From assembly GCA_964430885.1 (NCBI GenBank), contig CAYSHM010000003.1, positions 96,001 to 160,000 of the forward strand: a DNA stretch of 64,000 bases, in the 5' to 3' direction. Shown one piece after another: positions 1 through 64,000 of the stretch. The stretch's first letter is position 1; the number at the start of each line of letters is the position of its first letter. The position numbers were made by a program, and so were the translations under genes. Below the pieces are notes generated by a model. The model saw only the letters and a list, made by a program, of their open reading frames with translations, had not been told where the DNA came from and made no database searches. The stretch comes from an uncultured archaeon (GTDB taxonomy: Archaea; Thermoplasmatota; Penumbrarchaeia; JASLWR01).

Positions 1-1600
1 AGGGACTCAGCTCATGACAGGGGGCGGAGATCTCACATGATTGGCAATCACCGCATCCCACCTTGGGCCATGTGACAATATAGTCAGCCCCCATGGATAA
101 ACATTTAAGAATGTCCTTAGCGCTGGAAAGATCGGTCTCCAGACCCAAAGATATATTCTGATACTCCGGAAATTCCTCCCTGATACTCCTGATGATCGAA
201 AGCACTCCAATTAGAGGATACCTATCCCCCTTCAACCTCCGGTCATAACCATTGCGTCCGGTCTTGAAAATAAGGGAATCAACATCGGTCTTCAATAAGA
301 GCTTCAGATCGCCGTATACATTTCCAGCAGCCAATCTGATCATTACAGGTACCCTCCTCTGGGTGATCTCCCTGATTAGAAGGATGTGGTTCCTTAGATC
401 TGACATGGATATCATATCCAGATGCCGGTTGGGAACCGGATATCTAAGAACATCCATCCACCCATCTCCTCCGATGTTCTTCTCAAGGGTTGTATCGTAC
501 CCCAGTATCCCCTGTTCGGTTAACCAATAGGACGATATATCTATTACTACACCGGAACAGTTTGTGAACTTTTCAGTGGATATGTCAATCCTGCTGGGGT
601 CCCATACGACCACTGGTTGAGAGCCCTTTTTGCCCTCTATCCGGGCCCCCTCCACGTACTTTCCCAAACCCTTGATATAGGGAATTTTTTCATTATCGGA
701 AACATTGGATATCTGAAGCAATGCTTCCGAGTATAATAGTCCGTCAAAAGGAAGGTTCAGTATAACCGGCAGGGTAGAGACTAGCGGATCCGGGATGTCC
801 TCATCACCAATTACCATGCCCAAGGCCTCACGGGGAATGTGATAATCATAATCCATTGTCACCGGTGATGAAAGCATAGGTGAAGGAATGAGTATGTTCT
901 CCAGACCATTGCCATCCTCATCAATATAATCCTGTTCCGCATACATATCAGCTATGGAAGGGTAGGTGAAATCCTCTTTTGCAATTATCTTCATGAAAGA
1001 GCCCGGATCCGCATCTATACCGTAATGTTCGAAATAGATCTGAAGTTTTCTTCTGTCCTTGCTGCTTGATTCGACTGCCTCAACATTATTGGCTAAGGAC
1101 ACAATTTCTCCACCTACGAATATACTTCCTCCTATCATCAAGTGACCCACTCGGCCGCCCACATCTCCGCAGATTATTATTGATCCAGCAGTCTGCATCA
1201 AACCTATATCATTTCCGGAGTTCCCTTCGACAAGTATAGTTCCTCCTGAATTGGCCATACCCGTACCATCACCGGATGAACCGGTGACCAGGAGTATTCC
1301 TCCCTTCATGTAAGCTCCGGCCCCGTAACCGGCGCTGCCGTGTACAATTACTCCTCCATCCAGCATGTTATCGGCCACATACTTGCCGACATCACCCTCC
1401 ATCTCGATCACTGGCCCCTGGTTAAGGGAAGCGAAGAAATCTCCTGCCTCGCCAATAACATTCAATTCAACTTCCTGGGTCATCCCGACTGCAACAGCAT
1501 GCTGCCCACGCAGACCTCCAACCTTTATCTTGGTACTTTTCTCCGTCTGACCGAGAATTGCCCTGTTTATATCCGGTGTTTTAATAGTCTTCGATGCCAA
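1..1600 (-). CDS. Glutamate synthase-like fusion protein: N-terminal GXGXG (GltB3/FwdC-like) beta-helix plus C-terminal degenerate FMN-binding (GltB2-like) domain; 3' end runs off the window
   Basis: Not in the ORF track; translated by hand. TTG at 1600 follows a GGTGAT SD and the frame is stop-free to the window edge. GXGXG repeats (VIGEAGDFFASLNQG, EGDVGKYVADNMLDGG, HGSAGYGAGAYMKGG, EGNSGNDIG) are followed by GltB2-like segments RHLDMISMSDLRNHILLIRE, KDILKCLSMGAD and GCGDCQSCEISAPC. Confidence 0.85.
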   Translation of the reverse strand, partial: MASKTIKTPDINRAILGQTEKSTKIKVGGLRGQHAVAVGMTQEVELNVIGEAGDFFASLNQGPVIEMEGDVGKYVADNMLDGGVIVHGSAGYGAGAYMKGGILLVTGSSGDGTGMANSGGTILVEGNSGNDIGLMQTAGSIIICGDVGGRVGHLMIGGSIFVGGEIVSLANNVEAVESSSKDRRKLQIYFEHYGIDADPGSFMKIIAKEDFTYPSIADMYAEQDYIDEDGNGLENILIPSPMLSSPVTMDYDYHIPREALGMVIGDEDIPDPLVSTLPVILNLPFDGLLYSEALLQISNVSDNEKIPYIKGLGKYVEGARIEGKKGSQPVVVWDPSRIDISTEKFTNCSGVVIDISSYWLTEQGILGYDTTLEKNIGGDGWMDVLRYPVPNRHLDMISMSDLRNHILLIREITQRRVPVMIRLAAGNVYGDLKLLLKTDVDSLIFKTGRNGYDRRLKGDRYPLIGVLSIIRSIREEFPEYQNISLGLETDLSSAKDILKCLSMGADYIVTWPKVGCGDCQSCEISAPCHELSP

Positions 1601-1850
1601 TTACATCACCCTGGTAAATTTTGAGAAAAATCTGCTCTTTCAGTATTTCTGAAATGGATATTGCATAATGAATATTTACCAATATTGCAGTGTTTTAATA
1701 ATAAAAGGTTTATTTATACTAATCTCTACTTTCATACCAAAAAGGAACCATACTGTAAACTTAAGAAGCGCAGTCATCCGTGATAAGTATAAATGCTTGA
1801 TGCAAACAGATTATCAAAAAAAAAATTGGCTGCAGAAATTGTTATAATTG

Positions 1851-3383
1851 CTATAGAAGGGGTATTTCTATAATTTTCTCAATCGCAGAGGTCAGTGCTC
1901 CACTGCGGATCGATCTATGGACAACATCAATATCGGTTTTCATATACCGGTCCCTATCCAAACGGGGGACCTGCTTTCTTATCTCATGATAGGCCGCATC
2001 TGTTCCGAATCCTCGCTCCTGTTCCCTGAATTCCAAGGCCTGGGCTGCAACTATGACACCCATTGACATAACATTGAATACATTTTCAATTACCTGAGAA
2101 CACTTATATGCCGATGTGGAACCCATAGACACATGATCTTCCTGCCCTGCTGATGTTGGAATTGAATCACAGGATGAAGGATGGCACAGTACCTTGTTCT
2201 CTGCCACTAGGGAAGCGGATGAATACTGGAGCAACATCAGCCCCGAATTGAGTCCGCCCTCAGTAGTGAGAAACGGTGGAAGACCTGAAAGATGAGAAGT
2301 GAGCGTTCGGTATATCAACCGCTCGCACCAGTTTGCCACTTCGGACACCCCAATACAGAGATAATCCAGAACAAATGCCATTATTTGACCGTGGAAATTT
2401 CCCTGTGAGATTATATCATTATTATCAAGGAATATCAGAGGATTGTCTGTGGCCGAGTTCATCTCAATCTCTACCTTCTCCCAAACATGTTCTAGAACAT
2501 CTGCGGACGAACCTAGTATCTGAGGCATGCAGCGCAGAGTATATGCGTCCTGAACCTTTGGACAGTCCTTGTGGGAACCAATAATACCGCTCCCTTCCAC
2601 AAGACTGAGGAGGTTTGAGGCTATCTTTATCTGACCCATATGAGGGCGGACCTGATGCACCCTAGGATCCAAGAAACTGTCTGTTGCCATTAATGCTTCC
2701 ATAGCCATTGCCCCGATGATCTGGGCAGTCTTGATAATTAGCTTTGCGTCGTGGCAGGCCGAAGCACCTATTGCAGTCATGTAATGGGTTCCATTTATTA
2801 GAGCTAATCCTTCCTTGGACTCTAGTATCAGCGGCGATAAGCCCAAATTACTGAAGGCCTGTAAAGAGGACATTTTTCCCCCATTAAAATAACATTCTCC
2901 CCGGCCGCAAAGGGAATTAACCATATGGGACGATTGAACCAGATCACCGCTGGCCCCAACGGAACCCTTTGAAGGAACAACGGGTATCAGACCTTTGTTC
3001 AAACATTCAACAAGAGTCTCCACTACCACAGGTCTCACACCTGAAAAACCTTTGGCAAGGGCATTTATTCTTACCACCATCATGGCCCTTACCTGTTCAA
3101 GCTCCATATCCGGCCCTACACCGGTACAGTGAGACAGTATCAGGTTTTCCTGAAGCTCTTTCAAACTGTCCTTATCGATCTTCTTGTTGGCAAGTTCGCC
3201 GAAACCTGTGTTGATCCCGTATACTGTTCTGCCTTCACTAATGATATCATCCACAAGGGATCTGCTGTTCTTTATACGCACCCAGGATTCCTTGGAAACA
3301 CTAACATCAGCATCATTTCTGGCAATGGATACCAGTTCATCAATGGTCAGATGGTTCCCGGTGATCTCGATGATTTTGGACAT
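1851..3383 (-). CDS. hutH: Histidine ammonia-lyase
   Basis: MIO-forming GASGD, VYGINTGFG, the His-specificity motif NLILSH, KEGLALING, QDAYTLRC, GNFHG and QEDHVSM. ATG 3383 follows AGAGG (the track start is TTG 3392). Confidence 0.95.
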   Translation of the reverse strand: MSKIIEITGNHLTIDELVSIARNDADVSVSKESWVRIKNSRSLVDDIISEGRTVYGINTGFGELANKKIDKDSLKELQENLILSHCTGVGPDMELEQVRAMMVVRINALAKGFSGVRPVVVETLVECLNKGLIPVVPSKGSVGASGDLVQSSHMVNSLCGRGECYFNGGKMSSLQAFSNLGLSPLILESKEGLALINGTHYMTAIGASACHDAKLIIKTAQIIGAMAMEALMATDSFLDPRVHQVRPHMGQIKIASNLLSLVEGSGIIGSHKDCPKVQDAYTLRCMPQILGSSADVLEHVWEKVEIEMNSATDNPLIFLDNNDIISQGNFHGQIMAFVLDYLCIGVSEVANWCERLIYRTLTSHLSGLPPFLTTEGGLNSGLMLLQYSSASLVAENKVLCHPSSCDSIPTSAGQEDHVSMGSTSAYKCSQVIENVFNVMSMGVIVAAQALEFREQERGFGTDAAYHEIRKQVPRLDRDRYMKTDIDVVHRSIRSGALTSAIEKIIEIPLL

Positions 3384-3767
3384 AGCTGTCAACCTCTTGT
3401 TGTCAAACTCTTTTTAATTTTGAATGAAATATGATGTTGAATCTCTGTGATTGTGACTGAATCAATATAGCTATTGAAATGCAAGGAATGGACACGGGTA
3501 TTGTATGGAAAATTGTAAATCTCATCTAGTACAGGTCATAAATGCAAATATTTCTTGAAATATTTTGATATGGTTTAAATAATTTTTAGTAAATTATTGG
3601 GATTGAGAGGCATATAATCCGTCCTACATATTTAATATTTGCCAAATTTAATCCGGCCAAAGGCGATATAATCTGGAATGAACATTATACCGGCCCCCAT
3701 AAACATGCAATAAAATATTTATACAAATATGGCTGATATATTAATACCTTTAACAGGGGAGATCGAA

Positions 3768-4292
3768 ATGAACTGGTATTCCAAGGATAGAAGAGCGGTG
3801 TCGCCAATAATTGCCACCATTTTACTGGTAGCCATATCTCTGGTGCTCATAGGTGTAATTTTCATTTGGGTGCAGGAAATAATAGATGTCCCAAAAGAGG
3901 ACGCCCCGGATGTCAACCTCGCGGTAAGCACGGAAACCGCTGGAGACGAAGTATATTTCAGAATACTCATCACCGACATATCCGAGGAGCCTTCCCTGAA
4001 CAATATCGAGTACAAGGTCTTTGACGGAGGAGGGAACCTTCTTGAGGAAATGACCGCAGACTCTGAGGTATATGGTAATTTGGCTCATTTGGAAACACAT
4101 GATGACCAACTTCTGGGCGTAGGTTTTTCCGACAATGATGCAGACGGCAGGCTTTCAACCGGTGATTATTTCCTGGTGAAGAAGTTCTTTGATAAAAATT
4201 ACGCTCAGGACATCGACATATCCGATGGAAAGATGATCCTCATCTACGGCCCCAATAATGCTGCAATGGAAGAAATCTCTTTCGGATTCTGA
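3768..4292 (+). CDS. Archaeal type IV pilin-like protein (class III signal peptide)
   Basis: DRR-A/VSPIIATILLVAISLVL prepilin cleavage motif plus a hydrophobic helix; DNDADGRLSTGDYF near the C-terminus. ATG 3768 follows a GGGGAG SD. Confidence 0.9.
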   Translation: MNWYSKDRRAVSPIIATILLVAISLVLIGVIFIWVQEIIDVPKEDAPDVNLAVSTETAGDEVYFRILITDISEEPSLNNIEYKVFDGGGNLLEEMTADSEVYGNLAHLETHDDQLLGVGFSDNDADGRLSTGDYFLVKKFFDKNYAQDIDISDGKMILIYGPNNAAMEEISFGF

Positions 4293-4316
4293 TAGGAAAA
4301 CCTTTGATACTGCTGA

Positions 4317-5606
4317 TCAATTTATTCCTGTGAACTTTGTATTTATCCAGTCTATCACATAGCTGTCAGGATCTTTGTCACTTTTCTTGTATACATACTC
4401 CATTATAAACGCGTATAGAAGGGGTGATTTGTATTTGCTGATAAAGACGCTGAGCTGATACAGATAATCGCTGATGACCATTTTCCGATAGCGGGGGCGG
4501 TCCTTTCTGTACCTTCTCAATCTCTCTACATATCTAACTATCATATACTCAAACATATCCGGATCGGAAATGTCCTCCCGGCCTATGAAATAGTTCTTTC
4601 TTCTTTTTACTCCGGGGGTCTCTATTAGCTGGATATCCCTGAATCCCCTTATTATCCTTCTGAACGAGTTCAGTTCATATCCTATCTGTATATCTATCTC
4701 AGAATGAAGCTGTTTGACGGTCTTATGAATTACAAGATCATAATCGGTGAATATCTTGACTATATCCACCAAGGTACGGGACACAAAGGTCCTGGGAAGG
4801 TTTTCCGGATGACACATCCATCTGAAGGAAAATTCCAGTGTGTTCATCAGAAAATCCTTGAGTACATCCTCTTTGGTGAAATCCGTGTTCACAGGCAGGT
4901 CATCGAAGCGCTTGTACCGGGAACTTTTCCTCTTCAGCATGCATTTGGGAACCTTTCTGCGGGATAGAAAGTGGCGTATCTCTTTTTTCAGCTCCTGCTG
5001 GTATTGGATCATGGACCCTTCATTGTTAACTATTATGAGACGGGGTTTGAAGAACTTGTTCTTAGGGCCCCTTCTCTTGAATCTTTCGAAAATGTCAAAA
5101 TAGGAGATCAATATCTTTTCCTGGAGCTCCTTATTCTCAAAGTACTCAGTTATTCCCTCACTGCGCCTTAACGAGGAATTGATCCTTCTCATTGTAGTTT
5201 CTATATCTGAATAAACAAAAATTACCAGATCGGGCACCATGGCCTGAGCATTAACTTCCAGAAGCCAATTTATATCATTGAATCCCTGGGTGCTTTGATA
5301 TGCCAAGGACGAATAGAGATACCGTTCGGTAATTACCACATTCCCCTTCTCTATCTCTGGCCGGATGCAGTTCTCACAATGATGTCTTCTATCCGCTGCA
5401 AAAAGAAGGGCTTCAGTCTCTGAATCAAAGGTCTTGTTCTTAATATTTTCACGGATGAAATGTCCGATATCCTCTTTTGTAGGCTCGTGGGTCATGACTA
5501 TATTGCATTTCAGCTTATCCTCCAGATATTCTTTTAAATATCTCTTGCCGACACCCTTGCCGGAAGCATCGGTTCCCTCAATCACAATGAAATAGCTCGT
5601 GGTCAG
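4317..5606 (-). CDS. tmk: Thymidylate kinase-family protein with ~200-aa C-terminal extension
   Basis: FIVIEGTDASGKG P-loop, HEPT, ALLFAADR, ERYLYSSLAYQ and PDL. The first beta-strand lies upstream of the track's GTG 5585; an in-frame CTG at 5606 follows an AGGGGG SD. Confidence 0.8.
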   Translation of the reverse strand: MTTSYFIVIEGTDASGKGVGKRYLKEYLEDKLKCNIVMTHEPTKEDIGHFIRENIKNKTFDSETEALLFAADRRHHCENCIRPEIEKGNVVITERYLYSSLAYQSTQGFNDINWLLEVNAQAMVPDLVIFVYSDIETTMRRINSSLRRSEGITEYFENKELQEKILISYFDIFERFKRRGPKNKFFKPRLIIVNNEGSMIQYQQELKKEIRHFLSRRKVPKCMLKRKSSRYKRFDDLPVNTDFTKEDVLKDFLMNTLEFSFRWMCHPENLPRTFVSRTLVDIVKIFTDYDLVIHKTVKQLHSEIDIQIGYELNSFRRIIRGFRDIQLIETPGVKRRKNYFIGREDISDPDMFEYMIVRYVERLRRYRKDRPRYRKMVISDYLYQLSVFISKYKSPLLYAFIMEYVYKKSDKDPDSYVIDWINTKFTGIN

Positions 5607-5965
5607 TTCCCCCTGCGCTGAAACATTATTTATCTAAAATCCATATTATACCTTAACCCAAAAGACCCGCAAGTATCGGTCATGGAAAAGTTCTCAAAAT
5701 TATGCTGAAACAAGTTATTTTCATAAGCGCAAACTATCAGTTAATCAATTGAAGTAAATTAGGTTTTCTCTCTTTATGATGGCAGAACGGTTTTTTTATC
5801 AGTGACTAAATTGGGGAATTCAGCAGAATCTTTTATACTCACAGCTGGTCTGTAAGCTGGAAACGTGAAATATATTGAATAAAAAAAGTGAAAAAAGTTG
5901 GTTTAACATATTTCGGATATTGGGACATTTGGATATTGGAATATTTTCGAACTGCTGCTTCATCC

Positions 5966-6604
5966 TCATTCGTTCATAATACGCATGTACGCCCGCAGAT
6001 GAACAGGTACTGTGGATTCATTTAATACAAAAGAACGGCCGGAACCTCCGCAGAGATAGCATTTCTTCTTGCCTTTGCAGTGATAACAGCTCCCCAAACC
6101 CTGACATTCGGGACATTGCCCTGAACCCTTGCAGCTGGGACACTTCTCCGTTCCCCCGCAGGCATTGCATCTGCCCAGGGATCTTAGGCAGTAGATGCAC
6201 TCTCCGCTGCCCTCACATATGGTGCAGTGACCTGCCCCTTTACACATGAAACATCTGCTGTCATCGCCGCATTCCCGGCAGATACCCCTTCCGTCACAGG
6301 CATCACATCTCCTCTGGTCATACTGCACACCTGCATTGTAGAAGCACTCCCTGGCATGATCCGCCATCTTGAAATGCATTGCACACACTCCCCTAATGAA
6401 CCATGCTTCTTTATCACCTTCGTTCATCTCCAAAAGAGCCTTACATTTATTGAAGGCTTCCCTGTATTCCCTTTCATTGAGAAGCCTTTTAACGGCATCA
6501 AGACGCTTTTGAAGAGCTTCCTTGCTTGGGAGTTTGGAAGCACAGCCTGCACAGTACAAATAAGAATCTTCGTTCTCCTCGCCGCATTTAACACATTTTT
6601 TCAT
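5966..6604 (-). CDS. Zinc-ribbon + TPR + tandem CXXCXGXG (DnaJ-type zinc finger) protein
   Basis: N-terminal CVKCG..CAGC; TPR-like EAWFIRGVCAMHFKMADHARECF; ten CXXC units at ~9-aa spacing. Confidence 0.8.
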   Translation of the reverse strand: MKKCVKCGEENEDSYLYCAGCASKLPSKEALQKRLDAVKRLLNEREYREAFNKCKALLEMNEGDKEAWFIRGVCAMHFKMADHARECFYNAGVQYDQRRCDACDGRGICRECGDDSRCFMCKGAGHCTICEGSGECIYCLRSLGRCNACGGTEKCPSCKGSGQCPECQGLGSCYHCKGKKKCYLCGGSGRSFVLNESTVPVHLRAYMRIMNE

Positions 6605-6828
6605 AGATAAACACCAAATAACTCGATTTGTTAGATTCCAACATTATTCAGGTACTTAAAAATGGTTTTGCTGTTTTTGCAATAATCCTCGGGTTTTCGG
6701 ATGCAAATACCAATAGGTTCTAATAAGCTAATCATAGACTTTATCTTTCCATACGAAGCGTAAAAAAAATGTTTACCATGGAGTATTGACCTAATGATTT
6801 TATATTAATAAGATAATTGCTGTGCTGT

Positions 6829-7476
6829 ATGGCTTCCGAAATAATGGAAAATGTCAAACCTACCAGAATGGAACTCCTCAAGCTCAGAAAGAAATATAAA
6901 CTTGCTGAGAAGGGGCATAAACTGCTGGGTGAGAAAAGAGATGCCCTTGTAGTGGAGTTCATGAAGGTAATTAAAAAACGGGGTAGCCTGCGTTTCAAGG
7001 CCAAGGAGTCACTCCAGAGGGGTTACCGTTCATTGGCCCGCTCCAAGATGACATTAGGAGGGATCAGGGTCGAGGAATTGCTGAAAAGCATGGAATGGAA
7101 AATGGAACTGGATGTCGGAAGCCTCAATATCATGGGCATTACAGTTCCAAAACTTAAACTTAATACCACTGAAGATATTGAAACAAGACTATCACTTCTT
7201 GATTCCAACAGTTATTTGGACGAAGCAAAAAGGGATATGGAGGAAGCATTCAAAAAACTCGTACTTCTCGCCGAAGTGGAGGGCACCATCGAGAGATTGG
7301 CTAGGGAGATCGAGAAAACCAAAAGACGGGTGAATGCCCTGGAATATATCTTCCTCCCCCGCATCAAATCTACCCAGAAATATATTGAAATGATGCTTCA
7401 GGAAAAGGAGAGAGAGGACTTCTTCCGAAGAAAAAAGATAAAGAACGTCATGGAAAGGGAGAAGAAAAACAAGTAA
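6829..7476 (+). CDS. atpD: A/V-type ATP synthase subunit D
   Basis: KPTRMELLKL, GHKLLGEKRDAL, NIMGITVP and EIEKTKRRVNALEY. Confidence 0.97.
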   Translation: MASEIMENVKPTRMELLKLRKKYKLAEKGHKLLGEKRDALVVEFMKVIKKRGSLRFKAKESLQRGYRSLARSKMTLGGIRVEELLKSMEWKMELDVGSLNIMGITVPKLKLNTTEDIETRLSLLDSNSYLDEAKRDMEEAFKKLVLLAEVEGTIERLAREIEKTKRRVNALEYIFLPRIKSTQKYIEMMLQEKEREDFFRRKKIKNVMEREKKNK

Positions 7477-7484
7477 TCGAGGGA

Positions 7485-7649
7485 ATGATTTTGGACCTTA
7501 ATAATGATCCGGTGCTCCGAAAATGGAGGGCTGACCCGGAGAAGAACAGGAAACTGCATGTTATGATAACCTTTGGGCTCATATCAGCTATGGTGGGGTT
7601 GACCTTGGGCGGCATTGTACTGATTCTGATAGCAGCAGGGATTATTTGA
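7485..7649 (+). CDS. Small (54 aa) single-pass membrane protein
   Basis: Below the track cutoff. ATG follows GAGGGA, 8 nt after the atpD stop. Sequence MILDLNNDPVLRKWRADPEKNRKLHVMITFGLISAMVGLTLGGIVLILIAAGII; it fills the atpD-top6B gap. Confidence 0.65.
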   Translation: MILDLNNDPVLRKWRADPEKNRKLHVMITFGLISAMVGLTLGGIVLILIAAGII

Positions 7650-7719
7650 TCCATGATATGGAATCACAGTATTACGATAATATCCAATTGAAAAATTCTA
7701 TCTTAAAGGTGAAATTATT

Positions 7720-9603
7720 TTGGCCCGACAAACCGCAGACCAGCTGGCAAAGAAACAGCGAAACATATCGATATCTGAATTCTTTGAAAAGAACAAACAC
7801 ATATTGGGATTCAGCACCACTACAAGAGCGCTCCTGACAACAGTAAAGGAAGGAGTGGACAACGCTCTAGACGCCTGTGAGGACGCACAGATACTGCCAG
7901 ATATCTTTGTGAAAATAAATGAAGTGGAAGGCGAAAAGGACGAATATGCCATAACAATATCTGATAATGGACCGGGCATAGTTAGAAAACAGATCCCGAA
8001 GGTATATGGGAAACTGCTCTACGGCTCCAGATTCCACGCTATGAAACAGACCCGGGGCCAGCAGGGTATTGGGATAAGCGCAGCCGTCCTGTACGGGCAG
8101 CTCACCACCGGTCAGCCTACAATTATCGAATCCAAGACCGGAGAGGATATGCCTGCATACCGTATCAAGCTGACCATCGACAGCGCTACAAATTCCCCAA
8201 GAGTAATGAACAAGGAAGTAATACTCATGGAAAGACCCCATGGTACCATGTTCACCATAATACTCAAGGGGAAATATGTGAAGAACAAGAAACAATCCAT
8301 ACTGCAGTACATGAGCTCCACCGCTATTGTGAACCCTCATGCCAGATTCACATTTATTGAACCTGACGGCACTAATAACTATTTTGACAGGGTAACCGAC
8401 GAGCTCCCCCTTGAGACCAGAGAGATCAAACCGCACCCCAAGGGTGTCGAGATAGGAAGCTTCATGAAGATGGCAAAGAAGACATCTTCCTACAAGCTGA
8501 CCTCTTTTCTGGTAAATGATTTTTCAAGGATATCCTATACAACTGCTAGAAAGATCTGCAAGGAAGCAGGAGTGGAAGAAAGCTCCCGGCCTACTTACCT
8601 GAGCCTAGAAAAAATAAAGAAGCTGCTTGATGCTATTGATAAGACAAGCATAATGGCGCCCCCGACAGACTGTCTTTCTCCCATAGGGCCCGAGCTCATG
8701 AAGAAGGGGCTGAGCAAGGAGATCGATGCAAAATTTGTGTTCACCGTGTCCAGGCCGCCAAGTGTTTTTTCCGGAACTCCATTCCAGGTTGAAGCGGGAC
8801 TGGTATACGGCGGCGACATTCCTGTGGATTCCAGAATCGGTATACTGAGGTTTGCCAACAGGGTTCCCCTGCTGTATCAGTCAGGCAACTGCATCATCAC
8901 CAAAGCTATCGAGAACATAGATTGGAGGCCCTATCATCTTGAACAGAGAGGTGGAAAGGGCAAACCTATCGGCCCCGCGGTTGTCCTGGTGCATGTTGCG
9001 TCGGTCAACATTCCCTTCACATCGGAGGCAAAGGTAGCCATCTCCAATGTGGATGAGATGTCAAAGGAGATCGAGCTGGCAGTAAGGGAATGCGCAAGAC
9101 AGATGAGGTCAAACATCAAAAGGAACAAGAAACTGAAGAAGACGGAGAAAAAATTCGACCTCATACAGGAAGTGCTGCCTGAAATAGCTCGAAAATCTGC
9201 GGAGATAATAGAGAAACCAATGCCTCCAATAGGAAAAGTCATATCAAAGATAATGACAGTGATAACCGTAGAGGACAATATCGAGCACCTCAAGGATACT
9301 ACATCCTCCATGGGCAAATGGGTATCGAGGTCGCACATCTCGGTCAATAATTATACAACAGCTAACAAATCCATTGACATACTGGTTAAGATACCCAAAG
9401 GACAAGTGACTAATGTGGAACCTGCTCCAGTCAAAAACGATGGGGATGTATTGGTCTGGGAGATCTCAGACCTTCCTCCGGCCGGATCCACACACCTGAA
9501 GTTCGAGCTTAGCGGTCTGGACAAGGGTGATCACAAGCAGAACGAGATATTATATATGGGCACTCGAAGCTATGTGATAGGAGCCAAAAAACTGCACATA
9601 TGA
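7720..9603 (+). CDS. top6B: DNA topoisomerase VI subunit B
   Basis: ISISEFFEKNKHILGF, GHKL motifs KEGVDNALDACE, DNGPGI and RGQQGIGIS, plus RFANRVPLLY; beta-rich C-terminal extension. Confidence 0.97.
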   Translation: MARQTADQLAKKQRNISISEFFEKNKHILGFSTTTRALLTTVKEGVDNALDACEDAQILPDIFVKINEVEGEKDEYAITISDNGPGIVRKQIPKVYGKLLYGSRFHAMKQTRGQQGIGISAAVLYGQLTTGQPTIIESKTGEDMPAYRIKLTIDSATNSPRVMNKEVILMERPHGTMFTIILKGKYVKNKKQSILQYMSSTAIVNPHARFTFIEPDGTNNYFDRVTDELPLETREIKPHPKGVEIGSFMKMAKKTSSYKLTSFLVNDFSRISYTTARKICKEAGVEESSRPTYLSLEKIKKLLDAIDKTSIMAPPTDCLSPIGPELMKKGLSKEIDAKFVFTVSRPPSVFSGTPFQVEAGLVYGGDIPVDSRIGILRFANRVPLLYQSGNCIITKAIENIDWRPYHLEQRGGKGKPIGPAVVLVHVASVNIPFTSEAKVAISNVDEMSKEIELAVRECARQMRSNIKRNKKLKKTEKKFDLIQEVLPEIARKSAEIIEKPMPPIGKVISKIMTVITVEDNIEHLKDTTSSMGKWVSRSHISVNNYTTANKSIDILVKIPKGQVTNVEPAPVKNDGDVLVWEISDLPPAGSTHLKFELSGLDKGDHKQNEILYMGTRSYVIGAKKLHI

Positions 9604-9723
9604 TCAAGTATCCGCAGGCCTTTTTTCATTTAACATCCTGCTAAAAAGAGATTATATTAATTTTGGATTTTAGGTGATAATTTTATACATTCAAATCTGA
9701 TTATATTATTGAAGGTGATCCCG

Positions 9724-10521
9724 ATGAAAAAAGTGTGGAGTAATTTAACGGCATACCTGATCATAGCGGTGCTTAGCCTAAGCATCTTGGGCATGGCAAG
9801 TCAGAACAACATTGGAACCCGTATCCAAAGCATATCACTATACGCATCCGGTTCTACCCTGGAGAGGTATGTGTTCGGTGACGGTGCGGAGGTGGGTATT
9901 ATAGCTCAAAAAGAGAGCGGTACAGGCGGTACAGATACGGCCAGGATAACTGATACCATGGGAAGCGAGATAATATATGTCACCCTTAATGATGACGGTG
10001 CAGGGGACGATGATACCGCTGCCGACGGGATTTATTCCGGTAATTTTACCATATCCAATGACAGGGGGACCAATGGAGCCTTCACTGACAACTCCACCGG
10101 GGTCATTGATCTGGGAGACGGAGATGGGTTCAAGGTGGAGATCGATCTGAACGGGGACGGGATCAAGGAGAACACCGCCGGTTCTGCAGATTTCTCGGCA
10201 CCAATCGTGGAAATGCACACACCTGACAACCAGTTCTATAATTCATCCTTCACCCTGAACTTCACAGTATCCGATGAGAACCTTGACCTTGATAATGTGG
10301 GATACCGCCTGGATAACGGGCCTTTGGTAAAACTCCAGCCTGTAAATATCACAAGACTTTCCGGAAGAGGAGGTTTCACTTCCTACAGCTATCTCGCAGA
10401 TATCGACTGCACAAATGATACCGAGGGAAAACATACTGTCGATGTAGAAGCACAGGATATGGCCTGGAACATCAATCCGCCAGTCCAGGTCGATATCAAT
10501 GTGGACCACACCGCTCCTTGA
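9724..10521 (+). CDS. Secreted surface protein, N-terminal part (Ig-like repeats; apparently frameshifted into 10499..11872)
   Basis: Signal peptide; LNDDGAGDDDTAADGIYSG; Ig-like repeats ending DFSAP and VDHTAP. The frame stops exactly at a repeat junction. Confidence 0.7.
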   Translation: MKKVWSNLTAYLIIAVLSLSILGMASQNNIGTRIQSISLYASGSTLERYVFGDGAEVGIIAQKESGTGGTDTARITDTMGSEIIYVTLNDDGAGDDDTAADGIYSGNFTISNDRGTNGAFTDNSTGVIDLGDGDGFKVEIDLNGDGIKENTAGSADFSAPIVEMHTPDNQFYNSSFTLNFTVSDENLDLDNVGYRLDNGPLVKLQPVNITRLSGRGGFTSYSYLADIDCTNDTEGKHTVDVEAQDMAWNINPPVQVDINVDHTAP

Positions 10522-11872
10522 AGCAGATCTCCCTTTTGATGGAGGGTACGTTGCCGGAAATCTCACGCTGACGCTCACACTTAGTTATTCAAGCTCCGGT
10601 GGTGAAGAGGTCCCCATGGGAGATGAGACAGTTGAATACACCATTGACGGCGGTCCGAGAGTGCCTTTTCAGAAGATCGGGGAGCACACCTATCAATCGG
10701 TGATCGATACGACAAAGCTGACCGAGAGAGACCACACGCTTACAATATGGGTAACCGATGCAGCGGGAAACACATGGTACAAAACAGAGACCATTACCGT
10801 AGATAATACTATCCCGAATATTACTATCGATGAACTATACCAGAATATTTATGGCGATATTGACGGAAGCTGGATGGTCAATGATACGAATATTGACAAG
10901 GAATCCATGAAATGGAGATATGATGCAAATGACTGGTATACGGTTCCATGGAACGAGGATACTCCAGGTACGTGGGGTATAATTATGCCATTAACTGATA
11001 TCGGGGACGGCCAGCATGTTTTCGATTTCTATGCTTCAGATCTAGCCGGAAACTCATTCATGTTCAGCCAGTACATCAACCTTGTATCACCTCCTGAACC
11101 GGTAGAGGATTATTGGTACTTCTTTACTGAGGAAGGAGGATTTGAGGCTGGAACCAACACGTCCGTTGATGATGGAGATATCATGGCTGCAGTTCTGGAT
11201 TTTGATGGAACGGGGCCTGATCTGAACCCCGAGATTGACATGATAGGAGACGAAGGGAATAATTTCGGCATATTTGAACCAGGAAATTACTATCTATGGA
11301 TACAACCCATTAGAGAAGGTGTTCTTGGACCCCTCACTACGTTTCCCTTTGTGGTTCCCGCACCAAGCCTGGAAGATTTTCAAATAGGAGATTACATCAT
11401 AACTACGGAGAATCCAACGGAAGGGGACGATATTATTGTAACAGTCCCCATAGATTATTCAGGCGTGCTGCCTGTTGATGTCATTCTGGACCTTTACGAT
11501 GGCGAAAACCTTGTTGCCAGCGAAGAGATTACCGTACCCGGATCAGGACCTGAGGATTGGTCGCATGTTGACGCACAATGCACTTGGGAGGACGTTCCTT
11601 CTGGTGAACATCATCTTTCTATGTGCGTAAGATCAGATGAGTTTGAAGAGGCGATCTGTACCGAACCCTTGGATGATGATCCTGATTGGGTCTATTACAT
11701 AGATGAAAATGATGATGAGAATGATACCCAATATGATCCTGACGATTACATCTTCGAACCTGATGAGGAGGAGAAGAAAGATGAGCCTGGTTTTACTGCC
11801 GGTATTTTGTTCTTATGTATTTTCATCATCGTTTCACTGGGATATATTAAGAATAGGAAGAAAAATAAATAA
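10499..11872 (+). CDS. Surface protein, C-terminal part (Ig-like repeats, acidic linker, PGF-CTERM-like sorting signal)
   Basis: No signal peptide; continues the Ig-like repeats (VTDAAGN..VDNTIP, ASDLAGN); ends EPGF-TM-KNRKKNK. Confidence 0.7.
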   Translation: MWTTPLLEADLPFDGGYVAGNLTLTLTLSYSSSGGEEVPMGDETVEYTIDGGPRVPFQKIGEHTYQSVIDTTKLTERDHTLTIWVTDAAGNTWYKTETITVDNTIPNITIDELYQNIYGDIDGSWMVNDTNIDKESMKWRYDANDWYTVPWNEDTPGTWGIIMPLTDIGDGQHVFDFYASDLAGNSFMFSQYINLVSPPEPVEDYWYFFTEEGGFEAGTNTSVDDGDIMAAVLDFDGTGPDLNPEIDMIGDEGNNFGIFEPGNYYLWIQPIREGVLGPLTTFPFVVPAPSLEDFQIGDYIITTENPTEGDDIIVTVPIDYSGVLPVDVILDLYDGENLVASEEITVPGSGPEDWSHVDAQCTWEDVPSGEHHLSMCVRSDEFEEAICTEPLDDDPDWVYYIDENDDENDTQYDPDDYIFEPDEEEKKDEPGFTAGILFLCIFIIVSLGYIKNRKKNK

Positions 11873-11897
11873 AAATCCCTGCACATAGAGGCAATTC

Positions 11898-13304
11898 ATG
11901 AAAAAAACAGCTTTTAGACCTGGCGGCCAAATCTTGGTATTATCAATGATATTCACAATATGTTTTATTTCCAGCCCCTCGATCCTTGAAGCAATTCAAG
12001 GTGAAACTTCCTTTCCTCCATATCATGTGCATCTAAGTTGGACGGATGATCCTGCAACCAGTATGACAATTCTATGGAGGACGGAAAGCCAAACCGAATC
12101 CATAGTGAAGTACTCCAAGATTGATGAGGCGGTCAATATAGTCAATGGAACTGTTTTCAAACCTCAATGGGACAACAGCTACATACACACAGTTCATCTC
12201 AATAACCTTGAATCAGGTACGGAATATTCCTACATGTGCGGCAGTTCCGCAGGATGGAGCCCTGAATATTATTTCATTACAGCCCCTGCCGAACAAGAAA
12301 CATTTTCTTTCCTTCTTGCCGGAGATTCCAGGAACAAGGGTTACAACGATCCGTCATTGGAGGATTGGGAGGCTGTTGTAAGAGCAATGAGAGAGGATAT
12401 GGGTTCCCATGAAGGGGGATACGATTTCTTTCATTTCATCGGTGACAACATATACGATGGAAGTCAGAATCATGTCTGGAATTCCTGGCTGGATATTCTT
12501 GGGATAATATCCGACGGCATACCTTTCATGGAATCAGCAGGCAACCATGAATATGTATACAAGACTTCCACCCCTCACCCACAATACCTTGATCTGTTCG
12601 AGCATCCAAAAAATGAACTTTGGTATTCATATAACTACTCTAGTGCACATATAATAAGCATAGCTACTGACCACCCATTCACTACTGGAACGCCACAGTA
12701 CCAATGGTTGAAAGATGATCTGATTAAGTCTTCAGGCGATGAGAAACGATCCTGGATACTGGTTATGCTGCACAGACCTCCTTTCACTTCAGTTGATGAA
12801 GGGAACGAAGACATTCAGAACCACCTATGCCCTTTATTTGAGGAATACGGTGTGGACATGGTATTTGCAGGTCACGAACACATCTATGAGAGATTCTATC
12901 CCTTGGACTGCAGCGGCAATATTGTTGACCAAAACAGGACATATTATGAAGAACTGTCCGCACCAGTCTATGTTGTAGACGGATGCGCGGGTGCACCTCA
13001 GTATCACGGAACTCCTAAAAATTGGACCGTCCATATGGAAAACAGACTGGGTTATTCAAGAGTGACAATATATGAAAACGGAACATTCCATTTCCAGCAT
13101 ATCAGTCTTACCGGTTCAGGTACTGAAGTTGTGGATGAATTCTATATCAATCGTTTCCATCAGGATAATTCCCGGATAATAGATGAAAATTCTGATGAAG
13201 ATAAAGGGTTCGCACTGATCCCCTTATTGGTCACTGGTGCAGTTCTAGTTTTCTGTATAGTATTGATTGTGTTGATGACCAAGAGGAAAAAAAATCCAAA
13301 TTAG
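11898..13304 (+). CDS. Membrane-anchored purple acid phosphatase-family metallophosphoesterase with N-terminal Fn3-like domain
   Basis: Signal peptide; PYHVHLSW; GDSR, GDNIY, GNHE, MLHRP and AGHEHIYER; C-terminal TM followed by KRKK. Confidence 0.9.
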   Translation: MKKTAFRPGGQILVLSMIFTICFISSPSILEAIQGETSFPPYHVHLSWTDDPATSMTILWRTESQTESIVKYSKIDEAVNIVNGTVFKPQWDNSYIHTVHLNNLESGTEYSYMCGSSAGWSPEYYFITAPAEQETFSFLLAGDSRNKGYNDPSLEDWEAVVRAMREDMGSHEGGYDFFHFIGDNIYDGSQNHVWNSWLDILGIISDGIPFMESAGNHEYVYKTSTPHPQYLDLFEHPKNELWYSYNYSSAHIISIATDHPFTTGTPQYQWLKDDLIKSSGDEKRSWILVMLHRPPFTSVDEGNEDIQNHLCPLFEEYGVDMVFAGHEHIYERFYPLDCSGNIVDQNRTYYEELSAPVYVVDGCAGAPQYHGTPKNWTVHMENRLGYSRVTIYENGTFHFQHISLTGSGTEVVDEFYINRFHQDNSRIIDENSDEDKGFALIPLLVTGAVLVFCIVLIVLMTKRKKNPN

Positions 13305-13828
13305 CTCGGCCGTCTTAGTAAATAGCACACAACAGCCACCGCCAATATTGAACCAGCAAGGTGAAGTTCCACAAAACCAGGTACACCTTCGGATGAACCT
13401 CTTTTGACACCGCCCTCAAAGGGGATATCTCTAAGCTCAGATACCTCATTACCTTGTGAATCCGATGCCGTTATTGTGATCTTTAAGGGTGAATAACAAT
13501 CATCTTTAATGGAGGAGAAACCCCTGTATACAAATGTATTATTCGTTCTGTCAACCATATCGGCCGGGAATGTTATCTCAGAAGAAGACCCTCCGTACTC
13601 ACGGGGTTCAGGGGATTCCAGATAACTAGTGACATTGACCCCGGTTATGTTGTTATCTGAAGTTATCTCAATAAATATATCTACATTAGTCTCAGGGTCA
13701 GGCACCTCCGGTTCCCAATAAACCCTGGTGATAGTCATTTCCCCTCTTACAACGGGAAAAATCAATACTATAAATATCATTGAAATCAATGAAGTTAACG
13801 ATATAATGCTCTTTCTCACTATGATCAC
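13301..13828 (-). CDS. Small secreted protein with PGF-CTERM-like sorting signal
   Basis: Signal peptide, beta-rich core and C-terminal VPGF-hydrophobic helix-RR. Confidence 0.75.
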   Translation of the reverse strand: MIIVRKSIISLTSLISMIFIVLIFPVVRGEMTITRVYWEPEVPDPETNVDIFIEITSDNNITGVNVTSYLESPEPREYGGSSSEITFPADMVDRTNNTFVYRGFSSIKDDCYSPLKITITASDSQGNEVSELRDIPFEGGVKRGSSEGVPGFVELHLAGSILAVAVVCYLLRRPS

Positions 13829-13894
13829 CTGTAAAGAATTTTATTGGAAATTAGAATCCCCCATTTTATAAATAATTATTACAGAAATAAATAA

Positions 13895-14656
13895 TTACAC
13901 ATTCCCAAATGTATCAATCTTCACCAGTACATCCTCCATCACGTCCCCTGCATCCTCCCTGAACAGCAAATCGGCCTGATGATCATAGGGGGTATCCCCA
14001 TGGTTGATCATCACAAGTTTGGCTCCGTTATCAAGAGCATGGGCTGGTATATCAGCTGCGGGGGTAACAACAAGGGATGAACCTACAACAACAAAAAGCT
14101 CACAGATTTCGGAATGGTGAAAGGCAAGGGACATTTCTTTCTCAGGCAGCGGATCCCCGAAATTTACAACACTGGACATTAACCTGCCACTGCATTCCGA
14201 ACATTTGGGCTGACCCTTTTTTGGTTCCTGCGTCCTGTAACCCTGCCCCCATCTTGACTTGTCCCAACCCGCATCCCTAAAGGATAGTTGATTATCGCAG
14301 CCCATACACCTCATGAGAGCATGGTTTCCGTGTAGTTCTGCTATTATATCAGGATCAATTCCGGACCTAAGATGCAGGTTATCAACATTCTGGGAAATGA
14401 GAAAGGCCAAAAGGCTTCTATTTTGGAGCTCCACCAATGCATAGTGGGCACGGTTAGGTCGAACCTGGTTGATGGGTTTTGATCTAGGAGGGGGCAGACC
14501 CTTGTCCCTCCTTGTCCAAACGCCGTCGGGTCCCCTGTAATCCGCCAATCCCGATTCGGTACTGATACCGGCTCCAGTGAAAAATACTGCGGATCGGGAA
14601 TTATAAATCCAGTCTGCAAGAAGCCATAATTTCTTAAAATATTCCATAACGCGCAA
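13895..14656 (-). CDS. Sir2-family NAD-dependent protein deacylase
   Basis: TGAGISTESG..DYRGPDGVWT, SQNVDNLH, ELHGN, zinc ligands CMGC and CSEC, VNFGD and VGSSLVVTPAA. Confidence 0.93.
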   Translation of the reverse strand: MRVMEYFKKLWLLADWIYNSRSAVFFTGAGISTESGLADYRGPDGVWTRRDKGLPPPRSKPINQVRPNRAHYALVELQNRSLLAFLISQNVDNLHLRSGIDPDIIAELHGNHALMRCMGCDNQLSFRDAGWDKSRWGQGYRTQEPKKGQPKCSECSGRLMSSVVNFGDPLPEKEMSLAFHHSEICELFVVVGSSLVVTPAADIPAHALDNGAKLVMINHGDTPYDHQADLLFREDAGDVMEDVLVKIDTFGNV

Positions 14657-14853
14657 CCTTGATGAAATCTTTACCCCTACTCATCCATCATTCATTTCAA
14701 TTAATATTCAAGGAAAACAACTTGACGGTGAAAAATATGTTCCCTGACTGAAATCTCATCCCCTCATACATATATTACATTAGCTGATAGTCATTAAATA
14801 AATTATTAATAATTTCCGTGTTCTTAGCTATATGATTCAAAAGGTGTGTTCAA

Positions 14854-15168
14854 ATGGTTAATTACTGTCCCGAATGTAAATCTATCATGTATCCAAGCAA
14901 GGATGAACCAAAGATAATCGTATGCAGAAAGTGCGGTTACAAGAGCGATTCCCGGGGGAAAGATGAGATAATCAAGACCCCCAGCAAGGACAAGGCGTTC
15001 AAGATCATCGAAGAGGAATTGGATACCCTTCCTACAATTAATGTCAACTGTCCCAAATGCGACCATGACGAGGCAAGGTATTTCATGAGGCAGACCCGGG
15101 CTGCAGACGAACCTACGACAAGATTCTATATTTGCTGTGAATGCGGACACAGATGGCGGGAATACTGA
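14854..15168 (+). CDS. tfs: Transcription factor S (TFS)
   Basis: Two zinc ribbons (CPEC/CRKC and CPKC/CCEC) and the acidic hairpin QTRAADEP. Confidence 0.95.
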   Translation: MVNYCPECKSIMYPSKDEPKIIVCRKCGYKSDSRGKDEIIKTPSKDKAFKIIEEELDTLPTINVNCPKCDHDEARYFMRQTRAADEPTTRFYICCECGHRWREY

Positions 15169-15301
15169 TGATTGAATGTCTTTGAATAACATACAATTCT
15201 AGGATCATTCAAAGGTTTGGGTCAAGCCTATTATTCCCTGCTTTATAGACTGAAAAAGACCATTTCAGATCACACCATATTCATAGAGGAGTCAGAATCA
15301 A

Positions 15302-17887
15302 ATGTGGAGCAGAACCAGAAGAGCAATTTGGTGTTTGCAGGGGGACCCCCAGCTGGATAGAATATATATGGGTCTTGGTTATCCTGACCCTGCATTGATA
15401 TGTCTCAGCAAGGAAGGGGAAATGTTATGGAAATGTGACATGGATCGACCCCCGAAAATCATCAAGATATATTCCAGTTCTAGAAATATATTGGTTTTTC
15501 TAAAGAAGAAGAAACTTCCGCCTACTTTGCTCTGCATATCCAATAAGGGCGAACTGTTATGGAGACAGTACCTCAAATATGATCTGAAGTCCATTGACAT
15601 TACTGACAATGGAAAGATCATAGTGCTCGGAACAGTGAATTCCACGGTCCTGCTTCTGGAGGAAAGGGGAGAGATACAGTTCAGAATACAGCCTGAGAAA
15701 TGGATCAACGGTATTACGGCCCATTTCTTCGATAGAGATATTATGGCTGTATCAGACAGAGGTTTTCTTTATGTAATGGAAACATACCGGAACCGATTGA
15801 ATATCAAGGAAAAGGTGGATCTGGAGAACAATGTTAGCCTCATGAAGAAGCAAAATGACCGGTTGGCATTTTTGGACCAATGCGCCAAGACCGGGAATAT
15901 TCTTCACCTCTATAACTGGGAAGGGAACAGTTACTTAAATATAAAATATAAGAAGAGAATTAAAAATTTCTCCTATGCGGGGAACCGGATCTGGAGCGTA
16001 CTTGATAACTCAATTATCTGCCTTTTTGATGAGAACCAGGGTTTCAGGACTGGACTTGACATGGGTGAAAGGATCTACGACATTACCACGGATTATTATG
16101 GTGGCTATATTGTTGTAGGTACTGAAAATTTCAAGGTTCTATTGATGGATCGGAGCGGGCAAATGATATGGGGAATGGACACCAGAGGTAAGAAATTGGC
16201 CGCAAATTATGCCGAAAAAACATTCAAAAGAATGAGGGAGAGCGAGCTCATCTCCGAGGACGAAGGATTGGACTGCTACGCACATAACACACTCATATCA
16301 TCTATTGAAAAGAATTTCATAGATATACCAGTAGAAAAGGAGGAAGATGGAGATGACGGCTGGATAACAGACGGGGAAGAAATTGAAGATGGTTGGCTGG
16401 TAGATGATGACAAATTGGCCGGAAGAAGAAAATTACTGAGCGGATTCAAACCCACACCCGTCAAAAGGAAGGTGACCATCAAATCCCAAATGGCAATGAT
16501 AAAACAGCGGCCAAGTCTGCTTGTGCATATAGAGAACACAACAAGCAAATCTATCACCAATATCAAGGTAGACATCACGATGGATAAAACCCTATTCTCC
16601 TACCGCAAGAACCTTACCCAACTACCGGTGGTAACCCCCAACACCGCTAAACGGATGATAATACCCATGATATCCAAATCCGAAGAAGGTTCATGCATTG
16701 TCAGCGGAACCATCAGCTATAACTATCAAGGTAAGGAAAGAACTGAGGATTTGGCAGAGTTCAAACTTGTTAATCGATGGAAGAAATTGGAAGGGCTCAT
16801 CATCAAGGAAGATAGTTGGAATAATTTTATTCATGGAATGAATGAGACCCAGGATGAACTGTTCACCTCTCTGACACCGCCCTACCTCGGACCTCTCATG
16901 GAGACAATAGCCACAAAACACGGATTCAAGGAATACAAAATCGAAAAGATCGATGATGACCTTATGATCTATTTCGCAGCACAGGCCAAAAATCGCCATT
17001 ACGGTTTGAAGAACGTAATCAGACCGTCTAGCCTGGAAAGGGGCGTTTGTGTTATAAAGATATTCCTATATGGAACAGATCCCAATCTGGTGCGTCTGAA
17101 GGATATGCTGATAAATGAGCTTGAAGATGCCATCTGTTTTGAGGAAGATACACTTCATGGTGATGAAGACATTCCTCAAGTGGTGATAAAAGATACAAAG
17201 AGAAAAGAGACTGCTGAAAAGCTCAGGGAAATTTCAATATCTGACGGAAAGGATTATGGAAAGGATGAAACGGATGTTCCCGTTTGGTATCCCGAAGCGG
17301 CTCCAGCTCCAAAATACTCTCCAAAAAGTCTTCCCATAGACTACGGTCTTTACAAGAAATACAGTGAATATTACAAGGATTACTTTGTCCCATATCCTGA
17401 AAAGAAAGATGCACTTTCCGTGGTTCCCAGAAAGGGCTACATATATCTTTTCAAGGAGCAAACTCCTGATCGTGCCTTCCGAATATTCAAGGCTATGATA
17501 AATTATAACCTGGAAGGATTGTTCATTTCCCGGAAATATCCAAACAACATCGTCGACAAATATTCCCTGGGCGGAATTCCCTATTTATGGCTGTCCAAGA
17601 CGGGGGAAAAGAACGCCATCCGTCCCACGGCAACAGAGAAGATAAGGCATGAACTTGAAAAATTCCTGAACAATAAAAAGAACAAAGGGAACAGTGTTGT
17701 TCTTTTCGAGGGCATTGAATATCTGGTCATACACAATACCTTCAATACGGTAATCAAGTTCCTGCAATCTTTGAAGGATTGGGTATCACTAAGCAATGGA
17801 ACCCTTCTGCTCTGTATTGGACCTTCCACACTTGAGACAAGGGAACTTATGATGATAGAGAAGGAATGCGATGAGATAATATCCTGA
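15302..17887 (+). CDS. Multidomain protein: beta-propeller-like repeats, acidic linker, beta-sandwich + alpha/beta domain, C-terminal DUF835
   Basis: Repeats ending GEMLW, GELLW and GQMIW. C-terminal GYIYLFKE..LFISR.YP..YLWLS..VVLFEGIEYLVIHNTF..KFLQSLKD is typical of DUF835. Confidence 0.8.
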   Translation: MWSRTRRAIWCLQGDPQLDRIYMGLGYPDPALICLSKEGEMLWKCDMDRPPKIIKIYSSSRNILVFLKKKKLPPTLLCISNKGELLWRQYLKYDLKSIDITDNGKIIVLGTVNSTVLLLEERGEIQFRIQPEKWINGITAHFFDRDIMAVSDRGFLYVMETYRNRLNIKEKVDLENNVSLMKKQNDRLAFLDQCAKTGNILHLYNWEGNSYLNIKYKKRIKNFSYAGNRIWSVLDNSIICLFDENQGFRTGLDMGERIYDITTDYYGGYIVVGTENFKVLLMDRSGQMIWGMDTRGKKLAANYAEKTFKRMRESELISEDEGLDCYAHNTLISSIEKNFIDIPVEKEEDGDDGWITDGEEIEDGWLVDDDKLAGRRKLLSGFKPTPVKRKVTIKSQMAMIKQRPSLLVHIENTTSKSITNIKVDITMDKTLFSYRKNLTQLPVVTPNTAKRMIIPMISKSEEGSCIVSGTISYNYQGKERTEDLAEFKLVNRWKKLEGLIIKEDSWNNFIHGMNETQDELFTSLTPPYLGPLMETIATKHGFKEYKIEKIDDDLMIYFAAQAKNRHYGLKNVIRPSSLERGVCVIKIFLYGTDPNLVRLKDMLINELEDAICFEEDTLHGDEDIPQVVIKDTKRKETAEKLREISISDGKDYGKDETDVPVWYPEAAPAPKYSPKSLPIDYGLYKKYSEYYKDYFVPYPEKKDALSVVPRKGYIYLFKEQTPDRAFRIFKAMINYNLEGLFISRKYPNNIVDKYSLGGIPYLWLSKTGEKNAIRPTATEKIRHELEKFLNNKKNKGNSVVLFEGIEYLVIHNTFNTVIKFLQSLKDWVSLSNGTLLLCIGPSTLETRELMMIEKECDEIIS

Positions 17888-18065
17888 TTACCTTTCAGGA
17901 TTTATTGGATGGAAGATCCGCTGGCTCTCCTGACTTTTTTGTATAAATGTTCCCTTGGAAAATAATTGGAGTTAAGTTAATAAAATAAAAGTATCTTTTA
18001 TGGCACGATTCGGGCTAGAAGCACGAATATTATGAAATGGGCTAATCACAGCCTGGGTGATGGAC

Positions 18066-19094
18066 ATGGGTCTTTTTGGAAAGAAAAAGAAGGAATTTGA
18101 TTTCAAATCGGTCAACAAGATCGACCAGGAAACCTTCTTTCAGATGCTGAATCAGCAGGGCTGGACCGAGGTGGATACTCCCTTCGAATACCAGAAGGAT
18201 TGGCCTGTAAAAAAAATCAGAAAGAATGCCCGATCCTACGCCATGAAAGAGATGGAAGCCGACCTCCTTGTAGAAGTTGACGACCCTTCATTTTCAAATA
18301 ATCCATATAATCATTATGTGTATTATACTTTCAAGAAATCCACCACCCCTCCGTCTCCAAATCCTAACATGAATCCAACACAGCCTCAAACCGATCTATA
18401 CGGCAATAACCAACAGAACCTGTATGGCCAGAACCCGTACCCTGCTACTAATCCAAATGACCCATACAACCAACAACCGCAAGACCCTTACAATCAGAAC
18501 AATTTCGATCCATACAACCAACAACAGCAGCAGGACCCTTACAATCAAAACACTTCAGACCCATACAACCAACAGCAGTTCTATGATCCCAATGCTCCCA
18601 TGACCCCTCCTGCTCCTGAACCCCCATCTTCACCTTATCAGCCGGATGAGGAGGGAAAGGTACTGGTGACCCCTACCCAGGAAATGTTCCTAAAGGCGCA
18701 CTATGCAACCCATGAGGAAGCCTTCTATCATTGTTTGGATAACCTAGCAAAGATGCTGACAATGGAAAGTGGACCAATTAAATTCACGGATAAAAGAGAG
18801 TTTCTTCATCCTATCATGCGTATCAAGGACAGGGCATACTACCATATTGGTCAAAGACCAATGAATCTGATCCTTATGAAGGAAGCTATACATGATTTCC
18901 TACTTCTAGGTAATGAAGGCCACCAGGTGGGAAAAGCAAGTGGACGCAGGGATGATCTCATAATGATAAAGACACTTGGTACTCCTTCCTTCATGCTGAT
19001 GAACGATTATCAATTGCTTCCTGACGAAGCGAAAGGACAGGTTGCACAGACGCTTTTCAACCTCCTCGAGCAGTTCCTTCCGAAGTTCGGATAG
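18066..19094 (+). CDS. Hypothetical protein with N-terminal MGLFGKKKK and central Q/N/P/Y/D-rich DPYNQ repeats
   Basis: Long ORF; a GGTGA SD precedes ATG 18066; two globular-looking regions flank a low-complexity linker. Confidence 0.8.
   Translation: MGLFGKKKKEFDFKSVNKIDQETFFQMLNQQGWTEVDTPFEYQKDWPVKKIRKNARSYAMKEMEADLLVEVDDPSFSNNPYNHYVYYTFKKSTTPPSPNPNMNPTQPQTDLYGNNQQNLYGQNPYPATNPNDPYNQQPQDPYNQNNFDPYNQQQQQDPYNQNTSDPYNQQQFYDPNAPMTPPAPEPPSSPYQPDEEGKVLVTPTQEMFLKAHYATHEEAFYHCLDNLAKMLTMESGPIKFTDKREFLHPIMRIKDRAYYHIGQRPMNLILMKEAIHDFLLLGNEGHQVGKASGRRDDLIMIKTLGTPSFMLMNDYQLLPDEAKGQVAQTLFNLLEQFLPKFG
18459..18590 (+). repeat. Coding tandem repeat (~48-51 nt unit, ~2.5 copies) encoding DPYNQQ/DPYNQN
   Basis: GACCCATACAACCAACAA..GACCCTTACAATCA recurs as GATCCATACAACCAACAA..GACCCTTACAATCA and then GACCCATACAACCAACAG. 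Confidence 0.8.
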
Positions 19095-19115
19095 AACAAT
19101 GAGATATTTTACCTT

Positions 19116-22100
19116 CTACAAGTCTCCAAAAACCGAATCCAGATCATAAGGAGGTTTGTGACGGGGAGTAGCAGGTTCATTTTCCGGAGTTTCTTCTTCA
19201 TCATTTATCGGTTCTGAAACCTCGTTATACTCTTCAAATGATGCCAAGGTTACCATCCCGCCGCAGCCCGGACAGCGGCCTGCTCTCATAACGCAATCCT
19301 TGTGGGAGGTGAAACCGCATTTACATTCCGAATAGCTATCACCAGCACTCATTCTTCCGAAACAAATTCTGCATTTTTTAGGGATTTCTGCTTCAAGCAA
19401 TTGGATCCTTGCAATTTTCCCCTGTTCAGGTATTTCTGGCGGTGCTTCCGGCAACGCAGGCCGATCCTGCGGAGGAGGTACTGCAGATGCCATATCCGGC
19501 AATGATATATTGGGGACCGAAGGGCTATATTCTGCAGTTGATAATAGCACGCCTGATGCGGGAAGATCCGGGGCAGCTGCAGGGGGTTCATCAGGAGGTG
19601 GAGGGAGTTCACCCTCGTCCTCTCCCATACCCTGAGCTGCGGGCAGTTCAGGTATATCAAGGATCTCGGCTGGCCTCACCTCAGGGGAAGAAGGAACTTC
19701 CGAATCAAAACTAGGTTCTCCAAACGGTTCAATATTTTCAGGTCCTGCAGAAACATCTGCTTGTTCATTGTTTTCTTCTGCCGGTTCATTCAGGTCCGCC
19801 ATGTTGTCAGGATAACTATCGCTCCCCAGTTTCAATACCATCTTGGATGAATCATCCTGTTCATAGTCTGCAGGTTGCGGTACTATATCATCAAAATACG
19901 CTATATCCTCATTGTTGTATTCAGAAGCTGCAGAAGGAGGAGAATCGTTCTTATCCTCGGTTTCACCTATAAACATGGTGTCCCCATAGAGATCGCTCGT
20001 GGAGCTCTTCTGGATTTCAGGTTCCTTATCGGTTCCCATATCATCCATTGAATCGTCAATAGCATCATCTGCAGGATCCTTTTTTCTCAGTCGAATAACA
20101 ATGAAAATCACCACGGCTAAAATAACCATGACAATCAGTCCGATTATAATATAAAGAAGCATATCGCGGTTACCGGATGAATCTTCACCATCCTCATCAA
20201 TTGGGCGGATGGAATTTATTGAGAAATAGAAAAACCTTTGACCGCCGGGATAAGCGGCCTTGAGACTTACATTATAGACATCTAGAGCTGCATTCTCGCT
20301 AACACTGAATACTAGAGGAACCGTGATATTGCTTCCGGCTCCCACCGTAGTGTTCTTTGGAGCATCAACATAAACAAAGGTAGAACCTCCCTTTGTGAGT
20401 GTGACCTGCCTGTTGATGTCCCCTATATTCATAATTGTCAGATAAATTGTCACTTCAGATCCCAATTCGATATCTGCAGCTTTCCGGTCCAACTGGAATT
20501 CCAGAATATCCGGTTCCGGCATAGGCATTTCTATCTTGAAATTCCATGTTCCCGATATACATATTCCGGTAACACCATCAGCAACCGGAACTACTTTCCA
20601 GTAATATGTTGTGTTGTCGACAAGACCTGTAAGGTTGTAAAAGGTTTCATAAACGGTCTCAATAAGATTAAGGGAATCAAGGGAGGTACCAACAAAAATC
20701 CGATAGACATGAGTGGTATTAGCAGCGGGAAGGGAAAACCAGCTCAATGTGACATTAAGCATATCTACTGCCGATCCGTTTACAGGATACAAAAGCAGCG
20801 CTTCAGAGGGATCCGCAGACCCATTCAGAGTAAATGTCCAGTAGGGAACTTCGCACCATCCGATACTGTCCAGATCCCTAGGTATGATTTTCCACTTGTA
20901 TTCCACGCCAATATCGAGGCCTGAAATAGTCACATTGAAACCTGTTATATTTGAACTGAATTTCTCTAAGGGAAGGGATTCACCGAGATAGAGATCGCAC
21001 CTAATATCTTCCGGTAAATTATCCGCATCGATCACAAACCAATTCAATGTCACTTCGTCACCCTCGATCAAACTTCCATCCTGGGGAGTTATAAGAAAGG
21101 AAAAAGGAGGAGAATTAAAATCATTGACTATCACTGGAACCGTGAGATTCCCGCTCCGGATCACTGGGTTAGAGGTTTCATAGGCTGAAATATTGAGAAC
21201 GGTAACTCCATACCAATCGCCCTCGGCAGAGACCTTTATACTGTAATTATCAATAAGTTCCGCGGTAATGTTCTCATTCCCCGGTATAATTGTGAAATTC
21301 AGTGTGCTGTTCTCGGAATCAAATATATAATCCATCAAGCTCCAATTCACCGAAATTGCTGAACCCTCCAAAAGACCAATGGAAGGTGGCATCCCAATCC
21401 ATACAGGGGCATCAGGCAGGTCCATGATAATGATATTGAAAGGATTTGATGAGGCGGTCCTGTTAAAATAATTGGTACAGTTCACAACTACACTAATATT
21501 ACCTGTAAAATTTTCAGCTAGATAGGTTATATCCAAGAATGAGCCGTTCAGGCTAATTGTGGCATTCGAATTATCAGATATGTTTTCCAAGGAAAATGAA
21601 AGATTCCCGAATTGAGCATATTGGTTCAAAAAGTGGTCCGCCAAGTCAATCAAACCTTCAACCGGGGTCTCCTCAAGCACCTGTACGTCATTTATCTCGG
21701 AGGTGATGGCAGGGGGCATTATCGGGGTCCAATTAATGCCCCAATCCAATATCTCAGGGTTCTTATCATTGTATGACACCATTTCTCCGATTATCACAAG
21801 GGAGCTATGATCAAGAGGATTCACTGAAGAAAGGTCCTGAATTACTTCAGCTGATCGGGAGGTGTCGTTCAGGATCATTTCTCCAGTATTACCGTCGAGA
21901 AGGGTAATATTGGCGTAGATCAGCTGGGGCAGGGGAAACTCCCTATGACACACCAAAGAGTTCCAGGTCATATTCTCCGGAAGAACTACAGGTTCCGATA
22001 TGAAGGTGGTATTATCATGGTACAATCTTTGAGAGAATAACTCATAATGATCGGATATATCTGCATCCGATAAAGCCCTGTTGAATATCAGTATCTCATC

Positions 22101-23882
22101 CATACTTCCGTTCAGGAGCGCAGTTTCCTGGGGGTCGCAGCCGAGGTAAACAGGATTTGCAGTTGTTGTCAGAACTCCGGGGGCATTTTCCGTTGAAACT
22201 TCCTGACCGTCAATATAGCACCGGACATGAGTACCGTTCCAGACGGATGCCAGATGGTACCACTGATCCACGGCCGGCATCCACATATATTCGAGCATCC
22301 CGCCGTACCAGGACCCGCCTAGTTTTATTCTCATGTGGAATGTATTGCCGCCTCCTGAATTCTGTCTTTCAAAATAGAACTCATCCTCCTTTGATACTAT
22401 GACGCATTCCGTTCGGTTCTCCCATTTGACCCAGGCCTCTATTGTCAGGGCGCCTGTATCATAATCGGCCAGCTGGTTGCATACTGCATGGTCGTCCACA
22501 CCGTCCAGGTGAAGGGCGCTATCCCTTACCCCATTGACGTGAACGGTATCTTCTGTATTCTTCAAATGGGCAAATCCGCTTTCGGAACTGTAATCTCTAG
22601 CCAATCCGCCCTTCCTCTCGCTTAGTTTCCAGTAACCCACACACGATGAGTCTGGCTTGAAATCAGTTTCAGATATGGAAACACTGCCCCCGGTAACATT
22701 TATATGGTTATCATAGGCCATGAAAATTTCCATTGATCTGCGGGGTATGGAGGACAATCTCACATCATCGATGATCCCTTCGAAGTAGCCGCCATTATCT
22801 GGACCCATGCCGCCCAAGTAAACATTTCCATGGGATTGAAGATCAACAACCGTATTTATTGAATCAACCTCAGAGCCGTCAATAAAAAGCCTGTAGGTTA
22901 TATCTTCCTTCACGGCAGCCACATAATGCCATCCCTTGTCATATGGATCAGGGGAGGACACGATTGTCTCATTATTCGGACCCCACAACTCGAACTTATC
23001 GGAGCTTTTATTGAAGCCCAAACACCAACCATCACCGCCTTGAGAGACGATACTCTGGTTTCCCGAACCGTTATCCGGTATGAAAACAAAGGCTTCGATT
23101 GTGAAATCATCCACAAGGTCAATGTTCGGCCCGCATACAGCATAGTCATCAAATCCATCGAACCAAAGTCCATTATCAGTCCATCCGCGTACCCATGATG
23201 TATGGTTCATATTGTATAGACGGCCGTTGTTCTCATTCCAGCTGAGATCCGAGGTAGAATTGCCCATGCCTTCAATAAAACTCCACTGTCCCATAATGTG
23301 GATATCCGATGCATAGGGATAAATAAGACCGCTGTCCCCTGTAAAACTATCCATCCAGGATGTATTGGAAACATATTCCACTCCCCAGCTTTTCAGAACT
23401 GGTGAAATACTGCCGTTTCCGACTAGTTCAGCCACAAGCAGAATGGATTCTTCTGTGATATTGGTAATATCTATATTGCGGTCCTTGAGAGCCCCGAATC
23501 CTGGTATTGTATCATTGGTCGCATTCCTTACAGACAACAAGATCGAGGTTTCCTCGGATTCAATTTTAAGAAGTGAAAGTAATGACCATCTGTGATCTGA
23601 CGGTAAGTTGATCACAGGCGAAACCACAAAACCCGGTTCTGCGATACCATCCCCTCCAAAATCATCGAACCACGAACCTCCCATACCTTCATGGAAATTT
23701 GCAGCGCGTGAACGGGCAGCAGGATTTAAAAACGAAGGGTCGGCCTTCTCTTCGAAGGTATTATCCGCATTCTCAGGATCGCTTTTAAGATGATCTGTTT
23801 TCAAGTCCTTTTCAACAATATATAATGGAAACATTGATACGGTCAATAATAATATGATGATAATATAGGATGTGATTTTCAT
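19116..23882 (-). CDS. Large single-pass surface protein: two LamG domains, cadherin/Fn3-like repeats, TM, acidic/Pro-rich cytoplasmic tail with RING-like zinc finger
   Basis: Signal peptide; FDGFDDY..FTIEAF..WHYVA..GIIDDVR and LDGVDDH..TIEAWV..WYHLA..GSMDEI; YKWKIIP and YYWKVVP; TM LLYIIIGLIVMVILAVVIFIVI; CRIC..CKC..H..C..CPGC. Confidence 0.88.
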   Translation of the reverse strand: MKITSYIIIILLLTVSMFPLYIVEKDLKTDHLKSDPENADNTFEEKADPSFLNPAARSRAANFHEGMGGSWFDDFGGDGIAEPGFVVSPVINLPSDHRWSLLSLLKIESEETSILLSVRNATNDTIPGFGALKDRNIDITNITEESILLVAELVGNGSISPVLKSWGVEYVSNTSWMDSFTGDSGLIYPYASDIHIMGQWSFIEGMGNSTSDLSWNENNGRLYNMNHTSWVRGWTDNGLWFDGFDDYAVCGPNIDLVDDFTIEAFVFIPDNGSGNQSIVSQGGDGWCLGFNKSSDKFELWGPNNETIVSSPDPYDKGWHYVAAVKEDITYRLFIDGSEVDSINTVVDLQSHGNVYLGGMGPDNGGYFEGIIDDVRLSSIPRRSMEIFMAYDNHINVTGGSVSISETDFKPDSSCVGYWKLSERKGGLARDYSSESGFAHLKNTEDTVHVNGVRDSALHLDGVDDHAVCNQLADYDTGALTIEAWVKWENRTECVIVSKEDEFYFERQNSGGGNTFHMRIKLGGSWYGGMLEYMWMPAVDQWYHLASVWNGTHVRCYIDGQEVSTENAPGVLTTTANPVYLGCDPQETALLNGSMDEILIFNRALSDADISDHYELFSQRLYHDNTTFISEPVVLPENMTWNSLVCHREFPLPQLIYANITLLDGNTGEMILNDTSRSAEVIQDLSSVNPLDHSSLVIIGEMVSYNDKNPEILDWGINWTPIMPPAITSEINDVQVLEETPVEGLIDLADHFLNQYAQFGNLSFSLENISDNSNATISLNGSFLDITYLAENFTGNISVVVNCTNYFNRTASSNPFNIIIMDLPDAPVWIGMPPSIGLLEGSAISVNWSLMDYIFDSENSTLNFTIIPGNENITAELIDNYSIKVSAEGDWYGVTVLNISAYETSNPVIRSGNLTVPVIVNDFNSPPFSFLITPQDGSLIEGDEVTLNWFVIDADNLPEDIRCDLYLGESLPLEKFSSNITGFNVTISGLDIGVEYKWKIIPRDLDSIGWCEVPYWTFTLNGSADPSEALLLYPVNGSAVDMLNVTLSWFSLPAANTTHVYRIFVGTSLDSLNLIETVYETFYNLTGLVDNTTYYWKVVPVADGVTGICISGTWNFKIEMPMPEPDILEFQLDRKAADIELGSEVTIYLTIMNIGDINRQVTLTKGGSTFVYVDAPKNTTVGAGSNITVPLVFSVSENAALDVYNVSLKAAYPGGQRFFYFSINSIRPIDEDGEDSSGNRDMLLYIIIGLIVMVILAVVIFIVIRLRKKDPADDAIDDSMDDMGTDKEPEIQKSSTSDLYGDTMFIGETEDKNDSPPSAASEYNNEDIAYFDDIVPQPADYEQDDSSKMVLKLGSDSYPDNMADLNEPAEENNEQADVSAGPENIEPFGEPSFDSEVPSSPEVRPAEILDIPELPAAQGMGEDEGELPPPPDEPPAAAPDLPASGVLLSTAEYSPSVPNISLPDMASAVPPPQDRPALPEAPPEIPEQGKIARIQLLEAEIPKKCRICFGRMSAGDSYSECKCGFTSHKDCVMRAGRCPGCGGMVTLASFEEYNEVSEPINDEEETPENEPATPRHKPPYDLDSVFGDL

Positions 23883-24419
23883 AACAAAACCCTCTATTTT
23901 AATCCAATAATGAAATATTATTCTAAAATAAATCTGATATATATGGTTTACATTGTTTGAAATATATAAAATAATTATCTTCATTTCACTATAGAATCAG
24001 TTATTGGCTTATACTTAATTCAAAACAAAATAAATCCTCCCTCTTGGTACGCTAAAACACAGAACCAATCTTAAAAAACCATGAGCTAAATAAATTGCAC
24101 CCATAGGAAAACCATTCCCGCCCTCTGGATATGTTCGCAAGTCACCAACAGGGTTCTCCAATTCGGATCTTGTTAACTTGGAGGTCATCTAGTTATACAA
24201 CATATTCGGGGCCCTTTCATGCATAACTAAACAGAAGCCCAATTCAATTAACTTTCATTAATTATAACCTACAAATTTGTACAATTAATTTCTACATTAT
24301 TTTTTCACTAAGACCCAATATACGCGTCCGGAAATTTGGAACTGCTGTACCTTCCATTGACCTGAACATAATGGAACTTAGAATGAATTTTACTCTATGC
24401 TGAAATGATTTATCCAAGC

Positions 24420-24890
24420 TTAAATGAAAAGGTTTACAGTTCCCTCGTCGGCTTCTCCCAGATAGGTTGCCACACCTGCATATTCCAGCCCAGTTATGAG
24501 TTCCTTTTTCTGGATCCCCATAACATCCATGGACATTGTACAGGCTATGAACTTGACACCCATCTCCTTGGCGGATACCATCAGTTCCTGAAGGGCCATA
24601 ACATTCTTCTTCTTCATTATACTCTTCATCATTCCGGTACCCATTCCAGCCATATGCATCTTGGACAGTTTGGCCCTATTAGGCCCTCTAGGCATCATCC
24701 AGCCAAACATACGCTCCATGAAGGTCTTCTTAACCTTTACTTTCTTGTGCTTGCGAAGAAGATTCAAACCCCAGAAGGTGAAGAACATCGTTACCTCGTT
24801 ACCCATGGCCGCTGCGCCGTTAGCTATTATCATCGATGCCATTGCCTTGTCTAGATCTCCACTGAAAACTATCAATGTATTCTTAGTCAT
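24420..24890 (-). CDS. DsrE2/DrsE_2-family sulfur carrier protein
   Basis: VFSGDLDKA, MFFTFWGL, IACTMSMDVMG and AGVATYL. Confidence 0.92.
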   Translation of the reverse strand: MTKNTLIVFSGDLDKAMASMIIANGAAAMGNEVTMFFTFWGLNLLRKHKKVKVKKTFMERMFGWMMPRGPNRAKLSKMHMAGMGTGMMKSIMKKKNVMALQELMVSAKEMGVKFIACTMSMDVMGIQKKELITGLEYAGVATYLGEADEGTVNLFI

Positions 24891-24907
24891 TGAAACACCA
24901 CATGTTT

Positions 24908-25132
24908 TTATGCTTTCTTGATGGTCGCCGTGTAGGCAGGTCCCTTTGTGCCTTGCTTGACCAATTGATTCCCCGTCTTCTTACACCAGGCCCGAATATC
25001 CTTAACAAAGCCTTTATCTGTCGCTTCTACCTGTATAATATCACCCTTTGCCGCCTTGTTGACGGTCTTGAACACCTGTACAATGGGACCGGGGCACTGC
25101 ATGCCCTTTGCGTCTATCTTGTGTGTTGCCAT
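24908..25132 (-). CDS. tusA: Sulfurtransferase TusA family protein
   Basis: DAKGMQCPGP and ATDKGFVKDIRAWC. Confidence 0.93.
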   Translation of the reverse strand: MATHKIDAKGMQCPGPIVQVFKTVNKAAKGDIIQVEATDKGFVKDIRAWCKKTGNQLVKQGTKGPAYTATIKKA

Positions 25133-25210
25133 ACCTTACATCTCCTGATTTCTATTTCCAATTGCTTATTAACTGCGTAAATTTTGAATTCGAATTGATT
25201 GATTGAGGAG

Positions 25211-26881
25211 CTATTCCGACTCAAAGGGCCAGGCCTTCATTCCACCCTCCAAAACCGAAAGGTTCCCGAACCCCATATGCTTCAATCGAAGGAAACTCTC
25301 GTACGCCCGCCTTCCCACATTGCACAGGATTACTACCTCTTTATCCTTCAAAGCCTCAAGTTCAAGCAGCCGCCCCTCAAAATCGGTCATGGAAATGTTC
25401 AGAGAACCTGGGATCGTGCTTATCATGTACTCGGGTATCTCCCGGACATCCAAGATCACACCGTTCCAATTCGGACCCTTCATCTTTCCATGCAGTTCCC
25501 AGGGATTTATACTTTGGAGCTTCCCCTTGAGCTTGTTGGAAAGCACGGTAGCTGCCAGGTTCAGGGGATTTATAGCCGAGGAATAAGGCGGTGAATAGGC
25601 AAAATCCATCTTGGCAAGATCATCAGCCTTGGCCTTTAATGTAATGGAAGCTACTAGAGCGTCCAAAGGTTTATCCACGCATCCCTCACCGAATATCTGC
25701 CCGCCCAATATTCCCCTGGATTCGGCGTCTGCCACCAATTTTATGAATATCTTCTCGGCACCGGGATAATAATGAGCCCGGTCATCCGCTGGCACCAGTA
25801 CTGAGACCACATCGTATCCTGCCTTGTTTGCCTCTTCCTCGCTCATACCGGTTTTTCCCACACCCATATCGAAAATCTTTACTATTGAAGTACCGAGAAC
25901 ACCTGGGAAATGATCCGTCTCTCCGGACAATGTCATAGCCGTAGCCCTTCCCTGTTTATTCGCGGTGGATCCCATGGGCACCCATACCTCATCTCCCGAT
26001 ATGCAGTGCTTTGTGGTTGCACAGTCTCCAGCTGCAAATATTTCGTCAATATTCGTGGTACCGTCAGGTTGCACACAGATGGCTCCACCTGTGCCGCATT
26101 TGATGCCAATATCGTCACATAGATCAGTATTTGGTCTTACCCCTATACTAACCAGAACTGCGTCGGCCTCTACGACACCCTTGTCTGTCATCACCCTTGT
26201 TACCCATCCATCCTCCCCTTCAAAGGCCTTTACACAGGTTGAAGTCATGATGTTCAAACCCATCTCCGCAGCATGGTTCTCTATGAAAATTGATATCTCA
26301 GGATCGAAAAGTGGAATAATTCTGGGAAGCATCTCTATGACCGTAACATCAACACCCTGCTCCTTCAGGTTCTCGGCGGTCTCCATACCAATATACCCGG
26401 CACCAACAATGGTTACTTTTTTAACCTCATCGGACACAATCCGTTTTTTGATCCTTACAGCATCAGGGACGTTCCGGAGGGTATAAACACCATCCAGTTC
26501 AATTCCTGGCAATGGAGGTAAAAAGGCCCTAGCTCCAGTAGCCAATACTAATTTCCGATATCCAAATTGTTTCATTTCTCCATTCTCGATAAGCTCCACT
26601 TCAACGACCTTATCCTGGGGCTTAATCTCAACTACCTTATGCCCGGTGAATATATCCAGATTCCGAGAGGCACTGAGTTCCTCCGGGGTGTTCACAAGAA
26701 GCTGTCTCTGAGTGGTTATCACATCACCGATATAATAAGGGAGGCCGCATCCTGCATAGGATATGTGTTCATCATCAGTAAGCACAGCTATTGACCAATC
26801 CTGCCTTTCACGCCTGGTTTTGGCTGCAACCTTCGTTCCGGCAGCAACTCCGCCGATAACTACCACATCGTATCTATTCAT
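25211..26881 (-). CDS. cdr: CoA-disulfide/persulfide reductase with C-terminal rhodanese domain
   Basis: GGVAAG, redox Cys in SYAGCGLPY, GAGYIG, AAGDC and FAYSPPYS; rhodanese DVRE..LCNVGRRA..LEGG. Confidence 0.92.
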   Translation of the reverse strand: MNRYDVVVIGGVAAGTKVAAKTRRERQDWSIAVLTDDEHISYAGCGLPYYIGDVITTQRQLLVNTPEELSASRNLDIFTGHKVVEIKPQDKVVEVELIENGEMKQFGYRKLVLATGARAFLPPLPGIELDGVYTLRNVPDAVRIKKRIVSDEVKKVTIVGAGYIGMETAENLKEQGVDVTVIEMLPRIIPLFDPEISIFIENHAAEMGLNIMTSTCVKAFEGEDGWVTRVMTDKGVVEADAVLVSIGVRPNTDLCDDIGIKCGTGGAICVQPDGTTNIDEIFAAGDCATTKHCISGDEVWVPMGSTANKQGRATAMTLSGETDHFPGVLGTSIVKIFDMGVGKTGMSEEEANKAGYDVVSVLVPADDRAHYYPGAEKIFIKLVADAESRGILGGQIFGEGCVDKPLDALVASITLKAKADDLAKMDFAYSPPYSSAINPLNLAATVLSNKLKGKLQSINPWELHGKMKGPNWNGVILDVREIPEYMISTIPGSLNISMTDFEGRLLELEALKDKEVVILCNVGRRAYESFLRLKHMGFGNLSVLEGGMKAWPFESE

Positions 26882-26939
26882 TCGTTCTCACCAATCCAAT
26901 CTGATACTATTCAAAGTCGATTTCCAATCGATAATATTG

Positions 26940-27233
26940 CTATTTATGGCATTTCTCAATACATCTCAGAATACCGCATACGTTCTGGTCCCTTACCCGA
27001 TATTTGTGAACATTCCCTTCCTTGACATAATCCACTATCCTCTGGTTCCTCATGGCCTGAAGGTGCTGTGAGACAGTTGCCTGGGGTATCTTCAGGAACT
27101 CCTGGATCTCTGAAACAGAATGGGGGCCATTTTCCATGAGAGACAGTATCCTCAGCCTCACGGGATGGGACAGCACCCTGAACCTTTGGGACACATCGTC
27201 GAGAAATTTATCCTTCATGTAACATACTTTCAT
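26940..27233 (-). CDS. ArsR/SmtB-family transcriptional repressor (probable persulfide sensor)
   Basis: LSHPVRLRIL..SVSEI..QATVSQHL..Y and C-terminal Cys residues; first gene of the sulfur operon. The start is uncertain (27218, 27233 or 27254). Confidence 0.88.
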   Translation of the reverse strand: MKVCYMKDKFLDDVSQRFRVLSHPVRLRILSLMENGPHSVSEIQEFLKIPQATVSQHLQAMRNQRIVDYVKEGNVHKYRVRDQNVCGILRCIEKCHK

Positions 27234-27253
27234 GCTATCGGAATAGCACATCA

Positions 27254-27279
27254 ATATTCGAATATATAAATATTAATAT
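27254..27279 (-). promoter_or_regulatory. TATA box with overlapping palindromes; candidate ArsR operator
   Basis: Perfect palindromes ATATTCGAATAT (27254-27265) and ATATTAATAT (27270-27279) overlap minus-strand TTTATATA, about 30 nt upstream of the arsR ATG. Confidence 0.45.
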
Positions 27280-27383
27280 ATAGTTTACAGAAATCTGTTT
27301 TTTTCGATATAAAATGAAAGATCAAATCCCCCTCAAAACGCTGTGTTCAGCTTTCAGTGAAGATGCCTTGTTTGAGGAGGATT

Positions 27384-29906
27384 TCAGGCGTTTGCCGGTT
27401 CGTACGGATTGAAAGCGGGATCCCCATGGAGCACGTAATGCTGGAACATGATATAGGATTCAGCCCGGATAGCTCCGGAAGAGATGTCCTCCGGGAGATA
27501 TTTGTTCTTTGCATTCCGAAGTGCAATACCTGCCGTTTCATCCTTGACAAGTTCTTCAAGGAAATATTCGCTCAGAAGAACTGCACCCTCCGGCTCCAAG
27601 AACCTCATATCGAAATCAAGGTCGGGATCGATCCAGCCCAGAGTTGAGCGTGTGGCGCCAACATAAGCGTTCACGCCGCCGTGCATATAGGTCATTGCCA
27701 AGGCGTTCCGGGGATTGAGACCGTCAATCCGACCTGTGATGCATGATACCAGGAAAAAGGTGGACGGACCGAATGATAGCTCCCTTGTGTTGGTAACATC
27801 GTAAGCACTGCCTCCGGCGGTCTTCTCCCATCTGCAGGACGGCACATACCAGTAGTAGTTGCCGTGAACTCCTCCAATGACATAATTGCTGCCCTCCTGG
27901 AACTGGCTGGTTAGTTTGATGTCGGAGGCCTCCTCAGATGAATGACGCACATCCTCAAATCCTCCCTGAGTATATAGGTTCACACAGTGATCTACCAGGG
28001 TTCCGTACATGGTCTCTACGGGTATCTTCGATCCCAGGAAAGCATAGGCGTTGTTCTTCCAGGATTTGTCCGAGTCCACCGAATAGGTATCCTGATTATC
28101 TATGATATCGTAATAGAAGAAGGTCCTGGCCAAAATGGACGATACGTCCTTGGCATCCCATCCGCATAATCTGCCGATGGGCAGTTCAACATCCTGAATC
28201 GCAGCATCCACCAATCCATCTCCTAGATCCATATTGGTATCTGCAGGGTCGATATCAATATCGGCATAATAGATGTCGCCAGGCTGACCCACACCGTGTG
28301 AAGGGTTCTCTCCGCCCACATGGTAATAATGGGGGATCATGTTTGTATCGGCTATGATCCCTATATTGACGGGATCGTCATAGTAATTGTCAGCCATATC
28401 CACAAGCATATTTCCATTTTTCAGAATGACGTTGGGGTCGAATCCTCTTATCTCGGCCAGCAGTTCCATGAGATCGGCCCGGACAATATAGGCTCTCTCA
28501 TTGGCATGTTCCATAGCCGCTGGAGACATGCTGGGCTCCTCACAGCTGACATCCTGGGTCTCACCCAGATAATGCATTGCATACTCGGTCTTGGCCAGGA
28601 CCACCCCCTTTCTGAACGAGGCAAGATAAGGAGCCAAGGAAGATAACTTGGGCATCAGGGGATAAATGGGGGAATCCAGATCAGTGATCCTCACCGACAT
28701 CTGGAACTGGACGGGGATCTCATTAACATAGGGTACCGGCACTCCTTCATAGGTCATTCTTCCCTCTACGTGGAGAACATATTTGCCTGTTCGATTTAAC
28801 ACTGGCAGATCGAAATCAACTATCTCCATGTTGTTGTCCTTGTATCCGGCAGGGGTTCCAAAATAATTCACCTCGATCATGTTTCCCTCATCGTTCTCCC
28901 AGAGGACAAATACATACATTCTCTCACCATCGATCTCATCCTGTTCATGAGGATAATAGGAAAGGGATATTCTCATCATGGAATTCTCATACTCTCCAGG
29001 CACCTCCAGTTCAAAATCCACACCCTCAGACATCTGCTCCAATCCCGCATAGGCACCGGTGCTGGACACGTGGAATACCTCACCCTGAAATTCTCTTTGA
29101 AATTCATCGGTCACGGCTGGGAATTCCGCGTCCGCAGGGTTGGCAATTGCTACATATTCAGGCTGCATCTGGAGCCCTCGTTCCATGAACTCCATCACCA
29201 GAGAATTTGTGGTTGTCATATTAACAATATCCAGAACTTTGCCGTATCCTTCTATGTCTCCGCAGGTGATTGTATATTTCACATCCAGAGATCTCATTAC
29301 GCCTCTGACCTCCGCATCCATATCGTCGGTTATGATTATTGGTATATTAACATAGCTGGCCAGAGGTGCTGCCCAAAGGGCCTCCTGATATCCCGTTTCA
29401 TCCTTCTTCACTATGACAGCCCCGTCAGAGCTCTGCCAGAACATTTCGGCCAGACCCAATGAGGTTACTTTGGGGCATGAGAACGGCACCTTTGCTGCAA
29501 TATCATAGCCGTGATCATCCGCCGGACCAACAAGAACAACACTGTCAGGAAGATAGGAGTTGTAAAACCGTTCCAGAGGATCCTGCACTGAATCTGGCTG
29601 GGGAACATCCACCAGAAGCGGACAGGATTTCATCCCGCTCCTGTTGTAGTAGCAACCCAAAGGTGTGGCCATCAGTGCAAAATATGCCGAATTGCCGGAT
29701 ACTATCAGACCTTTGGCATCACTATGGCGGACTGAATTAGAAGCCAATAGATCATTTATAGTAGCCGCCGGGACTCCGCTGTCCTTTTTGGTGACATTCC
29801 AGACCATAAAAGCGGATATCAGAAATATGAAAACCAATACCACTGCAATAATTTTTTTCCTTTTACTGCCAGTACTTGGTTGGGTATTTTTCTTATCAGC
29901 TGTCAT
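27384..29906 (-). CDS. Membrane-anchored C25 (gingipain-like) cysteine peptidase
   Basis: N-terminal TM; GDIYYAD, ELPIGRL, catalytic-dyad-like VHGN and VSCITG, YVGATR and YVLHGDP. Confidence 0.8.
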   Translation of the reverse strand: MTADKKNTQPSTGSKRKKIIAVVLVFIFLISAFMVWNVTKKDSGVPAATINDLLASNSVRHSDAKGLIVSGNSAYFALMATPLGCYYNRSGMKSCPLLVDVPQPDSVQDPLERFYNSYLPDSVVLVGPADDHGYDIAAKVPFSCPKVTSLGLAEMFWQSSDGAVIVKKDETGYQEALWAAPLASYVNIPIIITDDMDAEVRGVMRSLDVKYTITCGDIEGYGKVLDIVNMTTTNSLVMEFMERGLQMQPEYVAIANPADAEFPAVTDEFQREFQGEVFHVSSTGAYAGLEQMSEGVDFELEVPGEYENSMMRISLSYYPHEQDEIDGERMYVFVLWENDEGNMIEVNYFGTPAGYKDNNMEIVDFDLPVLNRTGKYVLHVEGRMTYEGVPVPYVNEIPVQFQMSVRITDLDSPIYPLMPKLSSLAPYLASFRKGVVLAKTEYAMHYLGETQDVSCEEPSMSPAAMEHANERAYIVRADLMELLAEIRGFDPNVILKNGNMLVDMADNYYDDPVNIGIIADTNMIPHYYHVGGENPSHGVGQPGDIYYADIDIDPADTNMDLGDGLVDAAIQDVELPIGRLCGWDAKDVSSILARTFFYYDIIDNQDTYSVDSDKSWKNNAYAFLGSKIPVETMYGTLVDHCVNLYTQGGFEDVRHSSEEASDIKLTSQFQEGSNYVIGGVHGNYYWYVPSCRWEKTAGGSAYDVTNTRELSFGPSTFFLVSCITGRIDGLNPRNALAMTYMHGGVNAYVGATRSTLGWIDPDLDFDMRFLEPEGAVLLSEYFLEELVKDETAGIALRNAKNKYLPEDISSGAIRAESYIMFQHYVLHGDPAFNPYEPANA

Positions 29907-30293
29907 TGTAAAACACTCTCACATCAATTTATCCTCCGAAGCCGAGGGTATAATATTCTAGTATTATAAATCCAAATTATTAGTATCTTGCTTCATTTCT
30001 AACTTAAATATTAATAGGGTCGGCAGGTAACATATTTTTTAATCTAAAAGTAATCAGGAACAAGGCATCAATGTTTCCTTAAATAATATAGGGGAGATAA
30101 TGGTCAAAGGAGATATTTAGGAAATACATTAATACATAATTGGATATGGACATGAGATAGCATTCTGAGGACAAGCCATAACATCGATCTAGATGACATT
30201 CTCTTCAATTAATTACTCACTGCTGCCGTCCCCGCTACATAAGAAGATTATGAGTTTCGGCGCCAAATACAGAGAACCTAAGAAGGAAATACC

Positions 30294-31577
30294 ATGAGCC
30301 AGGAAAAAAGTAAAACAAGAAGGGGTTATTTAATTCTGCTCGGTGCTCTGCTCACCATTTCCCTGCTCATCTCCCTGTCCGCTCTGGGCTATTATGCTCA
30401 CCTCATCATCAATGTCGATGATATGAAAGGGACCACCGAATTAAGGGGAAGCTATTTTGACGATAGGGACCGAGAGGTTCCAGGAGTCAAGGTCAGCATA
30501 GAAGGGACTGGCCTTGATACCTATACGGATGAAGATGGAGATTACCGATTGAAAGACGTTCCCTCAGGGGAACAGACCGTGATCTTTGAAAGGGGCGGAT
30601 TCCCAACGCTGAAGGTTAAGAACATAATGTTCCCCGAAAGCAGATTGAAAAACGGTAGAAAATACAATATTCTTCATATTCCTGACAACTTAGAGGGAGG
30701 AACCTTGGTTGAAAAACCCCATTATCACTATGACAGGATCGCAGGTGGAAGCGAGAATACCTCAATGAACGGTACTATACAGGTTTACGGAAAGGACTTC
30801 AATCTCACTTCGGTGAATGTCTTAAACAAGACTGCGGACCTCGCCAACATTACCATTTCCGATAAAAACAGATTCCGTATTGTAGGCGTGGAACCCGGCC
30901 CCATGATGTTCAACGCTACAACCGATGGCGGAAAATATATTGGGCTGGCATTTCTCAAAAGAGGAGGTAACAACATAACCTTTGAGATATCCGGCAGTAA
31001 TCTCAAACCTGTTGGAGGATACGATGAGGTCCAGATCAACCTCTCCTTCACCGATCTTCCAATGGATACAAATCCATCGGTCTACATCACCCCGCGTCTG
31101 GAAAATCCACTTAACCGCACCATGGCTTCCAATATCACAGGGTTTCCCATGGGTGATTCCATTGAGTTCCTACACGGTATAGATGATTTCATGGTTCTAG
31201 AGGGGCACACCTACATGATCGAGGTTCTGGTGCCCGGCCATGAAGCGGTGATCTACAGTGAGTTCATTTACAACGGAACAAACACCATCCAAAGGGAATT
31301 GGGCGATGAACTTGGAATTGAAGTATACTCCTATTCCCTTTCTGCCTATATCGTTGCTGTGATATATCTCCTTGTCCTTTCTGCCGTAATAGCCTACGGC
31401 ATCCCCTTCGCTTTCAGGGGAAAGAGTTTCGGACGATGTTTGGTCTCAATTCTGGCGGTCTTCTTCAGCAGCGCTTCAATCCCTCTGGAGGCTGTGCAGA
31501 ACAATATAGCACATAACTGGATATTGGGAATTGCTGCCTTCTTCCTTCTTTTAGCATACAGAAAAGAGTTCAAGTAA
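30294..31577 (+). CDS. Membrane protein with carboxypeptidase-regulatory-like (transthyretin-fold) domain
   Basis: N-terminal TM; VPGVKVSI..TYTDEDGDYRLKDVPSG; three C-terminal TMs. Confidence 0.75.
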   Translation: MSQEKSKTRRGYLILLGALLTISLLISLSALGYYAHLIINVDDMKGTTELRGSYFDDRDREVPGVKVSIEGTGLDTYTDEDGDYRLKDVPSGEQTVIFERGGFPTLKVKNIMFPESRLKNGRKYNILHIPDNLEGGTLVEKPHYHYDRIAGGSENTSMNGTIQVYGKDFNLTSVNVLNKTADLANITISDKNRFRIVGVEPGPMMFNATTDGGKYIGLAFLKRGGNNITFEISGSNLKPVGGYDEVQINLSFTDLPMDTNPSVYITPRLENPLNRTMASNITGFPMGDSIEFLHGIDDFMVLEGHTYMIEVLVPGHEAVIYSEFIYNGTNTIQRELGDELGIEVYSYSLSAYIVAVIYLLVLSAVIAYGIPFAFRGKSFGRCLVSILAVFFSSASIPLEAVQNNIAHNWILGIAAFFLLLAYRKEFK

Positions 31578-31647
31578 GAAGAAAAAATGGATTCAGCATA
31601 GAAAACTGACCAGTAAAGAAAAATCATATATTTCACGGTGAGATTTT

Positions 31648-32856
31648 TTGACATCCCATAATCCTGAGAATGAAATACCTGAACCTAAGTCTTCACCGTC
31701 TGTTATTAGGATAATTCTAATGAGTATCGTATTGACCATTGTAATGGCCATAATCTGCGGCATCATATTTTCAGCGTTATTCATTACTAGCAAACTGGTT
31801 GATATGCCTGGATTTCTTAGTGATAATCGGTGGTTATTGTCTATAATAATCGGTTTGTCGGTTCTGTTCATTCAGCTGACAAGTCACTTCTACCACAAGA
31901 GGATCATGTTCCTTCCATTTTTCCTATCTTCCATGGCTCTAGGTATTATAATTTACGGGTTCATCGCTACAATGATCACCTCGACAATGTATGCTGTCCT
32001 TTATGCTTTGGGGGGAACCATGCTGAACACTACGGCGGGGAATATCCTCCTCACCCTGCATCTTGTATTGATATTCCTTCCGGTTATAATCGGCGTAATA
32101 AGATCCAGAAAGGTCCACCTGACAAAAGATAAGGTCCCAGTTAAAGGAATAAAGAAAAAGATCAAACTGGGTTTCTTTTCCGACCTGCATCTGGGACTTT
32201 TGGTGGGCAAAAAGAGGCTTTCATGGATAACAGGCATCTATGATAAATGGAGACCTGACCTCCTGATCATCGGAGGCGACCTCTATGACACTAAACCGGC
32301 CAACATAAAAGGGATGGAAAGCAGGCTCAGAAAATTAGCCCGAATAGCTCCCGCCTATACTGTCATGGGAAATCATGAGTTCATCAACGGTGTGGAAGCC
32401 TGCACCGAGCATATTCTGAAAATGGGTATGACACCTCTTCGGAACAAGACTATCAAAGACGAAAGAACAGGATTGAACCTGATAGGCGTAGATGATACAG
32501 GCGGGCAATCCCCCATTCATGACAACTCTTTTGATGCGCGAAGCTTCATTGAAGCTAATTGCGGGGACAAATCAGGCAGCCCAATAATCTTTATTAACCA
32601 TTCTCCGCTCCTCTTCGGAAAAGCTGCCGAGTGCGGTATAGAACTCCAGCTCAGCGGACATACGCACGGCGGGCAGATGTGGCCCTTCGGCTATATCACA
32701 AGAGCGCTGTTCAAGGACGGCGACAGAGGTCTGAACCGAAAGGGCAGCAGTTATCTATTAACATCAATGGGTGCTGGAACATGGGGCCCCCCGATAAGAA
32801 CAGGGTCCCGAAGCGAGATCCATCTCATTGAGCTAGTGCCTATGAAGGAAGGGTGA
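31648..32856 (+). CDS. Membrane-bound metallophosphoesterase (YkuE/YaeI-like)
   Basis: N-terminal TMs; SDLH, GGDLYD, GNHE, HSP and SGHTHGGQ. Confidence 0.92.
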   Translation: MTSHNPENEIPEPKSSPSVIRIILMSIVLTIVMAIICGIIFSALFITSKLVDMPGFLSDNRWLLSIIIGLSVLFIQLTSHFYHKRIMFLPFFLSSMALGIIIYGFIATMITSTMYAVLYALGGTMLNTTAGNILLTLHLVLIFLPVIIGVIRSRKVHLTKDKVPVKGIKKKIKLGFFSDLHLGLLVGKKRLSWITGIYDKWRPDLLIIGGDLYDTKPANIKGMESRLRKLARIAPAYTVMGNHEFINGVEACTEHILKMGMTPLRNKTIKDERTGLNLIGVDDTGGQSPIHDNSFDARSFIEANCGDKSGSPIIFINHSPLLFGKAAECGIELQLSGHTHGGQMWPFGYITRALFKDGDRGLNRKGSSYLLTSMGAGTWGPPIRTGSRSEIHLIELVPMKEG

Positions 32857-33057
32857 GCAGTTTATTTTGCGACTTACAAAGGTTATCATACCAAAAAACA
32901 TAATTGATACGAGGGGAGAAAAGTTTAGGAACAGGTATGGAAATATGTGGGTCATTTACCCGTAGAAATATTATTGAATAAAATACATCGTTCCCCATTC
33001 CGAATTAGATACCTAGATGAAAATGGATTATCTAATTGATAAAATGTGTAATAATTT

Positions 33058-36000
33058 TCATTCACTCTTTTTGGAGTTTTTTTTTGGTAAAGGTGGAATT
33101 TTTTTGGGCCGGGATAAGGGATGTACTTCTGCATAAGGTATGGTTTTATCACTTTCTACAGTTGATTTTGGTGAACTAACTTCATTTGAAGCTTGAACTG
33201 AACTGACCATTGGCAACGCCAGGTTGCTAGGAGAAGGAGGCAGAGGAGGGGGCGGGGGAATCTTTTTTGGTGCAGGGTGTTGCTGCTGTTGCGTAGTGAT
33301 TTCCGGCGAAGGTAAATGAAGTTTGGATAGATCGGGTTTTTGTTCGAAAATGCGTCCCTTCCTATTTTCTTTCGGCGGGTAATAATGTTGCTCTTTGAAA
33401 TTTTGCGGAGTTACATCTAAAATTAGGGGTTCAGCATTTATGCGCTGAATGTCAGCTTCAGTAATTCCCTTAGTGGGTTCTGACAGAATTTCAGTGTACT
33501 CAATTTCATTCTCGTCATATTCAATATAACCATCATTGCGACGCTTTCTAAGTCCGATTAACAGCAATATAATTATTAAAGCCAAAATTATTATTGCCAC
33601 TGGCCAAAGCCACCAGTATGAGCTGTCAGAAGTGACAACATCGTCCTTGTCGATTATTACTAGAGTTATTGTTTCCGTTGTAGTTATATTCGAGTATCCT
33701 ATACTCACCGTCACATCATATTTACCTTTCAGGGTGTTTTCAACATCCACAAATCTAAGAATCAATAAAACTTCTTCTCCAATATTCACATCAATTGAAT
33801 TCTGAACAATTACATATTTTGAAATCTCACCAAGGATACTTATTTCAGCAACTTCATTGAATTCACCAAGATTCAGTAAGGTAATTTTAACCTCGGCCCA
33901 AGAGCCAGCTGTAATTTCTAAATATTTTTTTTCTAATGTTACATTTATTTTATGAATCAATTTCTCTCCGATTTTCACCGTGAACTGAAAGACTGAACTG
34001 TTGAAAACAATATTGGTCGTCCCCAAATATGCTTGTACCATCCAATAATATGTAGAATTATTCACTAATTCATCCACTTCTATGGATGTGTTGATTGTTT
34101 CATGGAAGTGAACTGAAAGGTTTTCCGGGGAAAAACCAATTAAAACATTGAAGGTGATATTTACACCCTGAGTATTGAAAGCTGTCCAGTTCAATGTAGT
34201 TGAGGTCGTATTTATAATTGATGAATTTTCAGGAGAAAGTAAGGAAAGTGTAATGTTAGGTTTTGTTGAGAAATCCAATATCTCAACCGTGATGTTTCTG
34301 TAATTTGAACCTCCATCTTTGTCATTGAGCTCAAATCTTATCATACCCTTACCGCTTTTCTCGGCCGATGACGGGATGATTGTTAGATCGGATTGATCCT
34401 TTATGAACGTTTCGAACAATCCAATCGGTCCAAATTCAATAATATGCCAAAACAATGAGGGCCCATCTTCGGCATCTTTGCCGTATCCTGTTAAATTCAT
34501 AGTGGAATCATGGTCGTTGTATACAAGAATTCCCGTGAAATTCTGATCAAACATAGGCAAGTTATTGAGGATTATCATTGAAGAATTAACATAGTGCCAA
34601 TCCGCCGTAATACCGTCATTATCTTTAATCATAACTCGAAAGGAGGGTGGGCCAGTATCAAAATTCAATGGTACTATCCATTCAGCTGAATAGTTCTGAC
34701 CTTCATTGTTGTAATACACATCCAAGTTCTGCCAGGATCTGGTTCTTGTTCGAACTTGAACAATAGGAAGAGAGAAATCAACTCCAACACCTGGAACCTC
34801 ATCATCAATGAAAATGAATACTGATTCACCTCTAAATGCGGAAACAGGAGCAACATTGAAACTGAATTGGTTTACTGGTTTGGTATTGTTGTCCAAAACA
34901 GCAAGAGTGAACTCTGTGTGGTCCCAACCACCATTGCCGTCATCAACGGAAATATTTACCGAAAAGTTCCCTATATCAGATCGCTTTGGTGAACCGAACA
35001 GGGTCCCATCCTCATTGTCAAAATAAAGCCATGTGGCATTGGAAACAAAATGCCATGTAATTTCGCCCTGGCCGTCATCGGTGGAGTTATAGTCGTTATA
35101 ATATTCTTCATCTTGGTCAATCACTATGATATTTGATGTAATAATTTGGGGAGGAATATTGTTAATAGTAAGAATAAAATTAATAGAAACGCTGCAGTAT
35201 TCATCAGAAATCGTCGCATTAATCCAGAAAGTACCTACGTCTCCGTTATTTGGAATCCCATGAATTGAACCATTATTGGAAAACGTGAGCCAATTGGGTT
35301 TGGTTACTACATCCCATTCACCCGGGTTGTATCCGTATTCAACGATGCATTGTCCATAATAATAATGGTCTTCATAAGGTGTCAAATTTGTTGGCATTGA
35401 TATTTTAAGACACAATGGGCAATCATCTGAAGCCATGGATGCACCATCCAGCTCATAAACAATGTCAACAACACCGAATGGAGATAGATCATCAGGTTCA
35501 ACCCAATTTGACCAATAGTTGCCTTTTGAACCAGTGTCCCAATAATTTCCCGTTCCATCATCCTGTGCTTGGGAGAAATGATGTTTATTCTCAAGTATAA
35601 AGTTCTCATGTATAGAGTTGAAATCAGAATGACCATTTACACTTAAACCATATTCTGAATTGTCGATAATTGTATTTTTGGAGATTGTATTGCTGTTTGA
35701 TCTATCTAAGTGGATACCGCCTCTGATACCGTTTTCATAATAATGACTGATCTCATTTACCGATAGAAAGCGGTTATAGATACAAATTTCATCAATTTGA
35801 CCGTCAAAAAAACGCGGATTTCCAGTATCATATAATTTCCCGATCCGTAAGGGAGTCCCAGGATTTACTAAATCTGGATCCCCAGTTCCTCCAACAGTAG
35901 TAGATGACTCCATTCCATCTATATATATTGAAATATCCTTTTCATATGCATCATACACACAAGAAACAAAATGCCATTCATTATCCGCTACATCATCATT

Positions 36001-37854
36001 GGAATATTCCCACCGATTCATATTATTATTACCCTGGACAAATAATCTCACCTTACCTGACACAATTCTGAAATTGTAATGATCTCTTTCGGTCGGTTTT
36101 GCCAAAATGGTATTATCTCCGTCCGAATTGGATGTTTTTATCCAGGCGGTCATTGAGAAATCATTTCTGCCGAAATGGTGAGAAACGTCGTCGTTGATCT
36201 CAATGGAATCATCAAATCCGTCAAAAAAACCTGAATTATAATACCTTCCGGGGGAAAGAGTGGCCCCTCCTTCTGCGGTTCCATGGTTTCCAAATCCTGA
36301 ATCATCCTTTACCTCGTCAGTATTCCCGCCCCATGAAATCTCATCCATCTTCCAGTGACCCACAAGACCCGCACGGGTTTTCGTATCAGCTGCATAATTT
36401 GAACCAACTGTATTACTAGTTATCTGGTTCCCGTTTGAGGAATCTAACAATAGACCTGAAACTCCATTGTTTATCAATTCATTGTTCATCAATGTATTGC
36501 CTTCGGAATGGGCCAAATCAATTCCGTTTCCCTTGTTTGAATCAATGGTGTTATTCGTTAAGCCATTATCATCCGAATTGGACAGAAAAATTCCGCTATT
36601 AACACCGAAGATGAAATTACGAAGGATTTCATCTCGTGTTAGGGGGCGGTTATAGATTCTAACCTCATCTATGGGGCCACAGTTGTTCTCATTTGTTTCA
36701 CACTCGTATCTGCCGATTTGAATATCACGTCCATAATTGGAGATTGAACCTGTGGTAGGCAGGAAATTTTCCCGTATGCCGTTAACAAATATGCACATTT
36801 TTGACCCATCGAAAGAACCGGTAACATGATACCAAATTCCCAATTGAGGAATTGTCCTGCTTTCTATGAGATGCAGTGTGTTCCCAATGGATAACTCAAA
36901 AGCAAAGTTCGAAGCTGCACCATCAAGGCCAATCGCCCATTCCTGATAAGGTGAAGTTGGAAAAGAAGAGTAGGATTTGGAAATTATTTTATCGTATGCA
37001 CCCTTTGTATTGTATTTCACCCATGCAGAAATCGTTAGACCATCGCCCATATTGAATTCTGGAACGTGAGGTATGGATATATAATCATTGACACCATCAA
37101 AATTTCCCGCGGTCCCTAGTATTCCCGGAACATTGGTCATTCCTCCGTAAATAGTACCGTCGTTCCCCAATCCGCTGAAATCCTTTACTTCACCTCCCCA
37201 CGGGACATCGTCCATCCTCCAGTATCCGACTAGTCCGGAAGTAGCAGGATCCATACCAAAATTTCGAACGACGGTATTATTATCCAATTTGTTAAAATTG
37301 GAATTGTTCAGGTGAATTCCCCGATTATTACCTTCAAGATGACAGTTCTCAATAGTATTATGATTGGAGTTCAACAGAATTCCCGCAGCACCAGGCTCCA
37401 CACCACTGTTTGTTATCTTAAAACCATTGATGGTACAATAATCACCGTTAACGGTTATTACCGACCCCGCTCCGGAACCATTTATCTCTGTGAATCCAGG
37501 CCCCATCCCTTGAATGGTTATAGATTTGCCTGATGGAACGATGATATTCTCTATATATTGACCTTCACTAACCCTTATCGTATCACCCGAAGGACCGGCT
37601 GCCAGAACTGCAGCGGATATCGATGGGTAGACCTCGGGAACTTCAAGGCTGTTCCGGATTCTTGAAGATCCCATCGGAAATAGATTGGTTTCGGATTCAT
37701 CACCTACTGATAAAGACTCGGATTCATCGTAAAATATATTTGTTTCAAGTTTTTCATGTGGATTTGAATGCATTGGAGAAAATATGAATACGGTATTGAT
37801 CATCAAGAGGAAGAGTGTTATTATGGAAAACCGTTTATTCATTCCAAGCACCAT
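33058..37854 (-). CDS. Large single-pass surface protein: NosD/pectin-lyase-like beta-helix, two LamG domains, cadherin/Ig-like repeats, TM, Pro-rich tail
   Basis: YPSISAAV..GDTIRVSEGQY; GIxLxxSxxNxIxxN repeats; GLVGYWRMD..FDGVNDY and GLVGHWKMD..FDGFDDS; GNYWSNW; TM WWLWPVAIIIL; PPPPPLPP. Confidence 0.88.
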   Translation of the reverse strand: MVLGMNKRFSIITLFLLMINTVFIFSPMHSNPHEKLETNIFYDESESLSVGDESETNLFPMGSSRIRNSLEVPEVYPSISAAVLAAGPSGDTIRVSEGQYIENIIVPSGKSITIQGMGPGFTEINGSGAGSVITVNGDYCTINGFKITNSGVEPGAAGILLNSNHNTIENCHLEGNNRGIHLNNSNFNKLDNNTVVRNFGMDPATSGLVGYWRMDDVPWGGEVKDFSGLGNDGTIYGGMTNVPGILGTAGNFDGVNDYISIPHVPEFNMGDGLTISAWVKYNTKGAYDKIISKSYSSFPTSPYQEWAIGLDGAASNFAFELSIGNTLHLIESRTIPQLGIWYHVTGSFDGSKMCIFVNGIRENFLPTTGSISNYGRDIQIGRYECETNENNCGPIDEVRIYNRPLTRDEILRNFIFGVNSGIFLSNSDDNGLTNNTIDSNKGNGIDLAHSEGNTLMNNELINNGVSGLLLDSSNGNQITSNTVGSNYAADTKTRAGLVGHWKMDEISWGGNTDEVKDDSGFGNHGTAEGGATLSPGRYYNSGFFDGFDDSIEINDDVSHHFGRNDFSMTAWIKTSNSDGDNTILAKPTERDHYNFRIVSGKVRLFVQGNNNMNRWEYSNDDVADNEWHFVSCVYDAYEKDISIYIDGMESSTTVGGTGDPDLVNPGTPLRIGKLYDTGNPRFFDGQIDEICIYNRFLSVNEISHYYENGIRGGIHLDRSNSNTISKNTIIDNSEYGLSVNGHSDFNSIHENFILENKHHFSQAQDDGTGNYWDTGSKGNYWSNWVEPDDLSPFGVVDIVYELDGASMASDDCPLCLKISMPTNLTPYEDHYYYGQCIVEYGYNPGEWDVVTKPNWLTFSNNGSIHGIPNNGDVGTFWINATISDEYCSVSINFILTINNIPPQIITSNIIVIDQDEEYYNDYNSTDDGQGEITWHFVSNATWLYFDNEDGTLFGSPKRSDIGNFSVNISVDDGNGGWDHTEFTLAVLDNNTKPVNQFSFNVAPVSAFRGESVFIFIDDEVPGVGVDFSLPIVQVRTRTRSWQNLDVYYNNEGQNYSAEWIVPLNFDTGPPSFRVMIKDNDGITADWHYVNSSMIILNNLPMFDQNFTGILVYNDHDSTMNLTGYGKDAEDGPSLFWHIIEFGPIGLFETFIKDQSDLTIIPSSAEKSGKGMIRFELNDKDGGSNYRNITVEILDFSTKPNITLSLLSPENSSIINTTSTTLNWTAFNTQGVNITFNVLIGFSPENLSVHFHETINTSIEVDELVNNSTYYWMVQAYLGTTNIVFNSSVFQFTVKIGEKLIHKINVTLEKKYLEITAGSWAEVKITLLNLGEFNEVAEISILGEISKYVIVQNSIDVNIGEEVLLILRFVDVENTLKGKYDVTVSIGYSNITTTETITLVIIDKDDVVTSDSSYWWLWPVAIIILALIIILLLIGLRKRRNDGYIEYDENEIEYTEILSEPTKGITEADIQRINAEPLILDVTPQNFKEQHYYPPKENRKGRIFEQKPDLSKLHLPSPEITTQQQQHPAPKKIPPPPPLPPSPSNLALPMVSSVQASNEVSSPKSTVESDKTIPYAEVHPLSRPKKIPPLPKKNSKKSE

Positions 37855-37950
37855 TATTCGGCTTAAATGAAGTTTTTGATTTTAATTTTTACTCCTTCTT
37901 TTTTATAAAACACTTCTGTTAGAGTGTGGGATTTCAGTAATGAATGAGAA

Positions 37951-38445
37951 TCAATCTTCATAGATTTTCTCAAAAAAACCGGTCTTTCTGTTCTTCCTCA
38001 CGTTATCCCATTCGAAATATTGTCCATTCATGACTATATAGATTCCATTATCAAGAGATTGAACGAAAGCAAGCGCGCTTCCGAGATTGAAAAGTCCGTC
38101 TGAACTTCCAAAAGTATAAGGGATCATAGCACCTGTCAATACAATGGTTTTATTATGAATTTTTTCGGCCAACAATTGGGCAGTTTTTTCCATTGTATCC
38201 GTACCATGGGTTACAATGATCTTATCTTCCTTTGCTTTTAAACAGTTAATCAAGATTATTTCCCGATCCTCATCCGTAATACTGAGACTGTCCACCATCA
38301 TCAATGTACGGATCTCATAAGGAACCATAGATCGCCCAAGTTTAAGCATCTCCTGAATATGGGTGTCTTTGAAAAAGAGTTCTCCGTTGATCATATTGTA
38401 TTCCTTGTCGAAAGTTCCGCCAGTAACGAAAATCTTGATTGTCAT
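37951..38445 (-). CDS. Short-chain asparaginase (N-terminal catalytic domain only)
   Basis: VTGGTFDK, HGTDTM, VLTGAM and SDGLFNLG; ~164 aa with no C-terminal domain. Confidence 0.88.
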   Translation of the reverse strand: MTIKIFVTGGTFDKEYNMINGELFFKDTHIQEMLKLGRSMVPYEIRTLMMVDSLSITDEDREIILINCLKAKEDKIIVTHGTDTMEKTAQLLAEKIHNKTIVLTGAMIPYTFGSSDGLFNLGSALAFVQSLDNGIYIVMNGQYFEWDNVRKNRKTGFFEKIYED

Positions 38446-38611
38446 CGATGCGGAGTGAATTCCAATGTTCATTATAAACTTTGTTTTTCAAATTATTGTT
38501 TTAATGTGGAACTCGACCCATCTGGAAAACAATGGATAGTGTTAAGTCATGATGATAAATTTAATGAAGTAACGGTTTTGATAATGGGTCTTGCTTATTG
38601 TAATTAAAAAT

Positions 38612-38833
38612 TTATAACTGTTTAAAATCAGGTTTGGCGGATTTGGACATGTATTCAATACCGACATAATTCAAGTTATAATATATTATTCCAAGACGTT
38701 TCAGTTGTTTAGCATATTTCCAAAATTTTTCTTCACTTATATTCAATTCCTTGGTTAATAAAGAAACAAGAACCATTTGTCCAGGCTCATCTATGTGTTT
38801 GGCAATTTGATCAAATACTACAACCAGATCCAA
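38612..38833 (-). CDS. Small winged-helix-like protein
   Basis: TTG follows a GGTGA SD; the pattern KELNISEEKFWKYAKQLKRLGIIY resembles a wHTH. Confidence 0.55.
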   Translation of the reverse strand: MDLVVVFDQIAKHIDEPGQMVLVSLLTKELNISEEKFWKYAKQLKRLGIIYYNLNYVGIEYMSKSAKPDFKQL

Positions 38834-39035
38834 TTTCTCACCAAAAATTGCTATCGCGCTTAGGGTTTAAAAAGATTTTGAACTCAATCAATCGAAACCT
38901 GACATTTTTGTAGATATGTTTCATTTATAATCCTAAATTCCAGTCCACATTAAAATCTTACCACTGAGGGATTTATCAGTGATACTTAGATAAACTAAGA
39001 GTTTAATAATGAGCCATTGCTTCGGTGGATGCAAG

Positions 39036-40472
39036 ATGATATCCCTAATATGGCTAATGATGAAGGAGGAGTTCAGGTTCCATACCAATTTCGCCTCCAA
39101 GGTAAATTTCTTCTTTTTTCCCGTTATTGCCCTACTGGTGGGCGCCATCGGTCCATTGGGGATACCCAACATCTCCGAGAGCATGGACATTGAAAGAATG
39201 GTTATCTATCTGCATGTTTCCATGCTATTCTACGGCTTCTCCATCGGCAGCATTACCTTTCTCGGTGGGGATTATATTGAACGGCGGTTCGGCAATGTGA
39301 CATTTATCCGGTTCACCCCGAGAACCCTTCCCTGGAGTTTCCGAAAAGCCTTCGCGGTCTACTATATCCAGGACCTGATCTTCTATCTTCTCTTGACCAT
39401 AATACCCCTCACCGCAGGCGGTATGATATCTTCCTTTATTCAGGGTATGAACCCTGGCCAGGCCCTCCTGCTTGGATTCACCTTTTTCCTGGCATTCAGC
39501 ACTGGGCTGACCTTTTCATTTCTGTCTGCCGGGATTTTCAGCCGCGGGAAGAAGTTCTTCATCCCTTACGCTGTACTCCTGGTAACCGGAATAATCTCCA
39601 TGGTGGTGGTACCTGAATCCATCCATAGGTTCCTATTACCCTCCTATCAGTTCTTTCAAACAAAGAATTACCTTTTCATGATACTGAATATTCTCTATGT
39701 TGCACTGCTCTTTGACTTGGGGGTGATGCTTATCAGAGAATATCCTGCCAAACGGATGTTCAAGGTCAAGAGCGTGCTCCATGAGATCCATAAACGCTTC
39801 TCGTTCAGCAGGAACTATTCACTGATGATATCAAAGGAGATCATAGATATCAAGCGGTCCAATACCATTTCCAAAATGCTTTTTTCCACTGTTATGCCCC
39901 TGCTTCTCATTACTGGAATGACATGGTTCATTGAGACCGGGTTCGATCTTGAACTGGGATTCAATACCGTGTTCTATGCCAGCCTGATAGGTTATTTTCA
40001 GGTGGTCACCTACAGCTGGATGAACAACTCGGAAAAGGTGGATTACTACGAAACACTGCCGGTCACAGTGGCCAAGGTTATAAAGTCCAAGATAATGGTA
40101 TGCGTGGTAATAGCAAATCTGATGTCATTCCTTTTTGTGATATTCGTTTCATTCCTGCTGAAAGAAGTGGAACTTGTACCCATAGCTCTGGCGGTGATGT
40201 TCTTCAACATACTTTACTGCGTGACGGTCATAGGTTATCTTACAGGTCTGAGGACAAATTCGGCTCTGTTTGATATCAGGATACTGATGAAGTTCAGCGC
40301 CTTTGCAATGGTTCCGCTAATATTCATGATGGCATTTTCCAGGATAATCGATAATAAATGGATATTCGCCCTGGTATCCCTTGTGGGTGTCTGTATAATA
40401 ATGGGCGGTGTTGTGCTCCTCCTATACCGGGCTATAGATAATAAATGGAAGAACGAAAGGTTCGTCATATAA
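39036..40472 (+). CDS. Polytopic membrane protein, ABC-exporter permease-like (two TM halves)
   Basis: About 12 hydrophobic segments. The halves repeat: MMKEEFR..TLPWSFRK and ISKEIIDIKR..YETLPVTVAKVI. Confidence 0.7.
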   Translation: MISLIWLMMKEEFRFHTNFASKVNFFFFPVIALLVGAIGPLGIPNISESMDIERMVIYLHVSMLFYGFSIGSITFLGGDYIERRFGNVTFIRFTPRTLPWSFRKAFAVYYIQDLIFYLLLTIIPLTAGGMISSFIQGMNPGQALLLGFTFFLAFSTGLTFSFLSAGIFSRGKKFFIPYAVLLVTGIISMVVVPESIHRFLLPSYQFFQTKNYLFMILNILYVALLFDLGVMLIREYPAKRMFKVKSVLHEIHKRFSFSRNYSLMISKEIIDIKRSNTISKMLFSTVMPLLLITGMTWFIETGFDLELGFNTVFYASLIGYFQVVTYSWMNNSEKVDYYETLPVTVAKVIKSKIMVCVVIANLMSFLFVIFVSFLLKEVELVPIALAVMFFNILYCVTVIGYLTGLRTNSALFDIRILMKFSAFAMVPLIFMMAFSRIIDNKWIFALVSLVGVCIIMGGVVLLLYRAIDNKWKNERFVI

Positions 40473-40479
40473 CTTCAAA

Positions 40480-41538
40480 TTGGCAGATGCTGCTTTAACG
40501 ATTGACAAATATAAATTGAACAACGAGGTGATCCGGATACGGGAATGGGTAAGACCCCTATATACTGAAAGGCCGAAGATAGGGATTGTCGGAACTGGAA
40601 TCGGCGGTTCGGGTCTCATCGATGAACTTCGGGAGATGAGCCTGCTCTTCCGGAATATCGATGACCTGGTACTGGTCCAGATGGAATCCCTTAACAGTAT
40701 GGGTCCTATCTGGGATTCACAGGGTTTCGAGTTCGATTCCTTTTTGGAGGACGGGGGAAAGGATGGACTTGAAGGTGACCTTATCGGCAGGGATTGGCTG
40801 GATAGAAACCTGATGATGATGAATCCGGCCTATTCCATCCTCCGCAATATGCCCCTGGAAACAGTTAAATGGGCTGCGCATCTCGTTTTAGAGCTTGACA
40901 TGGTCTACATTATCAGCGAATTGAAAAAGGACGCCCTTGACCTGTGTCTTCTCATCGACGCCCTGTGCACAAAGTTCGATAGAAATGATATACTGTTTCT
41001 GGTCAGACCCGACTCCATTCTGGAGAGCCACAATATCCGCTATTACAACAACCGCACCCAGCACCTCTCCTTATGTTCAGACTGCGCCATAATGACACCT
41101 GAACTGATTATGGATAACCCGGATGACCTGGCCGAGATAATAATCGGCCTTCACAAGGTCATCTTTCATACCGGAACAGTTAACATCGACCTAGCAGATG
41201 TCCGGAGCATTGCAGGGTCGGGAAACGTCGGTATGATAGGCGTGGGAAGGGGCAAGGGGCTGACAAAGGCGGAGCAGGCCTCCAAAAGGGTGGTGAAGCA
41301 CCCTATGATAGATATCGACATATCCTGGATACGCCGGCTGATAATCTGTGTGGAAGGTGGTGCGGATATGACCATAAATGAGAGCAAGGTGGCATCCCAG
41401 TTCATAAAAGAGAAACTCAAAGAGGAAGCGAAGATAATTTGGGGTGCATATGTAAATCCAAAGATGTCCCAGCGGTTGGACATAGTGCTGTTAGTGGGGT
41501 TGACGGCAAATCAGGCCCTGACCCGTAAGCTTTACTGA
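40480..41538 (+). CDS. Divergent FtsZ-like protein (tubulin signature motif lost, T7 loop and C-domain retained)
   Basis: KIGIVGTGIGG, DMVYII, GTVNIDLADV, GMIGVG, HPMIDIDI, VEGGADMTINE and AKIIWGA all match FtsZ; there is no GGGTG(T/S)G. Confidence 0.85.
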   Translation: MADAALTIDKYKLNNEVIRIREWVRPLYTERPKIGIVGTGIGGSGLIDELREMSLLFRNIDDLVLVQMESLNSMGPIWDSQGFEFDSFLEDGGKDGLEGDLIGRDWLDRNLMMMNPAYSILRNMPLETVKWAAHLVLELDMVYIISELKKDALDLCLLIDALCTKFDRNDILFLVRPDSILESHNIRYYNNRTQHLSLCSDCAIMTPELIMDNPDDLAEIIIGLHKVIFHTGTVNIDLADVRSIAGSGNVGMIGVGRGKGLTKAEQASKRVVKHPMIDIDISWIRRLIICVEGGADMTINESKVASQFIKEKLKEEAKIIWGAYVNPKMSQRLDIVLLVGLTANQALTRKLY

Positions 41539-41661
41539 TCAAAAAAAGATTTTTCAAGCAGTTCTTTGCTGTAAATGCCTCGATAATAAATATAATGCAA
41601 CCTTTTTAAGGAAGGAAAGACTATATCGGCTGAGCTTGGTTCAAGTCTTAGGTGGGTTATT

Positions 41662-42867
41662 ATGAACAGACAAACAGAAAGAGGATTGATCGTTTCGGCA
41701 GTGGGATTCTTCTCGAGTATTTTCTTCGGCGTATTGGCTGCGGTGGGTGCGGGCACCGCCTGCTGTCTCATCGATATGATAGGGCTGTTCGGCCTTATCC
41801 TCATTTATATCGGGAGGTTTGACCACGGAAAATCCCACCAGACATTCGCAAAATATGCCATTATCATCTATATCGTAGTAAACCTGGGAATATTATTCTT
41901 CAATTTCACTGAGCCCGGCGTTCTGGAGGTCACTCTAATCAGTGGTGTTCAGATAGCCCTCCTCATGCTGGTGGCCTTCCTGATGGCGTTTAAATTGGTG
42001 GATTCCACGGGGAAACAGCTTCTGGCCTTGGGTCTGGTCCTAGGTGTTGTTGGTGCGGGTACTTTGACCTTCATGAGCATGCCAATTAATCAAGAAAACG
42101 ATGACATTCAATCCGAACTGGAAAAATTCATTGATGACAAGGATGAACGATCGGACGCCATGCTATCACCTTCAGTCATAAAGAAGGATTACAAGAACGA
42201 TATCAAGGAGAATGAGATCAACGATACCGAGAGCTACCAGCGTCTGAACCGGCTGTATATGGAATGGCGGAACCAGACAGATCTCAATCATTCGGCATAT
42301 ACCATAACAATTGCCGCTCTGGCGGATATCAACAGCACCCTTTATGAGCTCAATACCTCATTGAAGGAACCTGGGCACTCAACAAAGGACGAGAATCTGA
42401 CCCTTGAGCTTCTGAACATCACCATCAATATCAAGAAGGATGTCATAAACAATAACAGGGATTACTGGAACAAGACAAATGCAATACGCCTCCTTAAGGA
42501 CTATCTGGATAACGCGGAAGAAATGAACATGGTACTTCTGGCAAAGGCTCCCGGACTCCTTTTCTTCGGATTTGCATATCTGCGTTGCTATAAGCGGACA
42601 AAAAAATACAATGATGAACAGGAACTCCTCATGAAGCAGGAGAGACAGCGGCTCTTGGAAGAGCAAGCTCTGGCGGATAAGGACGATGAGCTTGAGGACG
42701 ATGAAGAGGAAGAAGATCCGAGGCCTGATGATAGGAAAAAAGGAACGGCCAAGGGTTCAAAGAAGAAATCCGGCGAAAAGAAAAAAACCTCTCGACCAGT
42801 GGAAGACGATGATGAGCTTGATGATATTATGAATATATCCGAAATTAAGAAGAAATACAGCAATTGA
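41662..42867 (+). CDS. Hypothetical polytopic membrane protein with large helical loop and charged C-terminal tail
   Basis: About five N-terminal TMs, a soluble helical region with N-x-S/T sequons, a further TM, then a D/E/K-rich tail. Confidence 0.75.
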   Translation: MNRQTERGLIVSAVGFFSSIFFGVLAAVGAGTACCLIDMIGLFGLILIYIGRFDHGKSHQTFAKYAIIIYIVVNLGILFFNFTEPGVLEVTLISGVQIALLMLVAFLMAFKLVDSTGKQLLALGLVLGVVGAGTLTFMSMPINQENDDIQSELEKFIDDKDERSDAMLSPSVIKKDYKNDIKENEINDTESYQRLNRLYMEWRNQTDLNHSAYTITIAALADINSTLYELNTSLKEPGHSTKDENLTLELLNITINIKKDVINNNRDYWNKTNAIRLLKDYLDNAEEMNMVLLAKAPGLLFFGFAYLRCYKRTKKYNDEQELLMKQERQRLLEEQALADKDDELEDDEEEEDPRPDDRKKGTAKGSKKKSGEKKKTSRPVEDDDELDDIMNISEIKKKYSN

Positions 42868-42883
42868 ACAAGAGGTGGCCATA

Positions 42884-43810
42884 ATGAAAAAGGACGTAAT
42901 ATCTATTCTGGACATAGAGGATCAGATAATGGGTCTGATAGAAGCTTCCATCAAGATCAAGCAGAAGATTAAAAATTCCGAGAGATACACACCCATGGAA
43001 GGGATGACACTGGGAATGCTCTTCGAGAAACCGTCCACCAGAACCCGTATTTCCTTTGAAGTGGGCGCGACACAGCTTGGCGGTCATGCCATCTATCTCG
43101 GGACCAATGACCTTCAGCTGGGAAGGGGCGAGACCATCGGTGATACCGGCCGGGTAATATCAAGATATGTCGATATTGTTATGTACCGAGCTTACGAACA
43201 TTCCAATGTTGTTGAATTGGCTAGAAGCTCTACAGTACCTGTGATAAATGCCCTGGACAATATCGAACACCCATGCCAGATTCTTGCGGATTTTCAGACC
43301 ATATATGAGAAGAAACATAGGCTCCAAGGAATCAAACTAACTTATGTCGGGGACGGAAACAACGTATGCAATTCCCTGCTGTTGGGAGCTGCCTGTGCCG
43401 GTATGGACATTGTGGTTGGGACCCCTGAGATTTTCCGGCCTCCAGCCTCCATAGTGGAAAAAGCAAAGTTCATTGCAGGCAAGAACGGCAGCACCGTCAA
43501 GATCACAAGTTCACCCCAGGAGGCTGTTGATGATGCGGATGTGATTTATACCGATACGTGGGTCTCCATGGGTGACAAGAACGCTGATGAGCGCAAGAAA
43601 GCTCTTACCCCATTTCAGGTAAACAGAGAACTGGTCAGTCTGGCCAGGGACGACTATATTTTCATGCACTGCCTGCCTGCTCACAGAGGTGAAGAGGTTA
43701 CAAACGAGATAATCGATTCACGTCGATCAGTGGTCATAGACGAGGCCGAGAACAGACTGCATGCACAGAAGGCATTAATGCTGTATCTCCTAGGACTTCT
43801 GAAGCTGTGA
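42884..43810 (+). CDS. argF: Ornithine carbamoyltransferase
   Basis: FEKPSTRTR, HPCQ, GDGNNV, YTDTWVSMG, HCLPAHRG and AENRLH. Confidence 0.97.
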   Translation: MKKDVISILDIEDQIMGLIEASIKIKQKIKNSERYTPMEGMTLGMLFEKPSTRTRISFEVGATQLGGHAIYLGTNDLQLGRGETIGDTGRVISRYVDIVMYRAYEHSNVVELARSSTVPVINALDNIEHPCQILADFQTIYEKKHRLQGIKLTYVGDGNNVCNSLLLGAACAGMDIVVGTPEIFRPPASIVEKAKFIAGKNGSTVKITSSPQEAVDDADVIYTDTWVSMGDKNADERKKALTPFQVNRELVSLARDDYIFMHCLPAHRGEEVTNEIIDSRRSVVIDEAENRLHAQKALMLYLLGLLKL

Positions 43811-43845
43811 ATGAACAATTTTGGCAATTACTCTAATATACCGTT

Positions 43846-44319
43846 TTAAAAAAATTTCTTCACCAAAGCGGCCATCCTCCTGCCATAGCGTAAGCACTCC
43901 TCCCTAGCCCTTTCATCAGGCTTCCCTACTGAGACTGGTCCGTAATGACTTCCTTTAGGGTCTCCCATCAGGACCATTCCATGGACCATGAACATCTGAA
44001 GAATACCCATTATTGTAGTCTCGTTACCTCCGGCCAAATTCGCACTGGATGTGAAAGCTCCGCCCACCTTTCCCTCAAGTTTTCCGTGATAGACGACGCT
44101 GCGGTCTAAAAGATCCTTGACCTGATAGGCCGAAGCACCGTAATAGGTCGGGGAACCTATTATGATCCCCTGAAATTCAAGCATGGCCGAGGGCTCAGCT
44201 TCATCTATGTCCATAACGTGAGCTTCCAAACCCTCTTCCACTATCCCCTTTCCTATCAATCTAGCCATTTCTTCAGTATTCCCACTTCTGGAATAATATA
44301 AAATCAGTATTCTCGACAT
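43846..44319 (-). CDS. Flavodoxin / WrbA-like NAD(P)H:quinone oxidoreductase
   Basis: YYSRSGNT, GSPTYYG, GKVGGAFTSS..GGNETT and HYG. Confidence 0.88.
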   Translation of the reverse strand: MSRILILYYSRSGNTEEMARLIGKGIVEEGLEAHVMDIDEAEPSAMLEFQGIIIGSPTYYGASAYQVKDLLDRSVVYHGKLEGKVGGAFTSSANLAGGNETTIMGILQMFMVHGMVLMGDPKGSHYGPVSVGKPDERAREECLRYGRRMAALVKKFF

Positions 44320-44363
44320 TTTCTTCAACTCCAATTTTCAATAAAAAATATTAAATTCCGATA

Positions 44364-45566
44364 TCAAAGATCAATCCCGTATGACTCTTTGAGCTTTCCC
44401 CTTATTTTCACAGGAACATTCCCCTCGATATCCGTAAACCTTATACGGCTGAACTCCCCAAGTCCAAGGTCTAGCTGGGTAAGGGTCTGCCATATCCTAT
44501 CCTGCACCATTCCCTTTTCATTAACAAGTTTTTTCAAAAGTGGTTCCACAACCCTCATATCGCCTAATTCAGAAAATGCTTTAGCCACTTCCCAACGAAC
44601 ATGCATATCATCATCGGACAGCAATTTCAGTAAGGGATCAAATACAGGGATATCCGACGAAGGCACCAATCTTCCCAGAGCCTTTGCTGAAGCCCTCCTC
44701 ACCCGGGGATTTTTATCAGAAAGTGTCTGAATTATTCCCTGTACCCCTCCTGTGTCCCCGATTTCCCCTAGGGTCCAAACCGCGCCTTCTCTAATATTGG
44801 CATCTTCATGGGAAAGGGCATCAAGCAAACTGGTAACGGCCATTCCTCCGAACTCCACCAAGGTTCGAGCTGCTGCCCGTTGCAGTGGGGGTTTCTTGTG
44901 AGACAGCTCAATTACACTGAGACTGTCATCGGTTTCGGCCTGTGATAATAAAGGAATGATACAGGCAATGCTCCCTTTGTCCCGTATCTTGCCGAGGGCG
45001 CTCAGAGCAGCCCTTACTACGTCAGATGAGGGGTCTGACAGCATGGGTAAGATATATTCGGCGTAATCCCCGGGATGATTGACCGCAATACGGCCTATGG
45101 CCCTGAGACATGCATATCTTACATATCTGTTTTCACTGATCAAGTTATGAATCAGTACGTCCTTTTCATCAGTACCTACCAGGCTCTCAATGGTCTTCAT
45201 CAACTGCATCCTACTACACTCATCATCAGAATCCAGTTGGTCGAAAAGAGCAGCCATAGGGGAATTGCTCCCATCCCTTTTCAGGGGATGACATCTTTGG
45301 CATGAATGTAGAATACCTTCCTTGGTGATCATCCATTCATCCTGCAGTTCCATTACCCTGTCGGACCGGCCGCAGGTAGGACATGTGTACGGGGATTCAT
45401 CTGGCGATTCACCATCCGAACCATTGATCAAGCGCATACTATGGGAGCAGTGATCACATATCCAAAAGGGAAGCGGTCTTACGGCAATGGAGACCTGCCC
45501 CTGATTGGGAGAATGAAGTTCAACTATCATGTCGGCATTGCATTTAGGGCACTTTAAGTAAACCAC
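44364..45566 (-). CDS. Zinc-ribbon + HEAT (PBS-lyase-type) repeat protein
   Basis: CPKC, CDHC, CPTC and CQRC; repeats VVRAALSALGKI, IREGAVWTLGEIG, VRRASAKALGRL and VRWEVAKAFSELG. Confidence 0.85.
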   Translation of the reverse strand: MVYLKCPKCNADMIVELHSPNQGQVSIAVRPLPFWICDHCSHSMRLINGSDGESPDESPYTCPTCGRSDRVMELQDEWMITKEGILHSCQRCHPLKRDGSNSPMAALFDQLDSDDECSRMQLMKTIESLVGTDEKDVLIHNLISENRYVRYACLRAIGRIAVNHPGDYAEYILPMLSDPSSDVVRAALSALGKIRDKGSIACIIPLLSQAETDDSLSVIELSHKKPPLQRAAARTLVEFGGMAVTSLLDALSHEDANIREGAVWTLGEIGDTGGVQGIIQTLSDKNPRVRRASAKALGRLVPSSDIPVFDPLLKLLSDDDMHVRWEVAKAFSELGDMRVVEPLLKKLVNEKGMVQDRIWQTLTQLDLGLGEFSRIRFTDIEGNVPVKIRGKLKESYGIDL

Positions 45567-45617
45567 CTCAATTACGATTCTTACTGAGCCAATGGTGTGA
45601 AGATATTATTATTGCCC

Positions 45618-46559
45618 TCAATCTTCCTTATCGTCATCAGCATCAACATTATCATGAACCTCTGATTTTGTGCCGCCGTCCTTCTTTTTGGGAAATTTGA
45701 ACCTCCCCTTCACTATCTTCCCCTTGTCCCGTTTATGCAGATCTATCAGGTCAAACAGATTCTCCAAGGCCTCCGGCAGTATCTTGAATGAATAGATCAC
45801 AATCCCTATCAAAACTATAAATGAGAATATCTTACCCAGCCAATTATGGGCCAGATCGAAAGCATCCATTCCGGTTCCAAAACTGATGTCCTCGGCATTG
45901 AGATAGATAATAGCAACATTCCTGAACTGGTTTGCCAAATATATTATAGGTACTGTTATCAGAAAGCCGTAGAACTTCCTTTTTAAAGGTGCTTTAAGGA
46001 ACACATTGAAGATGAAGAAAAGGACAATGGCCTGGATTCCTGTACAAGCCAGTATTATGGTGATGCCTCCGTCCTCAATTGGAACCCTGATCATATCGGA
46101 ATCAAATAGCAGTTCGCCCAGGGACACTTCGGCTCCGAAGGGCTGATAACCAATCCATTGAATTATCTTTACCGTCTGCCAGGCGGTTGCATATATTATC
46201 CCGCCAGATACCCATTTTATCTTATCAATGGCGAAATATATCAACGCTGTGACCGCGGTGGCCTTTGCCGCCCATTCCATGGAAAGCAGATATTCATCCT
46301 TAGAATAGTTCTCCCACTCATGATAACCCAAGTATCCGAACACTGCCACGCCCATCAAGGTGAAAATACCGTTCGTGGGGTTAGCCTCTTTGGTAAAATA
46401 TAGTGCCGTCAAGACCATCCAGAATACTGCATATCCAAAGTATCCGATGGATGCTAGGAGATGTCTCTTCCTGCCACGGAGGAGATATGCAATACCCATT
46501 ACTAGCAGGAATATAATCAGATAGACATCCACAATGGTCATGAACTGGCCGTATTTCAT
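45618..46559 (-). CDS. artA: Archaeosortase A
   Basis: Polytopic; catalytic-triad motifs ILACTGIQ (Cys), NQFRN (Arg) and AHNWLGK (His). PGF-CTERM substrates occur in the same window. Confidence 0.88.
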   Translation of the reverse strand: MKYGQFMTIVDVYLIIFLLVMGIAYLLRGRKRHLLASIGYFGYAVFWMVLTALYFTKEANPTNGIFTLMGVAVFGYLGYHEWENYSKDEYLLSMEWAAKATAVTALIYFAIDKIKWVSGGIIYATAWQTVKIIQWIGYQPFGAEVSLGELLFDSDMIRVPIEDGGITIILACTGIQAIVLFFIFNVFLKAPLKRKFYGFLITVPIIYLANQFRNVAIIYLNAEDISFGTGMDAFDLAHNWLGKIFSFIVLIGIVIYSFKILPEALENLFDLIDLHKRDKGKIVKGRFKFPKKKDGGTKSEVHDNVDADDDKED

Positions 46560-46673
46560 TTTGGTACACCGATAAAACACTGCTTGGACTGAAAATATCA
46601 TCCGATTGAATATACCATGCTAAAGTAGTTCATGTTTTAAAAAATGAAACCTCCGGATTAGAAAAGTTAGAGA

Positions 46674-47195
46674 TTATTCCTTTTTAACCTTATCATATAT
46701 TCCTTTGATGATGGGATTCTTAACTGTCAATTCAAAATCTGCACCGGGCTGTATTTTCTCCAGTTCCAAGATAATGCTAACCAGATCCTTGTAGGCCAGA
46801 TCTGAGCTTCCGCTGATCATATATAGCTCCTGGCCGCCTCTATCCTTTAGGGATAGGCCCTCTGGACAAGGTCCAGAATGGTGACCTTTTACCTCTATCC
46901 TGCGAGTCTCCACTGCACTGATATCACGAATATTCACATCAAATTCCACATTCTTACCCAGAATGAACTTCCAGCTTCCCTCATCCAGGTACAGGTGCCT
47001 CATCCTGCCGGCCCTAATCGCTCCGATTACAAAGAGAGCTCCTGCCACAAATAGCACGATTGCTATTGGTAAAAACAGAAAACTGTCCTCTACAAATATC
47101 ATTGTAGCGCACACACCCGCGCCCACCAGGATGAACAGGGCGATTATTATCAGCAGTATTAGGACAAACCAGTTTCTCTTATGAAGTTCGAACAT
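46674..47195 (-). CDS. Hypothetical membrane protein (two TMs plus PH-like soluble domain)
   Basis: ATG follows GGAGG; two hydrophobic helices, then a beta-rich domain. Confidence 0.65.
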   Translation of the reverse strand: MFELHKRNWFVLILLIIIALFILVGAGVCATMIFVEDSFLFLPIAIVLFVAGALFVIGAIRAGRMRHLYLDEGSWKFILGKNVEFDVNIRDISAVETRRIEVKGHHSGPCPEGLSLKDRGGQELYMISGSSDLAYKDLVSIILELEKIQPGADFELTVKNPIIKGIYDKVKKE

Positions 47196-47212
47196 TGAAA
47201 ACCTCCGTAATA

Positions 47213-48265
47213 TCAAATTTTCAGGTTTGAGCGGTAGACCCTATGATTCCCATCATCATTTGACCTCTCCATCCAAACCTTTTCAACAAGAGGAATCGCT
47301 ATCGCTGATTCCTGTTTTGTGACAATTCCGAAATCGTATTGTGATGAGCGGTGTTCAGAGCGGCCATCATCAAAATAATTTTCAGCGAATTCCTCGTGTG
47401 CGGACAAACGGCCTGCTTTCAGTCTGCTTGACAGCTCAGGCGCATCCATCATCCGGTCATGGATCAGTGTAGAAAGGCTCTCATCCACGTCATATCCTAT
47501 AAAATTCCGCCCGGTGCAGATGGACGATACTGCTGATGTGCCTGTGCCCAAGAAGGGATCCAGTATTGTATCCCCATGAATGCTGAACATATTTATGAGG
47601 CGGTAAGGTAGCTCAATGGGAAAGGCCGCTGACCGCTGGCGGATGTTGTTCCTCGACATATCCTGAGAAACACCCTTGACATCCTCCCAAACGCCCGTGA
47701 ACCATTTATTCCTTTCCTCCCAGAAGTAACCGCTCATGGATCGGATGGATTTTTCTTCATGGGTGAACTCTCTTTTTCCGCCTTTTCTGAATATCAGAAT
47801 GAATTCATGGTCCATGGTCACGTAAGCATTACTGGGGAGCATACCCGAACCCATAAATTTGTTTGGCTTGTTGCCCTCCTTTTTCCAGATGATGTAGGGA
47901 AGGGGATTGAATCCAATTTCGGTCAAGATGTTGGTGAGGATCGTATGGTTGGGGTAGAGTTTGAACTCGGCGCCTATCTTCCGTGTGGCATCACCTATAT
48001 TGACACAGACCAAACCGCCTCCAGCCAAAACCCTATAGCATTCCTCCCAAATGGGTTTCAAACAGAGGTGCATTGCCGTGCAGGCCGCCATGCCGTCATA
48101 AGAATCCAAAAGGGTCCTGACTTCTGGGTCCATATCCGAGAAAACACCATCCCACATCTCAACCATAGGGTAGGGCGGAGAGGTAACAATAAGATCTACG
48201 GATCCGTTCTCAATTTGCTTCATATCAACGGAACTAGTGAAATATATATGGTGGTCAGTGATCAT
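47213..48265 (-). CDS. Orphan beta-class N4-cytosine/N6-adenine DNA methyltransferase
   Basis: Catalytic VTSPPY precedes SAM-binding DPFLGTGT; also HEFILIFRK and AAFPIELP. No nuclease gene is adjacent. Confidence 0.9.
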   Translation of the reverse strand: MITDHHIYFTSSVDMKQIENGSVDLIVTSPPYPMVEMWDGVFSDMDPEVRTLLDSYDGMAACTAMHLCLKPIWEECYRVLAGGGLVCVNIGDATRKIGAEFKLYPNHTILTNILTEIGFNPLPYIIWKKEGNKPNKFMGSGMLPSNAYVTMDHEFILIFRKGGKREFTHEEKSIRSMSGYFWEERNKWFTGVWEDVKGVSQDMSRNNIRQRSAAFPIELPYRLINMFSIHGDTILDPFLGTGTSAVSSICTGRNFIGYDVDESLSTLIHDRMMDAPELSSRLKAGRLSAHEEFAENYFDDGRSEHRSSQYDFGIVTKQESAIAIPLVEKVWMERSNDDGNHRVYRSNLKI

Positions 48266-48281
48266 GATATTCAATCCTGAA

Positions 48282-49304
48282 TTATTCAGAGGAGCGCAAA
48301 AGTTCATTCAGAGATACATCTTTTCTGAGCAGGTAAAGGGGTTCATCCGACATCTCAATTATTATGCGGTCGTTCCTTTCAAAGGGATACTCGTTGAAAC
48401 CGTCCAGAGAGATTATACCGCTGGCCATATCCGAAACAATGACCAATTTACTGGTAAAACCCATTTTTAGGTTCACCCGGTCCATGGGCTCTCTAACTAT
48501 ATAGAAGAATTTTCCGGCATCCCTCTCAACTGAATACTTGAACTCCTCCATGATATTCTCATATCTTGTTGGGCCGGGATTGATCTGATCATATAGTATC
48601 CCATCTGATCCCGTAATGCGTTTGTTATTCCCGCCGCCATTAGGACGTGTCTGGCCGTGATAACAGTGATCGCAGAGCACGTAGCTTATCCATCCGCTCA
48701 TGCCGTGATAGGTGGAGGTTATCAATCCAGAGGAGCGCTGCCATTCCTCTTTTATGTCTCCCTCCCCCCCCTCATCTTCATGGACCAGGATCACATACTT
48801 GGATGGACGCCCGAAAAGATCATTGCCTATAGCGTACTCATTGAATGCCAGGTCCACCGGGATTGTGATGCCTGTAGCCCGTTCTATCCGGGCTTCAAGC
48901 CTTTGATATCGTGAAAAATGAGATGCCAGGGCGGATATTCGTTCTCCTTTACTGCGGACTTCCAAAGCCAGTTTCAGCATCAGCTTGGGAAGGTTTCCGT
49001 TCTCCCTTTCCATGGGGTCTTTGGCCGATAGGCCCATAAAGTGCCCCACACTCCTTTCACCGCATGAATGGATACCGACTATGAAACCTTCCTTTAGATA
49101 ATGTGTCAAGGTGAAAAGAGTACCATCGCCCCCGAGAGTAAAGTAGAGGGATACGCCCTCAAGGTCGGCATGATTGAGGTTGTTCCTTGACAATATCAAT
49201 AGATCCATATCCTCTCTTTTTCCGAAGAAAGCCCTTAACCTTTCAACCAATATGGAATGCTGGAGTTCCTCACTGCAGACAAGAACTATTCTCATAGTTT
49301 TCAC
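48282..49304 (-). CDS. NAD(H) kinase-family protein
   Basis: LGGDGT, AFNE, QRSSGLITST and ISLDG. Confidence 0.8.
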   Translation of the reverse strand: MKTMRIVLVCSEELQHSILVERLRAFFGKREDMDLLILSRNNLNHADLEGVSLYFTLGGDGTLFTLTHYLKEGFIVGIHSCGERSVGHFMGLSAKDPMERENGNLPKLMLKLALEVRSKGERISALASHFSRYQRLEARIERATGITIPVDLAFNEYAIGNDLFGRPSKYVILVHEDEGGEGDIKEEWQRSSGLITSTYHGMSGWISYVLCDHCYHGQTRPNGGGNNKRITGSDGILYDQINPGPTRYENIMEEFKYSVERDAGKFFYIVREPMDRVNLKMGFTSKLVIVSDMASGIISLDGFNEYPFERNDRIIIEMSDEPLYLLRKDVSLNELLRSSE

Positions 49305-49562
49305 ACCTGAACTGAACCTCGATCGCCCTAATATGGCCTATTATCCCTGGGGGAACTTGAGACAGTTAAGTATTCTACCCCATATATAAATATGGGCATA
49401 TACAGTCAGTTAGATGAAGTTTTCACTAAAACGAGGATTTTTTAGGTAAAAATAAATCATATAAAAACAATATTATTATTTCGAAGGCATTAATGATGAT
49501 TACATTGTAATATCTCATGAAACTCTACACATATATTGTATACAAATATCAAGGGTGGTCGA

Positions 49563-51983
49563 TTGAAAAAAGTATTAGTATTCCTTATTGCAGTAATATT
49601 ACTAGTTATACCGGGCGTACACGCCATAACCGGTCTTGGGACCGAAATGAAGAACGATCGAACATTGAAGGACCTTCCACCAGTCTATTGGAAAAATATG
49701 GACGGATACATTACCACTGGAATCGACTTCAGCGGTTACGATGAATATACATTTGAGTACTTTAGACCAAATCGTCCTCTATATGTTGTGGATCACTATC
49801 TAAGAGAGAAAATGGACCTTGCTGGCAGTGAAGAGCTCATTGAGGTAATTGTTCAATTCCAGGATGATATAGAAGAGAGTGATTATAGTTATCTCTCCAA
49901 GCTGGGAATTGAGGTAAAACATGTTTTTGACTCCTTTGAGGTCATTTACTGCCTCTGTACCAAATTGCAGATCGAGAAGCTCTCCAATAACCCACGGGTT
50001 TTCTATATGGAGTACAACGAGAAGCTTGAGTACTTTATGGACATGTCATTGGAGACCATCAAGGCCACTAATACCTGGTATTCTATGGTAGAGGATGCTA
50101 CAGGAGGATACAGCGGACCGATCGACGGGGCCGGGATCACCTGTGTGGTTGTGGACTCCGGCGTGGATGCAGGCCATCCAGATCTAGATTACAAGGAGAA
50201 GACCATCCTCAATATGAAATCAGATACCAACCTTGTTTGGACCGAGATGGAGAACACGGATACCTCTTCTGGACATGGAACCCACTGCGCCGGAACTGTG
50301 GCCGGTAACGGAGATGCTTCAGGTGGTGCGAGAAAAGGGGTGGCTCCCGGCGCAAATCTCATAGGATTATCCACTGGGGAAGGGGTGGCCATTCTCAATG
50401 CTCTCGGTGCCCTGAACTGGGTACACGAGAATTCAAGACCATACAACAATCCCTATAATATAAGACTCTGTACCAACAGCTGGGGTGCCGGGGGAGGAAC
50501 CTACAGTCCCAATGATTCCATATCTGTGGCAATCAATAAGATCACCTACGAGAACAATGTGGTATGTGTCTTTGCTGCCGGGAACTCAGGCGGGGACGGA
50601 AGCACAATTCAGTCCAGCAATTACGGCAATACTCCCTCGGCCATATGCGTAGCTGCTTCCGAGCGAGACGGATCCGGAATATCCGATTTCTCATCAAGGG
50701 GGAAATTCGGGCTCAACAGCACCTATCCCGATATTGCCGCACCGGGCGTGAGCATCTGGTCAACTGCTGCTAGGAGGACTCTTATCAGCGCTATGACCAA
50801 AGGACCCGTTATCGATCCCTACTATTTTGCAATTTCAGGTACAAGCATGGCCACACCTCATGTTGCGGGATTGGTATGTTTGCTCTGGCAGGCCTGCCCA
50901 TCCATGAAAATATCCTATATGCGGGACCACTATTCGGGAGATGAATTTACCGACTGGTGGACCCGAGAGGATACTAAAATGCACGAGGTCGAGCTCATTC
51001 TAAAGGCTAGTGCTGACTACATGAATGCAACCGATGACAACGGCATACCAAACAACTACTCCATGGGATACTGGGGCAAGGGATATGACATATCACAGGG
51101 GTATGGATTGGTGAATGCACAAAAGGCCGTTGCATTGGCTTTAACCCTTCAAGAACTCAGAGAACGCGACTTTGATCAGGACGGATTACCCGATTTCCCC
51201 AATGCCTCGGTTTGCGATGCTAGAAAGCAGTATGAGAAGACCATCAAACTCAAGAATATCAATTATTCGACCTCAAAACTTCACGCTAACTGGGAAGGTG
51301 AATGGACTCGGTTTACCAACCAGACTAACAGTATCAATAACGTGGAGACCGACCAGAGTCATTATTTCTACGTTCCCAAGGAGGCGAACAGATTGATCGT
51401 CGACCTTACCTACAGGGCAATGGAGGCGTCAACAATTTCTGCGGTCAACCTTAATCTTGTCATTGACGCAAACATGGACGGGAGCATTGATTGGAGACAA
51501 CCTCCGGGGTCCAGTATGCTGAAGGGAGTGAAGCATAACGAAATAGACCTTACCAGCGGAGATCTCAGCAGTCACAGGGGCAAGGTTTGGATGGTCAATA
51601 TTGAAGGACGCGGTATAGATTTCACACTCTTGGATCTGCTCCAAGGTAGTGCATATGGGGAGGTAATGGCAGAATATGAGGTTGGATTCGAAATTCACCT
51701 TGAAGAGGGGAACGGCCCTATTTTCCTCGGCTATATGAACAATCAGTCAAGCTTCACCCCCCTGGAACCTATCCTTCAGGGAGGTTATTATCCTGATGGA
51801 GTAACAATGACGAAGGGCGTTTTCGACATGAGCGTCATAGTCCCCATTGGAGAAGAAGGGGGCAAACCTGCAGAGGAAAAAAAGAGCTCATTGTGGATGA
51901 TCTGGATCCTGCTTGCCCTTATAATTGCCGTCATCGCTGTGGCAGTATACAGGAAAAAGAAGAAGGGTGACGGCAGGGAATAA
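49563..51983 (+). CDS. Membrane-anchored S8 (subtilisin-like) serine protease
   Basis: Signal peptide and propeptide; triad VVDSG, HGTHCAG and GTSMATP; FAAGN; C-terminal TM followed by RKKKKG. Confidence 0.95.
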   Translation: MKKVLVFLIAVILLVIPGVHAITGLGTEMKNDRTLKDLPPVYWKNMDGYITTGIDFSGYDEYTFEYFRPNRPLYVVDHYLREKMDLAGSEELIEVIVQFQDDIEESDYSYLSKLGIEVKHVFDSFEVIYCLCTKLQIEKLSNNPRVFYMEYNEKLEYFMDMSLETIKATNTWYSMVEDATGGYSGPIDGAGITCVVVDSGVDAGHPDLDYKEKTILNMKSDTNLVWTEMENTDTSSGHGTHCAGTVAGNGDASGGARKGVAPGANLIGLSTGEGVAILNALGALNWVHENSRPYNNPYNIRLCTNSWGAGGGTYSPNDSISVAINKITYENNVVCVFAAGNSGGDGSTIQSSNYGNTPSAICVAASERDGSGISDFSSRGKFGLNSTYPDIAAPGVSIWSTAARRTLISAMTKGPVIDPYYFAISGTSMATPHVAGLVCLLWQACPSMKISYMRDHYSGDEFTDWWTREDTKMHEVELILKASADYMNATDDNGIPNNYSMGYWGKGYDISQGYGLVNAQKAVALALTLQELRERDFDQDGLPDFPNASVCDARKQYEKTIKLKNINYSTSKLHANWEGEWTRFTNQTNSINNVETDQSHYFYVPKEANRLIVDLTYRAMEASTISAVNLNLVIDANMDGSIDWRQPPGSSMLKGVKHNEIDLTSGDLSSHRGKVWMVNIEGRGIDFTLLDLLQGSAYGEVMAEYEVGFEIHLEEGNGPIFLGYMNNQSSFTPLEPILQGGYYPDGVTMTKGVFDMSVIVPIGEEGGKPAEEKKSSLWMIWILLALIIAVIAVAVYRKKKKGDGRE

Positions 51984-51984
51984 T

Positions 51985-52461
51985 ATGAAGGAAATGACCT
52001 TCGACGAATTAGGGATAATTTATCAAAATCTGGTCCATGAGGCGGAAAGGGTTATGGCAAATGCCTATAACCCTTATTCTAAATTTTATGTGGGAGCTGC
52101 AATTCTATGCAGGGATGGAGAAATCATAACCGGCTCCAATGTTGAGAACTGCGCCTACGGCTCTACAATATGTGCTGAGAGAATGGCAATCGGACGCGCA
52201 AATGCAAAGGGAAAGAGGGATATGACCGCCATAGCAGTCATCGGAAAGGGGGAGAGCGCGGACTCGGAGAGTGTTGTAGGACCATGCGGATCCTGCCGTC
52301 AAATGATATTCGAGTTCGGCCACATTCACCCTGGATCTGTGGATGTTGTTATGTCCAATGCAAGAAAGGACAAGATAATTGTTGCAACCATCTCGGAACT
52401 GCTGCCATTGGCCTTTGGCCCTAGAGAATTAGGTGTTGATGTAGCGGAATATCAGCAATGA
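51985..52461 (+). CDS. cdd: Cytidine deaminase (homotetrameric type)
   Basis: AYNPYSKFYVGAA, NVENCAYG, ICAER, PCGSCRQ and ELLPLAF. Confidence 0.95.
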   Translation: MKEMTFDELGIIYQNLVHEAERVMANAYNPYSKFYVGAAILCRDGEIITGSNVENCAYGSTICAERMAIGRANAKGKRDMTAIAVIGKGESADSESVVGPCGSCRQMIFEFGHIHPGSVDVVMSNARKDKIIVATISELLPLAFGPRELGVDVAEYQQ

Positions 52462-52817
52462 GCAGTTCACATACCAGTTGGCTCCTTCAGCACCCTATAC
52501 TCCGATTTATTATTTTACACGCAAACCTTTTATATGCCGGAGGTTTTTTTTCCCCGTTGGTTAATTGCCAAAAGGGGTGAATCCCTGTTATTGATGTCTG
52601 GTCTGATAACTGGTAATGAATTGACTTTCAATAAATGGCCGAATAATATAATACAATCAGGGATTCAAGAGAAATGGGAACAATCAGGAAGCAGTATATC
52701 AATGAACAATAATTGGTATTGTATTGGTCCCCTTCAACCGGATAAGAACATATCGATTGAATATTACCTGCTGATTTGGAAAGTGCCGCATTACTGAATA
52801 TAGCCGAGGGTGAGAGT

Positions 52818-53345
52818 ATGATGTGTGAACTATGTGGAAAGAGCATTGAGAGAGGAGTGCCTACTGAAGTGGAGGGATCGGTGCTGGAAGTATGCAGAGA
52901 TTGTGCATCGTTCGGAAAACCCGTTAAGACCAGAAAAGGAGGGGGGGCGGGTTACCCTTCACCCCCTGGAGATTCTTCGGGATCCAATATCGAGGCAAAC
53001 CTCCAGAGGCGGTTTCAGAGAATGAGGGGTAAGGACATCTATGACAAGGCCGACCTGGTTCTGGCCGATGATTTTAATAGAATCATCCGAAAGGGCAGAC
53101 AGGCTAAAGGCTGGAGCCAAAAGGACCTCGCCAACAATATCAATGAAAAGAAATCCGTTATTGCCAAGCTGGAGAAATCGGACATGAGGCCAGATGAGGC
53201 TTTGAGAAAGAAACTCGAAAAGGCCCTAAATATCCGCCTCCTGGATGAACTCCCTGAACCTGTAACTCAATCCAAAAGAGGAGGAGGGGCTTTAACCATT
53301 GGCGACCTTATTCTCATGGCCAAAAAGGATCAGAAACAGAAGTGA
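52818..53345 (+). CDS. mbf1: Multiprotein bridging factor aMBF1
   Basis: CELCG..VEGSVLEVCRDCASFG zinc ribbon; Cro-like HTH (WSQKDLA..KLE..RPD); C-terminal LTIGD. Confidence 0.93.
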   Translation: MMCELCGKSIERGVPTEVEGSVLEVCRDCASFGKPVKTRKGGGAGYPSPPGDSSGSNIEANLQRRFQRMRGKDIYDKADLVLADDFNRIIRKGRQAKGWSQKDLANNINEKKSVIAKLEKSDMRPDEALRKKLEKALNIRLLDELPEPVTQSKRGGGALTIGDLILMAKKDQKQK

Positions 53346-53349
53346 TACA

Positions 53350-54201
53350 ACGAGCAGAAAAAAAATCTTTATCAGTATTGTGATTACCACTTTCAACGAA
53401 GAAAGGAACCTCCCGGGCCTCCTGGATTCATTTATTCATCAGGAAAAGCCTTTTGAAGTGATCATAGTCGATGCCGGTTCCAGGGACCGATCGCAGGAAA
53501 TTGTCAGGAGATATGGGGAGAGATATCCTTTCATAAGGTTGGAGATATATCCAGGGACTCGGGGCGAGAGCAGGAACAGGGGGATTGAAATCGCAAAAGG
53601 GGGCGCTGTGGCCTTTATTGACGGAGACGCCCTGGCCAATCCGTTCTGGCTGAAGGAACTGAGAAAGAGTCTAAAGAAAAATGATGTCGTCGGCGGGATA
53701 GTGTTCAATGTGGGTTATCAGCCCTTTGTAGAATTGCCCCGTGTGGAGATGTTCTTCAGGAACAACGATCTTTCCCTTCCCTCCTGCAACCTTGTTTTTA
53801 AGAAAAAGGTGCTTGATGACATAGGTGGTTTTGATCCTGTTTTCATTACGGCGGAGGATATGGATCTCAATCTGAGGGCGGTTCTGGCCGGTTATAATAT
53901 AGGATATAATGAAAAGGCTGTTGTCTATCATCACGAGCGCTCTACTGTACAAGGGTTCATAAAACAGGCATTCTGGAATGGATTGGGAAGGAGACAGCTC
54001 CAGCTCAAACATGGAGATGTCGGGGAAGGCTACGATCTGGACAAGCTTTTATCACGAAAGCTCAACATGTGGTACTTTGTTAGAATAGGAATAGGAATGC
54101 TTGGATATGCCACTCTTCTCCTTACGGGTGTTAAGAAATACACTCCTGAAAAATATTCAAATAAGAAAACAAAAAAGAATAATAGGAACAAAGGGAAATA
54201 A
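53350..54201 (+). CDS. Glycosyltransferase family 2
   Basis: SIVITTFNEE, IIVDAGSRD, RNRG, AFIDGD, GGFDP..AEDMDL and VYH. The start is ambiguous (TTG 53299, ACG 53350, or GTG 53342 with slippage). Confidence 0.9.
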   Translation, partial: TSRKKIFISIVITTFNEERNLPGLLDSFIHQEKPFEVIIVDAGSRDRSQEIVRRYGERYPFIRLEIYPGTRGESRNRGIEIAKGGAVAFIDGDALANPFWLKELRKSLKKNDVVGGIVFNVGYQPFVELPRVEMFFRNNDLSLPSCNLVFKKKVLDDIGGFDPVFITAEDMDLNLRAVLAGYNIGYNEKAVVYHHERSTVQGFIKQAFWNGLGRRQLQLKHGDVGEGYDLDKLLSRKLNMWYFVRIGIGMLGYATLLLTGVKKYTPEKYSNKKTKKNNRNKGK

Positions 54202-54345
54202 AGGAAAGGAACAATCCAACGTTTTTGCTATTACTGCATTACTAATAATAATAATAATTCAAATTTCAAATAAATAATTGAGATTTAGGAAAGGTATATT
54301 CATTGAGGCAGATCGGGAGATAACATAAAAAGGCAGGTGTGAATC

Positions 54346-56889
54346 ATGGCGGAAATGACCAATCAGGGTTTACCAAAACCCCCTAGGAAAAAGGTAAAAA
54401 AGGTAAAGAAGGTAAGGAAAGAGACCCGGACCGTGAAGCGTCCGATTCCAAAGAGAAGGGTAGTCCGGCAGGCTACAGCCAAGGACAAAATGGTCCAGCA
54501 GCAGCCCTACGCGGAACAGCCCGATTTTGGTCAATATGACATGCCTAGCGGCGAACAGACCGTAAGTCAGGAGGAGAGCTATCAGGAATACGCTGGTGAA
54601 GAACAGGCTGAAACATCTGCAGAGATGTTCGGGGTAATGGCCCAAGAAGAGGATGATGTTGTGGAGGAACTTCTTAGAGAGGGGCTCGATGGTGAAGGTG
54701 ATGCTGGAACCGAAGATATTGCTGAAGGAGTGGAGACCCCGGAAGAGATGGAGGAAGAAATCACCCCCGAATTGGCCCTGAAAATACAGGACGTTACCGA
54801 TCTGCTTAACAAGGCAAACCAGAAACTAACCATGGCAAAGAGGGAAAGCGGTTACGCATTCAACGAGGCTACCAGCATTATGGAGAGATGCGCAGACCTT
54901 TTCGGTGAAGAGAAATATGATGAGATAATGGAGATTATCGGAGAGGTAGAGCCTTCAGTAGATAATGAGATCAGAAGTTGGGATGATATCTACGAACGGT
55001 TGGAAAAATTAAGAAATGATATTGTCTGGCTCGGTGAGAGGAATATTTTTGACGAACAAGTCAATGAATGTTATGAGAAGGCTGGCGAAACCTACCAGGA
55101 AGGGGATATTCAGGGTACTTTGGCTCTGATCGAAAATATGGAGAACAGCACCAAAACCCTGAAGGAATCCCTCGAAACCACCATCGAGAATATAGGAAAG
55201 ATCAAGGTCATACTTTCAGAAGCTCAGGATGAGGGCATCGACATTACCGAAGAGATGAATTCTGTTGCCATGCTCAGAGAACCCATGTCCGAGGGTGATT
55301 TTGAAACGGTGAACAAGGCCATTTCGGGAATTGAGGGATCAATCCAAAACAGAAGAAAAGAAGCTGTCCTTGCTGAACTTGAGGAGACGGACAAGATACT
55401 GAAAAATGCTCCTCCTACAATAGACCTTACGGAAGCTAAAGAACTGCTACTGGAAAGCAGAGAATTACTGGAAAACGACGAATACAAGGATGCAAAGCAG
55501 AAAATATTCAATGCTAGGGAAGCGGCAAAGGAAACCAGAGAGCGATATCTGGAACTGGTCCAGAAGATCGAAACGGTGAGCAAATATATGGATCAGTTAT
55601 CCACAATGCCTATTGACATCACAGAGATAGAAGAGATCAGCATCACATCCAAAGAGGCCCTTAAAAACGGAGACCTTGACGGAGCTGAGGAGTGCCTGAA
55701 AAGACTCCAACCAGCAATGGAGGAGATGAAGGAGAAGGAAAAGGCAAGATTTTCGCAATCCATAGAAGAAGAACTACAGAAGGTCGGCGCTTCCCTGGCC
55801 GAGATACGGGAAAAATATCCAAGCAGCGATATCGAGGTATTCCAAAAGCGTCATATCACTCTGGCTGAACAGTATGAGGAAGCACAGGATCTGAGGGACC
55901 TAATCCATCTTCATGCACTAACCGAAGAGCTCCATAATATCATGGAAGCCAGAATGGGCATGATCATCAAGAGAGCGAAGGAGACCCAGAATGGAAGGGC
56001 AGTTCTGGGTGTTGACACTGAAACCGGTACGGGGCATCCACGATCCACATTTGATGTGTGTACTGTCTGCAAGAAACCCGTAGGTACTCATGAAGCTAGA
56101 TATCTGTGCGGCTGCAACCAGCTTTATCACAAGGGCTGCGCAGAAAAAGTGAGCTCCAACTTCTGCAACGAATGCGGCGGTGACCTGTTCGATATCGAGA
56201 ACATGTTCCTAGTGACCTGCTCCATATGCGGAGGCGACGTATGGTATGACGATACATTGTTGGTCCATGACTGCGGTGCTTTCTATCACAGGGACTGCAT
56301 ACTTACAGAGATGGAATGCGGAAACTGCTATGGACCGGTGGATGCTGCTACCGGATATATAATGGCAACATGTATGGTATGCTACAAAATTGTGCGGGAT
56401 GATTCGGACAGCGTACGTTGCGACTGCGGTGAGCCATACCATGACAAATGCTACGATATAATTAACTACTGCACCAGGTGCGGGAAAAACCTCAGTGAAG
56501 GGGCTACCGTGCAGGAGAAAATGAAATGGGAAGAGGAGAATGTAGCCAGTGATGATCAATCCGACTCCACTGAGGAAGTAGAGAGCGATCCCGCTGAAAA
56601 CGCAGATACGGAAGTTGACAGCCTTCTCGGTGAAGCCGAGGAAAGCATATCCCAAGAGGTGACGGAGGTAGAACCAAAACCTGATAAGATCGAAGAGGGA
56701 AGCCCGGAGAAAGGAGAAAAAGAGGAGGTTGTGGAAGAAAAGATCGAAGAAGAGGGCAAGGAAGAGGAAGAAGCTAGCGAACCAGTCTTGCCGGAAGCTG
56801 AAAAACAAGAAACCAAGGACCAGGGAGGAGATGACGACATCGATGATGAGCTGGAATCCCTCCTTGAAGGCATTGAGGACGAATTGTAA
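54346..56889 (+). CDS. Large acidic helical-repeat protein with three tandem RING-like zinc fingers
   Basis: Basic N-terminus; helical repeats (GIDITE.., IDLTEAKELL.., GDLDGAEECL); three CxxC..(C/H)xC..H..C..CxxC units; acidic tail. Confidence 0.82.
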   Translation: MAEMTNQGLPKPPRKKVKKVKKVRKETRTVKRPIPKRRVVRQATAKDKMVQQQPYAEQPDFGQYDMPSGEQTVSQEESYQEYAGEEQAETSAEMFGVMAQEEDDVVEELLREGLDGEGDAGTEDIAEGVETPEEMEEEITPELALKIQDVTDLLNKANQKLTMAKRESGYAFNEATSIMERCADLFGEEKYDEIMEIIGEVEPSVDNEIRSWDDIYERLEKLRNDIVWLGERNIFDEQVNECYEKAGETYQEGDIQGTLALIENMENSTKTLKESLETTIENIGKIKVILSEAQDEGIDITEEMNSVAMLREPMSEGDFETVNKAISGIEGSIQNRRKEAVLAELEETDKILKNAPPTIDLTEAKELLLESRELLENDEYKDAKQKIFNAREAAKETRERYLELVQKIETVSKYMDQLSTMPIDITEIEEISITSKEALKNGDLDGAEECLKRLQPAMEEMKEKEKARFSQSIEEELQKVGASLAEIREKYPSSDIEVFQKRHITLAEQYEEAQDLRDLIHLHALTEELHNIMEARMGMIIKRAKETQNGRAVLGVDTETGTGHPRSTFDVCTVCKKPVGTHEARYLCGCNQLYHKGCAEKVSSNFCNECGGDLFDIENMFLVTCSICGGDVWYDDTLLVHDCGAFYHRDCILTEMECGNCYGPVDAATGYIMATCMVCYKIVRDDSDSVRCDCGEPYHDKCYDIINYCTRCGKNLSEGATVQEKMKWEEENVASDDQSDSTEEVESDPAENADTEVDSLLGEAEESISQEVTEVEPKPDKIEEGSPEKGEKEEVVEEKIEEEGKEEEEASEPVLPEAEKQETKDQGGDDDIDDELESLLEGIEDEL

Positions 56890-57008
56890 TGATTTAAAGA
56901 TAATATATTTTTTCAGAATAAATACAAATTGACGGACCATAATACAATTTAAAAAATTGAAACTATAAGCTTTGATCTTATTTATTTCCCCATTGACTAG
57001 GTGATTTA

Positions 57009-58493
57009 TTGGAAAAGACAACAGAAAATGAACTAGATCTACTAGGTGAATTGAGAAGGACCCATTACTGCACCGATGTAAAGGAAAGCGAATTCAACAC
57101 CCAGGTAGTGCTGGCTGGCTGGATTCACGAGATGAGGAACCTCGGCGGGATATGCTTTCTTCAGCTGAGAGACCGAAGCGGCATTGCCCAGGTCACCCTT
57201 GAGAAGAGCCATGATGAAAATATCTTCAACACCTTGACCTCACTATCCAGGGAAAGCGTTATCATGGTCAAAGGATTGGCGAAAGAGAATGATCGAGCTC
57301 CCGGAGGATTTGAAGTAATACCCGATCTGGCAAAGGTGCTTTCAAAAGCCGAAGTGCCCCTTCCCCTGGGCGTATCCGACATGGTACTAGCGGATCTGGA
57401 CACAAGACTGGACAACAGATTCCTGGATCTGAGAAAAGAGGATATCAATGCAGTGTTCAGGATCAAGCATAAGGTTCTGAAAGCGGTATCCGATACCTTA
57501 TCGGACCGGGGTTTTATCGAGGTTAATACACCCAAGATCGTGGCCACTGCTACCGAGGGAGGAACTGAACTCTTCAGGGTCAAGTACTTCAACGAGGATG
57601 CTTTCCTGAACCAATCCCCACAGCTATACAAGCAGACGCTGATGGGTGCGGGATTCGACAGGGTATTTGAGATCGGGCCGGCATTCCGAGCGGAAGAGCA
57701 CGACACTGTGAGACATCTTAACGAGTTCATATCCCTTGATATTGAGATGTCCTTTTCAGATGAGAACGATGCTATGGACGCTCTGGAAGAGGTAACCCGA
57801 AACGTTGTCAACAGCGTAGCTGGCTGCAGGGATGAGATTCAGCTAATTAATCAGGGCCGCAAGAAATTGAACAAGCTTGTTAACAAGATGAACATGAACA
57901 TCAACAGACAGAACAAAGCCATAAAGAAAGAGAACCAGAAACTGAAATCCCAGAGCAAACCTCTAAAGGAGCTGGCCAAACCCCATGGACTTTATCCTAT
58001 GATGGAGGTCGAACCTATAGAGGGAAGGGTACCCCGGATCAGATACCAAAAATGCATCGATATTGCCAAAAAAGGAGGGGTGAAAGTGGAGTTTGGTGAA
58101 GATCTTTCCATGGAAGCCATGAAAGTTGTGGCCAAGAAATATCCTGGCTACTTCTTCATAACCCATTGGCCCACTGCAATAAAACCTTTCTATGTTCAAC
58201 CCTACGAGGACGAGCCGGAGGTATGCAGGGCCTTTGATCTTAACAGGGGATGGTATGAGCTGGCATCTGGCGCCCAAAGAGTACATGATATTGAGCTATT
58301 GAGGAAGAACTTAGAACGAATGGGGTTGGACCCTGAGGCTTTTTCCTACTATCTCAATGCCTTCAGGTACGGTATGCCGCCTCATGCTGGTTGGGGGTGC
58401 GGACTTGAAAGATACATGATAGCCCTGACCAGCGTGAAAAATGTACGTGAGGTAGTACTGTTCCCCAGGGACCGGTACAGACTGGTGCCGTAA
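57009..58493 (+). CDS. aspS: Aspartate--tRNA ligase (archaeal type, probably non-discriminating)
   Basis: RRTHY, GWIHEMRNLGGI, RLDNRFLDLR, ATEGG, QSPQLYKQ, FRAEEH, SGAQR and GMPPHAGWGCGLER; Pro in the anticodon-domain loop (RAPGG). Confidence 0.96.
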   Translation: MEKTTENELDLLGELRRTHYCTDVKESEFNTQVVLAGWIHEMRNLGGICFLQLRDRSGIAQVTLEKSHDENIFNTLTSLSRESVIMVKGLAKENDRAPGGFEVIPDLAKVLSKAEVPLPLGVSDMVLADLDTRLDNRFLDLRKEDINAVFRIKHKVLKAVSDTLSDRGFIEVNTPKIVATATEGGTELFRVKYFNEDAFLNQSPQLYKQTLMGAGFDRVFEIGPAFRAEEHDTVRHLNEFISLDIEMSFSDENDAMDALEEVTRNVVNSVAGCRDEIQLINQGRKKLNKLVNKMNMNINRQNKAIKKENQKLKSQSKPLKELAKPHGLYPMMEVEPIEGRVPRIRYQKCIDIAKKGGVKVEFGEDLSMEAMKVVAKKYPGYFFITHWPTAIKPFYVQPYEDEPEVCRAFDLNRGWYELASGAQRVHDIELLRKNLERMGLDPEAFSYYLNAFRYGMPPHAGWGCGLERYMIALTSVKNVREVVLFPRDRYRLVP

Positions 58494-58504
58494 ATATAGG
58501 CAGT

Positions 58505-58849
58505 TCATATAAAATAATTCAGTATAAGCCATACTAAAAGAAAACCTATCCCAAAACCTGCCAAAACACCAGTGAGAAAACGCCTACCGTTGCTGCTGGT
58601 ATATTTTGTCTGAAATTGAAGAGCACCATCTACCATTAAGGGGCACTGCAGGATTACTGATGCTATTACCACCCATTGAGCTCCAACATTCTTTACAAAA
58701 TCAGTGAATAAAGCAGATATTGTAAGCCCTGCTATGGAAAGAGCAAGCATAGTATAGAAACCCAAGCATCTGGAGCAGATCCTCATGGGTTTTCCGCGAA
58801 ATCTGAAACATCTCTCTTCTCTTCCATGGCACAAGGGGAAAAACGGCAT
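58505..58849 (-). CDS. DUF2085-like membrane protein
   Basis: CHGREERCF..ICSRCLGFY, PLMVDG..Q and SNGRRFLTG. Confidence 0.85.
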   Translation of the reverse strand: MPFFPLCHGREERCFRFRGKPMRICSRCLGFYTMLALSIAGLTISALFTDFVKNVGAQWVVIASVILQCPLMVDGALQFQTKYTSSNGRRFLTGVLAGFGIGFLLVWLILNYFI

Positions 58850-58937
58850 ACTTTATCTGCACCTCTTTGGCTTCTCACATGTGTTTCGATATGGATATTG
58901 ATATGATATCATTGTAGTTGTCATAATATTTGTGTAT

Positions 58938-61900
58938 TTATTTGGGAGGAGGGGGCAGAGGTTTCTTCGGAGGGTTTTTAGATGGGGGGTCAGTAGCTGT
59001 TTCAGCAGATATTTCCGAAAGTTCATCGGCAGGCACTTGGTCCTCCGCTTCTGCAGGCTTGCTCTCGGTTATTTCATCTTGGGACTTCTCCCCGTTTCCG
59101 TCCGAACCTACCTCATCCTGACTATTGCCATCATAAATTTTATCACCGCCTTGATACCGTGGGACCTGATCCCCCCCTTCATCGGACAACTCTTCTTCAG
59201 TTTCCAAAGAATGAGTGTTGGTTTCGCTCAATGAATCCGAGCCGCCAACTCTCTCCTCTTCAATATCCAAATCAACCCCTTTCCCTTTACGGGCTAGGAT
59301 CAAAATCAGGAACAATATTGCAAGGACAACAATGAAAACTATGAGTATTATCAGCCATAAGGGAAAACCGCCGGTGCTTTCTGACTTTTCCTGACCACCT
59401 ATTTCCTCACCCGTTACGGTTATCCTCCTACTTATCTCCGATGAGTCACCATCGCTGTCGGTCACTGAAAGGACTATCTCATAACTGCCTGATTTCGTGA
59501 AAACATGCTCCACTGCTATACCTGTTTTTTTCAAATTGCCAATCTTCCACTCATAGGTGAGACCATCAATATCTCCAAGCGTATCAATAGAGCCCGTCCC
59601 ATTGAACGTGATAACTGCACCCGTGGTTATTCTGCTTGGTGAGATCGACATTACTGCTTCAGGAGGCAGATTCTTTACCGTAACTGTCTTTTCGGCCTGC
59701 ATGGACTCTCCGTCATCATCTGTGACCGTCAATATCACCTTATGTTTGCCTGAGACTCCAAAAATATAATCTGTAATCATACCATATAACTTCACGGAGT
59801 TATCAATTGTCCAGGTGAAGTTCAAATGTGGAATATCCGATAAGGTATCCATTGAGAGTGCGGCGTCAAAGGTTACGCTCATACCTTCCTCGATGTTAGA
59901 TGATGGAGAATATGTAAACCTTGCGGAAGGTGCTTCATTGAGAACTGCTACCAGCATGGTATCTTCAACGGATAGATTGCTGTTATCCCTGACCGAAGCA
60001 GTTAGCAGGTAGCTTCCCTCATATTCATAGGAATGGCGGAAATTCATCGTATTATTCCAATCTGTCGCATTTCCGTCACCGAAATTCAATCTATACTGAA
60101 GATCATCCAGATCCGATGGCGTGTCGGTGGCCTCAATGGCAACCTCTATCTCCTGATCCTCAAATACCTCGCTATAGTCTACACTTAATTCAATTTCAGG
60201 GGATTGATTCTCCACAGTAATGTTCACTATACTTTCGTCAGTATCTTCATCATCATCCTTAACGGTCAAAATTGCCCGATATTCTCCCGCCTGAGTATAG
60301 GTATGCACTGAATCAGGGGTAACAGACCAGGGAGATATTGTACCGTCATAGAAATCCCATTGATAAATCAGACCATCGAGGTCCGAAAGGGTATCCTCAG
60401 CAGTACCCGTGAACAATGTGGCCTGATCCTCCTCGATTGTCATAGAAGCTGCTGAATCACAGATGGGAGCTACATTTTTTACAGCAATATGGTGAATCGA
60501 GGAATTCATATCTCCGTGGCGATCCCTAGCATATAGAATAATCGAATAATTACCCGATTTCTTATAGGTGTGTGCAGAGGAATTCATTACATTATAATCT
60601 GTTTTATATCCATCTCCAAAATCCCATTTGTGGGTCATCTCACCCATGTCCAGAAGTGAATCCTTCACCCTGCATCGAAAATTTATTTCCTGATCCTCCA
60701 AAGAGCTTGTCGGACCAATAACTTCGATTTCCGGCAATACGTTAAGTATTTCGATCTCTCTGCTCGTCTCTGATACCACATTATCATCATCCCTTGCCCT
60801 CAACGTCAGGGTATAGGATCCCTTGTTTTCATAACTATGACTGTAATGGGAAGAATTGCTCCAGCCAGTGCTGTTGCCGTCTCCGAAATCCAACTCATAA
60901 CTCATGTTCTTAAGATCGTTAAGTGAATCAAAGGTATCGTTTGAATAAAAATAGAGCATCTGATTCTCAAAGCCCGCAGCATCCCCGGTAAGAATCGCAG
61001 AGGGTTCCATATTCTCTGAAGTTACCTTCAAAGTCCTCATGGTTCCTTCTGAACCGTCATAGTTCCAGGCGGTAGCTCTAATAATATTAGACCCGGGGAA
61101 GTAGTAGGAATGATCAATGGTCTCGGAAGAGGATTTTACCGTATCATCACTACCGTCATTACCAAAATCCCAGGCCACCTGGCATTGTACGTCGGTGGAT
61201 ATGCTGAAAGTTATCATCTCATTCTCATGGGCATCATAAGTGCTGGCAGTGAGGGATTCAATGGAAGGGGGGGATGAAGGTTTTTCAATAACTAAAACTT
61301 GATCCGCATTGATGTTCTCAACTACCTTCACAGTACCATCAGGATATTCAATCTCTATGCGGTTCGCAATAGTATCCTGTCCAAGCCCAAAATGCAGCAC
61401 CATGTCGTTCTGGCTTGAATGGGAACCTACCCCCGTTTCCACCTGTTTCAAGCACATACCCGAATTGGTATGTACCCTTACCTGGGCTCCTATGGCAAAT
61501 GAGGTCCCATCCATGACCTTTATCTTCAGCCAGTGATTGGAATTACCCTCGTTACGGAATAGCCTGATCCTTACTGGATGCTCTTCAGTGGTACGCCCAG
61601 CAGTTACCAGATCCTGATCGCCGTCATTGTCGTAATCAGCCCATGCTCCTGCATAGGTATCGACAATATCCAAACCCAGTTGGGGTGCCATATTGGTAAA
61701 GGTTAGATCTCCGTTATTCCTGTAAAGATAGGCATACATCCAATAATGATTGTAGACCTGGGTTATCCAGAGATCCATATCCCCATCGTTATCATAATCT
61801 GCGAATACTGCATTTGCAAAGTTCTCATCATCATAATACCCGCCTTCAACACCTCCAACAGGTTTAATAGGTATTCCGCATGTGGCTCTGGCATCGGTAA

Positions 61901-62921
61901 AGTTCCAATGGGGAGGGCCATTGTTGACATACAACTTGGAATCGTCGCAGAACCTTCCTCTGTTCGGATCCTTATGTACAAGATTGGAGACGAAGATGTC
62001 CAATCGGCCGTTATTGTTCAGATCTGCAAAGGAGGAGCCGATGGTGTGGCCATAGTAATTCCCGCCTAGATTTCCGCTGGAATCTCGGCCCACGCCTCGG
62101 ACCCCCAACTCGGCAGCCTTATTGGTAAAAGTACCGTCTCTATTGTTTATCCATATGTAATTTGGCTTCAATCTATAATTCGATACATAAATGTCCTGCC
62201 AGCCATCATTGTCATAATCTCCCCAAATCACTCCTCTTCCGTAGCAGGGGGAATTGGATGTATCCATCCCCGATGCTACTGTTGCATCGGTGAAGGTCCC
62301 GTCGCCATCGTTGCTGTAAAACCTGTCAGCATAATGAATATAGTTGCCGTCATTCCAATTCTCTCCATTTGTAATGTATAGGTCCAGGTCACCGTCCCGG
62401 TCATAATCACCCCAGGCTCCGGAGGTTGTGGGATAGTCATCGATATTGAGCCCCGCATGAACTGTCATATCCTCGAAGGTACCGTCACCTCTGTTCCTGT
62501 ACAATTTATCTGCTCCGCCTCCGCAGAAGATATCCAAGTACCCGTCGGAATCATAGTCTCCCCATACACCGTTGCTGACACCGCCAGTAAGATTGGCGTC
62601 ATTTGAAACCAGAGTGAAATTGTAATCCGGAGGCCCTCCATTCCTGTAGAGGTCCCTTCCATTTACAAGGAGGTCTGGACAATCATCATTGTTATAATCA
62701 CCCCATGCAAAAAAGCTGCCACCCTTTCCTCCAAAACCAGCGTCCAAGCTTATATTGGTGAATGTGACTGCTTCGTTCTGTCGGGTAATTTCATCTGAAA
62801 AAATGTCCTTTTGACTCGAACTTATATGGAGATTGCCGGAGCCGATTGCATTCAGATAAACTAAAAAGCTGGCTGAAAAAAACATTACCGCAAAAAACAT
62901 AGCTAGAATCTTTTTTTTCAT
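58938..62921 (-). CDS. FG-GAP/ASPIC-UnbV (CRTAC1-like) beta-propeller + multiple PKD domains, single TM, acidic/Pro-rich tail
   Basis: WGDYDxDGxxD repeats; NHWLKI..AIGAQV..LHFGLG; PKD motifs WDFGND, DFGDG, WDFGDG and WDFYDG; TM; KKPLPPPPK C-terminus. Confidence 0.9.
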   Translation of the reverse strand: MKKKILAMFFAVMFFSASFLVYLNAIGSGNLHISSSQKDIFSDEITRQNEAVTFTNISLDAGFGGKGGSFFAWGDYNNDDCPDLLVNGRDLYRNGGPPDYNFTLVSNDANLTGGVSNGVWGDYDSDGYLDIFCGGGADKLYRNRGDGTFEDMTVHAGLNIDDYPTTSGAWGDYDRDGDLDLYITNGENWNDGNYIHYADRFYSNDGDGTFTDATVASGMDTSNSPCYGRGVIWGDYDNDGWQDIYVSNYRLKPNYIWINNRDGTFTNKAAELGVRGVGRDSSGNLGGNYYGHTIGSSFADLNNNGRLDIFVSNLVHKDPNRGRFCDDSKLYVNNGPPHWNFTDARATCGIPIKPVGGVEGGYYDDENFANAVFADYDNDGDMDLWITQVYNHYWMYAYLYRNNGDLTFTNMAPQLGLDIVDTYAGAWADYDNDGDQDLVTAGRTTEEHPVRIRLFRNEGNSNHWLKIKVMDGTSFAIGAQVRVHTNSGMCLKQVETGVGSHSSQNDMVLHFGLGQDTIANRIEIEYPDGTVKVVENINADQVLVIEKPSSPPSIESLTASTYDAHENEMITFSISTDVQCQVAWDFGNDGSDDTVKSSSETIDHSYYFPGSNIIRATAWNYDGSEGTMRTLKVTSENMEPSAILTGDAAGFENQMLYFYSNDTFDSLNDLKNMSYELDFGDGNSTGWSNSSHYSHSYENKGSYTLTLRARDDDNVVSETSREIEILNVLPEIEVIGPTSSLEDQEINFRCRVKDSLLDMGEMTHKWDFGDGYKTDYNVMNSSAHTYKKSGNYSIILYARDRHGDMNSSIHHIAVKNVAPICDSAASMTIEEDQATLFTGTAEDTLSDLDGLIYQWDFYDGTISPWSVTPDSVHTYTQAGEYRAILTVKDDDEDTDESIVNITVENQSPEIELSVDYSEVFEDQEIEVAIEATDTPSDLDDLQYRLNFGDGNATDWNNTMNFRHSYEYEGSYLLTASVRDNSNLSVEDTMLVAVLNEAPSARFTYSPSSNIEEGMSVTFDAALSMDTLSDIPHLNFTWTIDNSVKLYGMITDYIFGVSGKHKVILTVTDDDGESMQAEKTVTVKNLPPEAVMSISPSRITTGAVITFNGTGSIDTLGDIDGLTYEWKIGNLKKTGIAVEHVFTKSGSYEIVLSVTDSDGDSSEISRRITVTGEEIGGQEKSESTGGFPLWLIILIVFIVVLAILFLILILARKGKGVDLDIEEERVGGSDSLSETNTHSLETEEELSDEGGDQVPRYQGGDKIYDGNSQDEVGSDGNGEKSQDEITESKPAEAEDQVPADELSEISAETATDPPSKNPPKKPLPPPPK

Positions 62922-63059
62922 TTGGAACACCATCACATGACTATTTGATGAAAAACATATGTAAAATTACTGACATACCGCACTTAACCTGAAACATATT
63001 AGCATGTGCAATATTTAATTCTTCTGTGTTATGCTCCGAGAAAAGATTGTATTATAGAG

Positions 63060-63881
63060 CTACTTTTTCTTGGATACTTTTCCGCTTTTCGGTGCTTTCT
63101 TACCGGATAGTTTTTCTCCTTCTTTTTCTGGTTTTTCCTCGAAAAGGTATTTCCAAAGAAGGGCGGCAATAATAGCCCCGATTATAGGTGCAGCTATGAA
63201 AAGCCACAGCTCCGACAAGGCATCTCCGCCCACCAGAACCGCCGGCCCTAAACTCCTGGCTGGATTCACGGAGGTCCCGGTTATCGGTATTCCGATTAGA
63301 TGGATCACCACAAGAGACATACCTATGGAAAGGCCGGCAAAACCCTTTGGAGCTTTATCGCTGGTGGAACCAAAAATAACCATAAGGAACAGAAATGTCA
63401 GTATCACTTCCGCTATAAATGCCGACATCATGGAATAACCGCCCAGATAATCAGTACCGAAGCCATTCTGGCCAAGACCGTTATCAGCGACTGTATATCC
63501 GTCAAGACCGGTCATTATTCCGAGAAGAGCACCTGAAGCCAATACCGCTCCTATGCACTGGAATATTATATAGAATGCTGCGTCCTTTGACTTAATCTTG
63601 CCTGCAGTCAGCATTGCAATGGTAATTGCAGGATTGATATGACAGCCGGAGATATGGCCGATGGCATAGACCATGATCAGAACCGTTAGACCAAAAGCAA
63701 AGGATATTCCGAGATAACCTATATGTCCGCCCATTGTCAGCGTTCCCGAAGGATTGCCCATGGTATCAAAAAGTGAAGCTACGCTGGTTCCGGCTATGAC
63801 TGCACTTCCACAGCCCAAGAAAACCAGGGCAAATGTCCCGAGGAGTTCGGCTGTATATTTCCTCACATCACTTTTCTCCAT
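63060..63881 (-). CDS. aqpZ: Aquaporin Z (MIP family)
   Basis: AELLGTF, ISGCHINPA, GLGQNG and TSVNPARS. Confidence 0.95.
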   Translation of the reverse strand: MEKSDVRKYTAELLGTFALVFLGCGSAVIAGTSVASLFDTMGNPSGTLTMGGHIGYLGISFAFGLTVLIMVYAIGHISGCHINPAITIAMLTAGKIKSKDAAFYIIFQCIGAVLASGALLGIMTGLDGYTVADNGLGQNGFGTDYLGGYSMMSAFIAEVILTFLFLMVIFGSTSDKAPKGFAGLSIGMSLVVIHLIGIPITGTSVNPARSLGPAVLVGGDALSELWLFIAAPIIGAIIAALLWKYLFEEKPEKEGEKLSGKKAPKSGKVSKKK

Positions 63882-64000
63882 TATTTCACTCCATTTTAGA
63901 TTGTATATTGACAATAGATATTGTATGGAATTATTCAAAGATATGGCTCATTTTCTTGAATATATATCTTTACACATTATTGGTTATAGGGAATGTATTT

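Follow-up and report, generated by a model that had tools for sequence, protein, structure and literature searches.

SulA, MciZ, and MipZ regulate FtsZ by occupying a polymerization face (PMC9897490); their folds are unrelated to that of FtsZ, and they cover its C-terminal/T7 (plus-end) face. The growing (plus) end of the FtsZ filament is reported to be the T7/C-terminal face (PMC9897490, PMC8936486), and in S. aureus FtsZ the T7 residues N208, D210, and D213 keep the catalytic water and the metal of the subunit below in place, and assembly is abolished when any one of them is changed (PMC8936486). Divergent relatives of FtsZ have also been described. Plant ARC3, which contains an FtsZ-like domain, directly inhibits Z-ring assembly under the control of the inner-membrane protein ARC6 (10.1101/2024.01.08.574726, PMC12232670), and a title in a reference list credits it with enhancing the GTPase activity of FtsZ2. 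In Agrobacterium, a member of Hyphomicrobiales, the truncated extra copies FtsZ1 and FtsZ3 are thought to tune division, and continuous expression of FtsZ1 inhibits division (PMC13732431). Nitrosopumilus maritimus Nmar_1262 is described as an FtsZ-like protein that lacks GGGTGTG and forms no polymers when expressed in yeast (PMC3684127), while the Tubulin_2 FtsZ-like families are presented as divergent superfamily members linked to membrane genes (Makarova and Koonin 2010, PMC2875224; PMC9871819).

Here we describe psi-FtsZ, a protein encoded in a window of 64,000 nucleotides from an uncultured archaeon of the phylum Thermoplasmatota. It has in common with canonical archaeal FtsZ the fold, the FtsZ_C domain, the T7 N/D/D residues, GGxDMT, and IIWGA, whereas PF00091, GGGTG, and the tail of canonical FtsZ are missing and the protein falls in a separate clade. 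CetZ and other tubulin-domain paralogues are distinguished by their requirement for PF00091 and the signature motif, the former of which has no match in psi-FtsZ. The closest functional analogy is offered by ARC3, which is not known to carry the FtsZ signature motif, yet the likeness is functional only: ARC3 is described as eukaryotic, plastid-located, and equipped with middle and MORN domains, whereas psi-FtsZ has no MORN, and an independent origin is presumed. Nmar_1262 is reported to be devoid of the T7 loop as well (PMC3684127), while that of psi-FtsZ is invariant, and N. maritimus divides by Cdv proteins whereas the genomes with psi-FtsZ keep canonical FtsZ. The Hyphomicrobiales paralogues are bacterial and are termed FtsZ GTPase duplications (PMC13732431), in contrast to the archaeal psi-FtsZ with its lost pocket. 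In the Tubulin_2 families, as they are described, Tubulin_2 is present and FtsZ_C is missing (PMC9871819), which is the reverse of the situation in psi-FtsZ. Unlike SulA, MciZ, and MipZ, psi-FtsZ would itself present a T7 face and occupy the opposite, nucleotide-bearing end of FtsZ.

The FtsZ fold of psi-FtsZ

The gene and its elements are as follows.

40480..41538, forward strand: psi-FtsZ gene, open reading frame of 352 amino acids with a TTG start, encoding an FtsZ paralogue without the GTP pocket
40591..40608, forward strand: remnant of the T1 loop, GTGIGG (residues 38-43), surviving in this copy and its closest relatives
40915..40944, forward strand: acidic segment SELKKDALDL (residues 146-155) at the position of the T4 signature, placed by hhalign opposite GMGGGTGTG
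41182..41199, forward strand: T7 loop NIDLAD (residues 235-240), matching NxDxxD
41230..41493, forward strand: FtsZ C-terminal domain (Pfam FtsZ_C, PF12327; residues 251-338), spanning GGxDMT and IIWGA
41500..41535, forward strand: terminal helix motif LTANQALTRKLY, where psi-FtsZ ends without a linker or C-terminal peptide

All of the motifs quoted in an earlier note on this DNA, among them GTGIGG, SELKKDALDL at T4, NIDLAD, and AKIIWGA, occur in the translation of 40480..41538, whose product is labeled as a hypothetical protein in the NCBI record. The AF2 model of the protein (pLDDT 79.4, pTM 0.81) contains the complete two-domain FtsZ fold, which was superposed by VIA (model residues 25-345 against residues 4-316 of the FtsZ chain) with a Z score of 24.4 and an rmsd of 4.2 Å over 276 residues, and Foldseek matched the model to whole FtsZ cores over 330-350 columns with an E value of 6e-22; 1ofu, the structure of SulA:FtsZ, was among the fold matches. 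By sequence, only the C-terminal half of the protein is recognized as FtsZ. The match to PF12327 reached 68.1 bits against a cut-off of 27 (E 8.6e-19), a phmmer search against FtsZ chains in PDB gave an E value of 3e-16 confined to residues 217-339, and TIGR00065 scored 77.3 bits without reaching its cut-off of 295.2, the matching part being residues 217-341 only. Profile-profile comparison by hhalign extended the homology with canonical FtsZ to residues 119-347 (probability 100, E 7.8e-49). The aligned part begins at H3 and runs to the end, and 14 residues are deleted at H6/H6-H7. In the Pfam search at E ≤ 0.1, no match was found to the GTPase domain PF00091, to Tubulin_2 (PF13809), or to MORN, and the 352 amino acids make up a single FtsZ-like module. 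The likeness of psi-FtsZ to FtsZ is far above chance.

In the C-terminal domain, G293, I320, and G322 are invariant in a 28-sequence alignment (A2). The protein stops 12 residues past the last strand, and both the linker and the terminal peptide are missing; every one of the 46 psi-FtsZ sequences stops no further than about a dozen residues from a related motif, mostly TPxQ(V/A)L...Y, while the canonical FtsZ copies of the same genome extend into tails ending in ...GIDFIR or ...IPYIE.

Loss of the nucleotide pocket and retention of the T7 face

The earlier note regarded the protein as FtsZ-derived, with its nucleotide-binding loops gone and its T7 loop intact, and the comparison of 46 family sequences bears this out. 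Among the T4 residues, G146 and G147 are kept in 2 sequences each and G144, G148, T149, and G152 in none; counted by glycine, five positions of T4 are kept in 0-2 of the 46 sequences and the sixth in 12. At each of the six positions that once held a glycine, Asp or Glu now occurs most often. The absence of the NTD (T2) and GxGAG (T3) loops, also asserted earlier, was confirmed: of the 46 sequences, 2 have N84, 2 have D86, and none has G112. The remaining pocket residues have fared similarly: F176 and R183 (H5) are kept in none of the 46 sequences, E179 and D226 in 2 each, and N206 (T6) in 6, while F222 is deleted in all 46 and the H6-H7 segment consists of gaps to 84%. Taken over the family, substitution or deletion has affected the loops T2, T3, and T4, the contacts made by T5, the arginine of H5, the asparagine of T6, and H6-H7, and the own nucleotide pocket of psi-FtsZ is dismantled. 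In the 7 closest relatives the T1 glycines G38, G40, and G43 do not vary, while family-wide they are kept in 17, 27, and 16 of the 46 sequences, respectively, and are gone from the clade linked to PolB. The closest relatives also share an invariant N-terminal motif of their own, composed of W106, L107, L111, and N115, and the N-domain of the model is well folded, with pLDDT of 72-94 outside residues 89-96.

The T7 loop shows the opposite pattern of conservation. Its N, D, and D are each present in 46 of the 46 family sequences despite an overall identity of about 20%, and the columns of N235, D237, A239, and D240 are invariant in alignment A2, whose mean column identity is 24%. A T7 loop that varied among homologues, which the earlier note had named as a ground for refutation, is therefore not what the family shows. 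The phenylalanine of the canonical NxDFxD is kept in 0 of 46 and is substituted by L, V, Q, H, or I. The C-terminal glycines G268, G306, and G335 are kept in 45, 45, and 46 of the 46 sequences. When identity of the family to the canonical consensus was compared by structural element, with boundaries that are approximate because they were taken from motif positions and the DSSP assignment of the model, the elements of the upper subunit gave 0.74 (T7), 0.59 (S9), 0.47 (GGxDMT+H10), and 0.38 (H8), against 0.10 (H1), 0.03 (T2/H2), 0.07 (T3), 0.26 (T5), and 0.02 (H6-H7) for those of the lower subunit; among other elements, the values were 0.37 (S7), 0.40 (H9), and 0.47 (S8) versus 0.11 (H3) and 0.13 (H5). 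Conservation in the family is highest in the elements that the upper subunit brings to a longitudinal contact: the T7 N/D/D, H8, GGxDMT+H10, and S9 with IIWGA. Because the entire C-terminal domain is better kept than the N-terminal domain, this asymmetry does not single out the interface, except at T7 and S9. T7, GGxDMT, and IIWGA are core motifs of any FtsZ fold, and part of their conservation may be structural.

Distribution and selection of the family

Relatives of psi-FtsZ were found in 30 of the 37 genomes of its own Thermoplasmatota class (27 by HMM and 3 as divergent copies read by eye), covering all nine of its nine families; the range of the family comprises at least the matches listed, besides which there are 594 further Thermoplasmatota matches. 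The family was defined by the lack of the T4 signature, an acidic T4 segment, the invariant T7 N/D/D, and a terminal helix of the TPxQ(V/A)L..Y type, and the protein of the window shows all of these features. Homologues that retain GGGTG, which by the earlier note would have marked this copy as a decaying pseudogene, numbered 0 among 37 family members in 59 protein ids inspected. Phylogenetic analysis parted 42 family rows from 46 canonical rows by one branch with an SH-aLRT value of 100. We regard psi-FtsZ as belonging to a previously undescribed family of FtsZ-derived pseudo-GTPases that spans the class. In the literature searched, which lay outside subscription journals and supplements, no FtsZ paralogue with the pocket lost and T7 kept was described. 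The tree sets psi-FtsZ apart from every canonical row, without pointing to either of the two archaeal FtsZ paralogues as its source. The tail-less FtsZ of other Thermoplasmatota families (L065, L066) is likewise encoded by a short third FtsZ-like gene in the same phylum, but we rejected its assignment to the same family because the copies read keep GLGGGTGTG/GLGGGTGSG; its T7 reads NLDLMD along with the signature motif that psi-FtsZ lacks.

Canonical FtsZ genes are present in every genome carrying psi-FtsZ among the matches listed. The candidate partners of psi-FtsZ in its own genome are two canonical FtsZ proteins of 380 and 398 amino acids and a tubulin-domain paralogue, encoded on contig 14, that carries GLGGGTGTG. 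The dN/dS values for psi-FtsZ, whose calculation had been suggested in the earlier note, were 0.055 (dS 0.46), 0.17 (dS 0.92), and 0.06 (dS 1.27). Both the C-terminal half, with values of 0.02-0.04, and the N-terminal half, with values of 0.07-0.25, are under purifying selection. The purifying selection on the N-terminal half, together with the invariant motif shared by the closest relatives, suggests that the N-terminal face has some role. In three seawater metatranscriptome runs, next to none of the sampled sequence words were found.

Gene neighborhood

The psi-FtsZ gene is the middle member of a conserved three-gene block, whose other features are as follows.

39009..40472, forward strand: upstream gene for a polytopic membrane protein of 487 amino acids, first gene of the block
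41662..42867, forward strand: downstream open reading frame for a membrane protein of 401 amino acids, third gene of the block
42823-42864, forward strand: conserved C-terminal peptide of the downstream protein, from alignment with 3 homologues

The upstream open reading frame ends at 40472 and psi-FtsZ starts at 40480, in agreement with the 7-nt gap noted before. Its product has about 11-12 hydrophobic segments (11 by hydropathy scan). The label of ABC-permease-like that it had been given found no support: no Pfam or NCBIfam match was found at E ≤ 0.1, the neighbors inspected, which were the two nearest reverse-strand open reading frames upstream (wHTH-like and asparaginase-like), are not ABC ATPases, and in relatives the two genes preceding the 12-TM gene are not ABC ATPases either. 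A language-model atlas likens the protein to archaeal 12-TM DUF5687/12TM_1 clusters with scores of 0.95-0.98, which serves as a lead only, DUF5687 or 12TM_1 being carried by 11-56% of the members of those clusters. The downstream protein consists of N-terminal TM helices, a variable sequon-rich region, one more TM, and a charged tail, and contains 10 NxS/T N-glycosylation sequons; within its tail, conservation in the alignment with 3 homologues is strongest over the last 14 residues. It gave no family match in Pfam (E ≤ 0.1), NCBIfam, or PADLOC, and its best atlas score, 0.75, was not informative.

At loci L007, L008, L009, L010, and L012, the FtsZ-like gene is immediately preceded by a homologue of the upstream gene (49-50% identity) and followed by a homologue of the downstream gene (28-33% identity). 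The order of the 12-TM gene, psi-FtsZ, and the membrane/tail gene is found in 4 of 4 genomes of its own family and in 2 public contigs, which lends support to the earlier idea of a membrane-associated module. In a sister clade, PolB precedes psi-FtsZ in all 8 of the loci fetched, and in other clades an M48 peptidase or a Ras-like GTPase adjoins it; since the gene context varies by clade, no single partner is implied. A TPR gene also neighbors psi-FtsZ in the PolB-linked clade. PADLOC returned 0 matches for the three genes of the block, giving no sign of a defense system, and a mobile or foreign origin of the psi-FtsZ gene was rejected because relatives conserve the gene order. A stretch of lower GC at 34-40 kb (0.38-0.41) overlaps a block of roughly 6 kb, 33058-38833, which is absent in relatives between the phosphoesterase gene and the 12-TM gene.

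Discussion

Judging from which residues have been lost and which kept, psi-FtsZ probably regulates division filaments instead of building them. GTP binding in the canonical mode appears impossible for the protein, and it would, for that reason, be unable to form a normal head-to-tail homopolymer. The reading we prefer, tentatively and with a probability of roughly 0.45, is that psi-FtsZ is a nucleotide-free pseudo-subunit that uses its T7 face to bind canonical FtsZ on the side bearing GTP, whether in a monomer or at the nucleotide-exposed end of a filament. Once docked, it would complete the active site of FtsZ and give the next subunit no site, and it might work as a minus-end cap or a GAP, or else as a seed with FtsZ growing from its own free T7 end. 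The earlier note had suggested that a protein with only the T7 face could block filament growth. This suggestion needs correction, because according to the published polarity such a protein would sit on the nucleotide-exposed, shrinking end and would not block growth directly; a minus-end cap, a GAP, or a nucleator would be a better fit than a growth blocker. Complex prediction with FtsZ (contig 2, residues 36-360, 25-row alignment), GTP, Mg, and psi-FtsZ (residues 28-352, 28-row alignment) returned ipSAE values of 0.00 and 0.00, a result that counts neither in favor of binding nor against it. In this lineage, psi-FtsZ is probably anchored at the membrane by the products of its two neighbor genes, and a candidate tether is the conserved peptide that ends the cytoplasmic tail of the 41662..42867 product. 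In the sister clade, psi-FtsZ seems to be co-transcribed with PolB, and a connection with replication is hinted at.

The tightly conserved, clade-specific gene neighbors would also suit an adaptor working away from FtsZ filaments, in which the fold has been reused to bind membrane proteins or, in the PolB clade, replication proteins, and T7 has been kept for folding or for a new contact. Such a role agrees with the missing C-terminal peptide, by which canonical FtsZ is attached to its anchors, and the thaumarchaeal FtsZ-like protein provides the precedent of an FtsZ relative that left division, although it is reported to have lost T7 as well (PMC3684127). The retention of the T7 catalytic residues in all 46 sequences is, at about 20% identity, difficult to account for unless a site with nucleotide and metal is provided in trans, and the presence of canonical FtsZ in every psi-FtsZ genome among the matches listed also speaks against the adaptor, which we regard as unlikely.

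The consistently acidic replacement of T4 raises another possibility, namely that psi-FtsZ is a nucleotide-independent structural subunit in which the acidic segment mimics phosphates, possibly with a bridging cation, so that the top face would be permanently "GTP-like." Such a subunit would self-assemble or co-assemble with FtsZ into static, non-hydrolyzing filaments or scaffolds at the membrane. The purifying selection on the N-terminal half (ω 0.07-0.25) and the invariant top-face motif common to the closest relatives are consistent with this, but T3, T5, and H6-H7 (84% gaps), which the same face would need for a longitudinal contact, have been substituted or removed, and an acidic pocket would lie opposite the acidic T7 aspartates, which makes the structural subunit quite improbable in our view. 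Still more doubtful is a ligand-regulated switch in which the surviving GxGxxG on the Rossmann-like N-domain would serve as a non-canonical site for a nucleotide or some other phosphorylated ligand. The well-folded N-domain of the model and the invariance of G38, G40, and G43 in the 7 closest relatives would allow it, while the base-contact residues are gone (F222, D226, and N206), and the T1 glycines, each kept in no more than 27 of the 46 sequences and absent from the whole PolB clade, cannot underlie a common function of the family. A decaying pseudogene or chance open reading frame, to which the TTG start and the N-terminal half without a Pfam match might point, can practically be dismissed given that no relative read has a broken frame, dN/dS lies at 0.055-0.17, the gene occurs throughout the families of the class, and the fold prediction is confident.

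If psi-FtsZ is the docking pseudo-subunit that we prefer, a further step would be to compare it with gamma-tubulin at the minus ends of microtubules. It would then be a dedicated end-binding pseudo-subunit of the archaeal Z filament that seeds or caps the nucleotide-exposed FtsZ end and fixes that end to a cellular site, tying it to a membrane complex in this lineage or, in the sister clade with its PolB operon, to the replication machinery. This extension is a speculative one that we think rather unlikely to be correct; if true, it would mean that an archaeal class possesses built-in placement of filament ends and coupling of replication with division.

To our knowledge, the ends of FtsZ filaments are regulated by small proteins that are unrelated to FtsZ and mask its T7 face, and we know of no prokaryotic FtsZ relative that acts as a non-polymerizing end subunit. 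The complementary loss seen in psi-FtsZ, with the pocket gone and T7 kept, extends across a whole archaeal class. Surveys that gather the superfamily by its N-terminal Pfam domain, such as that of PMC9871819, would miss the protein. It offers a testable case of GAP or capping activity exerted in trans by a pseudo-GTPase of the tubulin superfamily, and it would be of use in studying the kinetic polarity of FtsZ in archaea.

A predicted FtsZ fold without a GTP pocket

The window copy of psi-FtsZ, as we name a family of FtsZ paralogs lacking the GTP pocket, is encoded by an uninterrupted ORF, and every motif named in an earlier note, which had described a pseudo-GTPase with an intact catalytic T7 loop, is present in its translation.

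40480..41538, + strand: psi-FtsZ ORF, 352 aa, TTG start
Residues 38-43 of psi-FtsZ: GTGIGG, read in translation
Residues 146-155 of psi-FtsZ: SELKKDALDL, read in translation
Residues 235-240 of psi-FtsZ: NIDLAD, read in translation

Sequence searches recognize FtsZ in the C-terminal half only: residues 251-338 match Pfam FtsZ_C (68 bits), PDB FtsZ chains align with residues ~200-345 only (best E 3e-16), the TIGR00065 score of 77 bits lies below the cut-off of 295, and the Pfam search gave no match to PF00091 at E <= 0.1. Profile and structural comparisons show that the entire protein is FtsZ-like. Alignment by hhalign with 25 canonical FtsZ sequences (probability 100, E 7.8e-49, residues 119-347) places SELKKDALDL opposite the T4 signature GMGGGTGTG and indicates a 14-residue deletion in H6/H6-H7. 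The AF2 model, obtained from a seven-row alignment (pLDDT 79.4, pTM 0.81), corresponds to FtsZ cores from one end to the other in Foldseek (E 6e-22 over 330-350 columns), and VIA on its residues 25-345 gave Z 24.4 and an rmsd of 4.2 Å over 276 residues.

Conservation and selection in the psi-FtsZ family

psi-FtsZ is a conserved family rather than a decayed relic. Of 4429 candidates in a word-indexed search, 11 proteins passed E <= 0.001; seven of them (P0001-P0007, identity 36-100%) have FtsZ_C only and four are canonical FtsZ, and the sole named member among these matches is annotated as a "hypothetical protein" and comes from a Thermoplasmatota MAG. At E <= 0.001 an exhaustive profile search retrieved 8546 proteins, 30 of which were at E <= 1e-30. 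The earlier note had reasoned that homologs keeping GGGTG would make the window copy a decaying one; instead, 37 of the first 59 protein ids inspected combine N-[LIV]-D-x-A-D with the absence of GGGTG, and all of these except P0014, which ends differently, have a terminal motif of the TPxQ(V/A)L..Y type (36/37).

Positions at which canonical FtsZ shows little or no variation were scored in 46 non-duplicate family sequences, comprising 35 representatives and 11 genome-locus ORFs, after removal of two loci identical to representatives. The Asn and both Asp residues of T7 are each retained in 46/46, so the loop is kept across homologs, as the earlier note had expected of NIDLAD; G335 (46/46), G268 and G306 (45/46 each) are also retained. 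In T4, G150 is found in 12 sequences, G146 and G147 in 2 each, and G144, G148, T149 and G152 in none, and each of the six glycine positions has Asp or Glu as its most frequent residue. Also largely or wholly lost are N84 and D86 of T2 (2/46 each), G112 of T3 (0/46), F176 (0/46), E179 (2/46), R183 (0/46), N206 (6/46) and D226 (2/46), while F222 is deleted in 46/46. The T1 glycines are retained in 17, 27, 9 and 16 of 46, and G38, G40 and G43 are present in the window copy and its six closest relatives.

The ratio dN/dS, estimation of which had been suggested earlier, is 0.055-0.17 in three pairs of loci. By part, it is 0.02-0.04 for the T7-plus-C-terminal region and 0.07-0.25 for the N-terminal region, the latter values being upper bounds because some stop-to-stop leader sequence is included.

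Table. Nei-Gojobori estimates for psi-FtsZ, restricted to pairs of loci with unsaturated synonymous divergence
L030/L032: dN/dS 0.055, dS 0.46
L009/L010: dN/dS 0.17, dS 0.92
L035/L036: dN/dS 0.06, dS 1.27

Distribution and phylogeny

In the window's genome (3.13 Mb, 44 contigs, 91.6% complete), psi-FtsZ coexists with two canonical FtsZ genes, whose products of 380 and 398 aa each carry GMGGGTGTG. A tubulin-domain paralog on its contig 14 (L006:1072-2403; 443 aa, GLGGGTGTG, no FtsZ_C match) has an N-terminal extension of ~150 residues and is possibly CetZ-like. Family-type HMM matches, meaning those that reach the terminal helix and extend upstream of T7, occur in 27 of the 37 species genomes of the class: 4/4 of the window's own family, five genomes of four other families and 18/24 of the largest family. 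With three divergent copies, recognized on visual inspection in the three families not yet covered, the class total is 30/37 genomes and 9/9 families; completeness is 62-89% for the seven genomes that lack one. psi-FtsZ was not found outside the class among the matches listed for 364 genomes sampled from the phylum's other classes, whose coordinates are those of canonical FtsZ (594 weaker matches lie beyond those listed), or in the six loci read out of 20 matches from a full search of five complete genomes of other families, all six of which keep the signature motif.

A tree of the T7-centered 200-residue region (88 rows: 42 family members of >= 280 aa, 21 canonical sequences from the class and 25 canonical representatives; quick IQ-TREE search, SH-aLRT support only) separates the family from all canonical rows by a single branch with support of 100 and does not show the parent paralog. 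The 8-row clade that includes the window copy has as its sister (support 98) a 10-row clade whose psi-FtsZ genes follow a family-B DNA polymerase gene.

Several other variants were encountered. A further canonical FtsZ type (L045, L046, L048, L049, L052) in other families of the class forms its own clade, and three of the five copies read (L046, L049, L052) have WDIxL/S-ending tails; the window's genome (91.6% complete) yielded no copy, and its two canonical FtsZ genes both group with the other canonical clade. A short tail-less FtsZ (L065:886-1899, L066:937-1878; 314-338 aa) with the GGGTG signature and NLDLMD as T7 is encoded in genomes from other families of Thermoplasmatota, the L066 match having one in-frame TGA. 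A 529-aa psi-FtsZ (L074:1021-2607, genome G001) has its C-terminal domain interrupted after the T7/S7 region by a charged, low-complexity insert of ~200 residues.

Interface conservation and comparison with known systems

High-resolution Staphylococcus aureus FtsZ filament structures, as described in PMC8936486, define four contact regions, to which the upper subunit gives T7, H8, S9 and H10 and the lower subunit H1/H2, T3, T5 and the H6-H7 loop. The metal-linked and catalytic waters at the GTP of the lower subunit are held by T7 residues N208, D210 and D213, none of which can be changed without halting assembly (PMC8936486).

Table. Family identity to the canonical consensus by contact element (boundaries approximate)
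T7, upper subunit: 0.74
S9, upper subunit: 0.59
GGxDMT + H10, upper subunit: 0.47
H8, upper subunit: 0.38
T5, lower subunit: 0.26
H1, lower subunit: 0.10
T3, lower subunit: 0.07
T2/H2, lower subunit: 0.03
H6-H7, lower subunit: 0.02 (84% gaps)

The contrast between upper and lower elements is partly domain-wide, since the remainder of the C-domain reaches 0.37-0.47; it therefore supports, without proving, docking of psi-FtsZ through its T7 face.

The nearest functional precedent is plant ARC3, in which an FtsZ-like domain directly inhibits Z-ring assembly under the governance of the membrane protein ARC6 (10.1101/2024.01.08.574726, PMC12232670). A thaumarchaeal FtsZ-like protein has lost both signature and T7 (PMC3684127), whereas T7 is invariant in psi-FtsZ; truncated Hyphomicrobiales paralogs are described as GTPase duplications (PMC13732431); and the Tubulin_2 "FtsZ-like" families lack the FtsZ_C that psi-FtsZ has (PMC9871819). 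That broad superfamily survey gathered homologs via PF00091, which psi-FtsZ does not match. A literature search, with supplements and subscription journals outside its reach, found no description of the pocket-lost, T7-kept pattern.

Possible mechanism

The descriptive part of the case is well supported, and we give the mechanism as a whole a probability of roughly 45%. With three invariant catalytic residues and its own pocket gone, psi-FtsZ would most simply act on the nucleotide of another tubulin-superfamily protein, presumably canonical FtsZ or possibly the tubulin-domain paralog. The earlier note had proposed an FtsZ/CetZ capping or GAP factor that blocks growth; however, the growing end of the filament is the C-terminal/T7 face (PMC9897490, PMC8936486), so that psi-FtsZ would instead sit at the shrinking end, where the nucleotide is exposed, or associate with GTP-FtsZ monomers. 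The outcome might be minus-end capping, triggered hydrolysis in the terminal FtsZ subunit, or seeding of growth from the free T7 face of the FtsZ partner. A T4 segment that is consistently acidic, together with the selection acting on the N-terminal half, indicates that the remodeled top face serves some separate function, and it may bind the co-encoded membrane proteins.

Gene neighborhood

39009..40472, + strand: upstream membrane-protein ORF, 487 aa
33058..38833: ~6-kb block separating genes adjacent in relatives L007 and L008
42823..42864: conserved 14-residue C-terminal peptide at the end of ORF 41662..42867, the best-conserved stretch of its tail

The gap of 7 nt between the membrane-protein stop and the psi-FtsZ start was as noted earlier, and the synteny extends further: a 12-TM membrane gene, psi-FtsZ, a 400-440-aa membrane protein and then ornithine carbamoyltransferase occur in this order in 4/4 genomes of the window's family and on two public contigs, which probably come from two of the same four genomes. 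In relatives, the 12-TM gene comes immediately after genes for a CarboxypepD_reg-domain protein and a metallophosphoesterase, from which the ~6-kb block separates it in the window. Since its flanking genes adjoin in L007 and L008, the ~6-kb block looks like an insertion; it encodes a 1598-aa surface protein with a C-terminal TM and proline-rich tail, an asparaginase-like protein (asparaginase N-domain) and a 73-aa wHTH protein, and overlaps the lowest-GC stretch of the window (0.38-0.41 at 34-40 kb).

The downstream protein (41662..42867) begins with four to five TM segments. A region of low conservation containing 10 N-x-S/T sequons comes next, and after one further TM the protein closes with a long charged tail, acidic then basic, which apart from its last 14 residues is poorly conserved among four homologs. 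From the TM layout, sequons and conserved end, we infer that the tail is cytoplasmic and its end a candidate docking peptide. Further downstream, a 400-aa protein (44364..45566, - strand) has zinc-ribbon-like N-terminal CxxC pairs and then HEAT/PBS-lyase repeats (HEAT_2, E 7e-34).

Elsewhere in the class, psi-FtsZ neighbors an M48 peptidase or a Ras-like GTPase. In the largest family, the gene immediately upstream of psi-FtsZ encodes a family-B DNA polymerase (PF00136) in 8/8 loci fetched of 18 known (L029-L036; e.g. L035:3-1724, 1728-2714, 2723-3718), and on the 3' side of psi-FtsZ lies a convergent gene whose product has TPR and zinc-ribbon parts; these psi-FtsZ copies have lost the T1 GxGxxG loop. 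This arrangement of polymerase and psi-FtsZ may link replication to division.
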